Positions 1 through 64,000 of a stretch of 64,000 nucleotides of DNA are shown here, piece after piece. This stretch comes from Calditrichia bacterium. Lineage in GTDB: Bacteria; Calditrichota; Calditrichia; JAJRVZ01. The notes beneath the pieces were generated by a model. That model saw nothing but the letters and a program-made list of their open reading frames with translations. It was not told where the DNA came from and searched no databases. Positions within the stretch are counted from its first letter, which is position 1. Each line of letters starts with the position of its first letter. The stretch is taken from NCBI GenBank assembly GCA_963777955.1, contig CAVZSQ010000017.1, positions 128,001-192,000 on the forward strand, read 5' to 3'. A program made the translations under genes and the position numbers.

Positions 1-831
1 ATCAAAGATTGCGCCGACCGGTTAAAGATCATTTCCCAGGAGAGAATAACCGACGAATTCAACAAGATCCTGCTGACCTTCAAGCCGTCGCTGGGTATCG
101 AACTGCTGGATAGTTGTAATCTGCTGCCTGTGTTTCTCCCTGAATTGATCGCCACCAAGGGGGTGGAACAGCGCCGCGATTATCACCATAAAGATGTATT
201 TTATCATACACTGCAGGTGCTGGATAAAATTGCCAGGAAATCGGATAAACTGCCATTACGCCTGGCTGCCCTTTTCCATGACATTGCCAAACCGGCCACT
301 AAAAGATTCGACGATGTAAACGGCTGGACTTTCCACGGTCATGAAGTAATCGGTGAAAAAATGGTCGCTGTTATTTTGTCCCGCTTGAAATACTCCAATG
401 AAATAATAGACTATGTTAAAAAAATAATCCGTTTGCATCTGCGTCCGATGGCCCTGGTCAGCGACGATGTCACCGACTCGGCCATTCGTCGCCTGTTGTT
501 TAATGCCGGTAACGAGTTCGATGATTTGATGGAACTTTGCCGGGCGGATATAACCTCTAAAAATCCGGCAAAATTAAAACATCACCTGGAAAATTACGGC
601 CGGGTACTGGTCAAGGCCACTGACCTGGAACAACGGGATAAACTGCGCGTATTTAAAAGTCCGGTTGATGGGATTGAAATAATGCAAAAATTGAATTTAA
701 AACCCGGTCCGCAGGTCGGTATAATAAAAAAATTCATCGAGGAAGCCATACTGGAAGGTATTATCCCCAACGATCACGATGCTGCCTTAAATTATCTGCT
801 GGATAATAAAGAGAAACTGCCCGGGACTTAG
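1..831 (+). CDS. cca: CCA tRNA nucleotidyltransferase / HD-domain protein, 5'-truncated by window edge
   Basis: Frame open from base 1 (..IISQERITDEFNKIL..); HD domain motifs HHKDVFYHT, AALFHDIAKP, FHGHE; C-terminal VDGIEIM..LKPGPQVG. Confidence 0.85.
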   Translation: MKDCADRLKIISQERITDEFNKILLTFKPSLGIELLDSCNLLPVFLPELIATKGVEQRRDYHHKDVFYHTLQVLDKIARKSDKLPLRLAALFHDIAKPATKRFDDVNGWTFHGHEVIGEKMVAVILSRLKYSNEIIDYVKKIIRLHLRPMALVSDDVTDSAIRRLLFNAGNEFDDLMELCRADITSKNPAKLKHHLENYGRVLVKATDLEQRDKLRVFKSPVDGIEIMQKLNLKPGPQVGIIKKFIEEAILEGIIPNDHDAALNYLLDNKEKLPGT

Positions 832-863
832 TCGGGTAATAAATTTTAATCTGTTCCTGCTGC

Positions 864-1769
864 ATGCTGACCGTAAAAAAAAATTTATACAAGCAAGCGG
901 ATATTTTTAAGTGCGTGCATGATGTCCACCTGCATTTCAAGGCGCAGATGTCCCCCTATCATATTTTAATCGAAAAAAAGTGTTACCCGCACGGCTGTAT
1001 ATATTTCCACTGGAAATGTAAATTGCTGGCCAAACAGCATAAATGCTTCCGCAATTTTACAAAAGTTGGTAAAGAATGCTTCAATTGCCGATATTTTTAC
1101 GAAGAAAAGATCCACCAGTATCCGGAATTCCTGGCACCGGCGGCTGATTCGGCCGGGTTTATGCAAAATTTCGAGGATTTCGACGAATGGGTACAGCAAC
1201 TGAAAAACAAGCGGGTGCTTTGCGAAGGGACTGTCAGTGAAGTTAAACCCGACTTCGTCCTTAAAAAACATGACCAGCACTACCAACTGATCCTGCATGG
1301 TTACCTGGTTTCCTTCCCGGAGGGATATATAGATAACCAGTTTTTCGAGGATAGATTTTATCTGAGCATTTCTGCTATTACGCAGAAAAAACTGCTGTTG
1401 CGTACTGATGATATAATGGAATTTGAAGCCAGCTTGATTCTGGATCGCGGCCGGTTTAAGTTCAGCAAATCCGGCAGTTTTCATTTCCAGCAGCGCGGCA
1501 GCACAGATTCACTGCAGCAAGCGGACCCGCTGACACAAAAGATTTTCACCATTCACCCGGAACAACCGGCCCAGTGTCTGAACTGCCGCTATGGTACGCT
1601 GGTCGATATTGAGACAGCGGATCCCGGTCCCAAAAGAACGGTGATCTGCCTTCAGGGCATTCCCGAATATAAAAATTGTCCGGTATATACAATGCCAGCT
1701 CTGCATGAACATTCGGACCGTTGTGCCAATACGACCTGGAATGATTTTAAATGCCGCCATCTTTTATAG
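864..1769 (+). CDS. Cys-rich hypothetical protein, probable metal-binding
   Basis: 301-aa ORF with 14 Cys, including CFNCRY and CLNCRY; co-directional with cca. Confidence 0.7.
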   Translation: MLTVKKNLYKQADIFKCVHDVHLHFKAQMSPYHILIEKKCYPHGCIYFHWKCKLLAKQHKCFRNFTKVGKECFNCRYFYEEKIHQYPEFLAPAADSAGFMQNFEDFDEWVQQLKNKRVLCEGTVSEVKPDFVLKKHDQHYQLILHGYLVSFPEGYIDNQFFEDRFYLSISAITQKKLLLRTDDIMEFEASLILDRGRFKFSKSGSFHFQQRGSTDSLQQADPLTQKIFTIHPEQPAQCLNCRYGTLVDIETADPGPKRTVICLQGIPEYKNCPVYTMPALHEHSDRCANTTWNDFKCRHLL

Positions 1770-1789
1770 ATAAGCCCATATATTAAACT

Positions 1790-2263
1790 ATGCTCTATTC
1801 GCTCAACCGCAGATGGAATTGGGGTATTTTCGTTTTTCTGGTGATCTGGATCGCTTTGATCATGCTGGCCCCTTTTTTATCCGCCGCGCCATCTCCGACC
1901 ATGCGTAAATTATCTCATTATATATACCTGTTGTTCAAACCAACCTGTCATCAGTTGCCTGCCCGCTCGTTTCACTGGGGTTTTTATCCTTTTGCTGTCT
2001 GTATCAGATGTTTTACTTTTTATGCTGCCGGCCTGATCATTGGCGGTTTTTATCTTTTTCGCACTGAAATAAAAATGCTGCCGCTGAGAATTTACCTGTT
2101 ATTGGCCGCGCCATTATTAATTGATTTTCTACTGGAAAAATTGAATCTCTATAGCGATCTTTGGATCGTACGTCTGACGACCGGTTTTATGGCCGGATTA
2201 GTATTTTTCCACCTGTTATTGTTAGCTGTAAGCGAGAAAAAGTATGCACAACAAGATGGCTAA
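1790..2263 (+). CDS. DUF2085-family membrane protein
   Basis: CHQLPARSF...CIRC motif and several hydrophobic helices. Confidence 0.75.
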   Translation: MLYSLNRRWNWGIFVFLVIWIALIMLAPFLSAAPSPTMRKLSHYIYLLFKPTCHQLPARSFHWGFYPFAVCIRCFTFYAAGLIIGGFYLFRTEIKMLPLRIYLLLAAPLLIDFLLEKLNLYSDLWIVRLTTGFMAGLVFFHLLLLAVSEKKYAQQDG

Positions 2264-2270
2264 TTAGATA

Positions 2271-2775
2271 ATGGAAAACCGTAATATTCTGTTGGCGGGA
2301 TTCATCGGCGGATCCGTTACCGCTATTTTTAGTTCAATTCCTTATCTCAATTTTATCAATTGTTTTTGCTGTATCGGCATTATGCTGGGAGGTGCTACTG
2401 CTTTAGTGTCGTATAACCGTCTGAGCGCTGCCATAAATGATATAAGTATGCCTCTGGCCATAACCATCGGTATTACTGCCGGATTAATGGGGGCTTTTCT
2501 ATCTTTATTGCTCAGCTGGATTGTATACCTGCAATTAGGACACTGGGATATCCGTATGCTCCAATCCATGGTAGAACAGATGGAAGAAGTGCCGCAGCAG
2601 CTTGAAGAGGCATTGCAACTGCTGGAAGACAGAGCGGCCAGGGGATTCGACTGGGCCCCCACGCTATTTTCAAACCTGCTGATGTTCCCGCTCTTCTGTC
2701 TGGCGGGAGTCTTTGCTGACCCGCTTGTATCTGAATAAAAAAATTTCCGCCGGCACGGGTCCAAAGTACGAGTAA
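2271..2775 (+). CDS. Membrane protein (DUF4199/DUF5518-like) with apparent +1 frameshift near the C-terminus
   Basis: Hydrophobic helices with NCFCC motif; removing T2710 gives ..FCLAGALLTRLYLNKKISAGTGPKYE* ending at 2775. Confidence 0.6.
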
Positions 2776-2793
2776 GCAGCAACTACTTTGAAT

Positions 2794-3306
2794 CTATTCT
2801 AATTCCAGCAGTACGTTTTTCCACAGATATTCTTTATTCTTCTGGGTGACTTGCAGGACCGACACATCTTTCCGGTTTTTCAGGCGAAACATATCCGGAA
2901 TTTCCGACCCGGCCAGGGTGGCAATCAGGGGAATCGGTGAGTTCATGATCTGTTTAACCTGTTCACAAAATTTTCTGGACAGGCACTCCATTCTGCCGAT
3001 TTCATCAATGATAAACAGGTCCACTTCTTTAGCGATCTCTAATTGCGGTAAAACCAGTTTTTCAAATCCTTCGACATTTATACCGAATCCGGCCATGCGG
3101 TGCGGCCCCTCGATGTATACATGTCCCAGGATCTGATCTCTTAACTCCATCGTGACTACCCGGAATCCTTTGCATACATTATTTTCAATAATTTCTTCTT
3201 TAAAAAATCCCCGGACGATCAAAGGACCCAGATCCTTGATCAGACGTTTAATCAATGATGTTTTACCAATCCCGGGCGGGCCGGTGATAAATATATTCTT
3301 GGTCAT
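2794..3306 (-). CDS. Nucleoside triphosphatase (THEP1/NTPase_1 family)
   Basis: Walker A GPPGIGKT, Walker B IIDEIGRME, RGFFKEE and GFRVV motifs. Confidence 0.85.
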   Translation of the reverse strand: MTKNIFITGPPGIGKTSLIKRLIKDLGPLIVRGFFKEEIIENNVCKGFRVVTMELRDQILGHVYIEGPHRMAGFGINVEGFEKLVLPQLEIAKEVDLFIIDEIGRMECLSRKFCEQVKQIMNSPIPLIATLAGSEIPDMFRLKNRKDVSVLQVTQKNKEYLWKNVLLELE

Positions 3307-3491
3307 TATCCTGTACTTTACAACTCGTCTATTCCTTAACGGAAATTAAAAAAATCAATTTGGCAAGACAAGTAATAATTGCTAATCCATAAGAAATTAT
3401 CTTATTATGTTAAATGGGTATTTACCGGGAGGTTATTATGGCCACTTAGACCATATTGCATCATTTAAAGCGGTAAAGTATATTCTGGTTT

Positions 3492-4082
3492 ATGGATGAG
3501 AATAAGATTACATCCCTTTCCCCGTTATTTATGCGTTTCTATGCCCGCTGCCTGGCCTATCCCTATGCCGAACAGCAGTATGAATTGCAGCATCTGTTCC
3601 GGGTGATGGAAAATGAACCCATCTCCGCTGAGGAGAGCGAACATCTGGAAGCGATACTCAGCATTATCAATCAATACCAGGGTCAGGAAATTAAAATCCT
3701 GCGTGAAGATTTTGTCATGACCTTCACCAAGACATACTCCGGGCAAAGTTATTGTCCCCTGCTGGCCGGTGAGTTTACCTCCAGCCATAAAATACCCTAC
3801 GATTCTGAACCTGTACTGGAATTATTTTTAGAGAATGGACTTTCCGTGGAAGCCGATGAGTCTTTTGATTCGATAATCAACTATCTGGAATACCTGTCCA
3901 TGTTATACGAGCAATTCCTGGCCAGGGAGATTGACCTGGCTGCGCTGGAAGAATTTGTCAACGGGCATGTGCTGAATTGGATTCCACTATTCTGTCAGCA
4001 GGTACAGCAACAATCCAATCTGGAATTTTACAAGGAAGCGGCTGCAGGGCTCCATTTATTACTGCTCTGGCTCAGTGTATAG
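3492..4082 (+). CDS. TorD/DmsD-family molybdoenzyme chaperone-like protein
   Basis: All-helical protein with DSIINYLEYL and HVLNWIPLF..FYK segments typical of TorD/DmsD. Confidence 0.6.
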   Translation: MDENKITSLSPLFMRFYARCLAYPYAEQQYELQHLFRVMENEPISAEESEHLEAILSIINQYQGQEIKILREDFVMTFTKTYSGQSYCPLLAGEFTSSHKIPYDSEPVLELFLENGLSVEADESFDSIINYLEYLSMLYEQFLAREIDLAALEEFVNGHVLNWIPLFCQQVQQQSNLEFYKEAAAGLHLLLLWLSV

Positions 4083-4100
4083 TTTATAGAAGGCATAACA

Positions 4101-4348
4101 CTTAGTACAAGTACCTGAGTCCCTTAGTTCCTGTAGTCCCTTAGTCCCTAAGTTATCTTTGCGACCTTTGCGGTAAAAAATAGAAAAAACAAACGCAAAG
4201 GACGCTGAGGAAAGCGCAAAGATCGCAAAGAAAATATTATTTGTTTAGAATAGATCCCGGGTCCTGTCTGCGCCAGGTCTTCGACATGCCCGGGATGACA
4301 ATGCATAGGTATTACTTAGGGACTCAGGTACTAAGGTACTCAGGTACT
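4101..4348. repeat. Composite intergenic repeat island (CTTAGTAC-type 8-mers, CGCAAAG hairpin element, ATCCCGGG..CCCGGGAT REP)
   Basis: Units recur at 30270-30412, 52804-52902, 59947-60384 and 62904-62961; 4265-4301 is an exact 37-nt reverse complement of 30375-30411. Confidence 0.8.
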
Positions 4349-4368
4349 TCTCTTTACACTTATATAAA

Positions 4369-4851
4369 TTACTCCCCCCGCTTCACCGCTCTATAATGCT
4401 TATATATCAAATATCCCCCCACCGCTATCAGAATCAACGACCAGTATTTTAAGATATGATTCAGACCGAGCAGGAACACCAGGCCCAAACCCACCATAAT
4501 CGCCGCCGGTATCAACAATCCTTTTTCTTTTTCGCCGAACTGGTACATCAAATAGAATCCCAGACCGGGCCCCATCAAAAAGACCGGCCACAGGTCATTC
4601 ATGTTCTCCCAGCCGGTAATCGTACAGTATAAGAATAACAGGCCAAACACCACTAATATTGTGGCCGGCAGCAGCAATCCGTAATTTTTTTTGTTTTTAA
4701 AATAACCCAGGGCAAAGGCTATACCGGCCAAAATTAACAATCCCGGCCAGATACTGGGAAAATCCAGGGCAATATAGTCTAAATTATCGGCCAGAAAGAT
4801 CAGGCCCAGGCAGACCAGTACCAAACCTAAAATAAAATCTGATGTTTTCAT
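4369..4851 (-). CDS. LiaF/DUF5668-like membrane protein
   Basis: Repeated GLxLxxLG..WPxxLI hydrophobic units. Confidence 0.7.
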   Translation of the reverse strand: MKTSDFILGLVLVCLGLIFLADNLDYIALDFPSIWPGLLILAGIAFALGYFKNKKNYGLLLPATILVVFGLLFLYCTITGWENMNDLWPVFLMGPGLGFYLMYQFGEKEKGLLIPAAIMVGLGLVFLLGLNHILKYWSLILIAVGGYLIYKHYRAVKRGE

Positions 4852-4881
4852 GTTTAACCTCTGTTAACCTCTGAGTTTTAT

Positions 4882-4905
4882 TACGTAAATCCCATTATTT
4901 TGTTC
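4882..4905 (-). promoter_or_regulatory. Putative ECF-sigma promoter GAAC-N16-CGTA
   Basis: Minus strand GAAC aaaataatgggattta CGTA about 30 nt upstream of the LiaF-like gene. Confidence 0.4.
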
Positions 4906-5106
4906 GATAAATAGATTTTCCTGACTATAAGTAAGCCCCCAGGCAGTTTATAATTTAAAAAACTGGTTCAGATCGGGCAAGGATTAAGCAGATTTGATCA
5001 TAAATATAAAATATTAACTCTTTCAAAATATTAAACGTATTCTTATATTCATAAATTATCGCTCGACATCAGACAATAAATCATAATAGAAAATGAGGGA
5101 GTACAC

Positions 5107-6189
5107 ATGGAAAAACGTATTTTTACTTTTAATCCCGGCCCTGCTGCCTTACCATTGCCTGTCTTAAAAGAAGCCAAAAAAGACCTGATCAGTTATCAGG
5201 GCGAAGGTCTCTCTGTCCTGGAAATGAGCCACCGCGGGAAAACCTTTGAAACCATAATCAAGCAAGCCGAAGCCTTATTACGGGAAGTAATGGGCATTCC
5301 CACTAGTTATAAAGTGCTCTTTGTGCAAGGCGGTGCCACCCTGCAGTTTGCTGCAGTGCCGCTGAATCTTATTGCCGAAAATCAAAGCGCTGATTACGTC
5401 ATAACCGGTTCCTGGGCTAAAAATGCCTTCAAAGAAGCCCAAAAACTGAATAAAAAAGTCAGAGCCGTGGCCAGTTCCGAAAGTTCCAATTTTGATCATA
5501 TACCCAGGGATCTCTCTTTTGATTCCAATGCAGCTTATGTTCATATCACTTCAAATAATACCATTTTTGGTACCGAATGGCATAAATTTCCAAAAACCGG
5601 CGCTATCCCCCTGGTTTGTGATATGTCATCCGACATCGCCTGCCGGCCGGTGGATGTAAGTAAATTTGCCCTGATCTATGCCGGGGCCCAGAAAAACCTG
5701 GGTCCGGCGGGTGTAACCATCGTAATCGTCCGCGAGGATATGTTGAGCAGAAGCCCGGAAAATATTCCGACCCTCATGAATTATAAAATTATGGCCGAAA
5801 AAGAATCGTTGTACAATACCCCCCCGACTTTCTCCATATATATAATGAAACTGGTCCTGGAATGGATCAAAAATTCAGGCGGACTGGAAAAAATCGGTAA
5901 AATTAACAAACGCAAAGCCAATATGATTTATAAAATCATCGACGCCAGCGGATTCTACCGTGGCACTGTACAAAAAGCCGACCGCTCCTGGATGAACGTT
6001 ACTTTCAGATTACCCTCGGAAGAACTTGAGAATAAATTTGTGAGTGAAGCCAAGGAACTGAACATGATCGGTCTGAAAGGTCACCGTTCGGTCGGCGGCA
6101 TCCGGGCCAGTCTTTATAATGCCGTAACACCCAAGGCGGTAAAAGCCCTGGCTAATTTCATGCAGGAATTTGAAAAAAAGAACAGCTGA
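5107..6189 (+). CDS. serC: Phosphoserine aminotransferase
   Basis: FNPGPAALP, EMSHRG, DMSSD, YAGAQKNLGPAG (PLP Lys), GHRSVGGIRASLYNA. Confidence 0.97.
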   Translation: MEKRIFTFNPGPAALPLPVLKEAKKDLISYQGEGLSVLEMSHRGKTFETIIKQAEALLREVMGIPTSYKVLFVQGGATLQFAAVPLNLIAENQSADYVITGSWAKNAFKEAQKLNKKVRAVASSESSNFDHIPRDLSFDSNAAYVHITSNNTIFGTEWHKFPKTGAIPLVCDMSSDIACRPVDVSKFALIYAGAQKNLGPAGVTIVIVREDMLSRSPENIPTLMNYKIMAEKESLYNTPPTFSIYIMKLVLEWIKNSGGLEKIGKINKRKANMIYKIIDASGFYRGTVQKADRSWMNVTFRLPSEELENKFVSEAKELNMIGLKGHRSVGGIRASLYNAVTPKAVKALANFMQEFEKKNS

Positions 6190-6523
6190 GAATCGGACAC
6201 TTTATTCCAGAATATATTCGGCAGTAAAAGCCGTTCCACCGGGTAAAGTCCTGACCTATGGGCAGATTGCCAAATATGCCGGCGTGGGGAAGAATTACCG
6301 GTTGATCGGATATGCCTTGCATAATTTGCCTGATCATTCCAACATTCCCTGGCAGCGGGTGGTTAACCGTTTTGGCAAAATTTCTTATAACCCCACACGC
6401 GGCGGCTGTGATCACCTGCAAAAAGTTCTGCTGGAACAGGAAGGGGTTGAATTTGATCTGGCTGAGAGAATCAACCTGGTTAAATTTGGTTATCGAAAAG
6501 CGAAAAAAAATTATAATTTTTAA
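6170..6523 (+). CDS. Alkyltransferase-like (ATL/YbaZ-type) MGMT-family DNA-binding protein
   Basis: VPPGKVLTYGQIA; PWQRVV with Trp in place of the MGMT catalytic Cys. Confidence 0.85.
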   Translation: MKKRTAENRTLYSRIYSAVKAVPPGKVLTYGQIAKYAGVGKNYRLIGYALHNLPDHSNIPWQRVVNRFGKISYNPTRGGCDHLQKVLLEQEGVEFDLAERINLVKFGYRKAKKNYNF

Positions 6524-6566
6524 TACCCGATGTTGAATAATATCAAATAATTGGAGATTTGTTCTC

Positions 6567-7553
6567 ATGGATGAAAAAAATAGTTTCAATATTGAGCAAC
6601 TTAAAATCCCGGAGAATTTTCCTAAAATCATCCGGTACGGATTTATCTCTGTCATTGTGCTGATTTTTCTTTTTTCTTCCTTTTTCACCATCAGCCAGGA
6701 TGAAGTAGGGGTAATACTTCGATTTGGCAGATTTTCCCATCTGGCTAATCCCGGGTTGAATTTTAAACTGCCCTTTGGTATCGATAAACTGACCAAAGTC
6801 CCGGTATTGCGTCAACAAAAGGAAGAGTTTGGATTTCGGACTGCGGAATCGGATATCAGAAGCCGTTATGAAGAGAAAAGTTTTCTGTCGGAATCACTCA
6901 TGCTGACCGGTGATTTAAATGCTGCTGAAGTCGAATGGATAATTCAGTACCGGATTGAGGATCCTTATAAATACTTGTTCAAGGTGCGCGATACCTGGCA
7001 AACTTTTCGGGCCATGACTGAAGCTGTGATGCGCGAAGTAGTAGGAGATCGTACAGTCAACGAGGTCCTGACCATTGGGCGTCAGGAAATCAGCGTCGCC
7101 GTGCAAATTAAACTGCAGGAATTATGTCATCAATATGAAACCGGAATTAAAGTCGACCAGGTGGTTTTGCAGGATGTAAATCCACCTGAACGTGTAAAAT
7201 CTTCTTTTAATGAAGTTAATGAAGCACAGCAGGAGCGGGAAAAACTGATTAATCAGGCCCGGTCTGAATTTAATAAAGTAATTCCGCGGGCCAGCGGTGA
7301 AGCCGAAATGATGATTCAGGAAGCACAGGGCTACGCCCTGGAGAGAGTCAACAGAGCAAAAGGGGAGGCCAACCGTTTTAACTCGATTTTTAACGAATAT
7401 CGCCTGGCTAAAGAGGTAACCAGACAGCGTATTTATCTGGAAACTATGAATTCCATCTTACCCAAGGTCGGCAAGAAATTGATTGTCGATGAAGAGATCA
7501 AGGGTCTGTATCCTCTCCTGGATTTAAAGAAGGAGACCGGCAATGAGAAATAA
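6567..7553 (+). CDS. hflK: FtsH protease modulator HflK
   Basis: SPFH domain, MLTGDLN, YLETM; paired with hflC. Confidence 0.92.
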   Translation: MDEKNSFNIEQLKIPENFPKIIRYGFISVIVLIFLFSSFFTISQDEVGVILRFGRFSHLANPGLNFKLPFGIDKLTKVPVLRQQKEEFGFRTAESDIRSRYEEKSFLSESLMLTGDLNAAEVEWIIQYRIEDPYKYLFKVRDTWQTFRAMTEAVMREVVGDRTVNEVLTIGRQEISVAVQIKLQELCHQYETGIKVDQVVLQDVNPPERVKSSFNEVNEAQQEREKLINQARSEFNKVIPRASGEAEMMIQEAQGYALERVNRAKGEANRFNSIFNEYRLAKEVTRQRIYLETMNSILPKVGKKLIVDEEIKGLYPLLDLKKETGNEK

Positions 7554-8496
7554 TACACTTATATTCTGGAGCATACTCTCTCTGCTATTGGTAATTTTTA
7601 TATTTTCGACAACCTTTATTGTTACCGAAAACGACCAGGTAATTGTCACCCGCTTCGGTAAACCCGTTCGTGATCCGATTACCTCTCCCGGCATTAAATT
7701 CAAGCTGCCCCTTGTCGAAGAAGCGAATTTTTTCGAAAAACGGTTTCTGGAGTGGGATGGAGATCCTAATCAGGTTCCCACTAAGGATAAACGATTCATC
7801 TGGGTCGATGCTTATGCCCGTTGGCGTATTGCTGATGTCCTGTTATTTTTCCAGCGCTTGACCGATGAACGCAGCGCCCAATCCCGTTTAGCTGACATTC
7901 TCGATGGGGAAACCAGAACTGCCGTCGCTAATCATGACCTGGATGAAGTAGTACGTTCCACAAATCGGACACCCGTCTCCGATCCGGATCTTATAGGATC
8001 GGATGAGGCGGATTCTCTGAAAACAATTAAAACCGGCCGGGAAAAAATTACCCGGGAAATTTTATCCGCAGCAGCAGCAAGAGTAAAAGATCTGGGAATC
8101 GAATTGCTGGACCTGCGCTTCAGACGTATCGATTATGTCGATGAAGTCCGTGAAAAGGTCTATGACCGTATGATCAGCGAAAGAAAACGGATAGCCGACC
8201 GGTTCCGCTCTGAAGGTCAGGGCGAGGCTTCCAAGATTCTGGGCGAAAAAGAAAGGGAATTAAAACGGATCACATCCGGTGCCTATCGGGAATCTCAGGA
8301 AATAGTCGGTCGGGCTGATGGCGAAGCGACTAAAATTTATGCCAATGCTTTTAACCGCAGTGATGAAACCCGGGAATTTTACCGTTTTCTAAAAACTATG
8401 GAAAGTTATGATTCTACCTTTACGGCAAACGACTGGTTAATTATTTCCAGTAAAAGTGATTTCTTTAAATTTCTTAAATCACCGGCTGGACGTTAA
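7543..8496 (+). CDS. hflC: FtsH protease modulator HflC
   Basis: SPFH domain, VYDRMISER, FRSEGQG, FYRFLKTMESY. Confidence 0.92.
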   Translation: MRNNTLIFWSILSLLLVIFIFSTTFIVTENDQVIVTRFGKPVRDPITSPGIKFKLPLVEEANFFEKRFLEWDGDPNQVPTKDKRFIWVDAYARWRIADVLLFFQRLTDERSAQSRLADILDGETRTAVANHDLDEVVRSTNRTPVSDPDLIGSDEADSLKTIKTGREKITREILSAAAARVKDLGIELLDLRFRRIDYVDEVREKVYDRMISERKRIADRFRSEGQGEASKILGEKERELKRITSGAYRESQEIVGRADGEATKIYANAFNRSDETREFYRFLKTMESYDSTFTANDWLIISSKSDFFKFLKSPAGR

Positions 8497-8510
8497 AATT
8501 CAGGCCAGTA

Positions 8511-8780
8511 TTAAGAATTTTTTAATAATTGGATTATCCCCAGGGTTATAAGTAGAACGGGTAATACTATTATAATAAGCGGAATTATAACTGCCGCGAT
8601 AACTGCACCAATCACTCCCAGGGGCAGGAAAACCAAAATTCCTATAATCACCGCACACAGGGCTCCCACAATTTTAAATGGAATAGTTAACACAAAAAAT
8701 CCGGCCTTCAGCAGAAATCCCAATATTTTTAATGCCATCACCGCCAGGAATATGAGCACTATCGCAACTAATATTTCCAT
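8511..8780 (-). CDS. Small hydrophobic membrane protein
   Basis: 89 aa, almost entirely hydrophobic; GGAG SD upstream. Confidence 0.65.
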   Translation of the reverse strand: MEILVAIVLIFLAVMALKILGFLLKAGFFVLTIPFKIVGALCAVIIGILVFLPLGVIGAVIAAVIIPLIIIVLPVLLITLGIIQLLKNS

Positions 8781-8811
8781 TTAAATCTCCAAATTTTTAC
8801 TCAGTGATCTA

Positions 8812-8837
8812 TACGTAGGTCATTGCTTAAAGATTCA
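8812..8837 (-). promoter_or_regulatory. Putative ECF-sigma promoter TGAAT-N17-CGTA
   Basis: Minus strand TGAAT ctttaagcaatgaccta CGTA upstream of 8780. Confidence 0.35.
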
Positions 8838-8860
8838 AACAGAAATGCAAACAGGCGGGA

Positions 8861-10981
8861 TTATTCTGTTGGCAAACCGTAAAGGTCACTTATGTCCAGA
8901 GGCGGCATGGGACCGGACAGCGGTTTATTGTCCCGGACATACCAGTTAAACCATTCTATTTGTCTGTATAGAAAATCAATTTTAGAAGTCTGCTTGCTGT
9001 TGCCATGCCCTTCCCCTGGATATTGCATATAACGAACCGCCGGATGATCATTCATTTTCAACCTGTGGTATAATTCCAGGCTTTGACCGGGGTGTACCCG
9101 GGTATCATTAGTACCCCCGCAGATCAGAAAGGCAGTCTGACTCTGCCGGGTCCAGTATATCGGACTGCGTTGTAAATTAAATTCCCATGCTTCTTCCAGG
9201 CTTTTTCCCATATGCACATACAAATCTTCCCAGGGTATATCGGTCGTACTTCTTTTGCTGATCAGATCGCTGATACCGACAGACATATGAACTGCTTTTA
9301 CATATTTCGTATAAAAAGTCCCAAACCAGGCAGCTGCATATCCGCCATAGGATCCTCCGGCTAATGCCACCCGCCCGGCATCGACGAGCCCTTGCTTGAC
9401 CAGAAAATCAATACCATCGGCTATATCATCAAACTCCTTACCCGCCGGATCTCCGTATCCTGCTTTACTGAAAGTATAACCATAACCGGTGCTGGCCCGG
9501 TAATTAGGATAAAAAACAAAATAACCCAGGCCGGCAAATACCTGGCCCGGATTGGCATAACGGCTCAGCCAACTGTTTGAATAGTGAGCCTCAGGCCCTC
9601 CATGCACATAAACCACCAATGGATACTTAATACCTTGCTGATAACCAACCGGATAGATTAAAATACCTTCAATTTCCAGTCCGTCCCGTGCGTTATATTT
9701 AACCGGGAGCTGCTCACCCAATTTTTTCTGCTCCAGCCATGGATTGACAGTGGTCATCCGTTTTATGTTCTTACCAGGTTCCCAGTAATATATATCTCCC
9801 GGCGTATTTGCCGCACTGCCGGTCATGACAAACTTTTTATGGTCGGCCGTGCAAGTTTGATTATCAAAAACAACTCCGGCATTTTTAGTGTCCAGCAATA
9901 CTTTTCTATTGCCGCCATTGCGGTTGACCGTACGTAATGTAGTCCAGACCCCTTCGGCTGACCGGTAAAACAGATTTTCATTATCAAGCCAGCCTGCCCA
10001 TTCCACATGTCCGCGGAAATCGGGTATGGTCAGATTGACCGCTGCACCCCCCTGTACCGGCACATAAAAAATCTGGCTCACGGCCTGGTCGCTGCTGTCC
10101 AGGCCGGCGGTATAAGCCAGGTAAGAACCAGCGGGACTCAGCGAATAATTTCCCAGCTTCCAGGGATTTTTCTTGATGATACTGACTGTTTTATGCTGTA
10201 AATCCAGGGCATAAATGCTGCGAAACATATATTGCTGATCAATTAAATTCTGGTCCGAGGCCGAGAAAACAATGAATTTACCGTCGGCGGAAAAGATAAA
10301 ATCCCAGATACTCAGGTCCCGGGTTAATTGTTCTACTTCAGTATTTTCACTGACCGGACCTGTATTTTGCCGGTATAAATTCCTGGATTTAATATTCTCC
10401 TCATAAAAGATAAAATTAAATCCCTGCTCTTTTAATTTTTTCTCACGGGGGGTGTCAGGGGTGCCGGCAATATAAACAAGTGCATTATTCTCCCACTTAA
10501 AATCAATCACCCCTGTTTTTGAAGCAGTAACCTGTACCGCTTCTCCGCCATCCCGGGAAATCATCCACACCTGGTCCGGGGCAGCGGCACCCTCTCCGCG
10601 GCGCATGATAAATCCAATCTGCGAGCCGTCAGAACTCCATTTAGCGGCAGAGACATTAACCTTACCGGTAACAAACGGCTTAATCTCACCGGTTTCCACA
10701 GCCAAAAGATATAATTCACTGTAATCCGGGCCAGGCGTATCCCGCATATCTCTGGCCTGCCGTAGAGTATAGGCGATCCATTTACCATCCGGACTGATCT
10801 GCGGTTGGGAGCAGGTTTTGAGATTCATTATATCCTGTGCAGTCAGCACATCCTGGGCAACAGCGGAATTCAAGTTTCCGGTTATAAGAGCAAACATTAG
10901 CACTAGTAACAAGAGTAAAAAATATTTTACTCTCCTGATTAGTGAATTGTCCGGTACTTGCAGAAGGTTTTTCCTGTTCAT
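8861..10981 (-). CDS. S9-family (prolyl oligopeptidase/acylaminoacyl) peptidase, exported
   Basis: N-terminal signal segment, PQISPDG propeller repeats, VHGGP, GGSYGG nucleophile, DTRV, YPGEGHG; start placed at MNRKN behind a GAGG SD (ORF track extends to 11017). Confidence 0.9.
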   Translation of the reverse strand: MNRKNLLQVPDNSLIRRVKYFLLLLLVLMFALITGNLNSAVAQDVLTAQDIMNLKTCSQPQISPDGKWIAYTLRQARDMRDTPGPDYSELYLLAVETGEIKPFVTGKVNVSAAKWSSDGSQIGFIMRRGEGAAAPDQVWMISRDGGEAVQVTASKTGVIDFKWENNALVYIAGTPDTPREKKLKEQGFNFIFYEENIKSRNLYRQNTGPVSENTEVEQLTRDLSIWDFIFSADGKFIVFSASDQNLIDQQYMFRSIYALDLQHKTVSIIKKNPWKLGNYSLSPAGSYLAYTAGLDSSDQAVSQIFYVPVQGGAAVNLTIPDFRGHVEWAGWLDNENLFYRSAEGVWTTLRTVNRNGGNRKVLLDTKNAGVVFDNQTCTADHKKFVMTGSAANTPGDIYYWEPGKNIKRMTTVNPWLEQKKLGEQLPVKYNARDGLEIEGILIYPVGYQQGIKYPLVVYVHGGPEAHYSNSWLSRYANPGQVFAGLGYFVFYPNYRASTGYGYTFSKAGYGDPAGKEFDDIADGIDFLVKQGLVDAGRVALAGGSYGGYAAAWFGTFYTKYVKAVHMSVGISDLISKRSTTDIPWEDLYVHMGKSLEEAWEFNLQRSPIYWTRQSQTAFLICGGTNDTRVHPGQSLELYHRLKMNDHPAVRYMQYPGEGHGNSKQTSKIDFLYRQIEWFNWYVRDNKPLSGPMPPLDISDLYGLPTE

Positions 10982-11062
10982 ATTTCCCTCAATATTATTT
11001 ATAAACATTAATATCAAAATTTATTGTACCGACCTGCAAATTTAAAATTTGCCCTGATTATT

Positions 11063-11872
11063 TCAATGAATTTGGAAATTCGTCTTAGCCGGACTGCTTT
11101 GTTTCTGCATCAGCCTGATTTTCTTCTCATAAATTTGCAGCAGTTTGTGTAACAAACGGATATCACGTTTTTCAGCCAGGGATCGGCCGATTAATCTTTT
11201 AAACCGTGAAATAAAATCATCCATGCTGTCCCTGGGTACAAACCCGACCTGATTCAGACTTGTTTGTAAATGATCATAAAAACTTTCCAATTCACCCTGC
11301 GTGGCCAGGTCATAAGTGTACCTGGTATTTTTTATATTAAGCGACTTAAAAAATGTGTGGGCATAAATCATCACCGACTGGGCCAGATTAAGAGCCGGTT
11401 TATAGGTAGCAGTTAAAATTGTCGAGTGAATATGACAGCATAGCAGTTCCTGATTGGTCAATCCGGTGCGTTCCCGGCCGAACACGATGGCAACCGGATG
11501 ATCGCTGCCGATTTCCCCGATCTTTTCCGCAATTTCTTCGGGAGTATAAAAGGGAAATTTAAACTGGCGCTTTCGTTGCGTGGTGGCCACCACTAACTTT
11601 TTATCGGCGATTGCCTCCTGGAAGGTATTGACTATTTTCGCCCGCTTAACAATTTCTTCCGATTGATGCGCCATCCAGTAGGTTTCAGGGTGGGTAATAT
11701 CGATTTGCGGATTTACTAATATCAGGTTCCTGAATCCGCATGTTTTCAGAGCACGGGCTGAGGCGCCAATATTACCATGACTTTCAGGTTCCAGCAGTAC
11801 AAAATATATATTTTTTCTTATTTTTTCGAAACTGGAGAGAAACGGTAGTCTGTTATTTGCACTTTCAGGCAT
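11063..11872 (-). CDS. trmJ: TrmJ/LasT-family tRNA methyltransferase (SPOUT)
   Basis: GNIGASARAL, VFGRERTGLTN, ALNLAQSV. Confidence 0.85.
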   Translation of the reverse strand: MPESANNRLPFLSSFEKIRKNIYFVLLEPESHGNIGASARALKTCGFRNLILVNPQIDITHPETYWMAHQSEEIVKRAKIVNTFQEAIADKKLVVATTQRKRQFKFPFYTPEEIAEKIGEIGSDHPVAIVFGRERTGLTNQELLCCHIHSTILTATYKPALNLAQSVMIYAHTFFKSLNIKNTRYTYDLATQGELESFYDHLQTSLNQVGFVPRDSMDDFISRFKRLIGRSLAEKRDIRLLHKLLQIYEKKIRLMQKQSSPAKTNFQIH

Positions 11873-11899
11873 AGGACAAGTGATAAAAAAATAATTCCC

Positions 11900-13240
11900 T
11901 TAACCGGTCTTTTTACCCAGAATTTTCTGCCAGCCGGCCAATAAACGATCTGTCGCTCCGGTATTGCCCAGCACATATTGTTCTGCTTTTTGGCCGATTT
12001 TTTTACAAAGCGCCGGATCCAGTATGAATTTTTCAAACCACTCCTGTATCCCGGCAGAGTTATTAACAATAATACCCCCTTGATGCCCGGCTAACTTTAT
12101 AGCTTCATACGAGTTTTTATGCTCGGGACCATATAGAACCGGTATGCCGAAAATTGCCGGTTCCATTACATTATGGACCCCCTGTCTGAAACTACCCCCA
12201 ACATAGGCCGCATTGGCATATAAATATATGCCGGCCAGGTAACCGACTGAATCCATAATGATAATCCGCTGGCCGCGGATTTGTTCACGGTTGCTGAAAA
12301 GAATGCTATCCCAATCTTTGAAATAATCCATATGCGTCTTTATAGCTTTTTCTTCAGGCTGGTGCGGGATAAGAATTAAATTTACAGACTCATACTTTAA
12401 GAGGATATCCTTTAAAGCCGGGAAGAGGTGTTGTTCATCTTCCGGCCAGGTACTTCCGGCCGCGATGGTAAACCTGTGCTGATTCCATTCGGCCGGTAAT
12501 AACTGTAGTTTGACAGCTGCCTGCTTGCGGATCACCACCTGGTCATACTTGGTATCCCCCATGGTTTCGACCCTACAACCTGGATAAAAGGTTTTAAAGC
12601 GATCCCCATCCTCCCTGGAAATGGCAAAGATTTTGTCGAAATCGCAATACACTGTTCTCAAAAAATTTCTTACTACTGGTTTGGTCCTGGTAGAATTTTC
12701 GGCCAGTGAGGCATTGGTCAGATACACCGGTATCTTCAACTCATGAGCAGTCCAGATCTGATTAGGCCAGACATCATGTTTGGCCACAATAACCATCTTC
12801 GGTTTAAGTAAGTTATAAACTTTTTTCCAGTTGCCTTTTGTATCAAAGGGCATATACAAAAATAAATCAAGAAAATTATACTTTTTAACATGGCGATAAC
12901 CGGACGGTGAGAAAAATGTGACAATATTAACGGCAGAGTATTCTTCCTTGAAATGATGCAGCAATGGTTTTACGTGCTCGAATTCTCCCATGGACGCCGC
13001 GTGAATAAGTATGATTTTTTCCCCTGGTTGTCGCTGCGCAGTCCACTCGGCTAAGGTTTGTAAACTTTTATAGCGGGGATATAGACCTGAGCGGATCCTG
13101 GCAGAAAACAATGAAAATATGTGCGCTGTAACAAAAATAAGGGGGAAAATCAGCCACTTATATAAAATTTTTGCCAGAGTTTTAACCATTAATTCAATTT
13201 CTTTCCTGTTCAATAAGTTTATACAGTTGTTGCAGGACAA
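11900..13240 (-). CDS. waaA: Kdo transferase
   Basis: IHAASMGE, GDTKYD, AGSTWPEDE, VGGSF..HNVMEPA. Confidence 0.9.
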   Translation of the reverse strand: MSCNNCINLLNRKEIELMVKTLAKILYKWLIFPLIFVTAHIFSLFSARIRSGLYPRYKSLQTLAEWTAQRQPGEKIILIHAASMGEFEHVKPLLHHFKEEYSAVNIVTFFSPSGYRHVKKYNFLDLFLYMPFDTKGNWKKVYNLLKPKMVIVAKHDVWPNQIWTAHELKIPVYLTNASLAENSTRTKPVVRNFLRTVYCDFDKIFAISREDGDRFKTFYPGCRVETMGDTKYDQVVIRKQAAVKLQLLPAEWNQHRFTIAAGSTWPEDEQHLFPALKDILLKYESVNLILIPHQPEEKAIKTHMDYFKDWDSILFSNREQIRGQRIIIMDSVGYLAGIYLYANAAYVGGSFRQGVHNVMEPAIFGIPVLYGPEHKNSYEAIKLAGHQGGIIVNNSAGIQEWFEKFILDPALCKKIGQKAEQYVLGNTGATDRLLAGWQKILGKKTG

Positions 13241-14249
13241 TCTGCGGGGTCAGCTCCAGCATACATTTAAAATGCCGTTCGGGACAATTCTTACGACCGA
13301 TATGGGAGCAGGGCCGGCAATATAACTTTTCATTTTGCACAACAACGCTTTTAGCCCGGTACGGGAAAAACCCAAACTCTTCAACTGTATTTCCAAAGAT
13401 AGCCAGCACCGGTATTTTTACGGCTGCAGCCATATGCATCAGCCCTGTATCGTTAACAATCAGGGCTTTTGCCCGGGACAGGACGATGGCACTTTGCAGC
13501 AGATTCAATTCTGCTGCCAGGTTAATGACCCGCTCACCTGTGGGGAAAACAGTATGTAAATACCGATCCCCCTCACCCCCCAGGATAACCAGTTTATAGC
13601 GGTGCGACTGCAGTAATGAAACTGTCAATTGCTTAAAATAATCTACCGGCCAGCGTTTGGTGTAAAAACCAGCCCCGGGTGCAATACAAATATATCTATC
13701 TGTATCCGGATCAAATTGCTTGTGCTTTAACTCTGTTTTCAGCACGTTCTCCAACCGGGCATCCCAGAACATATCCAATCCCTGCTGATCATCTTCAATT
13801 CCCAGGGCTTGGCCCACCTTTAAATATCGTTGAGGAATGGGCATAATATGTTTATAAATGTTTTTTTTAAAATGTACCAGCCAAAATTGCCTGACTTTAT
13901 CCTTTTTAATCCTATGGCGCAATCCGGCCGGATAACCGAAACGTAAATAGTTGCTGCGCCAATTATTATGCAGATCAAAAATATAATTATAGCCCTGAGC
14001 CCTGATCTGCTTCCTGATCATTTGCAGAGTATGGGTACGGTCACGGTCATCGAATTCAATCAGATTATCTATATTGGGATTGAACCGTAACAGATCTGCA
14101 TATTGCTTTTTCACCACATAATCAATCTCGGCATTAGTGACTTTTAATTTTATCTGCCTGAGGAATGGTGTACTTAATAATATATCTCCGATAGAACTTA
14201 AACGGATAATCAGTATTTTTAACCGCTGCCGGGATATATCGATATTCAT
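13194..14249 (-). CDS. waaF: GT9 LPS heptosyltransferase (WaaF-like)
   Basis: IRLSSIGDILL, APGA..KRWP, NDTGLMHMAAAV. Confidence 0.8.
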   Translation of the reverse strand: MNIDISRQRLKILIIRLSSIGDILLSTPFLRQIKLKVTNAEIDYVVKKQYADLLRFNPNIDNLIEFDDRDRTHTLQMIRKQIRAQGYNYIFDLHNNWRSNYLRFGYPAGLRHRIKKDKVRQFWLVHFKKNIYKHIMPIPQRYLKVGQALGIEDDQQGLDMFWDARLENVLKTELKHKQFDPDTDRYICIAPGAGFYTKRWPVDYFKQLTVSLLQSHRYKLVILGGEGDRYLHTVFPTGERVINLAAELNLLQSAIVLSRAKALIVNDTGLMHMAAAVKIPVLAIFGNTVEEFGFFPYRAKSVVVQNEKLYCRPCSHIGRKNCPERHFKCMLELTPQIVLQQLYKLIEQERN

Positions 14250-15224
14250 TTTTTTCGGGAAATTACATAGTCGACAAATTTTAAAGCATTCTCTTTATAG
14301 GCATTATCCGGATAAATTTCAATACATTTTTTCGCTTTTTCAGCATAAGCGACAGCCGCCTGGTAGGCCTGTTTAAGACCACCATATTTTTCATTGAAAG
14401 ATATGATCTTCCTGATATCTTCCCTGTTTACACCCTTCTTGAGTAACCTTATAACAAAATTTTTCTCGGGGCCGGGTGCATTATTTAACGAAATAATCAA
14501 AGGTAGTGTGATTTTTTTTCCTTTAAGATCAGCTCCTACATGTTTGCCCAGGATGTTCTCCTTACCTTCATAGTCCAGCAAGTCATCTTTGATTTGAAAA
14601 GCAATACCGATATTTTCACCATAACTGGCCAGTGCTTCACGATCCGCAGGAGTATTACGAACAGTCATACAGCCCAGTTCACAGCAAGTCTGAAATCAAG
14701 GCTGCCGTCTTATCAGAAACCAATCTATAATATTCTTGTTCAGAGATATCCAGTTTCCTGCTTTTTTCTATTTGAAATAATTCACCCTTGCTTAGCCTTT
14801 TAGCAGTCTGGGCTAAAATTTCCATGATCTCCAGGCTGCCGGTCTCGGTTGCGCTGATCAGTGATTTGGCCAGTAAATAATCACCCATCAGAATGCTTAT
14901 TTTATTTTTCCACAGGGCATTGATCGAAGGGAAACTCCGGCGCACCTCGGCCTCATCGACCACATCGTCATGAACCAGAGTGGCCGTATGTAAAATTTCC
15001 ACCAGGGCCGCAACCAGGTATGTATTATTATTTGCATCCCCGACCAGCCGGGAACTTATTAAGACCAGCAGGGGCCGCAAGCCTTTACCGCGGTGACGGA
15101 CCAGATACTTGGCCACTTTGTCTACCAGGGCGACATCCGAGGACATGATTCGGGAAAGGGTTCGATGATATTCTTCTAATTCAGCACGAAGGGAAACTCT
15201 AATATGATTTAATAAAGGATTCAT
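14246..15224 (-). CDS. Polyprenyl diphosphate synthase, split by apparent +1 frameshift at ~14689
   Basis: HDDVVD (FARM) in 14679-15224 and FQIKDDLLD (SARM) in 14246-14668; removing T14689 joins them as ISACCELGCMTV. Confidence 0.88.
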
Positions 15225-15289
15225 CAGAACTGCAATATCAGATTCATTCTTTCACTCAGAACCAAAAATAGCGACAAGAAAAAATCTAA

Positions 15290-16033
15290 TCAAGTATTTA
15301 CTTTTTTAGATGAAAACCAGACGGAGACGTATATACTTAATTCATAAAGGATAACCAGGGGTACAGCCAAAAAGATCTGGGTCAGGGGATCAGGCGGGGT
15401 CAAAATAGCACCGACAATAAAAGCCAGGACAATAGCATGACGCCGGTATTTCCTCATGAACTGCGGGGTCAATATACCTATTTTGGACAGGAACAGGCTT
15501 AACATGGGTAATTCAAACACAATGCCAAATACCAGTATCATTCTGAGCAGGAAGCCCATGTAAAAATCGATTGCAATATTATTTTCAATATTAACCGGCA
15601 CTGCCAGTTTTAAGAAAAACTCCAGGGCAACCGGAATGATTACGAAGTACGCGAACAGTGCGCCGGCCAGAAAACAGACTACTGAAGCGGTAACAATGGC
15701 CGGAATCATTTTTCTTTCTTTTAACAGCAGGCCCGGAGCCAGAAACTGCCAGAATTGATAAAAAATTACCGGCAAACTTAATACAAATCCGGCCACAATG
15801 GACAATTCCAGCTCGATCATAAAGATCGATTGTACTTTAAGTGCCTGTAATTTAATGGGCGGATTTAAATTCTGTCCGGGGTATAACAAAATATCCATCA
15901 GGTTATCTGAAAAATAAAAACAGATAATCATCATGACCACAACTATCGAAATGCTTTTAATCAGCCGCCAGCGTAATTCCTCTAAATGATCGAGGAATGG
16001 CATTTCTCGTTCATCTTTAAGTTTAGTATTCAT
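15290..16033 (-). CDS. tatC: Twin-arginine translocase subunit TatC
   Basis: MPFLDHLEELRWR, FELP, LTPPDP. Confidence 0.95.
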   Translation of the reverse strand: MNTKLKDEREMPFLDHLEELRWRLIKSISIVVVMMIICFYFSDNLMDILLYPGQNLNPPIKLQALKVQSIFMIELELSIVAGFVLSLPVIFYQFWQFLAPGLLLKERKMIPAIVTASVVCFLAGALFAYFVIIPVALEFFLKLAVPVNIENNIAIDFYMGFLLRMILVFGIVFELPMLSLFLSKIGILTPQFMRKYRRHAIVLAFIVGAILTPPDPLTQIFLAVPLVILYELSIYVSVWFSSKKVNT

Positions 16034-16063
16034 GGAAGTTCTTAATAGATATGGTGTGAAAGA

Positions 16064-17371
16064 TCAATTAATATAAAGTGGAAATTTCTGACTCAATTCC
16101 CGTACTTCTTCACCGACCGATTTGATCAACTGCTGATTTTCAATGTCCGACAGTACCCGCTGGATCATCCGGGCAATAATCTTCATCTCCGCTTCTTTCA
16201 GCCCTTTAGTGGTCAGAGCTGCTGTTCCTACCCTGATTCCGCTGGTGACCATGGGACTTTTCGTGTCGAAGGGGATCATATTCTTGTTCACTGTCATCCC
16301 GGCAGCATGCAGAGCCTCCTCGGCCGCTTTTCCGGTAATATTTTTACTGGTCAGATCCATCAGGAAAAGATGATTATCCGTCCCTCCCGAAACGATATCA
16401 AATCCCAGTCTGATCAATTCATTGCATAGACATTGAGTGTTGGCTATGATCTGCCTGGTATACAATTTAAATGAGGGTTGTAAAGCTTCACCAAAAGCGA
16501 CCGCCTTGGCGGCAATAATGTGCATTAAAGGACCACCCTGGATTCCGGGCATGACAGTACTATCAAGTAATTCGGACATTAATTTGGTCCTTCCGGTTTT
16601 AGGCGCGGTTAGACCCATTATATTTTCACTGTCTTTCCCCATTAATAATAAACCACCCCGCGGACCTCTGAGGGTTTTATGGGTTGTAGAGGACACAACA
16701 TCACAATAAGGCAGAGGGGTCGGATGTAATCCGGTCGCGATTAATCCGGCCGGATGAGCAATATCCGCAAATAATACACATTTAACTTCATCGGCGATTT
16801 CCCGGAATTTCTCAAATTCATAAAACCGGGAATAGGCACTGGCGCCCACAACAATCATGGCTGGCTTACACTCCCTGGCCAACTTGCGGACTTCATCCAT
16901 ATCGATACGGCCTGTCTCTTTTTTCACGCCATAAGACACAACTTTATACATTCTGCCGGAAAAATTGACCGGCGACCCATGGGTTAAGTGGCCACCATGG
17001 GCCAGATTCATACCCAGGATTGTCGCACCGGGTTGAAGATAAGTAAAATAAACAGCCATATTAGCCTGGCTCCCGGAATGAGGCTGAACATTAGCGTAAT
17101 CACACTGGAATAATTGTTTGACCCTGTCTCTGGCTAAATTCTCTGCCTGATCGACATATTCGCAACCGCCATAATATCTTTTGCCGGGATAGCCTTCCGC
17201 GTATTTATTAGTCATAACTGAACCGGCAGCCTGCAGCACTGCTTTGCTCACAAAATTCTCCGAAGCAATCAGTTCAAGTTTGTAATCCTGCCGCTCAATT
17301 TCATGACAGATTGCATCATAAATCTCCCGATCGGATTTAGCTAATTCATCCAGCATGTTTTTCATTATCAT
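16064..17371 (-). CDS. glyA: Serine hydroxymethyltransferase
   Basis: [34 protein letters not shown]. Confidence 0.97.
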
Positions 17372-17808
17372 CGACCTGTAAGTTTTGAGATCATGTCTAA
17401 CCTGTTTTGGTGTCGGCCCCCTTCAAAAGGGGTTTTTATCCATATTTCTACAATTTCCAGGGCCTGCTCGGGCGAAAGCTCGCGACCACCCAGACACAGG
17501 ATATTTGCATTATTATGTAAACGGCTTAATTCGGCGGTCCTCGCGTTATAGGCCAGAGCCGCCCGGATACCTTTTACTTTATTGGCAGTTATACACATGC
17601 CTATGCCGGTACCGCATATCAGAATGCCCCGGTCATATTCACCGCCAACAACAGCTTTGGCAACTTTATAAGCGAATTTAGGATAATCTGTAGAATCGGA
17701 ATCAGCAGGCCCGAAATCGGTGTAATCGTATTTATACAACTTAAAATGCTCTTTAATTGCTTCTTTTAAATCAAAACCCGCGTGATCAGAACTTAAAGCA
17801 ATCTTCAT
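17368..17808 (-). CDS. rpiB: Ribose-5-phosphate isomerase B
   Basis: DHAG, CGTGIG, HNNAN, FEGGRH. Confidence 0.95.
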
Positions 17809-17831
17809 TTGTTCATACCTTGTTTATATCG

Positions 17832-19044
17832 CTAACGTTTCTCGCGTACAAACCAGCGCTCACTGCTTAATAAGGACAGGGAAATCCCAAAAAACTTCTC
17901 CTTTAGATTAGCGGACTGTGCGTCCCCCCGTTGACCAAATTCAAAAGTAATATCAACTCTGTTCCGATGCTTGCGTACCGGTAAACTTAGCCCGGCACTT
18001 ATACCATATTCGTATACAGGATTGTCATCAGCAGTGACATTCAACTGACTGAAGAATAATCCTCCTCTCCAGGAAATATTTTTTAAAAACGGCACAAACC
18101 TCTTCTCAACCGGTGATTTTTCAAAGCCAAGGCCGATCCGGTAACTATCATTGATCTGCCCGACCTTGTTGTCATCTACAGTATAGGACTCGGACCAATT
18201 CTGATAAATACAGTCGATACCTGTTTGCCAGAGCGGCGATATCTTGTAATTTGCACCCAGAGCGAGCAAGGCCGGCAAATTGATATCTCTGGTTTGTTTA
18301 ATTGACTCAGACTGAATGGCTTGACTTTCGCTCCTGATGCATAGTTATACTGGTGGAAGATTTATATTTAAGTCCCAGGTCTATTTTTTCACTGACAGCA
18401 TAAAATCCGTTCAAGCCAAAATTTACACCGCGCAGCTGATATTCATCGTAGATATAGATATCACTGTAGACACTATTATTATATAATATGGAAATCTCAT
18501 CTTTAATCATGCCGAAATCATAACCAACTTCGAGTGCAAAAGAAACTTTTGGCAGCGGTGCATAACTCCCGACCAGTACCGCCTCACTTAAATTACCTCT
18601 ACTGTATAATTTGTGGACGAGATTGGAATCCGGACCAAATCCTGGAACTTTAATCCCGGTATTATTAATATACCGTGGAGTGAGACCCATCCCGATCACA
18701 AATTTCTGCCTTTTTAACGGCAGGGTGATAAATCCGCCCATAAAATTGGCATCGGTGGAGTATATGTCTGCCTGATTTGACTTTGTGCTGATTCCGCTGT
18801 AATTAAAACTTACAGATACGGAAGTATTCTCGAGCCTGGTCCACAGAGCATAATTCATTTGATTGATACATAAAGAGTCCACGAAACTCATTTCATACCC
18901 CCCGCGTCCTGCAGCTGAGGTCGAGTACGCATTCCGATAGGATCCGATCAGACGAGGTCCAAATCCAAAAATCGATGTACCGCCGGCAACCATGTCCGGT
19001 AGTACCAAGACGATAACTGTTAGAAGAATAAGATATTTTTTCAC
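17832..19044 (-). CDS. Outer-membrane beta-barrel protein (FadL/OmpP1-like), split by apparent +1 frameshift at ~18311
   Basis: Signal peptide, amphipathic strands, C-terminal ERWF; removing A18311 joins ORFs 18307-19044 and 17832-18278. Confidence 0.7.
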
Positions 19045-19056
19045 TGGCGCTGACCT

Positions 19057-20280
19057 TTATAATCTGGATGGAGGACTTAAATAATATTCAATAATTATAT
19101 AGGGCCGGGTAGAGGGTACACTATTTTGAACACCCTTTATAGCATAAAATCCGATACTTTCATCTTTGTAAACGTGTTCAAGATAGAAAGATCCGCAAGC
19201 AATCTCTCCATTAATTATATTCTGCATAAATTTTTGACCGGCAACTGCTTTTTTCTGATTATCCAGACTTAGCTGGTCGGTTGTTTCTTCGCTTAGAATC
19301 AGGTTGAAATAAGTACTAAAATTGAAAGTCGAATCCAACTGAAAATACGGTAATTCATCAAAACCGCTTGTTACAACCCGCAGAAAAATCATCTGGCTAT
19401 CCTTGGGATCCAGCAACGATCTGTCCACATCCTGGTTGAAAACGAAATTGGTCGTCGATAGATAAGCATCGGCGGGTATGGGGGAAAGATCGAATTGAAC
19501 AAAGGAATAGATTGAATAGCCGCTCCCGACATAAATAGTATTTTGATCCAGGCTCCCGTGGAAATCAAGCAGTGATGCATCCTGGTTGGCATAGGTTGTA
19601 TCATATATAATTCCACCGGTATCGGTAGAGGTGTCTTTATAGATGAAGACCATTCTGGGCAGTACATCTATTGTACTATTTTCTAATGAATAAAATTCGA
19701 TTATCTGTTCTGCTGACTGATAATCGAAGAATAAACCAAAATTTTGCTGCCCGGCCGTAACAGTATCCCGCCAGATATCTACTAACTCAACCGGAAGATC
19801 AAGGGCAATCGTAGCTGAATCGGCGCTGCTGATGCTAAAATCAAGCGACGTAGCTGCAGTATAATCAATGTTTGACCGTACATCCCAGCTTGAATCTATA
19901 TTCACGTCGTCACCCCACGCTGATGTGACACGATAGATTGTACCATTGATCATGCTGGTGGAATCACCCAAATTGGAGCGCACCTGCAACAGTAATCGAA
20001 CCGTATCGACAACAATAGTATCATTCGGCAGATTGGAAAACTTCATCAGGAATTGAGCATCATATCCGCCGTATGATCCCAGCATCACTTTAGAACTTGA
20101 ACCGGTATTTACTTTACCTCCACTGAAAGTGCGGGCGGCGATGGCATAAAGGGTATCCCTCTTGATTTCACCATAAGCATTCAGCATGGAGCGATTAACA
20201 TCTGTTAACAGCATCTCATCCGAACAGGCAGAGAAAAATAAAAATAGTATGAGAGTACAATAAATAAGTTTCGTAAGTTA
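19057..20280 (-). CDS. DUF4270-like lipoprotein
   Basis: ORF 19057-20214 extends upstream in frame through LIYCTLILFLFFSAC (lipobox) behind an AAGGAG SD; no canonical start codon visible; family call from composition and glgA/OMP context. Confidence 0.55.
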
Positions 20281-20350
20281 TTCTCCTTCAGCAAATGTTA
20301 TTTTCAAAAATATACTTAATAATTTTTTTCAGATCAACCGCTGTCATGCT

Positions 20351-20956
20351 TCATTCACCGGCAGCGGCCTTAACTTGCTGCTGCGTGATTTGCCTGGCCA
20401 GAGCCAGCAAATCCTGACCTATTAAATCTGGTTGATATTCCCAGCCTTGACGATCATAGGTATATTCGCCCAAGCCGTAGCCGGTCAGGACCAGCCCCGC
20501 TTTCATATTTAATTGCCTGGCCATGACCACATCCTGATATCTGTCACCGATCGCGCAGGAAGCAGGTAAAGAAATGTTGTGCTCCTGTACTGCTCTGAGG
20601 ATCAAGCCCGGTTTTGGTTTCCGGCAGTCACAATTTTTACGGTACTCCGCCCGGCCTTCCGAGGGATGATGCGGGCAGTAATAAATTGCATCGATCCGCG
20701 CACCCTTGTTTTGCATTTCCATGGTTAAGCGATTATGCAAATCTTCGACCAGGGCTTCACTATAGTATCCTCTGGCAATTCCTGATTGATTGGTGATAAT
20801 AATGACTAAAAAACCTGACTGATTAAAAATTCTGATACTTTCGGCTACGAAAGGGAAAATTTTAAATCTGTCAGGATGGTTAATATAACCCATTTCCTCA
20901 TTAATGGTTCCATCGCGGTCTAAAAAAATTGCTTTTTGCATCTGCATGAGAACCAT
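20351..20956 (-). CDS. gmhB: D-glycero-manno-heptose bisphosphate phosphatase (HAD IIIA)
   Basis: FLDRDGTIN, TNQSGIARG, CPHHP..CDCRKPKPG. Confidence 0.9.
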   Translation of the reverse strand: MVLMQMQKAIFLDRDGTINEEMGYINHPDRFKIFPFVAESIRIFNQSGFLVIIITNQSGIARGYYSEALVEDLHNRLTMEMQNKGARIDAIYYCPHHPSEGRAEYRKNCDCRKPKPGLILRAVQEHNISLPASCAIGDRYQDVVMARQLNMKAGLVLTGYGLGEYTYDRQGWEYQPDLIGQDLLALARQITQQQVKAAAGE

Positions 20957-21052
20957 TTAACCGAGGCTGGTGAATTTTGAAATATCTTGGCCTGTGATCA
21001 TGATCTGTTGAGTGAGACTGACCAGAGAAAACTATCGAAGATCAGCTTCAGT

Positions 21053-22553
21053 TCAGAAGGTCGGAACAGTAATCTGATTGTAAATGTCAATATATTGTTC
21101 TGTCGACATTTCCCAGGAAAAGTCCTCGCGCATTAAGCGTACACGGGTTTCTTTCAATTGATCAGGTTTTTTATAAAGTTTCAGGGCCTTTTTTATACTG
21201 CGTACCAGATCTTTGATATTATGTTTTTCAAAGATAAAGCCGTTCCCTTTATTCTTATCCAGGTCCAGTTCCTGCACAGTTTCAGCCAGTCCGCCGGTCT
21301 TATGCACTATAGGTATCGTGCCATATTTAAGCCCGTACATCTGGATCATTCCGCAGGGTTCATAAAAAGCCGGCATCAACAGGAAATCACTGCCGGCAAT
21401 AACCATGTGCACTACTGTTTCATCAAAAGTCGAATTAAAATTTATTTTGTCCGGATATTTGTTCTGTAAATCCTGAAAATCCTTTTCGTACTTTTTATCG
21501 CCGATACCCAGGACTACAAATTGAATATTAAGCTGCAACAGTACTTTTATTTCTTTCAGAATAAGTGCAATTCCTTTTTCTTCATATAAGGGAGAGATTA
21601 TCCCGATGACCGGGTAATTTTCCTTGTACTTCAAATTGATCCGGGTCAGCAGTGCCTGCTTATTTTGTTCTTTGACCTCAATTTTATCCGGGGAATAAGG
21701 AAATGGAATATACTTATCGCTTGGTGCCGACCAGACGTTGTAATCTACGCCATTCAAAATACCAGAAAATTTAGAGCTGCGGGATTTTAAAAACTTGGAC
21801 ATTCCATAACTGTACTTGTCATTCTCAAAAATTTGCTTGGCGTAGGTTTTCGAAACGGTGGTGATCCAATCTGAAAAATATAGTCCCCCTTTTAACAAAT
21901 TAACATTCCCCGCATCATCTAAAGGTCCATCCTTGGCAGCAGCCAGAGCGTCAAAATCAAGCCCCAGGCCGGGATTCTTTTTTATGATGCCCTGATTCTG
22001 CAAATCATGGATAGTGAAAACAGTTTTGATTTGTTGCAGGAAATCATCATCTTTATAAATGGTTTTCAGATAAATCGGGACAAAAGACTGTTTGCCAATC
22101 ATTGCAATGAATGATGTCCGGTTTCCAGGATAGAATTTTTAAAGTCTCCAGTGCGGCTTTACAAAAATAAGCAAAGCGCTGGGCGTTGTCAGCATACTCT
22201 TTTCCAGTTTTGTTGTCCGTATACAAACCGACCCGGCCAAAATAATCCTGAATTTCCACAAAATATATTTGCACCTTACTATCGGGTAAAAATGCTGATT
22301 TGACATTTACGATTTTAGTTTCTCCATCAATGGTGACCGGGATGTCGCGCAAGCGAATCACTTCACGCAGGATATATTTCCGCTCGTTGATGGTCTTGTA
22401 CTTTGGCATGATCACCCGGATTTCATGATTCTTGGTCTTGATGCTTTTGGGGAAGGAACCCGTTATATCTCCCAAAATAGAAGTTTTAGCAAAAGGATAA
22501 ACCTCTGATGATATATACCAAATTTTTAACTGGTTCATAGTTTCTCCCTGCAA
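21053..22553 (-). CDS. glgA: Glycogen synthase-like GT5 protein, split by apparent +1 frameshift at ~22087; degenerate ADP-glucose motif
   Basis: SEVYPFAK, DNAQRFAYF, IIHCNDWQT, TIHDLQNQG, YEPCG; removing A22087 restores WQTAFVPIY. Confidence 0.75.
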
Positions 22554-22736
22554 GTGTGCATCGAACTGTACAATTTAAAGACTGCTACTCGAAAAAAATC
22601 GACAAGACCATCCTTATACGGGAAACTGGATAAATCTGATTGATCTAGTACAGGTAATTTCATATATATTTCTAAGATAAAGAAAATTAAATAGATATAA
22701 CTTTATAATTTAACAAAATTTACACTGATAATCAAC

Positions 22737-23660
22737 TCATTTTCCTTTCCGCCATTCATTAAGTGCTTTATTGATGAAGCCATCATTTTTGACCAGCATT
22801 TTCTCCACAGTCTGAAGATCCAGATTCGTTATAGCCATAACAATGGCTGATTTGACCTGCCCCCTGGCCTGTTTCAAATAATTTTGTGCCTGTTCATAAC
22901 TGGCACCCGTGGCGGTCATGATAATTTTCTTAGACCTCTCTACCAGTTTTTTACTATTCTGCTGCAGATCGATCATCATATTTTCATACACTTTTCCTGA
23001 TTTAATCATTACGGCTGTGGTTAATATATTTAAAACCATTTTCTGCGCCGATCCCGCTTTCATCCTGGTAGAACCCATGATTACCTCCGGGCCCGGGACA
23101 GGACAAATGAGGATATCAGCTTGCACTTTTATTACGCCTGGTGGATTACAATTTATAAATATTGTTTTCGCGCCACGCTTTTTAGCTTCCAGGAGTGCAG
23201 CTAAGACATATGGAGTACGTTGACTGGCGGCCAGACCACAAACGACATCCCTGGCATTAATATCCCTGTCCCGTATATCGGCAGACCCTTGTTCAGAATT
23301 ATCCTCGCTCCCCTCCTGAGCCTGTACAAGCGAGGCAGTTCCCCCGGCGATGATTCCCTGAATGAGTTGTGGATCACTTCCAAAAGTCGGGGGACATTCT
23401 ACGGCGTCCAGTACGCCGATCCTGCCTGAACTACCAGCCCCGATATAAAATAGCCGTCCACCCTGGCGAAAAGCATCGCAAATCAGCTCTACGGCCTGGA
23501 TGATGTGGGGAATTTCCTGAGCGACTGCCGGTGCGACTTTATGATCTTCCTTATTAATCAGGCGTACGATATCCGCTGTGGTCATAAGATCTATTTCAAG
23601 CGAAGCCGGATTTCGACTCTCGGTGATTAATCCAGATAACTCGGTAAAAATTTCATCCAT
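22737..23660 (-). CDS. murQ: N-acetylmuramic acid 6-phosphate etherase
   Basis: TESRNP, GAGSSGRIGVLDAVECPPTF, GSTRMKAGSAQK. Confidence 0.95.
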   Translation of the reverse strand: MDEIFTELSGLITESRNPASLEIDLMTTADIVRLINKEDHKVAPAVAQEIPHIIQAVELICDAFRQGGRLFYIGAGSSGRIGVLDAVECPPTFGSDPQLIQGIIAGGTASLVQAQEGSEDNSEQGSADIRDRDINARDVVCGLAASQRTPYVLAALLEAKKRGAKTIFINCNPPGVIKVQADILICPVPGPEVIMGSTRMKAGSAQKMVLNILTTAVMIKSGKVYENMMIDLQQNSKKLVERSKKIIMTATGASYEQAQNYLKQARGQVKSAIVMAITNLDLQTVEKMLVKNDGFINKALNEWRKGK

Positions 23661-24333
23661 GATTCTGCTGCCTCCTTACCCGTACGATAAATTTATTCTC
23701 ATCAACATCTGCTGAATTCTGCCACTCCTGATCGGGTCTGAGTATTTCAATATCCTGATTCATTTCTGCCAGCTGATGTAATTCGAGATCGATCTTGCCC
23801 CCTTTCATTACATATAAGGATCCATGGGGAGCCAGAGATTTTTCCGACCAGGCCCAGAGTGTTGCCACGGGTGCAACCGCCCGACTTACAACCAGATTAA
23901 AATGTATTTGCACATCCCGGGGCAAATCCTCAATTCGCGCATTGATAACTTTGCAGGGAATGTCTATTTTTTCGCATAATTCCAATAAAAACAGATATTT
24001 CTTGCGCGATGAATCTATTAAATATACAATTGTTTGAGGGAGTAATATCTTTATTATAATTCCGGGAAAGCCTGAACCGGAACCAATATCGGCGATCATC
24101 ATTGCAGTTTCGTCTCCGATCATACTGGCTATGAAAGCACTGGGCATGACATGTCTTTCATACAAATGATCAAGATCATGCCGCGATACGATATTCTGTC
24201 GCTGTGACCATTCCTTAATTATCGCACAGTACTGATCAATTTTATTCAACTGCCCGGCATTGACCGTAAATTTTTTACCCAGAAAACCTTTATAAAAGCT
24301 GTCCGGCTTGAGATTATGTTTCACGTGGAACAT
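23653..24333 (-). CDS. rsmG: 16S rRNA m7G527 methyltransferase
   Basis: DIGSGSGFPG, VVSRAVA; directly downstream of mnmG. Confidence 0.9.
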   Translation of the reverse strand: MFHVKHNLKPDSFYKGFLGKKFTVNAGQLNKIDQYCAIIKEWSQRQNIVSRHDLDHLYERHVMPSAFIASMIGDETAMMIADIGSGSGFPGIIIKILLPQTIVYLIDSSRKKYLFLLELCEKIDIPCKVINARIEDLPRDVQIHFNLVVSRAVAPVATLWAWSEKSLAPHGSLYVMKGGKIDLELHQLAEMNQDIEILRPDQEWQNSADVDENKFIVRVRRQQNHG

Positions 24334-26191
24334 GTCCTGTCTGTTTTTCTTTTTCCAAATAGACTAATAGCACAGCCAGGTCAGCAGGAGAAATACCAGA
24401 AATTCGGGACGCCTGACCAAAACTGGCAGGCCGGATCTTGCTGAGTTTCTCCTTGGCTTCGCTGGAGAGAGAATCGAGAGAAGAATAGTTTAAAGCAGCC
24501 GGAATAGAATAATCTTCATACCTGGTAAATCTGGCCATCAACTGCTGGTTCCTTTTAATATAGCCGGCATATTTTGTACTGAATTCAACTTCCTGTACTA
24601 CATCATCATTGTATTGAACAGCAAGGTGAGAAAGAATTTCTTTTAATCCTATCTCCGGTCGTTTGATGATCGACTCGATTCGATCAGCCTGCTTCAGCGA
24701 TGGTGCTTGTTTACCAAAACAAGTATTATATTCATCCACACTTATTTTTTTCACAGAAATAAATCGGCGCAAGGTCTCAATTTCAGCGACCTTTTTATCC
24801 AGGCGTGCTCTATCAGCACCATCCAGCAAAGCATATTGAATCCCATATTTGGCCAGACGCAGATCGGCATTATCCTGTCGCAGCGATAATCTGAATTCTG
24901 CCCGTGAAGTAAACATACGATAAGGCTCTGATGTGCTTTTATTGATCAGATCATCGATCAGTACGCCAATATAGGCTTCTGATCTGTCAATTTTCAACGC
25001 TGGCAGCTTTAAAAACTTTGCTGCAGCATTGATTCCGGCAATCAAACCCTGGGCAGCAGCTTCTTCATAACCGGAAGTTCCATTAATCTGTCCGGCGAAA
25101 TAAAGACCTTCAATAAATCTGGATTCCAAACTATAGTTCAATTGATATGGCGGGAAATAATCGTATTCGACTGCATAGCCCAGTCGCACAATTTCTGCTT
25201 TTTCTAAACCAGCAATCGAGCGAATAGCATCTATTTGAGTTTTTTCCGGCAGACTGGTTGAAAATCCGTTTAAATATACTTCAGGATCTGTATACCCTTC
25301 TGGTTCGATAAATAACTGATGCCTCTCCCTTTCGCTAAAACGATCTATCTTCGTTTCAATTGATGGACAATACCTGGGTCCGAGAGATTTTATTTTTCCG
25401 GTGAACAGTGGAGATTGATTGAATCCTTCACGCAGAATCTCATGCGTCCTTTTATTCGTATATGTCATATGACATGGTATTTGTCGCTGAGGCAGGGCTG
25501 CAGTTGAAAATGAAAACGGGGTTGGAGGAATATCCGGCTCCTGCACGCTAAGATTACTAAAATCGATTGAATCCTTGCGGAGTCTTGGGGGTGTTCCGGT
25601 TTTTAACCGTCCCGCTTCTATACCCGCTGAGGTTAATGATTCAGTAATTCCCCTGGCTGGTTTTTCTCCGGCGCGACCTGCAGCAAAACTATTCAGGCCA
25701 ATATGGATAATGCCATTTAAGAATGTTCCGGTAGTTAAAACGATACTATTGCTCAATAATTTTTCACTATTATTCAGGATAACACCCTGAACCTTTTTAT
25801 CCTTTATTTCAAGTCCGCAAACAACAGCCTCAACTATTGAGAGATTCTTCAATAAACCTAATCTGGTTTGGGCAAAAGCAGCATATGACTTCCGGTCCGC
25901 CTGTGCGCGTGGCGACCAGACCGCCGGTCCCCGCGACTTGTTCAGCATTTTAAAATGTATTCCGGTCTGATCGGTGATCCTGGCCATTTCTCCACCCAGA
26001 GCATCAATTTCCCGTACCAGCTGGCCTTTTGCAATGCCACCTATAGCAGGATTACATGACATTAAGCCGATTTTTGTCCGTTCCATGCTCACCAGCGCTA
26101 CCCGCAGCCCCATTCGGGCTGCAGCTGAGCTGGCTTCAATGCCCGCGTGTCCGCCGCCAACTACAATTATATCAAAATCTGTGTTCATCAT
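24314..26191 (-). CDS. mnmG: tRNA uridine-5-carboxymethylaminomethyl synthesis enzyme MnmG (GidA)
   Basis: GGGHAGIEA, MSCNPAIGG, GPRYCPSIE, GQINGTSGYEEAAAQG. Confidence 0.97.
   Translation of the reverse strand: MMNTDFDIIVVGGGHAGIEASSAAARMGLRVALVSMERTKIGLMSCNPAIGGIAKGQLVREIDALGGEMARITDQTGIHFKMLNKSRGPAVWSPRAQADRKSYAAFAQTRLGLLKNLSIVEAVVCGLEIKDKKVQGVILNNSEKLLSNSIVLTTGTFLNGIIHIGLNSFAAGRAGEKPARGITESLTSAGIEAGRLKTGTPPRLRKDSIDFSNLSVQEPDIPPTPFSFSTAALPQRQIPCHMTYTNKRTHEILREGFNQSPLFTGKIKSLGPRYCPSIETKIDRFSERERHQLFIEPEGYTDPEVYLNGFSTSLPEKTQIDAIRSIAGLEKAEIVRLGYAVEYDYFPPYQLNYSLESRFIEGLYFAGQINGTSGYEEAAAQGLIAGINAAAKFLKLPALKIDRSEAYIGVLIDDLINKSTSEPYRMFTSRAEFRLSLRQDNADLRLAKYGIQYALLDGADRARLDKKVAEIETLRRFISVKKISVDEYNTCFGKQAPSLKQADRIESIIKRPEIGLKEILSHLAVQYNDDVVQEVEFSTKYAGYIKRNQQLMARFTRYEDYSIPAALNYSSLDSLSSEAKEKLSKIRPASFGQASRISGISPADLAVLLVYLEKEKQTGHVPRET
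24317..24332. promoter_or_regulatory. parS centromere site
   Basis: TGTTTCACGTGGAACA matches the parS consensus TGTTNCACGTGAAACA on the minus strand. Confidence 0.85.
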
Positions 26192-26194
26192 ATA

Positions 26195-26210
26195 TGTTTC
26201 ACGTGAAACA
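26195..26210. promoter_or_regulatory. parS centromere site
   Basis: Perfect palindrome TGTTTCACGTGAAACA between mnmE and mnmG. Confidence 0.9.
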
Positions 26211-27596
26211 TTACTTTCCGATACAAAAGGTGGAAAATATACGCTCTAATATATCTTCAGTTACAGTTTCCCCTGATATTTCACCGATGGTCTCGCTGGC
26301 CTGCCTTAAATCAACACAGGCGAATTCATACCCTCGCTGTTTTTTTATCACTTTTCTGGCATTGCCTACCTGCTGGTGCAGGTCGTCGAGTACTTTCTTC
26401 TGCCGTAAATTCGTGATAATTAAATCATCAGACAGCCGCTGAGATTCCTGGATAATTTTGTCAATTATAGTTTTCTTTAATTTTTTTATTCCCGTGCCAT
26501 GCAGAGCTGATGTTTTAACGAATGAAAGTCCTGTTTTATTGATCATTTTCAGCAGCTGCGGCCTGGTTTTCAAGTCGCACTTATTAACAACTATGATAAT
26601 CTTTCCGGTGCTATCTGGTACCAGAGATTTAATATTGTCGAATAATTTGACCGACCAGGGCTCCTGGTGGTCAATCACCCACAGCAGAATATCCGAGATA
26701 GCGATCTTCGCTCTGGTCTTTTCGATCCCCTTTCGTTCGATTTCATCGGCTGCCTCCCTCAATCCCGCCGTGTCGATGAGTTTAAAGTGTATATCGTCTA
26801 TAATAATATCTTCATGCACAATGTCCCTGGTTGTCCCGGGAATATGACTGGTAATCACCCTGTCTTCGCCCAACAAAGCATTCATTAAAGTGGATTTTCC
26901 CACATTGGTTCGACCAATAATGGTAACCGTTATGCTGCCGCTGAGCATTTTAGCCTGATTATAACTATCTGAGAGTCGCTTTATATCTGATTCCAGCGAT
27001 TCCAGTCGATTACCGATTTTATCCTCAGATATATTAGCGACATCTTCCTCTTCCGGGAAATCAAGCAAAGCTTCCAACATTGAACGGATCTCTATGATCT
27101 CTTCTTTCAACCGGTCAAGTTTAATATTAAGTTCGCCGTTTAATTGTCTCAGTGAATTTTTTAGTCCCTGACTGGACTTGGTACTGATTAGTTCAGCTAC
27201 AGACTCGGCCTGGGCTAAACTCATTTTACCATTCATAAATGAACGGAAGGTGAATTCTCCGGGTCCGGCCAGCCTGGCCCCATCTTTAAGCAATACTGTG
27301 ATGATGTTGTCAATAATTAATGGATTGGCATGACATGATATCTCGATACTATTCTCACCGGTATATGAATGCGGTGTCCTGAAAACGGATACCAGTACCT
27401 GATCCAGAATCTGTCCTTCATTGTAAATGTTGCCCAGGTGAATCGTATTCCCCGCGGCACTGGTTAAATCTTTCCCGTTAAAACTTCGATTCACCAGGTC
27501 GATGGAATCGCTGCCGCTGAGTCTTATAATGGCAATACTACTTCGCCCTATACCAGTAGCCAGGGCAATTATTGTATCGTGGGTATTTTGCATCAT
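26211..27596 (-). CDS. mnmE: tRNA modification GTPase MnmE
   Basis: GRTNVGKS, PGTTRD, DTAGLR, NKCD, C-terminal FCIGK. Confidence 0.97.
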   Translation of the reverse strand: MMQNTHDTIIALATGIGRSSIAIIRLSGSDSIDLVNRSFNGKDLTSAAGNTIHLGNIYNEGQILDQVLVSVFRTPHSYTGENSIEISCHANPLIIDNIITVLLKDGARLAGPGEFTFRSFMNGKMSLAQAESVAELISTKSSQGLKNSLRQLNGELNIKLDRLKEEIIEIRSMLEALLDFPEEEDVANISEDKIGNRLESLESDIKRLSDSYNQAKMLSGSITVTIIGRTNVGKSTLMNALLGEDRVITSHIPGTTRDIVHEDIIIDDIHFKLIDTAGLREAADEIERKGIEKTRAKIAISDILLWVIDHQEPWSVKLFDNIKSLVPDSTGKIIIVVNKCDLKTRPQLLKMINKTGLSFVKTSALHGTGIKKLKKTIIDKIIQESQRLSDDLIITNLRQKKVLDDLHQQVGNARKVIKKQRGYEFACVDLRQASETIGEISGETVTEDILERIFSTFCIGK

Positions 27597-27605
27597 AGCG
27601 CAAAT

Positions 27606-27637
27606 AAAAAGCCCCTTATATTTATCTGGCAGGGGCT
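27606..27637 (-). terminator. Putative intrinsic terminator between yidC and mnmE
   Basis: Minus strand AGCCCCT-N14-AGGGGCT followed by a T run. Confidence 0.45.
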
Positions 27638-27695
27638 AAGAAGGTAAAATTTTAATTATTGCAATGAATTTATGTTGTACAAATTTAACAGCTGA

Positions 27696-29476
27696 TTATT
27701 TCTTTACCGGAGATCTGACCAATGTCCCCCGGTTATCAATAAATTTCTGCTGCAGGATCGTCCAAAGATTAAACAGTGTATAATATAAATTCAAACCTGA
27801 GGGAAATTGATTGAATAAGAATAACATGAAAATCGGCATCAGATATATCATAGCTTTTTGTTTTGGATCCTGCATGCTCATTTTTGACTGGATAATCATA
27901 GAAACTGACATCAATATTGGCAGAACATTGAATTGATTACCATAGAAAGGTAAACTGAAGGGCAAGATAAAGATAGTGTCCGCCCGGGAAAGGTCGTCAA
28001 TCCAGCCGGGTATAAATGACGCTCCGCGCAACTGTATGGTCGACCTGAACACAATAAACAGGGCTGCCAGCAGGGGAAGTTGTAATAAAACTGGAATACA
28101 ACCCCCCAGAGGATTGACACCGTGCTCCTTGTACAACTCCATCGTGGCTTTTTGCAATCTCTGCGGATCGCCTTTGTATTTTTCTTTCAGTTCCACCAAC
28201 AGCGGTTGAATTTTACCCATCTCTTTCATGGAGCGGTAACTTTTCTTGGTCAGCGGGTATACTACTATCTTGACCAGAATAGAAAAGATAACTATTACCA
28301 GGCCATAATTAGAAATATAGCGATGGAAAAATTCTAACAGATCGACGATCGGCAGACTGATGATCCGGAAAGTCTTTTCATACCCGCCATGGCTGAGCAC
28401 CAACTGGTTCAGGCCGACGTCATATTCGTCCAGAATTGAATTATCGAGCGGACCCAGGTAGATCGTATATGAATCAATCCTGGATTGTTCATCCTTGGAT
28501 ATATTCAGGCTGGTGGTATAGCGTCTTTCGACTACATCATTGACATTAACGCCACGACCGCCAAAAGTCACACTGTTGGTCTGAACATTTCGGGGAATAA
28601 GTGCCGCCAAAAAATATTTTGTCCTGATGGCAGTCCAGGAACATAAACCTGTTTTATTTATTTCCGGCAGTTCCCCTTCTTTGGTGAGATCCTCGCTCTC
28701 CAATTCATCCCCCATACTGGCATAAATCTCGCTGTAGGAAAAATCCTCTACCCTGTTTTCTTCGTTGGCCGGTAATCCGTTTTTCCATATTAACTGATAT
28801 TCCTTATTGAGGAATAATCCCTGCGGATCACTGACTATAAATTGAAGATCCACATGGTAACGGTTGCCGTAGAAAGTGATCTTCTTCTCGATCCGGCTTT
28901 CATTATATGATAGATAATAATTCATCGAGAATGAGCCGTTCTCATCGATCGATACTTTCTCCCGCTCATTTTCAGTGTAAAAATAGAATTGATTGAGTTG
29001 GATCTTGTGGCTCTGGCCCTGCGCGGATAAGAACTGGATATCATATCCATTTTGTAATTCTTCATCAATTATTTTAACCGGCGATTTATCCGATTTATTA
29101 TATCTGGTCAAAGAATAATCATAAATCTTACCCCCGCCCCGGTTAGAAATTTTTACGTGAATCAAAGGGGTTTTAATCTCTGTGAATTTTTCCTGCTGAT
29201 CGGAATCGATATAAATACCCATTCCGGCTAATACTGTCTGTTCCATTCCGTCTTCAGGCTGTGCACTAACACCTGGGCTGACCGCGACTGCAGGTTCTGC
29301 CGGTTTTATTAACGTATCGCTGGTAGTGGCTGCCTGTTGAGTTTCTGGTCTGACGGTGGTGCAGGTGCCTGGAGGTGCGCCTCAGGCGCACCTTTATAAA
29401 TCAGTTGTTGATAAAAGGGATACAAAATAATGATAATGGTGATCAAAACCATTGCCAGGACAGATTTCTTATCCAT
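27696..29476 (-). CDS. yidC: Membrane protein insertase YidC (N-terminal anchor frameshifted)
   Basis: YKEHGVNPLGGCIP, WIDDLS, PSGLNLYY; true start MDKKSVLAMVLITIIIILYPFY at 29476 is out of frame with ORF 27696-29246. Confidence 0.9.
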
Positions 29477-29501
29477 TGTATTATATATCCTATAACAATT
29501 T

Positions 29502-29711
29502 TTATTTAACCAGATCGATGCCGCCCTGGTGGAACGGGTGGCATTTACTGAGCCGGATCAGGGTGTACCAGAGTCCTTTAAATGGCCCATGTTTGGCAAT
29601 GGCCTCGTAACTGTAATGGGAGCAGGTAGGATAGAAACGGCAACTGTTCGGCAGCAGAGGCGACAGCAGCGTCTGATATATTCTGATCAGGCCAAGTAGA
29701 ACAATCTTCAT
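29502..29711 (-). CDS. yidD: Membrane protein insertion efficiency factor YidD
   Basis: [19 protein letters not shown]. Confidence 0.95.
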
Positions 29712-30049
29712 GCTACACCGGATATTTTATCGTTAAGTTCATTCTGGATATCATGAAAGTACGCCCGGGTTTTGTAATGGTAATAGAACACACAATCATT
29801 GTACCGCTTGAATTTGGAGTGGTTATCTTTTAAGTATTTTCTGAGCACGCGCCTGTAATAATTTCGTTGAACAGCATTGCCCACAACTTTCTTGATTATG
29901 ATTCTGATTTTAAGATCCGGGTGCAGTGGATTATTAACCAGGGTGAGGTATCCATATTTCGTTTTTATTTTTATTTCATCTGACCGGGGCGCTGGTACAT
30001 CAGTAGTAAAGACAGTTTCTGCCTTATCCTTACCTGGTGAATTCATCAC
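29708..30049 (-). CDS. rnpA: Ribonuclease P protein component (divergent)
   Basis: [18 protein letters not shown] (RNR motif); position between rpmH and yidD. Confidence 0.75.
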
Positions 30050-30182
30050 TGACAGTAAGTTTTTTTCTTCCTTTGGCCCGCCGGCGCGCTAATACAGTCC
30101 GACCGTCCTTACTGTTCATTCTTTCCCGGAATCCATGCTTGGCTTTTCTTTTACTATTATTTGGTTGAAAGGTTCGTTTCAT
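30030..30182 (-). CDS. rpmH: 50S ribosomal protein L34 (not in ORF track)
   Basis: Manual translation [50 protein letters not shown]. Confidence 0.97.
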
Positions 30183-30220
30183 TGGTTATCCTTTATTTAT
30201 ATCGATATTCAGAGCCTGTA

Positions 30221-30249
30221 AAATTACAATTTTTCTTCTGCAGAGTCAA
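30221..30249 (-). promoter_or_regulatory. Putative sigma70 promoter of the rpmH operon
   Basis: Minus strand TTGACT-N17-TAATTT. Confidence 0.5.
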
Positions 30250-30269
30250 TGGTTTATTGCTCTTATAAG

Positions 30270-30525
30270 GGACAAAGAGACGGAGGGACAAAGGGACAAA
30301 AAAAGGCACTAAGGTACTAAGAAAAAAATCCCTGAGCACCTTAGTACCTGAGTTCCTGATAAATAAACCAGACCTTGTCATCCCGGGCATGTCGAAGACC
30401 TGGCGCAGACACGACTCGACCTATCTGTTGCCAAGCATACTTTGTCTGTAGGTGGGGTGTGCAATAAGGAGAGTAGAAGTAAATGGTAAAGAAATCCTTT
30501 TGATCCCTTTATCCTTTGGCCTTAT
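30270..30525. repeat. Composite intergenic repeat island
   Basis: GGGACAAA/CTTAGTAC-type 8-mers, GTCATCCCGGG REP (30375-30411) and TGGTAAAG/TCCCTTTA units. Confidence 0.7.
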
Positions 30526-30528
30526 TAT

Positions 30529-31545
30529 TCATAAATCAATTCTCTTTAATTCTTTAATCTTTATATCATAACTCCAGAAACTGGAATCACTTTTCATGAA
30601 TAATAAGGGAGCAACAGCACTGGCATGAATTAGTTTTATATCACTCAGTTCCTCGATACACATTGGTTTATTCTGGCATATATATTCAGATTGATTCGAA
30701 TCCCACGCAATCAAACCCCAAAACCAGACAGTCCCATCGTTCTTCAGGGCCAGGCAGCGCGAACCGTTCGCTGATATGGCTATCACATCCGTAAGAGTAT
30801 CAATCTTTGACGGAATTGGATTATTGTTAAAAGTCCCATTCCCTAGTTCGCCACAGGGATTAATCCCCCAAGTCCAGACCGTATTGTCATTTTTTAATAC
30901 TATTGAATGGCTTATGGGATTATTCTGCAGATCTTGAACATCACTAATTTCCTCACTACTTAATCCACCATTTTCCGGCCCACGCCAGGCGCGATCGGGA
31001 AATTCACACAAGTCACCGTTATTCTGAAGCGCCAGGTTACCGGAGATTTTTTTAATATTAACCATCCCGCCGATCATTTCAGGATCCTGATATTTTGTCG
31101 GATCGATATAATCCCAATCTATTCTCCAAACCGTTCCACTCTCTTTCAATAATTCCACTCCTGCGCCTGCTATTTGTAATTGCTTTATCCCGTTTAAAAA
31201 TGAAATTTTTTGTGGCGTCAGTATGGTCGGAGTAACAGAACTCGAACTCATATGATTACCCCAGAACCAAATATTGCCTTCCTGGTCAGCGGCATTGGCG
31301 GCTCCGTATGCGAAATCAAGTGTAACAATCTTTTTCAGATTTATTACTTGTACGGGTTGTTCGCCTGGAATCATTGTTCCACTGCCAAGTTGTCCGCTTA
31401 AATTACGTCCCCAAGTCCAGAGGGTTCCATCAGACTTTACGATTGCCTCATCCACGTCGGATTCAAGTATAACCGGGAAAACTTTAGTTAGGATTCAAGT
31501 ATTCGGTAGGATGATTACAACCAACTAATAATAAAATCATTAAAA
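30529..31545 (-). CDS. RCC1-repeat beta-propeller lipoprotein (signal region frameshifted)
   Basis: Repeats DGTLWTWGRNLSGQLG, DNTVWTWGINPCGELG, DGTVWFWG; upstream out-of-frame segment MILLLVGC (lipobox); 5' end approximate. Confidence 0.75.
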
Positions 31546-31785
31546 ATAGAAAGTGCTTTTGTTTAAAGGAAGTGAATTTTTTCCAGGAAGTCGGTATACA
31601 CAATGTTTTAGAATATATAATCATTGTGGCCTAATTCGTTATAAAAAATTAATGATTACGTCTAATCGTGGATTAATAGCAACCATAAAATAGGTATAAA
31701 CTAGGCAGACATCAAATAATTTAATATGTATTGTTCCTAGTCAACATAGAAAATAACAAACCATTTAGATAAAAGGTAACGATTA

Positions 31786-31862
31786 CTTTGGCGAATCATT
31801 TGCGGTTAAAAAAAGATAAAGCACTACACAAAGAGGCAAAGGTATGCGCAGGGATCGCTGAG
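31786..31862. repeat. CGCAAAG-family hairpin element (degenerate)
   Basis: tttgcggttaaaa...cacaaagaggcaaaggtatgcgcaggg, similar to 4156-4232 and 52804-52902. Confidence 0.55.
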
Positions 31863-31949
31863 ACTACCCGAAAACACCTTTTGATTACTTAATTACTTTT
31901 TGCCGGATTACTATAGTTTCTTTCTTTGCCTCTTTTTCCCTTTACCCTT

Positions 31950-32200
31950 TTTGTACATATTTTATTTGATTAGTATCATGTTAATTACCTGTTAATAATA
32001 TTTTTTTTACTTAAAAATCCGGTTTATTCACCGCTACTCTTTAGATGTAAACAACCTCCTGTCAGTATTTTTAGGGGGGTAACAACATAAATTACAGCAC
32101 TTATAAATGTTATTAACATACTAGCTCAGATAAATACTACAACTATATTATATTTCAATTATTTATATACTATAATTTATCTTGAAATAGAGTGATCTTT
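31950..32200. other. Candidate chromosomal replication origin (oriC)
   Basis: AT-rich region upstream of dnaN; DnaA-box-like TGTTAATAA (31990), TTATTCACC (32024), TTATTAACA (32110); trio-like ATACTACAACTATATTA (~32134-32150); gene-strand switch; nearby parS. Confidence 0.55.
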
Positions 32201-32210
32201 TCAGTAATTT
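32182..32210 (+). promoter_or_regulatory. Putative sigma70 promoter of dnaN
   Basis: TTGAAA-N17-TAATTT; GGAGG SD before ATG 32241. Confidence 0.5.
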
Positions 32211-32240
32211 TACCTGTTTATCTACCCGTTCGGAGGACAT

Positions 32241-33356
32241 ATGCATCTAACCGTTTCAAGAGACAATCTCTACAAAGCACTACAAAAAATAATCAATGTA
32301 ATTCCCAGTAAAACTACTATCGATATCCTGTATAATGTTCTGATCAGTACCGAAAATAACAAGTTGAAAATGGTCGCTACCGATCTGGAAATAACTCAGA
32401 TTTCCTGGTGTGATTGTAAAGTTGTCAAAAGTGGATCCGTGGTTGTCCCGGGTAAACTGTTAGCCGATATTTTGCGTGAAATGTCCAATACCGATCTGGA
32501 ATTTGTCAAAGAAAATGATGCGAAGATTGTGCTGAGTTCATCCTTTGGCGAATATAAAATATCCGGTCAGGATGTAAATGACTTTCCCAGCACCCCCTCG
32601 CTGGAATCACAGGAAACGGTGAAAATTAAAAAAGAAAATTTCCGCCGGATGATCGAAAAAACTCTGTTTGCCTGTTCGTCCGATAATTTAAGACCGGCTT
32701 TGACCGGAGTTTTCTGCCAGATATTCAATGATCATATCCGCATGGTTGCTACTGACGGCCATCGACTGGTAAAAATTTCCAATAAGGATTTCCATTCAAA
32801 AAATCTGCAGCGCGATATTATCATTCCGACCAGAGCTCTGAATCTGGTGGCCAGAAATTTGAACGATGACGGACAGCAGGAAATCATTATCGGTAAAAAC
32901 CATGTGCAGTTTAAATTCGATGATACCTTTTTGTTCTCGCGAATTATCAGTGAACCTTATCCCGACTATGAACGGGTCATCCCGGACAAGAACAGCAAAG
33001 AAATAATTGTCGATCGTGACACACTGATCGCGGCCGTCAAACGCGTGTCACTCTTCTCCAATCCGATCAGTTACCAGGTGCGTTTGCACTTCGACAAAAA
33101 CAAAATTGATATCAATGCCCAGGATATAGATTTCGGGGGAGAGGCCCATGAAACCCTGGACTGTAAATATAATGCCTCCGAACTGGAAATTGCCTACAAT
33201 GCCAATTATCTGCTGGATGCACTGCGCCATATCGATACCAAAGAGGTGAAATTTGAACTGGAAACATCGGATGGACCAGGCCTGTTGTTCCCGGAGAAAC
33301 AGAGGGAGAAAGAAGAATTGCTGATGCTGGTGATGCCGGTGAGGTTGAGCAGCTAG
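32241..33356 (+). CDS. dnaN: DNA polymerase III beta clamp
   Basis: ATDLE, VATDGHRL, YPDYERVIP, LVMPVR. Confidence 0.97.
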   Translation: MHLTVSRDNLYKALQKIINVIPSKTTIDILYNVLISTENNKLKMVATDLEITQISWCDCKVVKSGSVVVPGKLLADILREMSNTDLEFVKENDAKIVLSSSFGEYKISGQDVNDFPSTPSLESQETVKIKKENFRRMIEKTLFACSSDNLRPALTGVFCQIFNDHIRMVATDGHRLVKISNKDFHSKNLQRDIIIPTRALNLVARNLNDDGQQEIIIGKNHVQFKFDDTFLFSRIISEPYPDYERVIPDKNSKEIIVDRDTLIAAVKRVSLFSNPISYQVRLHFDKNKIDINAQDIDFGGEAHETLDCKYNASELEIAYNANYLLDALRHIDTKEVKFELETSDGPGLLFPEKQREKEELLMLVMPVRLSS

Positions 33357-33359
33357 TAG

Positions 33360-34475
33360 ATGTTCTTGAAGCACCTGAGTTTAAATAATTTTCGCCTTTT
33401 CCCTGCTGTCGAACTTGAATTTGACCAGGATGTTAATGTTTTGTCGGGCATGAACGGACAAGGCAAGACCTCCATTTTGGAAGCCATACATTATTTAGCA
33501 CTAACCAGGAGTTTCAGGGCCAGCGATGACTCTACTGCCATCAGGTTCAGCAATGATTATTTTGACATCAGCGCTCAGTTTTTTTTAAATCCGGCAGAAA
33601 AAAATGACGTAAGAATTTTCTATTCCAATGACCAGGGTAAAAACTACTTTGTCAACCAGAAAAAGGTCGTGACTTTCGCGGAAGTCATCGGCAGGTTCCC
33701 CTGTGTAATATCAACCGGTGATGATTTGAAGTTGATCTTTGGCGCACCGGCTGACCGCCGCAGATTCGTCGATATACTTTTAGCACAGACCAGTTCGCTG
33801 TATCTGCAGAATCTGAAAATATACCGGCGCATCCTGCAGCAGCGTAACGCTCTGTTGAATATGGCCAATCGCCAGACCATCCGCCGGCAAGTGGAGATCT
33901 GGAATAAACAGATCGCCAGTTATGGCACGCAGATAATCAGGCGCCGGCTTGACTTTGTGGATTTCCTGAACCGGAACCTGGGGGATTATTATTCTGGTTT
34001 TACACAACAAACAGAACAGGTACAGGTGATCTATAAAACCGATATACAGACACCGGGTGAAAGCGGTGATCCTGAGACTTTGGAGGATATATATCTGCGC
34101 AGGCTGGAAAAATTATTTGATGCTGAATGCGAAAAAAGGAGTACCCTGACCGGTCCCCACCGCGATGATCTGGAGTTCATTAAAAATGACCGGGCCGCCA
34201 GGCAGTTCTGCTCGCTGGGTGAAAGCAAAATGTTTACCCTTTGTTTGAAATTCTGCGAATGGAAATATTTACAGCAGCACAATGGACAGGAACCCATCAT
34301 GCTGCTGGATGATGTCTTCGGCGAACTGGACAGCGTCAAAGGAAAACGGATCCTGGTTCTGCTGCACGACATGGGCCAGGCGTTTATTACCACCACCGGG
34401 CAGATTGAGTTGCCCGGGAATCCGGCGGTCAAAAACTATGTCTGTAACAACCGGGAAGTGCATGCGTTACAATAA
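33360..34475 (+). CDS. recF: DNA replication/repair protein RecF
   Basis: GMNGQGKTSILEAI, RRRFVD, GPHRDDL, LLDDVFGELD. Confidence 0.95.
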   Translation: MFLKHLSLNNFRLFPAVELEFDQDVNVLSGMNGQGKTSILEAIHYLALTRSFRASDDSTAIRFSNDYFDISAQFFLNPAEKNDVRIFYSNDQGKNYFVNQKKVVTFAEVIGRFPCVISTGDDLKLIFGAPADRRRFVDILLAQTSSLYLQNLKIYRRILQQRNALLNMANRQTIRRQVEIWNKQIASYGTQIIRRRLDFVDFLNRNLGDYYSGFTQQTEQVQVIYKTDIQTPGESGDPETLEDIYLRRLEKLFDAECEKRSTLTGPHRDDLEFIKNDRAARQFCSLGESKMFTLCLKFCEWKYLQQHNGQEPIMLLDDVFGELDSVKGKRILVLLHDMGQAFITTTGQIELPGNPAVKNYVCNNREVHALQ

Positions 34476-34755
34476 AGATTTTATAGCTTTGAACAGTATT
34501 TTAAAAAATGTGCTGAGCAAACATGCTTTAAATGATCTCAGCATCGATGAGCGGTTATTCCATAACTGGCGGGAAATCGTGGGCCGGGAACTGGCGGAAT
34601 ATTTTATACCCAAATATCTGCAGGGCGGAATCCTTTACCTGCAGATACTAAAAACGGCAGGCAACAAGGAGCTGAAGTCGAAACAGAAGAATTTACTGCA
34701 CCTGCTAAATTCCGGCCAGGATCATCAGCCGGTCAAAGAGGTGAAATTTATTTAG
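34462..34755 (+). CDS. dciA: DUF721/DciA-family protein
   Basis: MRYNKDF..WREIVG..GILYL; conserved position between recF and gyrB. Confidence 0.7.
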   Translation: MRYNKDFIALNSILKNVLSKHALNDLSIDERLFHNWREIVGRELAEYFIPKYLQGGILYLQILKTAGNKELKSKQKNLLHLLNSGQDHQPVKEVKFI

Positions 34756-34764
34756 AGGGAGTAA

Positions 34765-36688
<1,924 letters not shown>

Positions 36689-36704
36689 CCTGCTAAGGAA
36701 TGTT

Positions 36705-39141
36705 ATGGCTACTGGTGAAAAAATTATACCGACCATGATCGAAGATGAGATGCGGAATTCGTATCTCGATTATTCCATGTCGGTCATCGTATCGCGGGCT
36801 TTGCCTGATGTGCGTGATGGGCTGAAACCGGTCCACCGCCGTATTTTATATGCTATGCGCGAGTTGGGCCTGGCCTACAACCGTCCGTATAAAAAAAGCG
36901 CCAGGATTGTCGGCGAGGTGCTGGGCAAATATCACCCTCATGGCGACACGGCGGTATATGATGCCATTGTACGCATGACCCAGGATTTTTCACTGCGTAA
37001 TCCGCTGATTGACGGCCAGGGAAATTTTGGTTCTGTGGACGGGGATTCCCCGGCGGCCATGCGCTACACCGAGATACGTCTGGCCCGGATCGCCGAAGAG
37101 ATGCTGCGCGACCTGGACAAGAATACAGTAAATTTTACGCCTAATTTTGATGATACCCTGAAAGAACCGTCCATACTTCCGGCCGCCCTGCCGAATATCC
37201 TGATCAACGGCTCGTCCGGAATTGCCGTCGGTATGGCCACCAATATACCCCCGCACAATTTAGCCGAAGTGGTGGATGGTATTCATGCGCTGATCGATCA
37301 GCCCGATCTGGAGGTCGCGAAATTATTAAAGTATATCAAAGGTCCCGACTTCCCTACCGGCGGAATTATTTTTGGTTATGAAGGGATAAAAGAAGCACTG
37401 CAGACCGGCCGCGGGCGCGTAATCGTCCGGGCGCGGGCCAATGTGGAAGTGACCCGCAACGGGCGTGAGAATATTATTATTACCGAAATACCGTACCAGG
37501 TCAACAAGGCCAATTTAATCGAAAAAATTGCCGAGCTGGTACAGGCAAAAAAAGTGGAAGGCATTTCGGATATCCGGGATGAATCGGACCGCGACGGTAT
37601 GCGGATTGTCATCGAGTTGAAGCGCGATGTCGATGCCAAGGCCGTGTTGAATTTTCTCTATAAGCACAGCCAGATGCAGGATACCTTCGGCATTATTATG
37701 CTGGCCCTGGTCAAAGGGCAACCGAAGGTATTAAATCTGAAAGAGATATTACAGAGTTATATCGATCATCGTCATGAAGTGGTGGTGCGCCGGACCAAAT
37801 TTGACCTGGATGAAGCGGAAAAACGCGCCCATATTTTAGAGGGACTTAAAATTGCACTGGACAATATCGATGAGATTATCGAGCTGATCAAGAAATCCAA
37901 GGATGTGGAAACAGCACAGCGCAATTTGATGAATAAATTCAAATTGTCCGAACTTCAGGCCAGGGCCATCCTGGAGATGCGCCTGCAGCGACTGACCGGT
38001 CTGGAACGGAAGAAGATCGAAGAAGAGTATCGTGAAGTTCTGAAATTGATTGAAAAGCTGAAAGCGATTCTGGCTAACCGCGGATTACGCATGCAGATCA
38101 TCAAGGATGAACTGAGCGAGATGAAAGAACGCTATGGGGACGAGCGTAAAACTGAAATTATCCGTGATTACCAGGACCTGACGGTCGAAGACATGATCGC
38201 CGAAGAGGATATGGTCATCACCATATCGCACCGCGGCAGTATCAAGAGGTTCCCGGTCAGCGGATACCGCCGGCAAAATCGCGGCGGTAAAGGATCCACC
38301 GGTGCCACCACCCGCGAGGAAGATTTTATCGAGCACATGTTTATCGCCAGCACGCATAATTATATTTTGTTCTTTACCGACAAGGGTCGCTGCTACTGGT
38401 TAAAGGTTCATGAAATTCCCCAGGCCGGCAAGGCTTCCAAGGGGCGCCCGATTGTGAATCTGATCGATATTGAAAAAGGGGAGAACATCCGGGCTTTTGT
38501 GGCGGTCAAGACTTTCGAAGATGAAGGATTCATTGTCTGCGCCACCAAGAAAGGTATCATTAAGAAGACTGAATTGAGCGCTTTCAGCCGGCCGCGTAAA
38601 GGGGGCATCCTGGCCATTACCATACGTGAAAAAGACGAGTTGATCGAGGCTAAACTTTCCGAAGGTAAAAATGACGTCATCCTGGTAACCCGCAACGGTT
38701 ATTCTATCCGTTTTAACGAACAGGAAGTGCGGGATATGGGCCGGACCGCTAGCCGGGGTCAAAGGGGTGACCCTGCGCAAAGATGATTGCGTCATCGGTA
38801 TGGTGATCGTGAAGAGAGAAGACACCTTGCTGACCGTTACTGAAAAAGGCATGGGCAAACGCAGTGATGTAAGTGATTACCGCAGGCAAAGCAGGGGCGG
38901 TAAAGGTATCATCGTGATGAAAATAAACGTCAAGACCGGTAAAGTGGTGAATGTTTTAAATGTGGTTGACAATGAGGATATCATCCTGATTACGGAAAAA
39001 GGGGTGGTGATGCGGCAGCATATTGCAAAAATTTCCGTAACCGGACGTAATACACAGGGAGTGCATTTAATCAAACTGTCCGGAAACGATAAACTCGGCG
39101 ATGTGGCCAAGATTGTCATGGGCGAAGAAGAGGAAGAATAA
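36705..39141 (+). CDS. gyrA: DNA gyrase subunit A, split by apparent +1 frameshift at ~38750
   Basis: [22 protein letters not shown], GyrA box QNRGGKG; C-terminal blades continue in 38767-39141. Confidence 0.95.
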
Positions 39142-39198
39142 TCCGGGTATATCCGGCCGGATTCATGATCCGTCGATAACTTACTGTCGGGGATAAAA

Positions 39199-39832
39199 AT
39201 GATGGAAAAAATTTCTGCAGCAACCATCAGCCGGTTATCACAGTATTACCGTACCCTGGACCGGCTTATCGAGCAAAAAATTCAGACTGTGTCATCGGAA
39301 GAAATTGCCGAGATCGATGGTGTCACTTCGGCGCAGGTACGCAAAGATCTATCCTTCTTCGGCTCTTTTGGCCGCCGGGGTCTGGGTTATAATACCGCCG
39401 ATCTGAAAAGTAATATCTCCGCCATCCTGGGTCTGGATAAAGTCTGGAATGTGGCCCTGGTCGGCATCGGTAATATCGGACGCGCCCTGGTCGATTACGG
39501 GGAATTCAAAAAACAGGGTTTTATAATAAAATTATTATTCGATAACGATGCCGAAAAAATAGGCAAATATATAAACGAGCTCACTATCCTGCCCTTCAGC
39601 GAAGCGGAAAACCAGTTTAAAATGACGGATATTCAGATTGCCATCGTGGCTGTCCCGGCCCGGGTGGCCCAGGCCGTGGTCAATACACTGGTTCAGTTGA
39701 ATATCAAGGCCATCCTAAATTTCGCCCCGATCAGTCTTAAAGTGCCGCCGGGAGTTCTGGTCAAAAACGAGAATATGTCGATCGAGTCTGGAATCCCTAT
39801 CCTATTATCTTAAAAGTAAGACCAGAAAATAA
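39199..39832 (+). CDS. rex: Redox-sensing transcriptional repressor Rex (C-terminal +1 frameshift)
   Basis: QVRKDLSFFGSFGRRGLGY, GIGNIG, ILNFAP; removing T39787 gives IELESLSYYLKSKTRK*. Confidence 0.93.
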
Positions 39833-39869
39833 AAAAGGCGTACTGTTCAGGAACATCAGTACGCCTTTT
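39833..39869. terminator. Bidirectional intrinsic terminator
   Basis: AAAAGGCGTACTG-N11-CAGTACGCCTTTT between convergent rex and TPR genes. Confidence 0.8.
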
Positions 39870-39894
39870 AGACTGTTAATGCAGATACAATGTA

Positions 39895-40983
39895 CTATTG
39901 ATCCTGTAACTGTTTCGAGCGTTCCATGGCTTTCTCAGCTTCCACCCTTTTGCCCTGGCGGGCCAGCAGGAAAGCCCAGTTTTGCCAGATCGAAGACGAT
40001 TCGGGGAAACGCTGCAAACCTTCTTTCAGCAGGGCTTCGGCTTCAGGATACCTGCCGCGCTGCAGCAGCAGAGCGCTGAGCAGATCATAAGCGTCTTTTA
40101 AATCAGGATCGAGTTGTTGTGCTTTGGAGAAATAAATTATTGCTTCGTCATAGTAGGCATTCTTTTTAGCATCATCATCTTCTACGGCATTGGCCATCTT
40201 GTTTAAAAGCAGACCCAGATTGAAGGGGATGGCTCTTTCTTCCGGATTTTTTTCGATGGCAACTTTATAGGCGGCGATGGCTTCAGGTTTTTTGTCGCCA
40301 AAGTCAAGATTTTGAGCATACAGAGTCCAGGCTTCGACATCATCAGGTTCTATGTCGAGTCCTTTTTTAAAATTGTCAGCTGCTTTCAGGTAATCCTTTT
40401 GCTGATAGTAGTAGTAACCCAGGCCCATCCAGGCGACCAGAGTGTCGGGTGTTATTTTGGCGGCCTCTTCCAGGTACTTTAATTCATTGACCGGATCTTT
40501 CAGGTTTCCATAGGCGATGGCTATAAGCCGGGTAGCCGAAAAATCATTTTTGATTATTTTGGCTTTACTAAAATTTTCGATTACGGCGTTGAGTGATTTC
40601 AGCGCTGGTTCACTCTCGCGGTCTTCAATCTTGATAAAAGCATTATAGGCAGCTACTCCGGCATTATAAAAGTTGCCGAAATAGGTATTTTTCTCCAGTT
40701 CAATTTCATTCTGGAAAGTTTTGGCCAGGTTGAGGGACTTGGCAAAAGAGTCCATCATCTCCTGAACCATTCCTTTTTTACCTTGAATTTTGCCCAGGTA
40801 ATACCATGCTTCAGGATCAGTTGGTCCTGTTTGAGTGGCCTTAATCAAGAGCTCATAAGCCTGGTCATCCCGGCCGGCATTATAGTGAACTATAGCCCCT
40901 TCCACCTCCGGCCGCCGGCAGGAACTAAAAGTAAATGACAGATATAGTGTGATCAATAATCCTGCTAAATAAAATTTTTTCAT
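39895..40983 (-). CDS. Tetratricopeptide-repeat lipoprotein
   Basis: Signal with FSSC lipobox; multiple TPR-like helical pairs (AWYYLG, AWMGLG, FNLG). Confidence 0.85.
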   Translation of the reverse strand: MKKFYLAGLLITLYLSFTFSSCRRPEVEGAIVHYNAGRDDQAYELLIKATQTGPTDPEAWYYLGKIQGKKGMVQEMMDSFAKSLNLAKTFQNEIELEKNTYFGNFYNAGVAAYNAFIKIEDRESEPALKSLNAVIENFSKAKIIKNDFSATRLIAIAYGNLKDPVNELKYLEEAAKITPDTLVAWMGLGYYYYQQKDYLKAADNFKKGLDIEPDDVEAWTLYAQNLDFGDKKPEAIAAYKVAIEKNPEERAIPFNLGLLLNKMANAVEDDDAKKNAYYDEAIIYFSKAQQLDPDLKDAYDLLSALLLQRGRYPEAEALLKEGLQRFPESSSIWQNWAFLLARQGKRVEAEKAMERSKQLQDQ

Positions 40984-40999
40984 TTTTACTCCTCTAGTT

Positions 41000-42040
41000 T
41001 TATTTAAATAATTTCTTTATTTCGCCAGCCAGGGGTTGTTTTATAATCCCTTGATCGGTTATAATTCCGGTTAAAAACCGGGCCGGCGTGATATCAAAAG
41101 CCGGATTATATAGCCGTATGAACGGTAATAAGTTATTATTATAATCATAAAATTGCAAAATTTCTTTTCCGTTGCGTTCCTCGATGGGGATCTGTTTTCC
41201 GCCGGCGATGGCCAGGTCAAAAGTGGAAGCCGGAGCCGCAGCATAGCAGGGAATTTTATGAGCCCGGGCCAGGGTGGCCAGCGAATAGGAACCGATTTTA
41301 TTGGCCACATCACCGTTTCTGGCGATGCGATCCGCTCCGAATAAGACCAGGTCCACTTTATGCTGTTGCATTAAAAAACCGGCACAACTATCCACGATCA
41401 GCGTGCAGGGTATTTTGTTATGCAATAGTTCCCAGTAAGTCAAACGGGCACCCTGTCCCAGCGGCCGCGTTTCCGGGACGTAAACATGGATTTTATAGCC
41501 TTTTTCGACAGCCGCGTAGACAACACCCAGGGCAGTGCCCCAGCCGCCGGTGGCCAGACTTCCTGTATTGCAGTGGGTCAGGATGGTACACGGATTGGAA
41601 ACAAGTTGCAGACCATGTTCACCGATCCGCCTGCAAGACCGTTGGTCTTGCAGGTGAATTTCAAGCGCCTCGGCCCGCAGCAGTTTTCTGATATGGGAAA
41701 TATCGTGACCGTCAGGATTATTATAGATTTTCTTCATTCGATCGAGGGCATACCTGAGATTCACCGCAGTCGGACGGGTGGCCAGCAGTTGCCGGTAATT
41801 ATCATCCAGCTGTTTTTTAAACAGGTCATATCGAGCGGCTGTAACGGTTTTAGCAGCCAGGTACATACTATAGGCAGCCACAATACCCAGAGCCGGCGCA
41901 CCGCGTATTTTCAGTTTATTGATCGCCGTACAGGTTTGGTGAATGGAATTCAGTTTAATATATTCCAGACGGCGGGGCAAGCGGGTCTGATCGATGATGC
42001 TCAGTTTTTCTCTGGCGAACACAATGGCCGGGGTGTACAT
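41000..42040 (-). CDS. mtnA: S-methyl-5-thioribose-1-phosphate isomerase
   Basis: IRGAPALG, TRPTAVNL, LTHCNTGSLA, ETRP, GADRI..NKIGSY. Confidence 0.93.
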   Translation of the reverse strand: MYTPAIVFAREKLSIIDQTRLPRRLEYIKLNSIHQTCTAINKLKIRGAPALGIVAAYSMYLAAKTVTAARYDLFKKQLDDNYRQLLATRPTAVNLRYALDRMKKIYNNPDGHDISHIRKLLRAEALEIHLQDQRSCRRIGEHGLQLVSNPCTILTHCNTGSLATGGWGTALGVVYAAVEKGYKIHVYVPETRPLGQGARLTYWELLHNKIPCTLIVDSCAGFLMQQHKVDLVLFGADRIARNGDVANKIGSYSLATLARAHKIPCYAAAPASTFDLAIAGGKQIPIEERNGKEILQFYDYNNNLLPFIRLYNPAFDITPARFLTGIITDQGIIKQPLAGEIKKLFK

Positions 42041-42163
42041 AATTTCCTGAATTGTATTTTGAAATTATTAATACTTTAATATAATCAGAAAAAAAATTAA
42101 TTTAAAGCCTGACTGGTAATAATAACTACAGGATACTATTGCAGGAAAATCTAAAGAGGCGAG

Positions 42164-42961
42164 ATGAATAAAAAATTAATTCTTCTGTTAATTGTGATTT
42201 TTTACCGGCCGGCGGAGGCACAGCTGGACACCCTGGGTTTTTTTCAGAAAGTCCGGACACTCTATTATACGGTCGAATCATCCGGGCTGCAGAATTTTTC
42301 CATGTGGATCACCTCGGATTATTACCGCAGTAATACAGACAGCACCATCACGGCTCATGGCTACCCGTTGGAATTTATCTGGATGCGGCCCGACAGGATC
42401 TCCTTTATCAAAGGAGCCCTGAACAGACCGCCGGGAGCGGATTCCACGCAGGTCCTGCAGGTCGCGAAACTGCAACTGGATATGTACCACGAATTGAAGG
42501 GACTGTTTTACGACTGGTTGAGATTCTACGGCAGCGGAATCCTGGCCGATCTGCCGGCTCAATACGAGTTAGCGCTACAGCAGGATACCATTTTTATCAA
42601 ATATGAAACACAGGAACAGGGGCAGAAAATGCGGGTTTGCCTGTATTTTGGACAGAATGCCCTGTGTTTTAAACTGCACCTGGCCTATCTCGATTCGGGG
42701 CAGGAGATATACATCTATCCGGCTTTTACTTACCTGGGCAATAAATGGTTATGTTCAGGCTGGCAGGTGCAGCTTCTTGAAAAAGCGGAAGTGCAAAGCG
42801 GATTTAACGTCCAGATTTTTTCCGAAAAACTGGACAACTACTGGTTACCCAAAAAGATCACTATGCAACTGCAGACGAAACAGAGTGAGGCGGTGGTATA
42901 TACACGTGAATATTATATTGCCAACATAATGGTCAATCGCCCGATCGAAATGGTGGACTGA
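42164..42961 (+). CDS. Exported hypothetical protein (beta-rich)
   Basis: N-terminal signal peptide; 265-aa ORF with GAGG SD. Confidence 0.65.
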   Translation: MNKKLILLLIVIFYRPAEAQLDTLGFFQKVRTLYYTVESSGLQNFSMWITSDYYRSNTDSTITAHGYPLEFIWMRPDRISFIKGALNRPPGADSTQVLQVAKLQLDMYHELKGLFYDWLRFYGSGILADLPAQYELALQQDTIFIKYETQEQGQKMRVCLYFGQNALCFKLHLAYLDSGQEIYIYPAFTYLGNKWLCSGWQVQLLEKAEVQSGFNVQIFSEKLDNYWLPKKITMQLQTKQSEAVVYTREYYIANIMVNRPIEMVD

Positions 42962-42965
42962 GCGG

Positions 42966-43217
42966 TCAGGCCGACTGAATAATTTTTTTTAAATCGGCGA
43001 GTAATTTATCGGGAATTTTCTTTTCGCGGGCTTTTGCTTTCAGGAGCTCGCGTAATTTTTTTTCAAATTCTATTTTTTTATCACAGGGCAGACAATAATC
43101 GAGGTGCTGTTCCAGTAACACCAGATCGCTTTTGTCCAGCTCACCGTCAAGGTAGGAATGGAATTTCTTTTCGATGTCATTACAATTAAATTTAGTTTTC
43201 GGTTTAGGCTTGCGCAT
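42966..43217 (-). CDS. Zinc-binding anti-sigma factor (ZAS, RsrA/RshA-like)
   Basis: YLDGEL..HLDYCLPC (HxxxCxxC); soluble; downstream of an ECF sigma. Confidence 0.88.
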   Translation of the reverse strand: MRKPKPKTKFNCNDIEKKFHSYLDGELDKSDLVLLEQHLDYCLPCDKKIEFEKKLRELLKAKAREKKIPDKLLADLKKIIQSA

Positions 43218-43333
43218 GGTCTGATCCTGCCGGTGAATAATTATTTTTGCATTGAAATTAAGTTAATATAATAAACATAATATACTTGTGAAATATTCCA
43301 CGTAGTTGCATAAATTTTTTGCCTTTTTCCTGG

Positions 43334-43912
43334 CTAGTGTTCTCTTTCTTCCGGAACAATATAACCTTTTTTCTGAGCATAATTCCATAGTTGCTGCTGC
43401 AATAATTTCCGGCCGCGGAATAATCGCGACATGACCGTACCTAAAGGCGCACCGATAATGCTGGCTATTTCGTTATAGGAAAATCCTTCCACGTCGCAGA
43501 GCAGCACCACCAGACGGAATTGATAGGGTAAATTTTCCAGGGCGGACTTGACGTCGTCTTCAAAAAAATTCTCCAGAAAATCTTCCTTGGCCATTTCCTG
43601 TAAATGGACGCTGTCATCCAGTTTTTTATATAAATAAAATTCTTCCAGATCATCATAACTGACTTTTTGAGGTTGCCGGACGGCCTTGCGATAAGCGGTT
43701 ATATAGGTATTGACCAGAATACGAAATACCCAGGCGCGGAAATTGGTGTTTTTCTGATATTGATCCAGGGCGCGAAATGCCTTGTACAGGGAATCCTGCA
43801 CCAGATCCTCGGCATCATGCTGATTGTGGGTCATGCGCAGGGCGGTACTGTAAAGGGAATTAAGATGCGGTCTGACTAAACTTTCGAATTCTTGCTGTTT
43901 CTTCGTCGACAA
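43334..43912 (-). CDS. ECF sigma factor (SigR/SigH-like)
   Basis: DAEDLVQD, TNFRAWVFRIL, DVEGFSY.EIA..GTVMSRLFRGR. Confidence 0.9.
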   Translation of the reverse strand: MSTKKQQEFESLVRPHLNSLYSTALRMTHNQHDAEDLVQDSLYKAFRALDQYQKNTNFRAWVFRILVNTYITAYRKAVRQPQKVSYDDLEEFYLYKKLDDSVHLQEMAKEDFLENFFEDDVKSALENLPYQFRLVVLLCDVEGFSYNEIASIIGAPLGTVMSRLFRGRKLLQQQLWNYAQKKGYIVPEEREH

Positions 43913-43933
43913 ATTATTCTCCTGCGCTGTACC

Positions 43934-43961
43934 ATTATAAGATAAGAATATTTCCGTTCAA
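43934..43961 (-). promoter_or_regulatory. Putative sigma70 promoter of the ECF sigma gene
   Basis: Minus strand TTGAAC-N16-TATAAT; AGGAG SD downstream. Confidence 0.45.
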
Positions 43962-43965
43962 TAAC

Positions 43966-45210
43966 TTACAAATTTTCTGCTGCGGAGCGGACATTTTCAA
44001 AACTGATTCTGAAAGTTGTTCCTTCCCCTAAACGAGTTTCCTTGATAAAAAGTTTCCCTTTATGATAATCTTCGATGATCCTTTTGGCTAAACTTAAGCC
44101 CAATCCCCAGCCGCGGGTCTTGGTGCTGAATCCGGGTTTAAACACATTCTGCTTATCGCGCGGATTGATCCCCTTGCCATTGTCTTTGACGTCGATATAA
44201 ACAAAGCGGCGGTCGGCAGACTGCCTGAGCGAGAGAATGATTTCACCATTCTGGCCTTCAATGGCATCCAGGGCATTCTTGATTAAATTTTCGATGACCC
44301 ATTCGAACAATTCACTATTTATGCTGATGGAAGCTTCGTATGTAAAATCTTCCCTGATGAATACTTTTTTATTCAGTTTGGGCAGACGCTTGCGGTAATA
44401 GATCACGGCATTACGCAGAATCGGTACGATGGGCCGCAATTTTACAGCGGGCCTGGAACCAATCTGCGAAAAACGGGAGGCAATTTTGGTAAGCCGCTTG
44501 GTATCAACTTCAATTTCCGGCAAGATCTGCTCTAATTTTTCCGGTTCTTCCTTGAGAATTTCTATCCAGCCATTGAGCGAAGATATGGGGGTGCCCAGTT
44601 GATGGGCAGTCTCCTTGGACATACCGACCCAGATATTGCGCTGTTCGCTTCTCTTGATCTGTGAAAAGCCGATGTAACCGATCAGCACGAAAAGCATAAA
44701 AGCGATAATTTCAATATATGGCAACCAGCGCAGTTTTTCGATTACCGGTGAAACGCCATAGTGGTAATAACCAAGTTTGAGGCCCTGATAGGTGATGGAA
44801 ATGGGCTGGTTTTCACGATCCATGTTTTTTACCCTGGCGGATAAAATTTCGATAGCCGGCGGGGTCAGAATACGCAGGGTATCCAGAGCGGAGCCCAGGT
44901 TTTTGCAAAATTGCGGTACCATCAGCGTATCGGTGTAGATGATGGGGTAGTCTGTTCCCTGAATTACCTCGGTAAAGAAAAATCCGAAATCCTGGTCAGT
45001 AGACGGACTGTTGATATTCTCCTCAAAAATGCGGATCCGGAAGCGCAGGTATTCGCGCGACTTTTCCTCGAGTATATTGACCAGGTGCTGGGTATAAAGC
45101 AGGAAAACGCCGATCAGGATCAGACCGAAGATGAATAAAAATCCTTTAAAACTTCCCTTCTGCCGGTACAGCTCTTTGTTATTTGATTTTTCCATATTTG
45201 TTACCATCAC
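43966..45210 (-). CDS. Sensor histidine kinase (no cognate regulator in window)
   Basis: Two TM helices, ETAHQLGTP H-box, NLIKNA N-box, DNGKG, GWGLGL. Confidence 0.92.
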   Translation of the reverse strand: MMVTNMEKSNNKELYRQKGSFKGFLFIFGLILIGVFLLYTQHLVNILEEKSREYLRFRIRIFEENINSPSTDQDFGFFFTEVIQGTDYPIIYTDTLMVPQFCKNLGSALDTLRILTPPAIEILSARVKNMDRENQPISITYQGLKLGYYHYGVSPVIEKLRWLPYIEIIAFMLFVLIGYIGFSQIKRSEQRNIWVGMSKETAHQLGTPISSLNGWIEILKEEPEKLEQILPEIEVDTKRLTKIASRFSQIGSRPAVKLRPIVPILRNAVIYYRKRLPKLNKKVFIREDFTYEASISINSELFEWVIENLIKNALDAIEGQNGEIILSLRQSADRRFVYIDVKDNGKGINPRDKQNVFKPGFSTKTRGWGLGLSLAKRIIEDYHKGKLFIKETRLGEGTTFRISFENVRSAAENL

Positions 45211-45248
45211 AATCGGGATTACCTGTAAGCGCTTTGGGACAAAGATAG

Positions 45249-46091
45249 TTATATATTAAGATATTTATCAAACCAATTCTCTGAAAGGTCCATGGCCGTG
45301 TCCAGATAAGAATTTCTGGTGCGCAGGGGATGGCTGATGCCCAGCATATGGTTGGCGCCTTCGATAATGACCAGATCTTTGGTGTCGGTTTTCAGGCTGT
45401 CAAAGATCTTACGGGCCTCTTCGACCGGTACGTCTTCATCCTGGTCGCCATGGATGATCAGTACCGGTACATTAAGTTTGGCCGCAGCCTGTAAAATGTC
45501 CAGCCGGTCTTTGTTTTCCTGTATATCTTTTAAGAGTGAGCTGGAAACGGTCATATTCTGTCTGCTCCAGGTACTTTCCAGTTCGATAAACCCGTCTTTC
45601 TGCAAGTTAAAAATGTCGTCGGCATTAAAGCGCTCGACCGTGGATATGGCCGACCAGGTGACCACGGTCTGGATCTTTTTATCCCTGGCAGCACGGAGGA
45701 TAGCCAGCCCTCCGCCCCGGCAGTGGCCGAACAAACCAAGCCGGTGCTGATCGATCAGACCTTTGCCTATCTTTGATGTTTTAATTGCGGTCAGTACGCA
45801 TTCCAGGTCTTGTAATTCGTGCGAATAGGTATTGACCGCAAACTTATCGTGTTCGGTCAGATTGTCCAGATCCGCACCAATGCCGTTCCGCGAGAAATTA
45901 AAAGTGATGGTTACGTAACCGCTATCGGTCAGAGTTTCGGCCAGCAGGGGGAAGAAGCCCCAGTCCTTGAAACCGCCGAAGCCGTGACAGAGGATGATGG
46001 TCGCAGAATTTTTTGCTGATTCGCGGTAACGCAAATCACCGCGGATTATTTCATTATCAGCATTGGTCAGGGCAAAAGTTTTTCGCAGCAT
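45249..46091 (-). CDS. Alpha/beta hydrolase
   Basis: CHGFGGFKDWG, GHCRGG elbow, HGDQDEDV, GANH. Confidence 0.85.
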   Translation of the reverse strand: MLRKTFALTNADNEIIRGDLRYRESAKNSATIILCHGFGGFKDWGFFPLLAETLTDSGYVTITFNFSRNGIGADLDNLTEHDKFAVNTYSHELQDLECVLTAIKTSKIGKGLIDQHRLGLFGHCRGGGLAILRAARDKKIQTVVTWSAISTVERFNADDIFNLQKDGFIELESTWSRQNMTVSSSLLKDIQENKDRLDILQAAAKLNVPVLIIHGDQDEDVPVEEARKIFDSLKTDTKDLVIIEGANHMLGISHPLRTRNSYLDTAMDLSENWFDKYLNI

Positions 46092-46106
46092 CTTTCCAGC
46101 TTACAT

Positions 46107-46132
46107 GACGCAATTTAATTAAATCACATTCA
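46107..46132 (-). promoter_or_regulatory. Putative SigR-type ECF promoter TGAAT-N17-CGTC
   Basis: Minus strand TGAAT gtgatttaattaaattg CGTC. Confidence 0.4.
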
Positions 46133-46285
46133 GAAATAGTTCTATTTAATGAAGGATTGTCAAAGGATTACCGGTAAAAATACATATCCGCTCAATCGTT
46201 TTAAGATCCATTAAATCATGTATATACTGGAAATATATTATACTGCGGGGTAAAAATACAAACAATAATTACGAACAATGAAAAA

Positions 46286-46750
46286 TTACATTAATTTTTT
46301 TAAATCGTCCAGAATTTCACGGGAATGTCCGTTTACATCAACTTTGGCATAAATTTTGGCAATTTTCTGTGCGGGATCGATCAGAAAAGTCGTCCGCTGG
46401 ATGCCCATATAGGTTTTGCCGTACATGGATTTTTCTTTCCAGACGTCATAGGCTTCGGCAACTTTATCCTGTTCGTCACTGAGCAGCGGGAAGGGCAGAG
46501 TATACTTATTGATAAATTTTTCATGCTGCCGGCTGCTGTCTTTGCTGATACCCAGAATAATTACGTTTTGCTGCGTGAAGGCGCTATAATCATCACGGAA
46601 ATTACAGGCCTCGGTGGTACAGCCGGGGGTCATATCCTTAGGATAAAAATAGAGCACGATCCATTTTCCTTTATACTCTGCCAGTTTATGTACTTTACCA
46701 TTCTGGTCAGGCAGAGCGAATGCTGGGGCCGCCTTACCTTCCTGTATCAT
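46286..46750 (-). CDS. bcp: Peroxiredoxin BCP/PrxQ
   Basis: YFYPKDMTPGCTTEAC. Confidence 0.95.
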   Translation of the reverse strand: MIQEGKAAPAFALPDQNGKVHKLAEYKGKWIVLYFYPKDMTPGCTTEACNFRDDYSAFTQQNVIILGISKDSSRQHEKFINKYTLPFPLLSDEQDKVAEAYDVWKEKSMYGKTYMGIQRTTFLIDPAQKIAKIYAKVDVNGHSREILDDLKKLM

Positions 46751-46817
46751 TTTTTCTCTCCTCGCCGTTATTGGTTGATGGCAATGATCAACATTTATAT
46801 AGTCGTCATCCTGTAAT

Positions 46818-46843
46818 GACGTGTTAACTTACCAATTTATTCC
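46818..46843 (-). promoter_or_regulatory. Putative SigR-type ECF promoter GGAAT-N17-CGTC
   Basis: Minus strand GGAAT aaattggtaagttaaca CGTC upstream of bcp. Confidence 0.5.
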
Positions 46844-47129
46844 CCGGCATGATACTACATATTTGAACAACTGTGCGTTAATAATATTGCCGGCCTACCG
46901 GTCGGATTCGATCTATAACACTTAATTTTTACGGGTAATTACCGGGCAGCGCTATCCGGTTTCTAAGATTAATAATATCAATCTATTAGAGATAGATTAT
47001 TTTTATACTATCTGACCGGTGTAGACGAAGGTCAGGCCAGACTCTGGCACGCTTTTGGTATGTATCTCAGCGAGTCTATAAATGCAAAAATAGAAATTAT
47101 ATTAAATGGTGCCTGCACGGTAGTCAGAA

Positions 47130-49340
47130 ATGAGAATAAACCGAAGGTATTTTAGAATTTTTAAGTCCGGTAGTTACGGCCGTTTTCCGGTTGTGAAGCA
47201 GCATGATCGCAGCGATTGCGGTCCGGCTGCGCTGTTAAGTGTGCTGCGCTACTACAGGGGCGACAGCAATATGGCCCGCCTGAGGGAATTATGCCATACC
47301 GGCAGCGAGGGGAGCACCATGTTTGATTTGATTGAAGCGGCCCGCCGGCTGGGTTTCGAGGCCAGCGGTGTTCGCGGTGAATATACCGATCTGCTGCGGG
47401 AAAAAATGCCCTGTATTGCCCATGTGGTCAAGGATGAAAAGTACACCCATTATGTTGTCATCTATGCGCTCAATCGGAAGCGTGTGCTGCTGGGGGATCC
47501 GGCGCGGGGATTATATAAATTATCCCGGGCCCGGTTCAACAGGATCTGGCAGCAGCAGGCAATTATCCTGCTGAGACCCCGTACTGCACTTTTTAAGCAA
47601 AGCACTCCGGTCTGGTTTGAATGGTTGTGGCCCTATCTGAATCATTATAAATCGTGGATCGCTCAAGCGGTCTTCCTGGGAATTGTCTATTCTGTTTTAA
47701 GCCTGATTATGGCTGTGTTTGTGCAAAAAATAATAGATGTATTTATTCCTGCAGCTGATATCAGCAGGATTACGATCAGCGGTATCTTGCTGGTTTTTTT
47801 AATCTCATTGAAAAGTGTGCTGGGATATTTCCGGCAATTTTTTTTGGTCTCGCTGAACGACAAACTCGGTCTGCGGCTGAACTCTGATTTTATTGACCAT
47901 GTATTGCGCCTGCCCAGACGCCTGCTGGACATTTACCGGGCCGGGGATATCACCTCGCGTCTCTATGATATCATCAGGATACAGCAGGGGGTGGTACAGA
48001 TTATTGGGATCACGATTATAGACCTGATGATCCTGGCTGGTTCGTTAGCCCTGATTTTTGCCTTCTCGTTTAAGATCGCTTTAATTACGCTGCTGGCCAT
48101 GCTGGTCTATACACTGTTTCTGCTGCTCAACCTGAAGAACCTGAACCATAAACAGCATGCACTGCTGCAATCATTCTCCGAAGTGCAGTCGATCTTCATC
48201 AATACGATCCAGGGTTTTGATGAAATTCTCAACTATAATGCTGCCGGTTTTTTCAGTGATAAAAATTGTTTCACCTTCGGTCAGTACCAGCAGCACCTGA
48301 AGTTACTGGGTTTACTGCGATCAAAACTGGCCGGTGCTGCCGAGCAATTGGGAAGTATGATGATGCTGGCCCTGCTGATCAGCGGCGCGGTCTGGGTCAT
48401 CAGGGAGGGACTTTTACTGGGACAATTGATGGCTTGTTATTCGCTGCTGGCCGGTATTATCCCCGCCCTGAACCGGCTGGTGGAAGGATCAGTGTCCTGG
48501 CAGGTCACGGCCATCGCTGTGCAACGGATTTTAGATTTAGTGCAGATGGACAAAGAAAAAGGTACAGGGCAGCTGATCTGTGAGCCTATCCAAAGCATCG
48601 CGGTCAGAGATGCGGGCTTTCAATGGTCCGCCCGTAAGCATCTCCTCGAGAATGTGTTTCTTGACCTGCAGCGGGGCAAGATCACTGCCTTGTGGGGTCC
48701 CATCGGTTCGGGGAAGAGCACCCTGATGCAGATCCTGCAGAGAAAATATCAGTTGGCAGCGGGAGAGATTCTCAGCAACGACCGGCCCGCAACTGAATTT
48801 GATCTTCATCTTTACCGGGAAAAAATCGGCATCGTGCCCCAGCAAGTAAAGGTCTTCGACGGCACCCTGGCCGAGAACATACTGCTGGGCCGCCGGATTG
48901 CGGACAGGGAAAAATTCAATCACCTGTTGTACCAATATGGATTCGCTGATTATGCCCGGAAATTTGAGCAGGGGTTGCTCACCGTGCTGGGAGAAAACGG
49001 GCGGCACCTGTCGGGCGGCGAATTGCAGATGCTGGGCTTAGCCCGTGCTTTGCTGTTTGAACCGGACGTACTGATGATCGATGAAGGGCTGAATGCCCTG
49101 GATGCGGAGATGGAGAAAACAGTTTTTAAAATAATTCAACAGTATGCCCTGACCCATCCGGTGCTGATCAGCACTCATAATTTAGCCATGATCACCCGGG
49201 TGGATTATGTGTATGTCCTGGACCAGGGCAGGATTGTGCAGTCCGGCACCCCGGCCTGCTTATTGATCCGGGACGGATATTTCAAAAATGTCTGGCTGAC
49301 GTGGAGAAGTAATCTTAACAGGGTTTATTGCCCGGTTTAA
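47130..49340 (+). CDS. Peptidase-containing ABC transporter (C39 PCAT; bacteriocin exporter/maturase)
   Basis: QHDRSDCGPAAL (catalytic Cys), HYVV, GDPA; TM domain; GPIGSGKS, LSGGE, MIDE. Confidence 0.93.
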   Translation: MRINRRYFRIFKSGSYGRFPVVKQHDRSDCGPAALLSVLRYYRGDSNMARLRELCHTGSEGSTMFDLIEAARRLGFEASGVRGEYTDLLREKMPCIAHVVKDEKYTHYVVIYALNRKRVLLGDPARGLYKLSRARFNRIWQQQAIILLRPRTALFKQSTPVWFEWLWPYLNHYKSWIAQAVFLGIVYSVLSLIMAVFVQKIIDVFIPAADISRITISGILLVFLISLKSVLGYFRQFFLVSLNDKLGLRLNSDFIDHVLRLPRRLLDIYRAGDITSRLYDIIRIQQGVVQIIGITIIDLMILAGSLALIFAFSFKIALITLLAMLVYTLFLLLNLKNLNHKQHALLQSFSEVQSIFINTIQGFDEILNYNAAGFFSDKNCFTFGQYQQHLKLLGLLRSKLAGAAEQLGSMMMLALLISGAVWVIREGLLLGQLMACYSLLAGIIPALNRLVEGSVSWQVTAIAVQRILDLVQMDKEKGTGQLICEPIQSIAVRDAGFQWSARKHLLENVFLDLQRGKITALWGPIGSGKSTLMQILQRKYQLAAGEILSNDRPATEFDLHLYREKIGIVPQQVKVFDGTLAENILLGRRIADREKFNHLLYQYGFADYARKFEQGLLTVLGENGRHLSGGELQMLGLARALLFEPDVLMIDEGLNALDAEMEKTVFKIIQQYALTHPVLISTHNLAMITRVDYVYVLDQGRIVQSGTPACLLIRDGYFKNVWLTWRSNLNRVYCPV

Positions 49341-49349
49341 GGGGAGTAG

Positions 49350-50024
49350 ATGGTTAACAGTATGGATCGTCCGCTGTGGATGCGGATGCAAAGCATAACT
49401 AACTGGCAGATATTCGCTGCGCTGATGGGAATTAATGTATTGTTAATCTGGCTGGTCAGGGAACAGGTTCTCCGTTCCGAATTCATTTATCAGCTTTTCC
49501 AGGAACAGATCGAGATAACCCGCCTGGACGATCAACTGGAACTGTGGCGGGGCTGGTTTAACCTGAATTTTATCCTGGTACCCCTGGTTCTTTTTATAAA
49601 ATTCTGTTTTATATCTTTTGTGCTGCAATTCCCGCTGTTGTTCCTGCTGGAAGATATCGCTTACCGGGATATTTTCAGGGTGGTCATGATCGCCCAGCTG
49701 GCCATGCTCGCCGCGGCGATCTTCCAGGTGGCTATTTTATACCTGAGACCACTGCCGGCAATCGATATGGAAAACCTGGGCCGCATGCCGTTAAGTCTGG
49801 CCGGCCTGACCGGGCAATATTCAGCTTTATCCATTCCGGCCAGGACGATCATCAACCGCTTTAATGTGTTTGAACTGATCTGGTGTATGATCGTCTATTA
49901 TAAACTTAAATCTCTGGTCACGATGAAAAGCGTCGATCTGGTTATCCTGGTCAGTGCTGTATGGATTTTTTTACTAATCCTGCAATGGCTGAGCACGGAA
50001 GTATTAATGTTGTTGAGCAGCTGA
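49350..50024 (+). CDS. Multi-pass membrane protein in bacteriocin locus (Yip1-like; candidate immunity/accessory)
   Basis: About 5 hydrophobic segments, NVFELIW motif; between PCAT and redoxin. Confidence 0.65.
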   Translation: MVNSMDRPLWMRMQSITNWQIFAALMGINVLLIWLVREQVLRSEFIYQLFQEQIEITRLDDQLELWRGWFNLNFILVPLVLFIKFCFISFVLQFPLLFLLEDIAYRDIFRVVMIAQLAMLAAAIFQVAILYLRPLPAIDMENLGRMPLSLAGLTGQYSALSIPARTIINRFNVFELIWCMIVYYKLKSLVTMKSVDLVILVSAVWIFLLILQWLSTEVLMLLSS

Positions 50025-50068
50025 GTTGTGATCCGGTTTTTGGATGATATTGATTAAGGGAGAAGATC

Positions 50069-50575
50069 ATGAAAGAAAAACAATTCTTTGTACTGGCGCT
50101 GCTGATTGCTGCTATAATCATCCTGGCGTTTTTTTGGATCGAACAGCACCGGAAAAAAATTCTGAAAGTCGGGGAAAGTATACCGGCAATGAATTATCAA
50201 ACCCGGGATGGACAACAGCTGCTGTCGGCAGACAGTACCCGGGTACTGGTACTGATGTATTTTAACCGGAAGTGCGAGTATTGCCTGTATCAACTGGAAT
50301 TGTTTGAAAAGAATATAGGGATCTTCCGTAATCAGAGATTCGTGTTTCTGACCAGCGAGGCGGATTTTTTTTCGGCGGGATTGGAAAAACAGTGGAGTAT
50401 GCTCAGCAGCCGGGAGAACTGCAGTTTCGGAATGGTTCCCGGCAATGTATTTTTGAATGCATTTGGCACGAGCAGCACCCCGGCGATTTTCATATTCAGT
50501 AACCGGGGTTTGCTGCTGGCCAATTTTAACAGTGTGATTAAACTGGACAAAATCAAACAGGTACTGGGGGTATGA
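50069..50575 (+). CDS. Membrane-anchored thioredoxin-fold (TlpA/redoxin) protein
   Basis: N-terminal TM helix, VGESIP..DG, YFNRKCEYC (CxxC), STPAIFIF cis-Pro loop. Confidence 0.85.
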   Translation: MKEKQFFVLALLIAAIIILAFFWIEQHRKKILKVGESIPAMNYQTRDGQQLLSADSTRVLVLMYFNRKCEYCLYQLELFEKNIGIFRNQRFVFLTSEADFFSAGLEKQWSMLSSRENCSFGMVPGNVFLNAFGTSSTPAIFIFSNRGLLLANFNSVIKLDKIKQVLGV

Positions 50576-50657
50576 TCATCAGTATGAAGCTAACACCGGT
50601 TTAATAAATACCCTTACCGGGGGGTAATAAAATAATGATCAAAGATTGGAGGTAGGT

Positions 50658-50852
50658 ATGCAGGAATTAACCAATGAAAGATTGCTGGCCTTGCAGGGAG
50701 GCCAAAAAGCAGCTGTAGGCGGGGCCTGTGCCATGTTCCTGATGGAATTAACCATCGTATTGGGGGCCGGGGTCATCCTGGGGGGCGCCGGAGCTGCTTT
50801 CGGCCTGGGTTTTGTAGTGGGTGCTCTGGCCTCGGAATCTAATCCCTGTTAA
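50658..50852 (+). CDS. Double-glycine-leader bacteriocin precursor 1
   Basis: GGAGG SD; leader MQELTNERLLALQGG; 49-aa hydrophobic Gly/Ala-rich core with Cys9 and Cys49. Confidence 0.85.
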   Translation: MQELTNERLLALQGGQKAAVGGACAMFLMELTIVLGAGVILGGAGAAFGLGFVVGALASESNPC

Positions 50853-50884
50853 CAACAATGAACTCAGAAAAGGAGGAAAGTAAG

Positions 50885-51106
50885 ATGGATGCAGCATGTT
50901 TAAAAGGAAATTTGATCGAATTAGATCAGAACGATCAGCTCAGTATCAGCGGCGGAAATAAAATCGCGGCTTTCGTCGACGGCCTCTGCGTGGTTTATGG
51001 TACCTATGCCGTGCTCGGCCTGGTGATTCCGGGCATAAATGCGGTCGGTGCCAGCACGTTAGGTGCATTCTGTGCCGGATATAAACTGGCCAGCTGGCTT
51101 TTATAA
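50885..51106 (+). CDS. Double-glycine-leader bacteriocin precursor 2
   Basis: AAGGAGG SD; leader ..IELDQNDQLSISGG; 49-aa hydrophobic core with Cys11 and Cys39. Confidence 0.85.
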   Translation: MDAACLKGNLIELDQNDQLSISGGNKIAAFVDGLCVVYGTYAVLGLVIPGINAVGASTLGAFCAGYKLASWLL

Positions 51107-51119
51107 TAATCTTAACTGA

Positions 51120-51211
51120 TTCAGCGTCCTTGGCGTATACCTTTGCGAACTCTGCGGTTAGAAAGCTCTCCGACGCAAAGGGCGCAGAGGTAACGCCAAG
51201 GTCGCAATGAG
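51120..51211. repeat. CGCAAAG-family hairpin element downstream of the precursor genes
   Basis: cttggcgtatacctttgcg...cgcagaggtaacgccaag inverted arms. Confidence 0.7.
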
Positions 51212-51232
51212 AAACTCTACTGAAAACCGAAT

Positions 51233-51955
51233 ATGTTACAATTGATTTCTGTATCAAAAAGATATGCTGATGTGCTTGCACTGGATAATATCAATGTCAA
51301 TCTGGCCGCGGGACAGATTGTAGGCCTGATCGGCCCTAATGGCGCCGGCAAGACCACCCTGTTGCGGATTATCGGTACGATCCTGCGGGCCAGTCACGGA
51401 AAGGTATTATATAATGGGACCGATATTCAAACCGCTGCGGTAGAATATCGCGGCAAAATCGGCTATGTGCCGGAAGACGGCGGATTATATCTTAAATTGA
51501 CCCCCTTACAGAATTTAATGTTTTACAGATCATTTTATCATGAAGCCATCCCCCCGGCTGTGATTCGGGATTGTCTGCGGGAGTATGGATTGGAGCAGGA
51601 GCAGAATAAACAGACCGGCAAATTGTCCAAAGGCACCCGGCAAAAAATTCTGTTTCTCAAAGCGATTCTGAACCATCCCGAATTACTGATCCTGGATGAA
51701 CCGTTAAATTACCTGGACCCGGAGACCAGGATCAGCGTAAAGGAGAAATTAAAGGAATTGAGCGCCGCGGGGAAACTGGTGCTGCTCAGCAGTCACACCC
51801 TGGCCGAGGTGGAAGATCTGTGTACCACAATTATAATAATCCGCCAGGGTAGAATCCTGACCTGCACCTCTCTGCTGGAGCTTAAACAAAAATGTGCAGT
51901 AGCGGCAGAGCAGTCGCTGGAAAAAATTTACTTACGGATCATCGGATCGACATGA
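51233..51955 (+). CDS. ABC transporter ATP-binding protein (ABC-2/immunity type)
   Basis: GPNGAGKT, LSKG, LILDEP, SSH. Confidence 0.9.
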   Translation: MLQLISVSKRYADVLALDNINVNLAAGQIVGLIGPNGAGKTTLLRIIGTILRASHGKVLYNGTDIQTAAVEYRGKIGYVPEDGGLYLKLTPLQNLMFYRSFYHEAIPPAVIRDCLREYGLEQEQNKQTGKLSKGTRQKILFLKAILNHPELLILDEPLNYLDPETRISVKEKLKELSAAGKLVLLSSHTLAEVEDLCTTIIIIRQGRILTCTSLLELKQKCAVAAEQSLEKIYLRIIGST

Positions 51956-52735
51956 GCATAAAAAACATCAGACAACTGGCCTGGTTAGAGTGGCTGGAAC
52001 ACCGCAAACGCATCCTGGGCAGTATCCCGGTTTTATTGTTTTTCTCTGTTCCCGGATTTTTGCTGCCTTTGATCAGTAAAAGGGATCTAGATTCAGAATT
52101 AATCGGGAGGTACCTGCAGCAGTATCAACTATTATATTCAGTCTTTGTCCCAATCCGAGTTGCAGCAGATTATCATGATCGATTTCAGATTAACGGTAAT
52201 GGTCCTGACCGCCGCGCTGATCAGTCCTTTCCTGGGTATATTGGACAGTATCGGCAGCGAGAAGGAGGGCCGGACCATTGAGAATTTATTGGTTTTACCG
52301 CTGAGCGATGCGGAAATTATCAGCGGTAAAATCGTGACCTGCTGGCTGGCCGGGATTCTGCTCTCCTGGTTATTATGGCTGCTTTATTTCCTGTTTATGC
52401 TGTGGTATTCCACGCCGCCGGCCGCATTTCATCTGCTGAGCGGCAGCTGGCTGATCCTGGTAGCGCTGCTGGTACCGGCCGCAGGTCTGTTTATGAACCT
52501 GCTGGGTATAATTATTGCCGTGCTGGTGCAAAAAATACAGACCGGATACAATCTGGGCTTCCTGCTGGTATTCCCCCTGGCCCTGCTGCTGACCATGCTG
52601 GGATTTGGCCTGTACCGGTTGAATCTCACAAATGTAATGTTTGCCTCAGGTCTGTTCGCCCTGCTGGATGCGATGTTGTTTAAAGTTGCGTATAATATTT
52701 TCAACAGGGAAAAGATTATGTTGAGGTATAAATAA
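51952..52735 (+). CDS. ABC-2-type permease, split by apparent +1 frameshift at ~52142
   Basis: ATGA overlap with the ATPase; EKEGRTIENLLVLPLS..IISGK motif; removing T52142 joins the frames (YSALSQSE). Confidence 0.8.
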
Positions 52736-52902
52736 AGGGTAAAGGGATAAGGGTAATGGATTGTAGGAGGCGCTTCCCGGCGCCGATGTTTTTCGCTGAA
52801 TATTTCCTCTGCGACCCGTGCAATTCCTTAGCGACCTTAGCGTTTTGCTTTGATCTTTTTTAACCGCAAAGGACGCAAAGGATTCGCAAAGGTCACAGAG
52901 AA
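52734..52902. repeat. Composite repeat island: AGGGTAA 8-mers, GTAG-type REP (52763-52787), CGCAAAG element
   Basis: GTAGGAGGCGCTTCCCGGCGCCGAT, near-identical to 61258-61281; AACCGCAAAGGACGCAAAGGATTCGCAAAGG. Confidence 0.75.
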
Positions 52903-53107
52903 AAATCTTAGCAGGAAATCTACAGGCAATTTGATCTTACTTTTTTGTTTCCGGTAATTTTTAACTTACATTATGACCTTAATTATTTTTTAACTCAGCG
53001 ATAGTCGTAATAATGTAAATAAAATATCTAAAAACCCTTTCGTATTTATTCAGGTTACAGAATTGAATATTATTCAGTTAGTGCTGTATATTATTCGAAT
53101 ATTAATC

Positions 53108-53132
53108 GCAACTTTTTTAAATATCACTCGTC
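53108..53132 (+). promoter_or_regulatory. Putative ECF promoter GCAAC-N16-CGTC for the Yip1-TolC-Mac operon
   Basis: GCAAC ttttttaaatatcact CGTC. Confidence 0.55.
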
Positions 53133-53195
53133 TATCGGGTACATGTACGAGTGGATGCACGAGTACATGTATTCAGGAACTTAAAGGAGGGAAAT

Positions 53196-53924
53196 ATGGA
53201 GGTTACTCAACCCGTACAGGGGCAGCAGGAAGCTAAACTGCCTTTTTTGACCAAGCTGGTTCTGCTTTTTACCAATCCCGCTAAACTTTTTGCCAATTTA
53301 AAACTATATCCTGATTGGCTGATACCAATTATCATAATTATAGTTTGTTCAATCGGCAGCGCCTGGATAAATCAGGATCTGATCAAGCAGAGACAGATAG
53401 ACAAGATCTCAAAATGGGAACAAGTGCCTGATGAGCAAAGAGAGGCGGCAATTCAAAAAACCGAGGAAAGCGGTATAATCAGCACTACTGTCGGAATAAC
53501 CGTTTTTACTTTCGTTATCTTCCTTTTCGTCTCGTTGCTTTTCTGGGTCAGCGGGAATTTTGTATTTGGCGGTTCTGCAAAATTTGTATCCGTACTCTCG
53601 GTATATACCTGGGGTTCACTGACCTTCATACCGGAAGAAATCATTAAAACTATCCTGAGGGGTGTGCGGAGTACTTATGATGTATACTCCAGCCTGGCCT
53701 TATTAATGGATCCGGAACAATCGAAAACAGTATTATTCAAGTTAGCCAATGCCATCGATATATTTTCCATCTGGCGCCTGTTTTTATGGGGATTAGGGTT
53801 AAGCATAATTTATAATTTTACCAGGGGCAAATCATACGGGATAGTTATTTTCTGGTATGTATTCGGTGTCCTGATCTGGATAGGACTGACCTTGTTAATA
53901 CCCTGGTTAGAAATGTTTATTTAA
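53196..53924 (+). CDS. Yip1-domain membrane protein (YknW-like)
   Basis: LFTNPAKLF..PDWLIP, FGGSAKF, IDIFSIW; AAGGAGG SD before ATG 53196. Confidence 0.85.
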   Translation: MEVTQPVQGQQEAKLPFLTKLVLLFTNPAKLFANLKLYPDWLIPIIIIIVCSIGSAWINQDLIKQRQIDKISKWEQVPDEQREAAIQKTEESGIISTTVGITVFTFVIFLFVSLLFWVSGNFVFGGSAKFVSVLSVYTWGSLTFIPEEIIKTILRGVRSTYDVYSSLALLMDPEQSKTVLFKLANAIDIFSIWRLFLWGLGLSIIYNFTRGKSYGIVIFWYVFGVLIWIGLTLLIPWLEMFI

Positions 53925-54028
53925 GAATAATCAGGTGTGCAAAGCGGATGAAGGAAGAAATTCATATTGAAAGATGTTACTCAGAATACAGCCGGAATTA
54001 TAAGAAATAATTTTAAGGAGATTTACTG

Positions 54029-55402
54029 ATGAAGCAGATCATAGGCATGTTAAGCGTGGTACTCTTATTTACTGGTATGGGTTTCGCCCAATCCGCGGCT
54101 CTGTCATTGGAAGAATGTGTGGCCATCGCCTTAAAAAATAATACGACTTTAATCACCACCCGTAATGATGCGCTTAGCGCCAGGAAAGATGTTTTATCTT
54201 CGTATGGCGGAATAATGCCCACCATCGATGCCAGCGCCAGAAAAGGCCGCTATAAAGCCGGTGAAGCCACCGACATGCGTGATGTTCTTGTTGGTGTAGA
54301 TTCCCTGACCGGAAATCCTATTCTGGAGAGAAGACTTATAGTGCAGGAAGGTTTCACCGTAAATTCTAATGATGTGAACTTCAGTGTCAATCAGAATATT
54401 TTTGACGGCGGGGAATGGTGGAATGCGATCGGGTATGCCAGATCACAAAAGACCTGGTCTGAATTAAATTTAACCTCGGTTACCAATACGGTTATTATGA
54501 ACGTGCAACAGGCCTATTTTGATTTATACCGCCAGCAGAAATTACTGGAAGTATACGATCTGGCTGTGAAACGCAGCCAGGATCAACTGGATAAAACTCA
54601 AAAAATGTTCGACCTGGGTGCCGTGGCCAAAGTCAATGTCTTCCGCAGCAAGGTCAACCTGGGCAATGACAAGATCCAGTACCTGGCCCAGCAGAACCTG
54701 GTAATGACGGCCAAAAACAATTTAAACATGGTCATGGGACGGCAGCCGGCTGAGGCGCTGGAAATTGTCCCCGAAATTTCGCTGAAACCAGGTTATAAAA
54801 ATGTAGATGAACTTTATCAGCAGGCGCTGGAAAATAATCCGGAATTGAAAATGTACCGGCAGAATGTCCGCAGTAATGAATTGCTGGTGGCGCGCAGTAA
54901 GAGTCCCATGTGGCCCAGAGTGGGGGCAGGATTTAATTACAGCCGTTCCAATGAGGATATGCAGAGAGTATATTCCGACTTTGACCGCAACTGGGGTTAT
55001 TCGGTGGGAGTTTCCCTGTCGATGAACCTGTTCAACGGTTTCAGGGACATGGTCAATATCCAGAAGAGTAAACTGACGCTTAAAAACAGCATGGAAAACT
55101 ACGAATACAACAAAAAAAATCTGATTGCCAGCGTTATGCAGTACGCCGATAATTATAATTCCTATATGGATATCATAACGATTAATGAAGAAAACCTGGA
55201 AGCTTCCAAAGAAGAATACCGCCTGGCTGAAGAGCGTTACCGCATCGGCTCGGGGACTCAACTGGAAGTGCGCGAGGCGCAGGTGAATCTGACCCGGGCC
55301 GAACAGACCCTGGTGGCAGCCAAATATTATGCCCGCATCACCCAGGCCCAGATCGAACAGGCGCTGGGTAATATTCAGCAAAACGTGCAGGAGAACAATT
55401 AA
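54029..55402 (+). CDS. tolC: TolC-family outer-membrane efflux protein
   Basis: Signal peptide, LSLEECVAIALKNN, NIFDGG, ERYRIGSGTQLEV. Confidence 0.9.
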   Translation: MKQIIGMLSVVLLFTGMGFAQSAALSLEECVAIALKNNTTLITTRNDALSARKDVLSSYGGIMPTIDASARKGRYKAGEATDMRDVLVGVDSLTGNPILERRLIVQEGFTVNSNDVNFSVNQNIFDGGEWWNAIGYARSQKTWSELNLTSVTNTVIMNVQQAYFDLYRQQKLLEVYDLAVKRSQDQLDKTQKMFDLGAVAKVNVFRSKVNLGNDKIQYLAQQNLVMTAKNNLNMVMGRQPAEALEIVPEISLKPGYKNVDELYQQALENNPELKMYRQNVRSNELLVARSKSPMWPRVGAGFNYSRSNEDMQRVYSDFDRNWGYSVGVSLSMNLFNGFRDMVNIQKSKLTLKNSMENYEYNKKNLIASVMQYADNYNSYMDIITINEENLEASKEEYRLAEERYRIGSGTQLEVREAQVNLTRAEQTLVAAKYYARITQAQIEQALGNIQQNVQENN

Positions 55403-56673
55403 TGAAAAAGATCATCATCGGTGCAGCCATAGCTGCGGTCGTTATTTTTTTTATTCTGATCAATGTCCTGAAAAAAGATAAAGGTATAGAGGTAGATTCT
55501 GAAAAAGTTCAGCAGGGAACACTGATCCAGAAAGTTTCCGGTTCAGGACAGATCCGGCCGGAAGTACAGGTCAAGGTAAGTTCCCGGGTGGCGGGCAAGA
55601 TACTGAAACTGCACGCCAAGGAAGGGGACAGGGTCAAGAAAGGCGCTTTACTGGTGGAACTGGACCAGGAACAGTACCGGGCCGCCCTGGACCGGGCCAG
55701 TTATAACCTGGATTATATGATCGCCAGCGAGAAAAAGTTGAAGAGCGACCTGGTGCGGGCGGTGGACCTGCACAATAAAGGGCTGTTGTCCCAGGCCGAG
55801 TTCGAAGCGGCGCAGGCCTCGGCTGATGCCGCAGTCAGCAGTACCAACCAGGCCCGGGCCAGCAAGGCGGAGGCGCAGGACCAGCTGTCCAAGACCCGCC
55901 TGTACGCCGATATGGACGGGATCGTGACCAAGTTGAATAAGGAAGAGGGGGAAATGACCCTCGGCTCGCAATTCCAGGAAGACGTGATCATGATCGTGGC
56001 CGACCTTTCCAAGATGGAAGCGGCCATCGAGGTGGATGAAAACGATGTGGTCAATATTTCGCTGGGGGATTCGGCGGCTATCGAAGTGGATGCTTTCGGT
56101 GACACAACCCTGAACGGCCGGGTGAGCGAGATCGCCAACAGCGCCACGATTAAAAATCTGGGAACCCAGGAACAGGTCACTAATTTTGAAGTGGTCGTAT
56201 CGCTGCAGGATTATAATGCCAGACTCCGGCCGGGTATGAGTACCACGGTCGATATTATCACCGAAGTGAAGAATAACGTGCTGAAAATTCCCATCCAGGC
56301 GGTTACGGTACGGGAGAAGGATAAACTGGAAAAAAAACCGGCGGTTGAACAGCCGGTAGAAAAAGAGAAGGAAGAAACAACCCAGGCTGACGGTTCGGCC
56401 GACAAAGCAGCCAAAGAAAAACAGAACATGAAGGAAGTCGTTTTTTGCGTGGAAGAAAGTAAAGCCGTGATTAAAGCGGTGCAACTGGGCATCTCCGATG
56501 ATTCCTATTATGAAGTTATTTCCGGCCTGGAAACAGGCCAGAGCGTGGTTACCGGACCTTTCCGGATTCTCAGTAAAACCCTGAAAGACGGCGATCTGCT
56601 CAAGATTAAAGCGGAAGGCAAGAAAGCATCGGCGGAAAGTAATAACGACCGCACCACTGCCGAAGCGGAGTGA
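55402..56673 (+). CDS. Efflux periplasmic adaptor (MacA/YknX-like MFP)
   Basis: N-terminal anchor, lipoyl halves (EGDRVKKG..; DMDGIV), LRPGMS. Confidence 0.9.
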
Positions 56674-56725
56674 ACATAGTTCAGGAGCACGGCAAATAAT
56701 AAATTTAAGCAAGAGGAAACAAGGT

Positions 56726-57409
56726 ATGCTGATTGAAGTAAAGGATCTGAAGAAAACCTATACCCTGGGCGAGAATATCGAAGTTCCCGCGCTGCGGGGG
56801 ATCAATATGACTATCGATAAAAATGAATACCTGGCCATCATGGGCCCCTCCGGCTCGGGCAAATCCACCCTGATGAATATCATCGGTTGCCTGGACGTGC
56901 CCAGCGAGGGGAGTTATATTCTCAACGCGCATGATGTCAGCCAGATGAGCGATGACGAGCTGGCCGTGATCAGGAACCGGCAGATCGGCTTTGTGTTCCA
57001 GACCTTCAATCTGCTGCCGCGGGCCAATTCGCTGCATAACGTGGAGTTGCCGTTGATTTACAGCGGCGTGAACCGGGGGGTTCGCCGCAACCTGGCCAAA
57101 GAGGCGCTGGAACGGGTGGGACTGGCCGACCGCATGTTCCATAAACCCAATGAACTTTCGGGCGGGCAGCGGCAGCGGGTGGCTATCGCCCGGGCGCTGG
57201 TCAATAATCCGGCCATCATCCTGGCCGATGAACCGACCGGTAACCTGGATTCCAATACCGGCGAGGAGATCATGGAAATTTTCGAACAACTGCACAAGGC
57301 CGGCAATACCATTGTACTGATCACGCATGAGGAATATATCGCCAAGCACAGCAAGCGGGTTATCAAACTGCTGGACGGCCTGGTTCAATCCGACGAGAAA
57401 TTGAATTAG
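56726..57409 (+). CDS. MacB/YknY-type ABC ATPase
   Basis: [43 protein letters not shown]. Confidence 0.95.
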
Positions 57410-57444
57410 CGATTAATCTGAAATTCAGAAAAAGAAAATAGATT

Positions 57445-58683
57445 ATGTATACTTTTACCGTAATCGGCGAATACCTGCTGATGGCCTGGCAGGCTTTGAG
57501 TACGCACAAGATGCGTTCGATCCTGACCACCCTGGGCATCCTGATCGGTGTGACTACCATTATCACTATTTTCACCGCCATTCAGGGTATTAATGAATAT
57601 ATAATGGGTTCACTGGCCAAGATAGGTTCCTCAACTGTTTACGTGGATAAAATGCCCTGGGTATTTGACGAGAACTGGTGGAAATACCGTAACCGCCGGG
57701 AGATCACCTACAGTGAATACGAAGCGCTGCAGAAATATTCCACCGAAGCGGATTATATTGCACCGTCTGTATTCAGCATGAAAAAACTCAGATATAAAAA
57801 AGAGATCTACGACCAGATACCGGTAGTAGGCACCAACGAGGAATACAAGGATACCGATAATGTCAATCCGGCCGAAGGACGCTTTCTGACCGAACTGGAT
57901 GTAAGCCGCAATCACAAAGTTTGTGTGATTGGCCAGGATATAAAAACCAAACTGTTTAAAGACGAAGATCCCCTGGGCAAACGGATTAAAATCGGTGATG
58001 ATAAGTATATAGTTGTCGGGGTCAACGAAAAGCAGGGTAATGTATTAGGGATGAGCATAGATAATATTGTCATCGTGCCGATCGGCACTTTCCGGCGGGT
58101 ATTCGGCGGCTGGGAACACGAAAGCCGCGGCCTGACCATTTCCCTGAACGTGACGGATGTATCCCGGATCGAAGCGATGAAAGACGAAGCGCGGGGCATC
58201 CTGCGCCGGGTGCGCAAAGTGGCTGCGGCCGATGATGACGACTTTGCCCTGAACCAGATGGACCAGCTGACCGAATTGTACCGCAAATTGACCGGCACCC
58301 TGTACATGATCATTTTCGTGATCGGCGGCGTATCGCTGGTGGTAGGGGGTATCGGCATCACCAATATCATGCTGGTCAGCGTGACTGAGCGTACCAAGGA
58401 AATCGGCATCCGTAAAGCGATCGGCGCCAAACAGCGCAACATACTCTCCCAGTTCCTGATTGAAGCGGTCGCTATCTCCTCGGTGGGGGGTATCCTGGGT
58501 ATTATCCTGGGTTATCTGGGGGGGAATGCCGTGCTGTCGTTGATGAATTTATCAACCGGCATCAGCCTGGCCTCTGTCCTGATCGGTTTTGGCTTTTCGA
58601 CTTTCGTGGGGGTAGTGGCGGGCTTCTACCCGGCCTGGAAGGGTGCGCGCATGAATCCGATTGATTCGCTGCATTATGAATAA
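57445..58683 (+). CDS. MacB/FtsX-family ABC permease
   Basis: RSILTTLGILIG, GITNIMLVSVTERTKEIGIRKAIGA. Confidence 0.93.
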   Translation: MYTFTVIGEYLLMAWQALSTHKMRSILTTLGILIGVTTIITIFTAIQGINEYIMGSLAKIGSSTVYVDKMPWVFDENWWKYRNRREITYSEYEALQKYSTEADYIAPSVFSMKKLRYKKEIYDQIPVVGTNEEYKDTDNVNPAEGRFLTELDVSRNHKVCVIGQDIKTKLFKDEDPLGKRIKIGDDKYIVVGVNEKQGNVLGMSIDNIVIVPIGTFRRVFGGWEHESRGLTISLNVTDVSRIEAMKDEARGILRRVRKVAAADDDDFALNQMDQLTELYRKLTGTLYMIIFVIGGVSLVVGGIGITNIMLVSVTERTKEIGIRKAIGAKQRNILSQFLIEAVAISSVGGILGIILGYLGGNAVLSLMNLSTGISLASVLIGFGFSTFVGVVAGFYPAWKGARMNPIDSLHYE

Positions 58684-58689
58684 GGATAT

Positions 58690-59925
58690 TTGCTAATGTA
58701 TATTCAGGAAAATCTGGCGGTTGCCTGGACGCAACTGAGAGGGAGCAAGTTAAGGTCGATTCTGACCATCCTGGGTATTTCCATCGGCATCATGACGGTT
58801 ATCCTGATTGTCTCGGTGCTGGAAGGGTACCGCCAGAATATAACCCGTGAATTACAGGGATTAGGAGCCAATGTTTTCCAGGTGGAAAAGTTTGACCGTA
58901 ATCCCGGTATCCATGTGGGTCATGAACAGCGCGAATACCGCAAGGATTTGTTGAAAGAGTACGCCGTGGAACTAAGGGAAAGATGCCCGGCGGTCAGGTT
59001 TGTCGGGGCTGAAGTCTGGTATTACAATATTGCGATCCATTATAAAGATAAGAAAACCAATCCCACTTATTACCTGGCCGGCGGCGAACCGGAATATTTT
59101 GTGAACAATGCCGAACCGGTGGGGTATGGCCGGGCCCTGCTGCGCAGCGATGTGGAATCCAATGCCAAGGTGGCGGTGCTGGGCCTGGATATTGTCAATG
59201 AACTTTTTCCGCACGAAGACCCGCTGGGTAAATTCGTCAGAATTTCCGGTACGAAATTTAAAGTGATCGGCACTTTTGAAAAGATGGGTACAGCGACCTT
59301 CGGCCGCAGCAAGGACAACAAGGCGGTCATACCGATCACCGCTTACGAAGATATTTTCGGCCGGGAGCGTTCGGTTTACCTGACCGTGCAGGCTGAGGAT
59401 GTCGAGCACATGGAAGAAGCCAAGGCCCAGGTGACCGGTGTGCTGCGGCAGATACGCAAGATACCGCCGGGCAAGGAGAACGATTTTGAAATCTGGTCAA
59501 ATGACTCGCTGATCGAATCCTTCAACGATACCGCCAGGATAATCCAGATGGGCGGAATAGCGATCGGGCTGATTTCATTGTTAGTGGGCAGTATCGGCGT
59601 GATGAATATAATGCTGGTGACCGTCACCGAGCGGACGCGGGAGATCGGGGTGCGCAAGGCTCTGGGTGCGCGGCGCCGGGTAATTTTAACCCAGTTTTTA
59701 AGTGAATCGATTTTTCTGAGCCTGATCGGGGGAATGATCGGGCTGCTGCTGGGAGTGCTGCTGGCTTTACTGGTCAGTTCTTTATTCAAAATGCCTTTTG
59801 CCATTCCGCTGTGGGCTGTGCTGGCTTCTCTGGGCGTGACTACCGCGGTCGGACTGGTAGCCGGCGTTTATCCCGCGGCCAAGGCGTCAAAACTGGATCC
59901 GATTGTGGCGCTCCGTTATGAGTAA
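58690..59925 (+). CDS. MacB/FtsX-family ABC permease (second subunit)
   Basis: RSILTILGISIG, GVMNIMLVTVTERTREIGVRKALGA. Confidence 0.93.
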   Translation: MLMYIQENLAVAWTQLRGSKLRSILTILGISIGIMTVILIVSVLEGYRQNITRELQGLGANVFQVEKFDRNPGIHVGHEQREYRKDLLKEYAVELRERCPAVRFVGAEVWYYNIAIHYKDKKTNPTYYLAGGEPEYFVNNAEPVGYGRALLRSDVESNAKVAVLGLDIVNELFPHEDPLGKFVRISGTKFKVIGTFEKMGTATFGRSKDNKAVIPITAYEDIFGRERSVYLTVQAEDVEHMEEAKAQVTGVLRQIRKIPPGKENDFEIWSNDSLIESFNDTARIIQMGGIAIGLISLLVGSIGVMNIMLVTVTERTREIGVRKALGARRRVILTQFLSESIFLSLIGGMIGLLLGVLLALLVSSLFKMPFAIPLWAVLASLGVTTAVGLVAGVYPAAKASKLDPIVALRYE

Positions 59926-59946
59926 TAATGAATATGATAGAAAGTT

Positions 59947-60384
59947 TTAGTACCTTAGTACCTTAGTACCTTAGTTCCTTAGTTCCTTAGTCTCTACCTA
60001 TCGCCAAATCTTCGACCTGAGTTCCAGAGACAGTAAAAATCCAGAAGTCATTCCCGCTGAACAAATGCCTTGCCTGTCTGTAGTACAGGCGGGAATCTTT
60101 CCTGACTTATTGATATTTTCTTTGCGTCCTCTGCACTTTCCTCAGCGCCCTTTGCGTTTAAAAGATCAAAAGCAAAACGCAACGGCCGCCAAGGAAACGC
60201 AATGGACGCAGAAAAAATATTCATAGTTAGTTTAAGTTTTATTCCATTTATCCATTACCTCTATCTAACGGAACATTTTAGACCTGTCAGCGCCAGGCCT
60301 CCGACCTTCGTCCCTACCTAGCGGTAGGTCGCCGATCTTTGTCTCTTTTTTCTCAGGTACTCAGGTATTCAGGAACTAAGGGAC
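59947..60384. repeat. Composite repeat island between convergent genes
   Basis: (CTTAGTAC/CTTAGTTC)n, GTCATTCCCGC..GCGGGAATC, CGCAA-type element and three copies of the CTRYC..GGYAGGTCTTCGAC-like unit. Confidence 0.8.
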
Positions 60385-60391
60385 TATTTCT

Positions 60392-61124
60392 TTAATGCAT
60401 ATCCATCGAACCAAATATCGACCAGGGGTAATAACGCCTCAACTCCCTGAGCACCAGGATGTCTGCGGCAAGTCCCAGCAGGGTATAAATAATCCTGCCG
60501 CTGACCGGTTTGGGCAGCCTGATCACGGCCACATTTTCTCCCGGAATTTTCTGCAGATCCGCTGGTTGATTCAACCCGCACTTCCGAACGCAGCGGTACC
60601 AGGCCATTATTAACGTATGATTTGATGATCTGCGCATTCATATTTTTGCCCTGACGATTGATAATTCTCTCCATGTTATCCAGGATTTCGTCGCTGAACC
60701 GGTTGTGTTCAGGCAGATGGATGCTGATCGAATTCAGATCAAAGCCGGAAAACAGGCAGGGTGATTCAACTGTAAAGGTAAGCAGGCCAGATTTCCGGAT
60801 CAGTGTGATGGTATCGTTTAAAACCGGGAAGAGTAAATTGTATTTCGGATCGGATTGAAAGGCATTATAGCGTTGCAGATACAGGGTTGAATCGATCTGT
60901 TCCGTTCCCCGGAATTTACCCTCCACAATCTGATAATCGTTGAGATGAATCTGCACCGAGGTCTGCGGCCTGATTTTCCGTACCTTTTTTATGGAAGGGG
61001 ATTTCAGCACCGCGCGGCCGGTATCGGCCTTGGCTCCGGCCAGGAAGCCGAGGACGGTGCAGCCATTTAAAACTGCCAGACAGAAACCGGAGAGAACGAT
61101 GTATAAAAATTTTTTACGGATCAT
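60392..61124 (-). CDS. Hypothetical lipoprotein (C-terminal frameshift likely)
   Basis: Signal with LNGC lipobox; a plausible hydrophobic C-terminus (IIYTLLGLAADILVL) lies in the alternative frame 60392-60637. Confidence 0.6.
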
Positions 61125-61221
61125 ATAGCTGTCCCTTTATTTAGCTATACAGAACAAGGAGAAGATATCATCAGGCCACGGGCTATTGTCAAAAAATTGT
61201 CAGGGTTGTGTAAAAAATTCT

Positions 61222-61390
61222 GTAAAGAGTATAAGAGTAAAGGGTACAAAAGTATAAGTAGGAGGCGCTTCCAGCGCTGATCCTTATAAAAATCCAAGTT
61301 AAAAGATAAAGAGGTAAAGAATCAGCATTTTAAACTTTTTGCCACTTTCCTCTTAATTTTCGCCTTTAACCTTTAAACCATAACATCTTA
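61222..61390. repeat. AGGGTAAA-type 8-mers with GTAG-type REP (61258-61281)
   Basis: GTAGGAGGCGCTTCCAGCGCTGAT matching 52763-52787. Confidence 0.65.
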
Positions 61391-61405
61391 TAAGAATGGG
61401 TCAAA

Positions 61406-61520
61406 CTACTTAATCAACACCATTCGTTTTACCGCAGAGAACCTGCCTTGCCATTGATAGAAATAAATCCCGCTGGCCAACGGGAACCGTAATGAATACC
61501 TGATACCGCCCGGCTTCGGG
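61406..61520 (-). pseudogene. Remnant of a T9SS type-A (Por) C-terminal sorting domain
   Basis: Manual translation EAGRYQVF / PLASGIYFYQWQGRFSAVKRMVLIK* across a frameshift; no upstream body. Confidence 0.6.
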
Positions 61521-61584
61521 CAGGATGGCTGTTCGCGCAGCGATCCTGCCTATTTTACTTTCCACATGATCATCACCCCCTTTC

Positions 61585-62698
61585 TCATTTTTGCCTTCCG
61601 CGTAAAATTAAAGTTTGCTGGTTGGAAGGATAAATATAACCGGCGATAAAAACATATTTATCATGCACCCATACGGCATAGTATGATATATTGGGCAAAT
61701 CCGTAAATTTATGCCAGCTATGACCCGTTGAAATGAAATAAATCACCAAACATACCAACCGTAAAAATGTTATTTTCAGAACTTCCTGAAACATCAACCA
61801 GGTCGATGGATATTGAAGGGGGAATGATTATCTTTTGCCAGACGCCATTTTCCCATCTAAAAACTCCAGTACACCAACTGAATAAAACGAGATCGTGGAT
61901 TTATGACTCCACAACGCAGAAGTACCAAAGGTTACAGTATCCGGATTGATTCACAGTCAAGATAACTATCTATGACTTCCCAGGTATTGCCATTGTATTT
62001 TAGAAAATGGTAAGTAGTTGTATCCATAGGAGACATATCATCCTGTTGATAACCAAGGGCATATACCTCATCAGTTGAAAAACCGGTAATTGATAAAATT
62101 CCTGCATTTACTCCGAATGTATACTCGGTCCAATTTACTCCATCGTAGTGATGGAATCTTGTTAAAAAAATCACCCACCCATAAATCTGAACTTGAAGTT
62201 CCCCATACCGATAATCAAACTAGAGGATTGAGGGAAATCCTTTTTTGACCCAGTCCACTTCCGTCAAAATGTAAAACTATACCTTGATCTTGAGATTTTT
62301 CACCGACTATCCAGATATCATTCTCGGCAAAGCCATAAATACCCATAAACCGTGTTGGTCCCAAATAAAAGGGATCAATAGGACCATCATAATTCACCAG
62401 ACTCTTCCATTTAGCTCCATCCCAATGCCAGATTGAACCAAGACTACCTTGATCATTATGTCCTACGGCATAGACATTAGTTTCTGTAGTGCCCCATATA
62501 TCTAGTATCAGAGTTTGATAGGAACCTGGGTAATCCAAAGTATCGAATTCCCAGGTGAAATTATGGCTGGTGGTATCGGCCTTGTTGGTCGATCAGCGAA
62601 GTATAAAATAGACCCTTCCCTTCGCAATTAAAAAAAATTTCAGAAAGAATAAATCCTAATAATAAGAATTCGAGTGCATGTACCAATCTGGATTTCAT
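61585..62698 (-). pseudogene. Fragmented beta-propeller lipoprotein (DTTSHNFTW type)
   Basis: Start MKSRLVHALEFLLLGFILSEIFFNC, DTTSHNFTWEFDTL, DIWG..NVYAVG, HFDG/HYDG repeats spread over at least four frameshifted fragments. Confidence 0.6.
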
Positions 62699-62903
62699 AT
62701 TCAGATCACCTCGATTAGATTTTGTCAGTAATGATTTAAATATTTAATTAAGGTCAATAAAATATTGCCACGCGGCGAAACACAATAAACGATTTTACTG
62801 AATCAATTTTGAGCGTCTCAATTTTCAGATATAATTTTTCGTCTGGAACTAAACACCGGTATATTATATCTTTTTTTTTCTTTGCAAGAATTATTTTAAA
62901 AAT

Positions 62904-63175
62904 TAGTTCCTGAGTACCTGAGTTCCTTGGTACCTGAGTCCCTGAGCAAACTAAGGTTCCTTGACGTTTTCCTCCAACCATTATTAATTACTTTTAATCA
63001 ATAGATTCCCGCCGTTCCACAATCAGGATAGGCATGTGCTTAGCGGGAATGACATATTTGTCTCTTCTAAAACAACCCCCTTACCTCCCTGCCTTGCGGC
63101 AGATCTTCGACCTTTTCTAAGGGGGAACTCCGTGCCTTTACTTTGGTCTAATTATCAGTAGGTCCTTCCGACCTT
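62904..63175. repeat. Composite repeat island
   Basis: CTGAGTAC 8-mers; GATTCCCGC..GCGGGAATGAC (63004-63053); CCCCCTTA..TAAGGGGG with nested unit 63089-63111. Confidence 0.75.
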
Positions 63176-63241
63176 TGTGCCTGTCATTCTACTTTCACCT
63201 CGAATGAATTTTTATATATATTAAAAAAATGTGAGGTTCAA

Positions 63242-63700
63242 ATGTCCGAGAAAGAAAAGATCCAGATAGAGGTGGAAGTCCCGTCCCATACGCTGCATGT
63301 GGAGCATGCCAGTTGTTCGGCCGGACATTCGCTGCGCGATGAAGCGGTGCAGATCCACGGCCACCCCGCGCTGAAGGTGAACATCAAGTGCAAAGGCAAA
63401 TCGGGGGTGCTGTATCTCGATCCGGTCTACGGCAGTTTCGATAACATCGAAAAAGGGATCAAACTGGCCAAGGGCGACCTGGTGGAGATGTTCTGTCCCA
63501 CCTGCGGAATCAACCTGAAAGACGCTACTGATACCTGCCAGTCCTGTTCGGCGCCGATGTTCGTGTTCCACCTGCCCAAGGGGGGCATCATCGAAGGGTG
63601 CACGCGCCGCGGCTGCATGTTCCACAAACTGAAGATCGTCGACGGGGCCGAACAGGTCTCGCGCCTGTTCCAGAACAGCACGCTGGAATCTTATCTGTAA
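63242..63700 (+). CDS. Cys-rich hypothetical (Zn-ribbon-like) protein
   Basis: GAGG SD; CSAGH, CPTC, CQSC, CTRRGCMFH; strong GC3 codon bias. Confidence 0.75.
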   Translation: MSEKEKIQIEVEVPSHTLHVEHASCSAGHSLRDEAVQIHGHPALKVNIKCKGKSGVLYLDPVYGSFDNIEKGIKLAKGDLVEMFCPTCGINLKDATDTCQSCSAPMFVFHLPKGGIIEGCTRRGCMFHKLKIVDGAEQVSRLFQNSTLESYL

Positions 63701-63851
63701 GCCGTACTGAGTTCGCAGCTGGCGCTGACTGCGGGTATTTCCTGTTCAGCAAATCTTAAGTTCAGAAGTACAAGGTTTACTGATTATCTTTTGAATTAAG
63801 TAATATAAAGATCTGATCTACAGGGACACAGATTAAAAAGGAGAAGATAGT

Positions 63852-64000
63852 ATGAAATTATCAAAACATCTCTCCTGCCTTTATCCGGCCTTATTGATTT
63901 TTAGTTGTTCCGGAAGCATTTTACCGTTCGAAGATGCTGATATCATAAATGGTAGCGGGACTATTATTTATGAATCGGATCTACGGGACCAGGCTTCATA
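63852..64000 (+). CDS. Lipoprotein, 3'-truncated by window edge
   Basis: AAGGAG SD; MKLSKHLSCLYPALLIFSC (lipobox); open to window end. Confidence 0.6.
   Translation, partial: MKLSKHLSCLYPALLIFSCSGSILPFEDADIINGSGTIIYESDLRDQAS

Follow-up and report, generated by a model that had tools for sequence, protein, structure and literature searches.

A candidate two-peptide bacteriocin cassette of the disulfide-hairpin type in the Gram-negative phylum Calditrichota

What kind of peptides are encoded by two small ORFs that lie between a redoxin and an ABC exporter in a Gram-negative bacterium, and how would they leave the cell? We analyzed a window of 64,000 nucleotides from a Calditrichia bacterium (GCA_963777955.1, contig CAVZSQ010000017.1, positions 128,001 to 192,000), in which the original prediction had seen a co-directional block of PCAT, membrane protein, CxxC redoxin, two small ORFs, ABC ATPase and permease. 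This block is indeed present, and ORF calls and Pfam/NCBIfam matches place all cassette genes on the plus strand within positions 47130-52735:

46286..46750, minus strand: bcp/AhpC peroxiredoxin, bordering the insertion site on the left (PF00578, E 1.5e-44)
47130..49340, plus strand: PCAT (C39 + TMD + NBD), 736 aa (PF03412, E 2.6e-35; PF00664; PF00005)
49350..50024, plus strand: accessory membrane protein of Yip1/YknW-like type, 224 aa, single copy (family matches of its homologs)
50069..50575, plus strand: membrane-anchored thioredoxin-fold CxxC protein, TlpA/ResA/StoA-like (weak Pfam matches, conserved Cys/Pro)
50658..50852, plus strand: precursor peptide 1 (SD site, GG leader, dN/dS)
50885..51106, plus strand: precursor peptide 2 (SD site, GG leader, dN/dS)
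51233..51955, plus strand: ABC-2-type ATPase (PF00005, E 5.5e-29)
51952..52735, plus strand: ABC-2 permease, frameshifted here (PF12679/PF12698)
53196..59925, plus strand: adjacent core operon, outside the cassette (YknW/Yip1 protein, TolC, periplasmic adaptor, MacB-type ATPase, two MacB-type permeases)

The reading we prefer, with roughly even confidence, is that the cassette specifies an unmodified bacteriocin made of two peptides, akin to gallocin A and of the disulfide-hairpin type, together with its processing machinery. The PCAT is intact by motif inspection, with catalytic Cys/His/Asp, Walker A/B and signature motifs all in place; it is the sole C39 match in the genome, and its best NCBIfam model, TIGR01193, scores under cut-off. 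It is predicted to cleave GG leaders and to carry the cores across the inner membrane. The nearest PCAT relative among the searched genome contigs, 80% identical, comes from an uncultured Calditrichota bacterium, and the guess of a Gram-negative host, likely of the FCB lineage, was thus correct. Class II microcins such as MccV share the Gram-negative host, GG leader, PCAT and unmodified hydrophobic core, in some with a disulfide, and are described as exported in a single step by PCAT, membrane fusion protein and TolC (PMC12219008, PMC10352776). In contrast, there is no HlyD-type adaptor in our cassette, no adaptor in any cassette seen, and no HlyD above cut-off in the genome (92% complete), where TIGR01843 reaches at best 42 bits against a cut-off of 208.65.

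Both peptide ORFs have the strong SD sites and double-Gly leaders that the original prediction had ascribed to them. Peptide 1 combines a 15-aa leader (50658-50702) with a 49-aa core containing Cys9 and the C-terminal Cys49 (net charge -1, GRAVY 1.27), and peptide 2 a 24-aa leader (50885-50956) with a 49-aa core containing Cys11 and Cys39 (net charge +1, GRAVY 1.22). An in-frame ATG at 50858 lies ahead of peptide 2 and has no SD site. The peptides had been called a GxxxG-rich pair; this holds for peptide 1, with three such motifs, but not for peptide 2, whose window copy has none and whose homologs have 0-2. Small-xxx-small motifs can be seen in the peptide sequence. Both ORFs are more than chance reading frames, with homologs that hold the same position in related loci. 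Purifying selection on both is indicated by dN/dS, at 0.065-0.078 for peptide 1 (from 2 usable pairs) and at 0.24-0.29 for peptide 2 (from 3 pairs). The Cys pair is invariant in 7/7 aligned versions of peptide 1 and in 10/10 of peptide 2, and the number of core cysteines is exactly two in all 13 divergent peptides examined. Across homologs the cores measure 37-50 aa with few charges, the two conserved cysteines bracketing a hydrophobic segment that is almost free of charge and has a Gly/Pro turn at its centre. The midpoints between the cysteines coincide with Gly/Pro turns (24 observed, 13.2 in shuffles; p 0.0009 for 12 related, non-independent cores).

The anchored CxxC protein is the candidate for closing these cysteine pairs. 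It gives only weak AhpC-TSA/thioredoxin Pfam matches, and its homologs match StoA/ResA under cut-off, but both cysteines and the proline at the cis-Pro position are invariant in 6/6 aligned homologs. With its single N-terminal hydrophobic anchor (segment 6-24), it likely faces the periplasm as a disulfide catalyst, although a TlpA-like redoxin fold could equally be a reductant. We found no match to DsbB or VKOR in the genome, which fits a dedicated oxidoreductase; MauE is missing from this cassette. The proposal of an unmodified, Cys-bridged and PCAT-exported peptide system in a Gram-negative is well supported. A modified RiPP was ruled out, as the cassette has no modifying enzyme. A SpoIIM/DUF95 membrane protein is described as the mark of head-to-tail circular bacteriocin clusters (PMC8659200); this class was ruled out as well, since neither the proteins of the cassette nor 110 homologs of its membrane protein have a SpoIIM/DUF95 Pfam match.

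We compared the cassette to the gallocin A/brochocin C/thermophilin 13/ABP-118 subgroup of class IIb, described as having long cores with few charges and cysteines near the ends that form a disulfide hairpin (PMC10100652; PMC10059821; PMC2850506). Gallocin A itself consists of GllA1/GllA2, with BlpT, and its locus holds a thioredoxin required for killing in co-culture (PMC10100652). Shared with this published description are two adjacent GG-leader precursors in one operon, long weakly charged cores with two cysteines near the termini, a dedicated C39 ABC transporter and a linked thioredoxin-domain protein, here the redoxin. A helical hairpin with facing cysteines may be common to both, the Gly/Pro turn at the Cys midpoint being the feature observed here. 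The cassette differs in its diderm host and, relative to that description, in having no small immunity peptide, pheromone/kinase/regulator or bacteriocin accessory protein; it adds the Yip1-like protein and the ABC-2 exporter, and its peptide 2 is without GxxxG. Nor do the peptides match a family model. The suggested check against lactobin A/cerein 7B-type HMMs came back empty, in that the window peptides match none of the bacteriocin models searched (including PF10439 and TIGR03949) and their homologs remain under cut-off, with at best 25.1 of 27.1 bits for PF10439 (Bacteriocin_IIc) and 12.3 of 21.5 bits for TIGR03949. Among Atlas clusters, those closest to peptide 1 are class II/Blp bacteriocins (0.89-0.93), which is no more than a lead. 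NheB, TfuA and E492 were dropped as identities, being weak matches under cut-off. A leader filter retains 3/14,899 ORFs, two of which are these peptides, but it was built from them and is hence weak evidence.

The original prediction had suggested a synteny search for PCAT, redoxin and paired GG peptides; in Calditrichota the cassette occurs in 6 of 86 genomes, all from the window's family. Of the 9 loci in which the peptide region could be viewed, 8 carry a pair, and the order of the two peptides is kept across genera in two unrelated-looking peptide sets. The exception, G008, has the same machinery with a single peptide. A Flammeovirga plasmid likewise encodes membrane protein, redoxin, PCAT and one two-Cys GG peptide without HlyD; its PCAT clusters with the window-type PCATs (99/98) in a tree of 13 hand-picked rows, on a long and compositionally odd branch. 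Four Bacteroidota plasmid PCAT loci that we examined are of the HlyD/TolC type and lack a membrane-protein homolog. Two-component action is plausible given the pairing in eight loci; the lone peptide of G008 speaks against it. Purifying selection, the two-Cys cores, the pairing, the likeness to the gallocin subgroup, the Bacteriocin_IIc matches of homologs, the HlyD-less layout that recurs in Flammeovirga and the patchy presence described below together count for a two-peptide hairpin system, whereas the single-peptide loci, the GxxxG-less peptide 2, the missing bacteriocin-model match and the missing cognate immunity gene count against it.

The single-peptide loci are instead what one would expect if the two disulfide peptides act independently, as an arsenal resembling bacteroidetocins (class IIf) or class IIa microcins, each with an envelope target, for instance an outer-membrane protein; duplication would then have given rise to the pair. 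We consider this somewhat unlikely. The peptide 1 and peptide 2 profiles do align (probability 81%, E 1.2e-5), with leader and composition contributing to the score. The bacteroidetocins (proposed class IIf) are described as built around four core genes, for a TM protein, a thiol oxidoreductase, a PCAT and a GG peptide with cysteines (PMC6671954), and as targeting BamA (PMC8546649). Our cassette has the same accessory layout as these single-peptide loci, with a GG peptide of at least two cysteines, and also shares the FCB-type Gram-negative host, the 15-aa leader (peptide 1) and, as far as that description goes, a core without adaptor or immunity protein. Bacteroidetocins A/B are, however, basic, 42 aa long and contain four cysteines (PMC6671954), compared with usually two peptides per locus here and longer, neutral to acidic, far more hydrophobic cores with two cysteines. 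The window locus is also chromosomal and family-inherited rather than carried on mobile elements, and has the extra ABC-2 exporter. That both peptides persist across genera, in the same order and in two separate sets, further speaks against independent action. The novelty implied by the original prediction was overstated: both halves are already known, namely the gallocin A-like cargo, a disulfide-hairpin class IIb pair with thioredoxin (PMC10100652), and the HlyD-less bacteroidetocin-like layout of PCAT, TM protein, oxidoreductase and Cys peptide (PMC6671954). Novelty lies in the peptide families, in the fact that they are paired in a diderm, and in the added ABC-2 exporter; searches of open-access literature showed no description of this locus or of a Gram-negative gallocin-like pair.

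The cassette is patchily present, chromosomal and at a fixed site. Four of the ten genomes searched in the family (67-93% complete) lack it, and the cassette-free G006 and G009 show an empty site, at which bcp lies directly beside Yip1. A seventh genome (G079) was left out of the cassette count, as its locus overlaps the core Yip1 gene. The GC3 of the cassette resembles that of its neighbours, no informative repeats are found at its ends, and a promoter scan gave chance-level results (12 versus 11.5). Fast-changing toxins are less often strongly conserved at a fixed chromosomal site; together with the neighbour-like GC3, this counts against a two-peptide bacteriocin. Conservation, site and missing immunity peptide would suit non-toxic secreted peptides, either signals or components of the family's surface or biofilm that assemble by themselves, and microcins have been reported to self-assemble in biofilms (PMC13188072). 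We regard this as distinctly unlikely: the cassette is missing from some family genomes, no receptor kinase or regulator is found in any cassette seen, and the empty site, too, has the kinase at 43966. Pheromones are short, unlike the long, membrane-like cores found here.

Returning to the two-peptide bacteriocin, we asked how the producer might be protected. There is no small immunity ORF in the cassette, in particular no cognate one beside the peptides, and the 126-nt gap between peptide 2 and the ATPase contains no plus-strand ORF of at least 40 aa. One peptide could then be toxic while the second, also exported, antagonizes it or mimics an immunity protein, like the gallocin immunity peptide GIP, which was modelled as a similar hairpin and proposed to compete with the toxin (PMC10100652). 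This seems very improbable, since both ORFs have a GG leader, two cysteines and a core under selection, and since an ABC-2 exporter is found in every cassette seen. The ABC-2 system is a candidate for self-protection or release; the nearest NCBIfam models of the ATPase are GldA, DrrA and lantibiotic protection, all under cut-off. Both genes of the predicted ATPase-permease pair are there, but the permease, starting at 51952, is split by a one-base insertion (+1 frameshift) near 52142. Decay of the locus in this strain, to which this frameshift might point, is highly improbable. The permease is a single ORF in L004, L028 and L020 and uninterrupted across the site in L001, and the extra base is missing in L001 and in three contigs of runs X6 and X11; a 156-nt contig with one mismatch lacks it. 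The remaining cassette genes are intact, and gyrA in the same window is likewise frameshifted, which points to assembly indels; the permease frameshift is probably an assembly error. A third frameshift-like row was dropped as an opposite-strand ORF of G006.

The membrane protein at 49350-50024 has no direct Pfam or NCBIfam match. Among its homologs (762 clusters at 50% identity), 20/110 match Yip1 and 35/110 YknW_fam, and its profile matches the core YknW gene at 53196. Its predicted structure is all-helical (pLDDT 92.8) and found no PDB match with Foldseek; a PDB sequence search with this protein and both peptides also gave none. No relatives occur in viral contigs, and in plasmids none were found for the window's protein and one for a distant homolog. 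By gene layout it corresponds to the bacteroidetocin TM protein; the published account finds that protein required for activity, calls it unknown and leaves outer-membrane crossing open (PMC6671954).

Directly after the cassette lies a YknW-TolC-adaptor-MacB-type operon. With its adaptor in 10/10 family genomes and a Yip1 homolog in 75/86 phylum genomes, it is core and not part of the cassette. It adjoins the cassette in 5/6 genomes, but not in G007, and this linkage may reflect one ancestral insertion. The operon shares YknW, adaptor, ATPase and MacB-permease with Bacillus YknWXYZ, with TolC in addition (PMC5985334). MacB pumps are described as taking up disulfide peptides from the extracytoplasmic side, and MacAB-TolC as exporting disulfide-bonded STII (PMC5985334), whereas the operon here belongs to the phylum core and is linked to the peptides by its adjacency in the five genomes. 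It is a candidate outer-membrane exit or protection route.

From the genes, motifs, conservation and gene linkage observed directly, we infer a mechanism of six steps, the fourth and sixth being the weakest. The PCAT would cleave the precursors after GG and, having no HlyD partner, deliver the cores to the periplasm, where the anchored CxxC protein would close Cys9-Cys49 and Cys11-Cys39 and so lock two hydrophobic helical hairpins. The Yip1-like protein, by analogy with the bacteroidetocin TM protein, may help in handling or release. PCAT transport and periplasmic oxidation are the likely route, followed perhaps by exit through the neighbouring MacAB-TolC-type pump, or else by lysis or vesicles. 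The two hairpins would then associate with each other within the membranes of related bacteria and permeabilize them, and the ABC-2 exporter might clear peptide from the producer's own membrane, replacing a small immunity protein.

A more specific proposal, which we consider unlikely, is a gallocin-type disulfide pair native to a diderm, with two-step secretion, in which the HlyD-less PCAT delivers to the periplasm, the redoxin closes the disulfides and the Yip1/YknW protein recruits the MacAB-TolC pump for ejection. If true, the module of PCAT, Yip1 and redoxin, whose membrane protein has 762 clusters, would serve peptide secretion in the FCB group in general. It would then also account for the passage of bacteroidetocins through the outer membrane and for the role of their TM protein. 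The Yip1/YknW-like equivalent of that protein, adjoining a YknW-MacAB-TolC-type operon, offers a handle on this crossing (PMC6671954) and a marker for mining HlyD-less peptide loci. The two new peptide sets are easy to synthesize and assay, and would extend disulfide-hairpin peptide pairs, so far described in Gram-positives, to a little-studied Gram-negative phylum.

All seven cassette genes lie on the + strand, in the co-directional order described by the original prediction:

47130-52735, +, seven-gene cassette, all genes on one strand
+, C39 peptidase-containing ABC transporter (PCAT), 736 aa, catalytic and nucleotide-binding motifs intact
+, membrane protein, 224 aa, 3' of the PCAT
+, CxxC protein (redoxin), 168 aa, N-terminal anchor, 3' of the membrane protein
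+, two short reading frames, each preceded by a strong SD site, between the CxxC protein and the ABC ATPase: peptide 1, with a leader of 15 aa and a core of 49 aa, and peptide 2, with a leader of 24 aa and likewise a 49-aa core
+, ABC ATPase, then ABC-2 permease (starting at 51952), cassette end

Apart from the PCAT, the source genome has no C39 match. Homologs were found for both peptides, which are real genes. Peptide 1 has a dN/dS of 0.065-0.078 (two pairs; two further pairs are saturated) and peptide 2 of 0.24-0.29 (three pairs), the core value lying below the leader value. Both core cysteines are invariant in all aligned sequences (7/7 for peptide 1, 10/10 for peptide 2), and the cores, whose net charge ranges from -2 to +1, are hydrophobic, with GRAVY values of 0.8-1.3. 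The proposed pair of GxxxG-rich peptides holds for peptide 1, with three such motifs, and fails for peptide 2, which has none in the window. The midpoint between the cysteines is rich in Gly/Pro (24 versus 13.2 in shuffled sequences, p 0.0009, for 12 divergent cores whose kinship overstates the significance), as would be expected of a disulfide-closed helical hairpin. Family-model searches matched neither window peptide; their homologs score just below the cut-off of PF10439, of which the window peptides are not members.

The ABC-2 permease is broken by a single extra base near 52142, which could be taken for a locus in decay. This base is missing in the related locus L001 and in three contigs (sequencing runs X6, X11), one of which shows a single mismatch over 156 nt. 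The window's gyrA (36786-39123, +) is also frameshifted, near 38752 relative to the Calditrichota genome G006, and frameshift-like ABC ATPase and adaptor genes occur on contigs C15 and C27, which suggests indel errors in the assembly. Because the base is absent elsewhere and gyrA is frameshifted too, an assembly error is the likelier cause of the permease split, and decay is scarcely credible.

Among searched genome contigs, the closest PCAT belongs to a record titled uncultured Calditrichota. The membrane protein is matched in 6/86 phylum genomes, all in the window's family (6/10). Cassettes like the window's (type A) occur with the same gene order in G000, G001, G002 and L004, and partially in L001-L003, between the peroxiredoxin gene bcp and the core gene Yip1 wherever flanks are visible. 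In G006 and G009 bcp adjoins Yip1 without a cassette, the spacing being 282 nt in G006 versus 6,446 in the window. Type B cassettes (G004, G007, G008) carry different peptides and permeases, with a second peptide pair common to G004 and G007, a single peptide in G008, and an added MauE gene in G004 and G008. In G007, transposase-like ORFs, putatively of IS200 type, interrupt the cassette between PCAT and redoxin (L016 707-1117; L040 1-277). A locus in G010 (L019, contig C111, 2100-10452) holds a redoxin, a stand-alone C39 peptidase, an ABC ATPase and three ABC-2 permeases. A second C39 gene and a Yip1-like gene are disrupted at this locus, where no precursor was identified. Another Calditrichota family has a separate PCAT pair, NHLP-type by layout, with an HlyD-like gene (L017, G034:C6). 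We conclude that this is a real, conserved and well-formed cassette, with a predicted function in peptide export.

The membrane protein is Yip1/YknW-like in sequence: its wide family (762 clusters, the closest Atlas clusters mostly Bacteroidota) has 20/110 members matching Yip1 and 35/110 matching YknW. Its predicted fold is a confident helical bundle, for which a Foldseek search returned no match. Type B membrane proteins (loci L015, L035, L036) score best on YknW_fam. The YknW/Yip1 gene found before tolC in other family members is missing in the type B genomes, where the best matches lie at other places (E 1e-18) or are absent; the cassette protein may have taken its place. The module on a Flammeovirga plasmid has no HlyD and comprises a PCAT, a GG-leader peptide with two cysteines, a redoxin (probability 93%) and a homolog of the membrane protein (99%). 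Its PCAT appears to cluster with those of Calditrichota, apart from HlyD-linked ones (99/98; 13-row tree, long branch). Since GLPGLI, LanC-like and glycosyltransferase genes follow this module (L046 11286-16555), modified peptides may share such an export module. Two Bacteroidales plasmids (L042 979-3744, L043 2066-3661) place about six dissimilar GG-leader peptides before HlyD, PCAT and TolC.

No cassette seen contains an HlyD-type adaptor or small immunity gene, and the source genome (92% complete) yielded no HlyD over cut-off and no DsbB or VKOR match; two MauE genes lie outside the cassette. Directly downstream is a core YknW-TolC-adaptor-MacB-type operon, adjoining the cassette in 5/6 genomes (exception G007), an adjacency that one ancestral insertion could explain. 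Just upstream of the Yip1 start, at 53140-53171, inverted repeat arms of 14 nt separated by 4 nt form a possible operator or hairpin.

The cassette peptides are predicted to work like gallocin A and its subgroup, which likewise have long, weakly charged cores with two cysteines near the ends (PMC10100652, PMC10059821, PMC2850506), and the gallocin A locus holds a thioredoxin, compare the cassette redoxin (PMC10100652). As the immunity peptide is absent and synergy is putative, the cassette is not a formal class IIb member. Nor is it formally a class II microcin system, which has an adaptor (PMC12219008, PMC10352776). The machinery layout equals that of bacteroidetocins as described in PMC6671954; peptides acting independently in bacteroidetocin fashion are a possible, if doubtful, reading.

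We lean slightly towards a paired mechanism, every step of which we infer. After cutting off the leaders, the PCAT would pass the cores on to the periplasm, where the redoxin would close one disulfide in each. The two hairpins would then act jointly on the membranes of related bacteria, and the ABC-2 exporter would protect the producer itself. Exit might use the adjacent pump, by analogy with STII and YknWXYZ (PMC5985334). That the hydrophobic, Cys-conserved cores serve as non-toxic signals or matrix peptides is improbable, and that the two genes encode a toxin and its antagonist much more so. A two-step periplasmic secretion route based on the PCAT-Yip1-redoxin module would be the boldest and a speculative reading. 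Our open-access literature search found no paper on this locus type. Every component has been described before; what is new is how they are combined, in which host, and the families to which the peptides belong.
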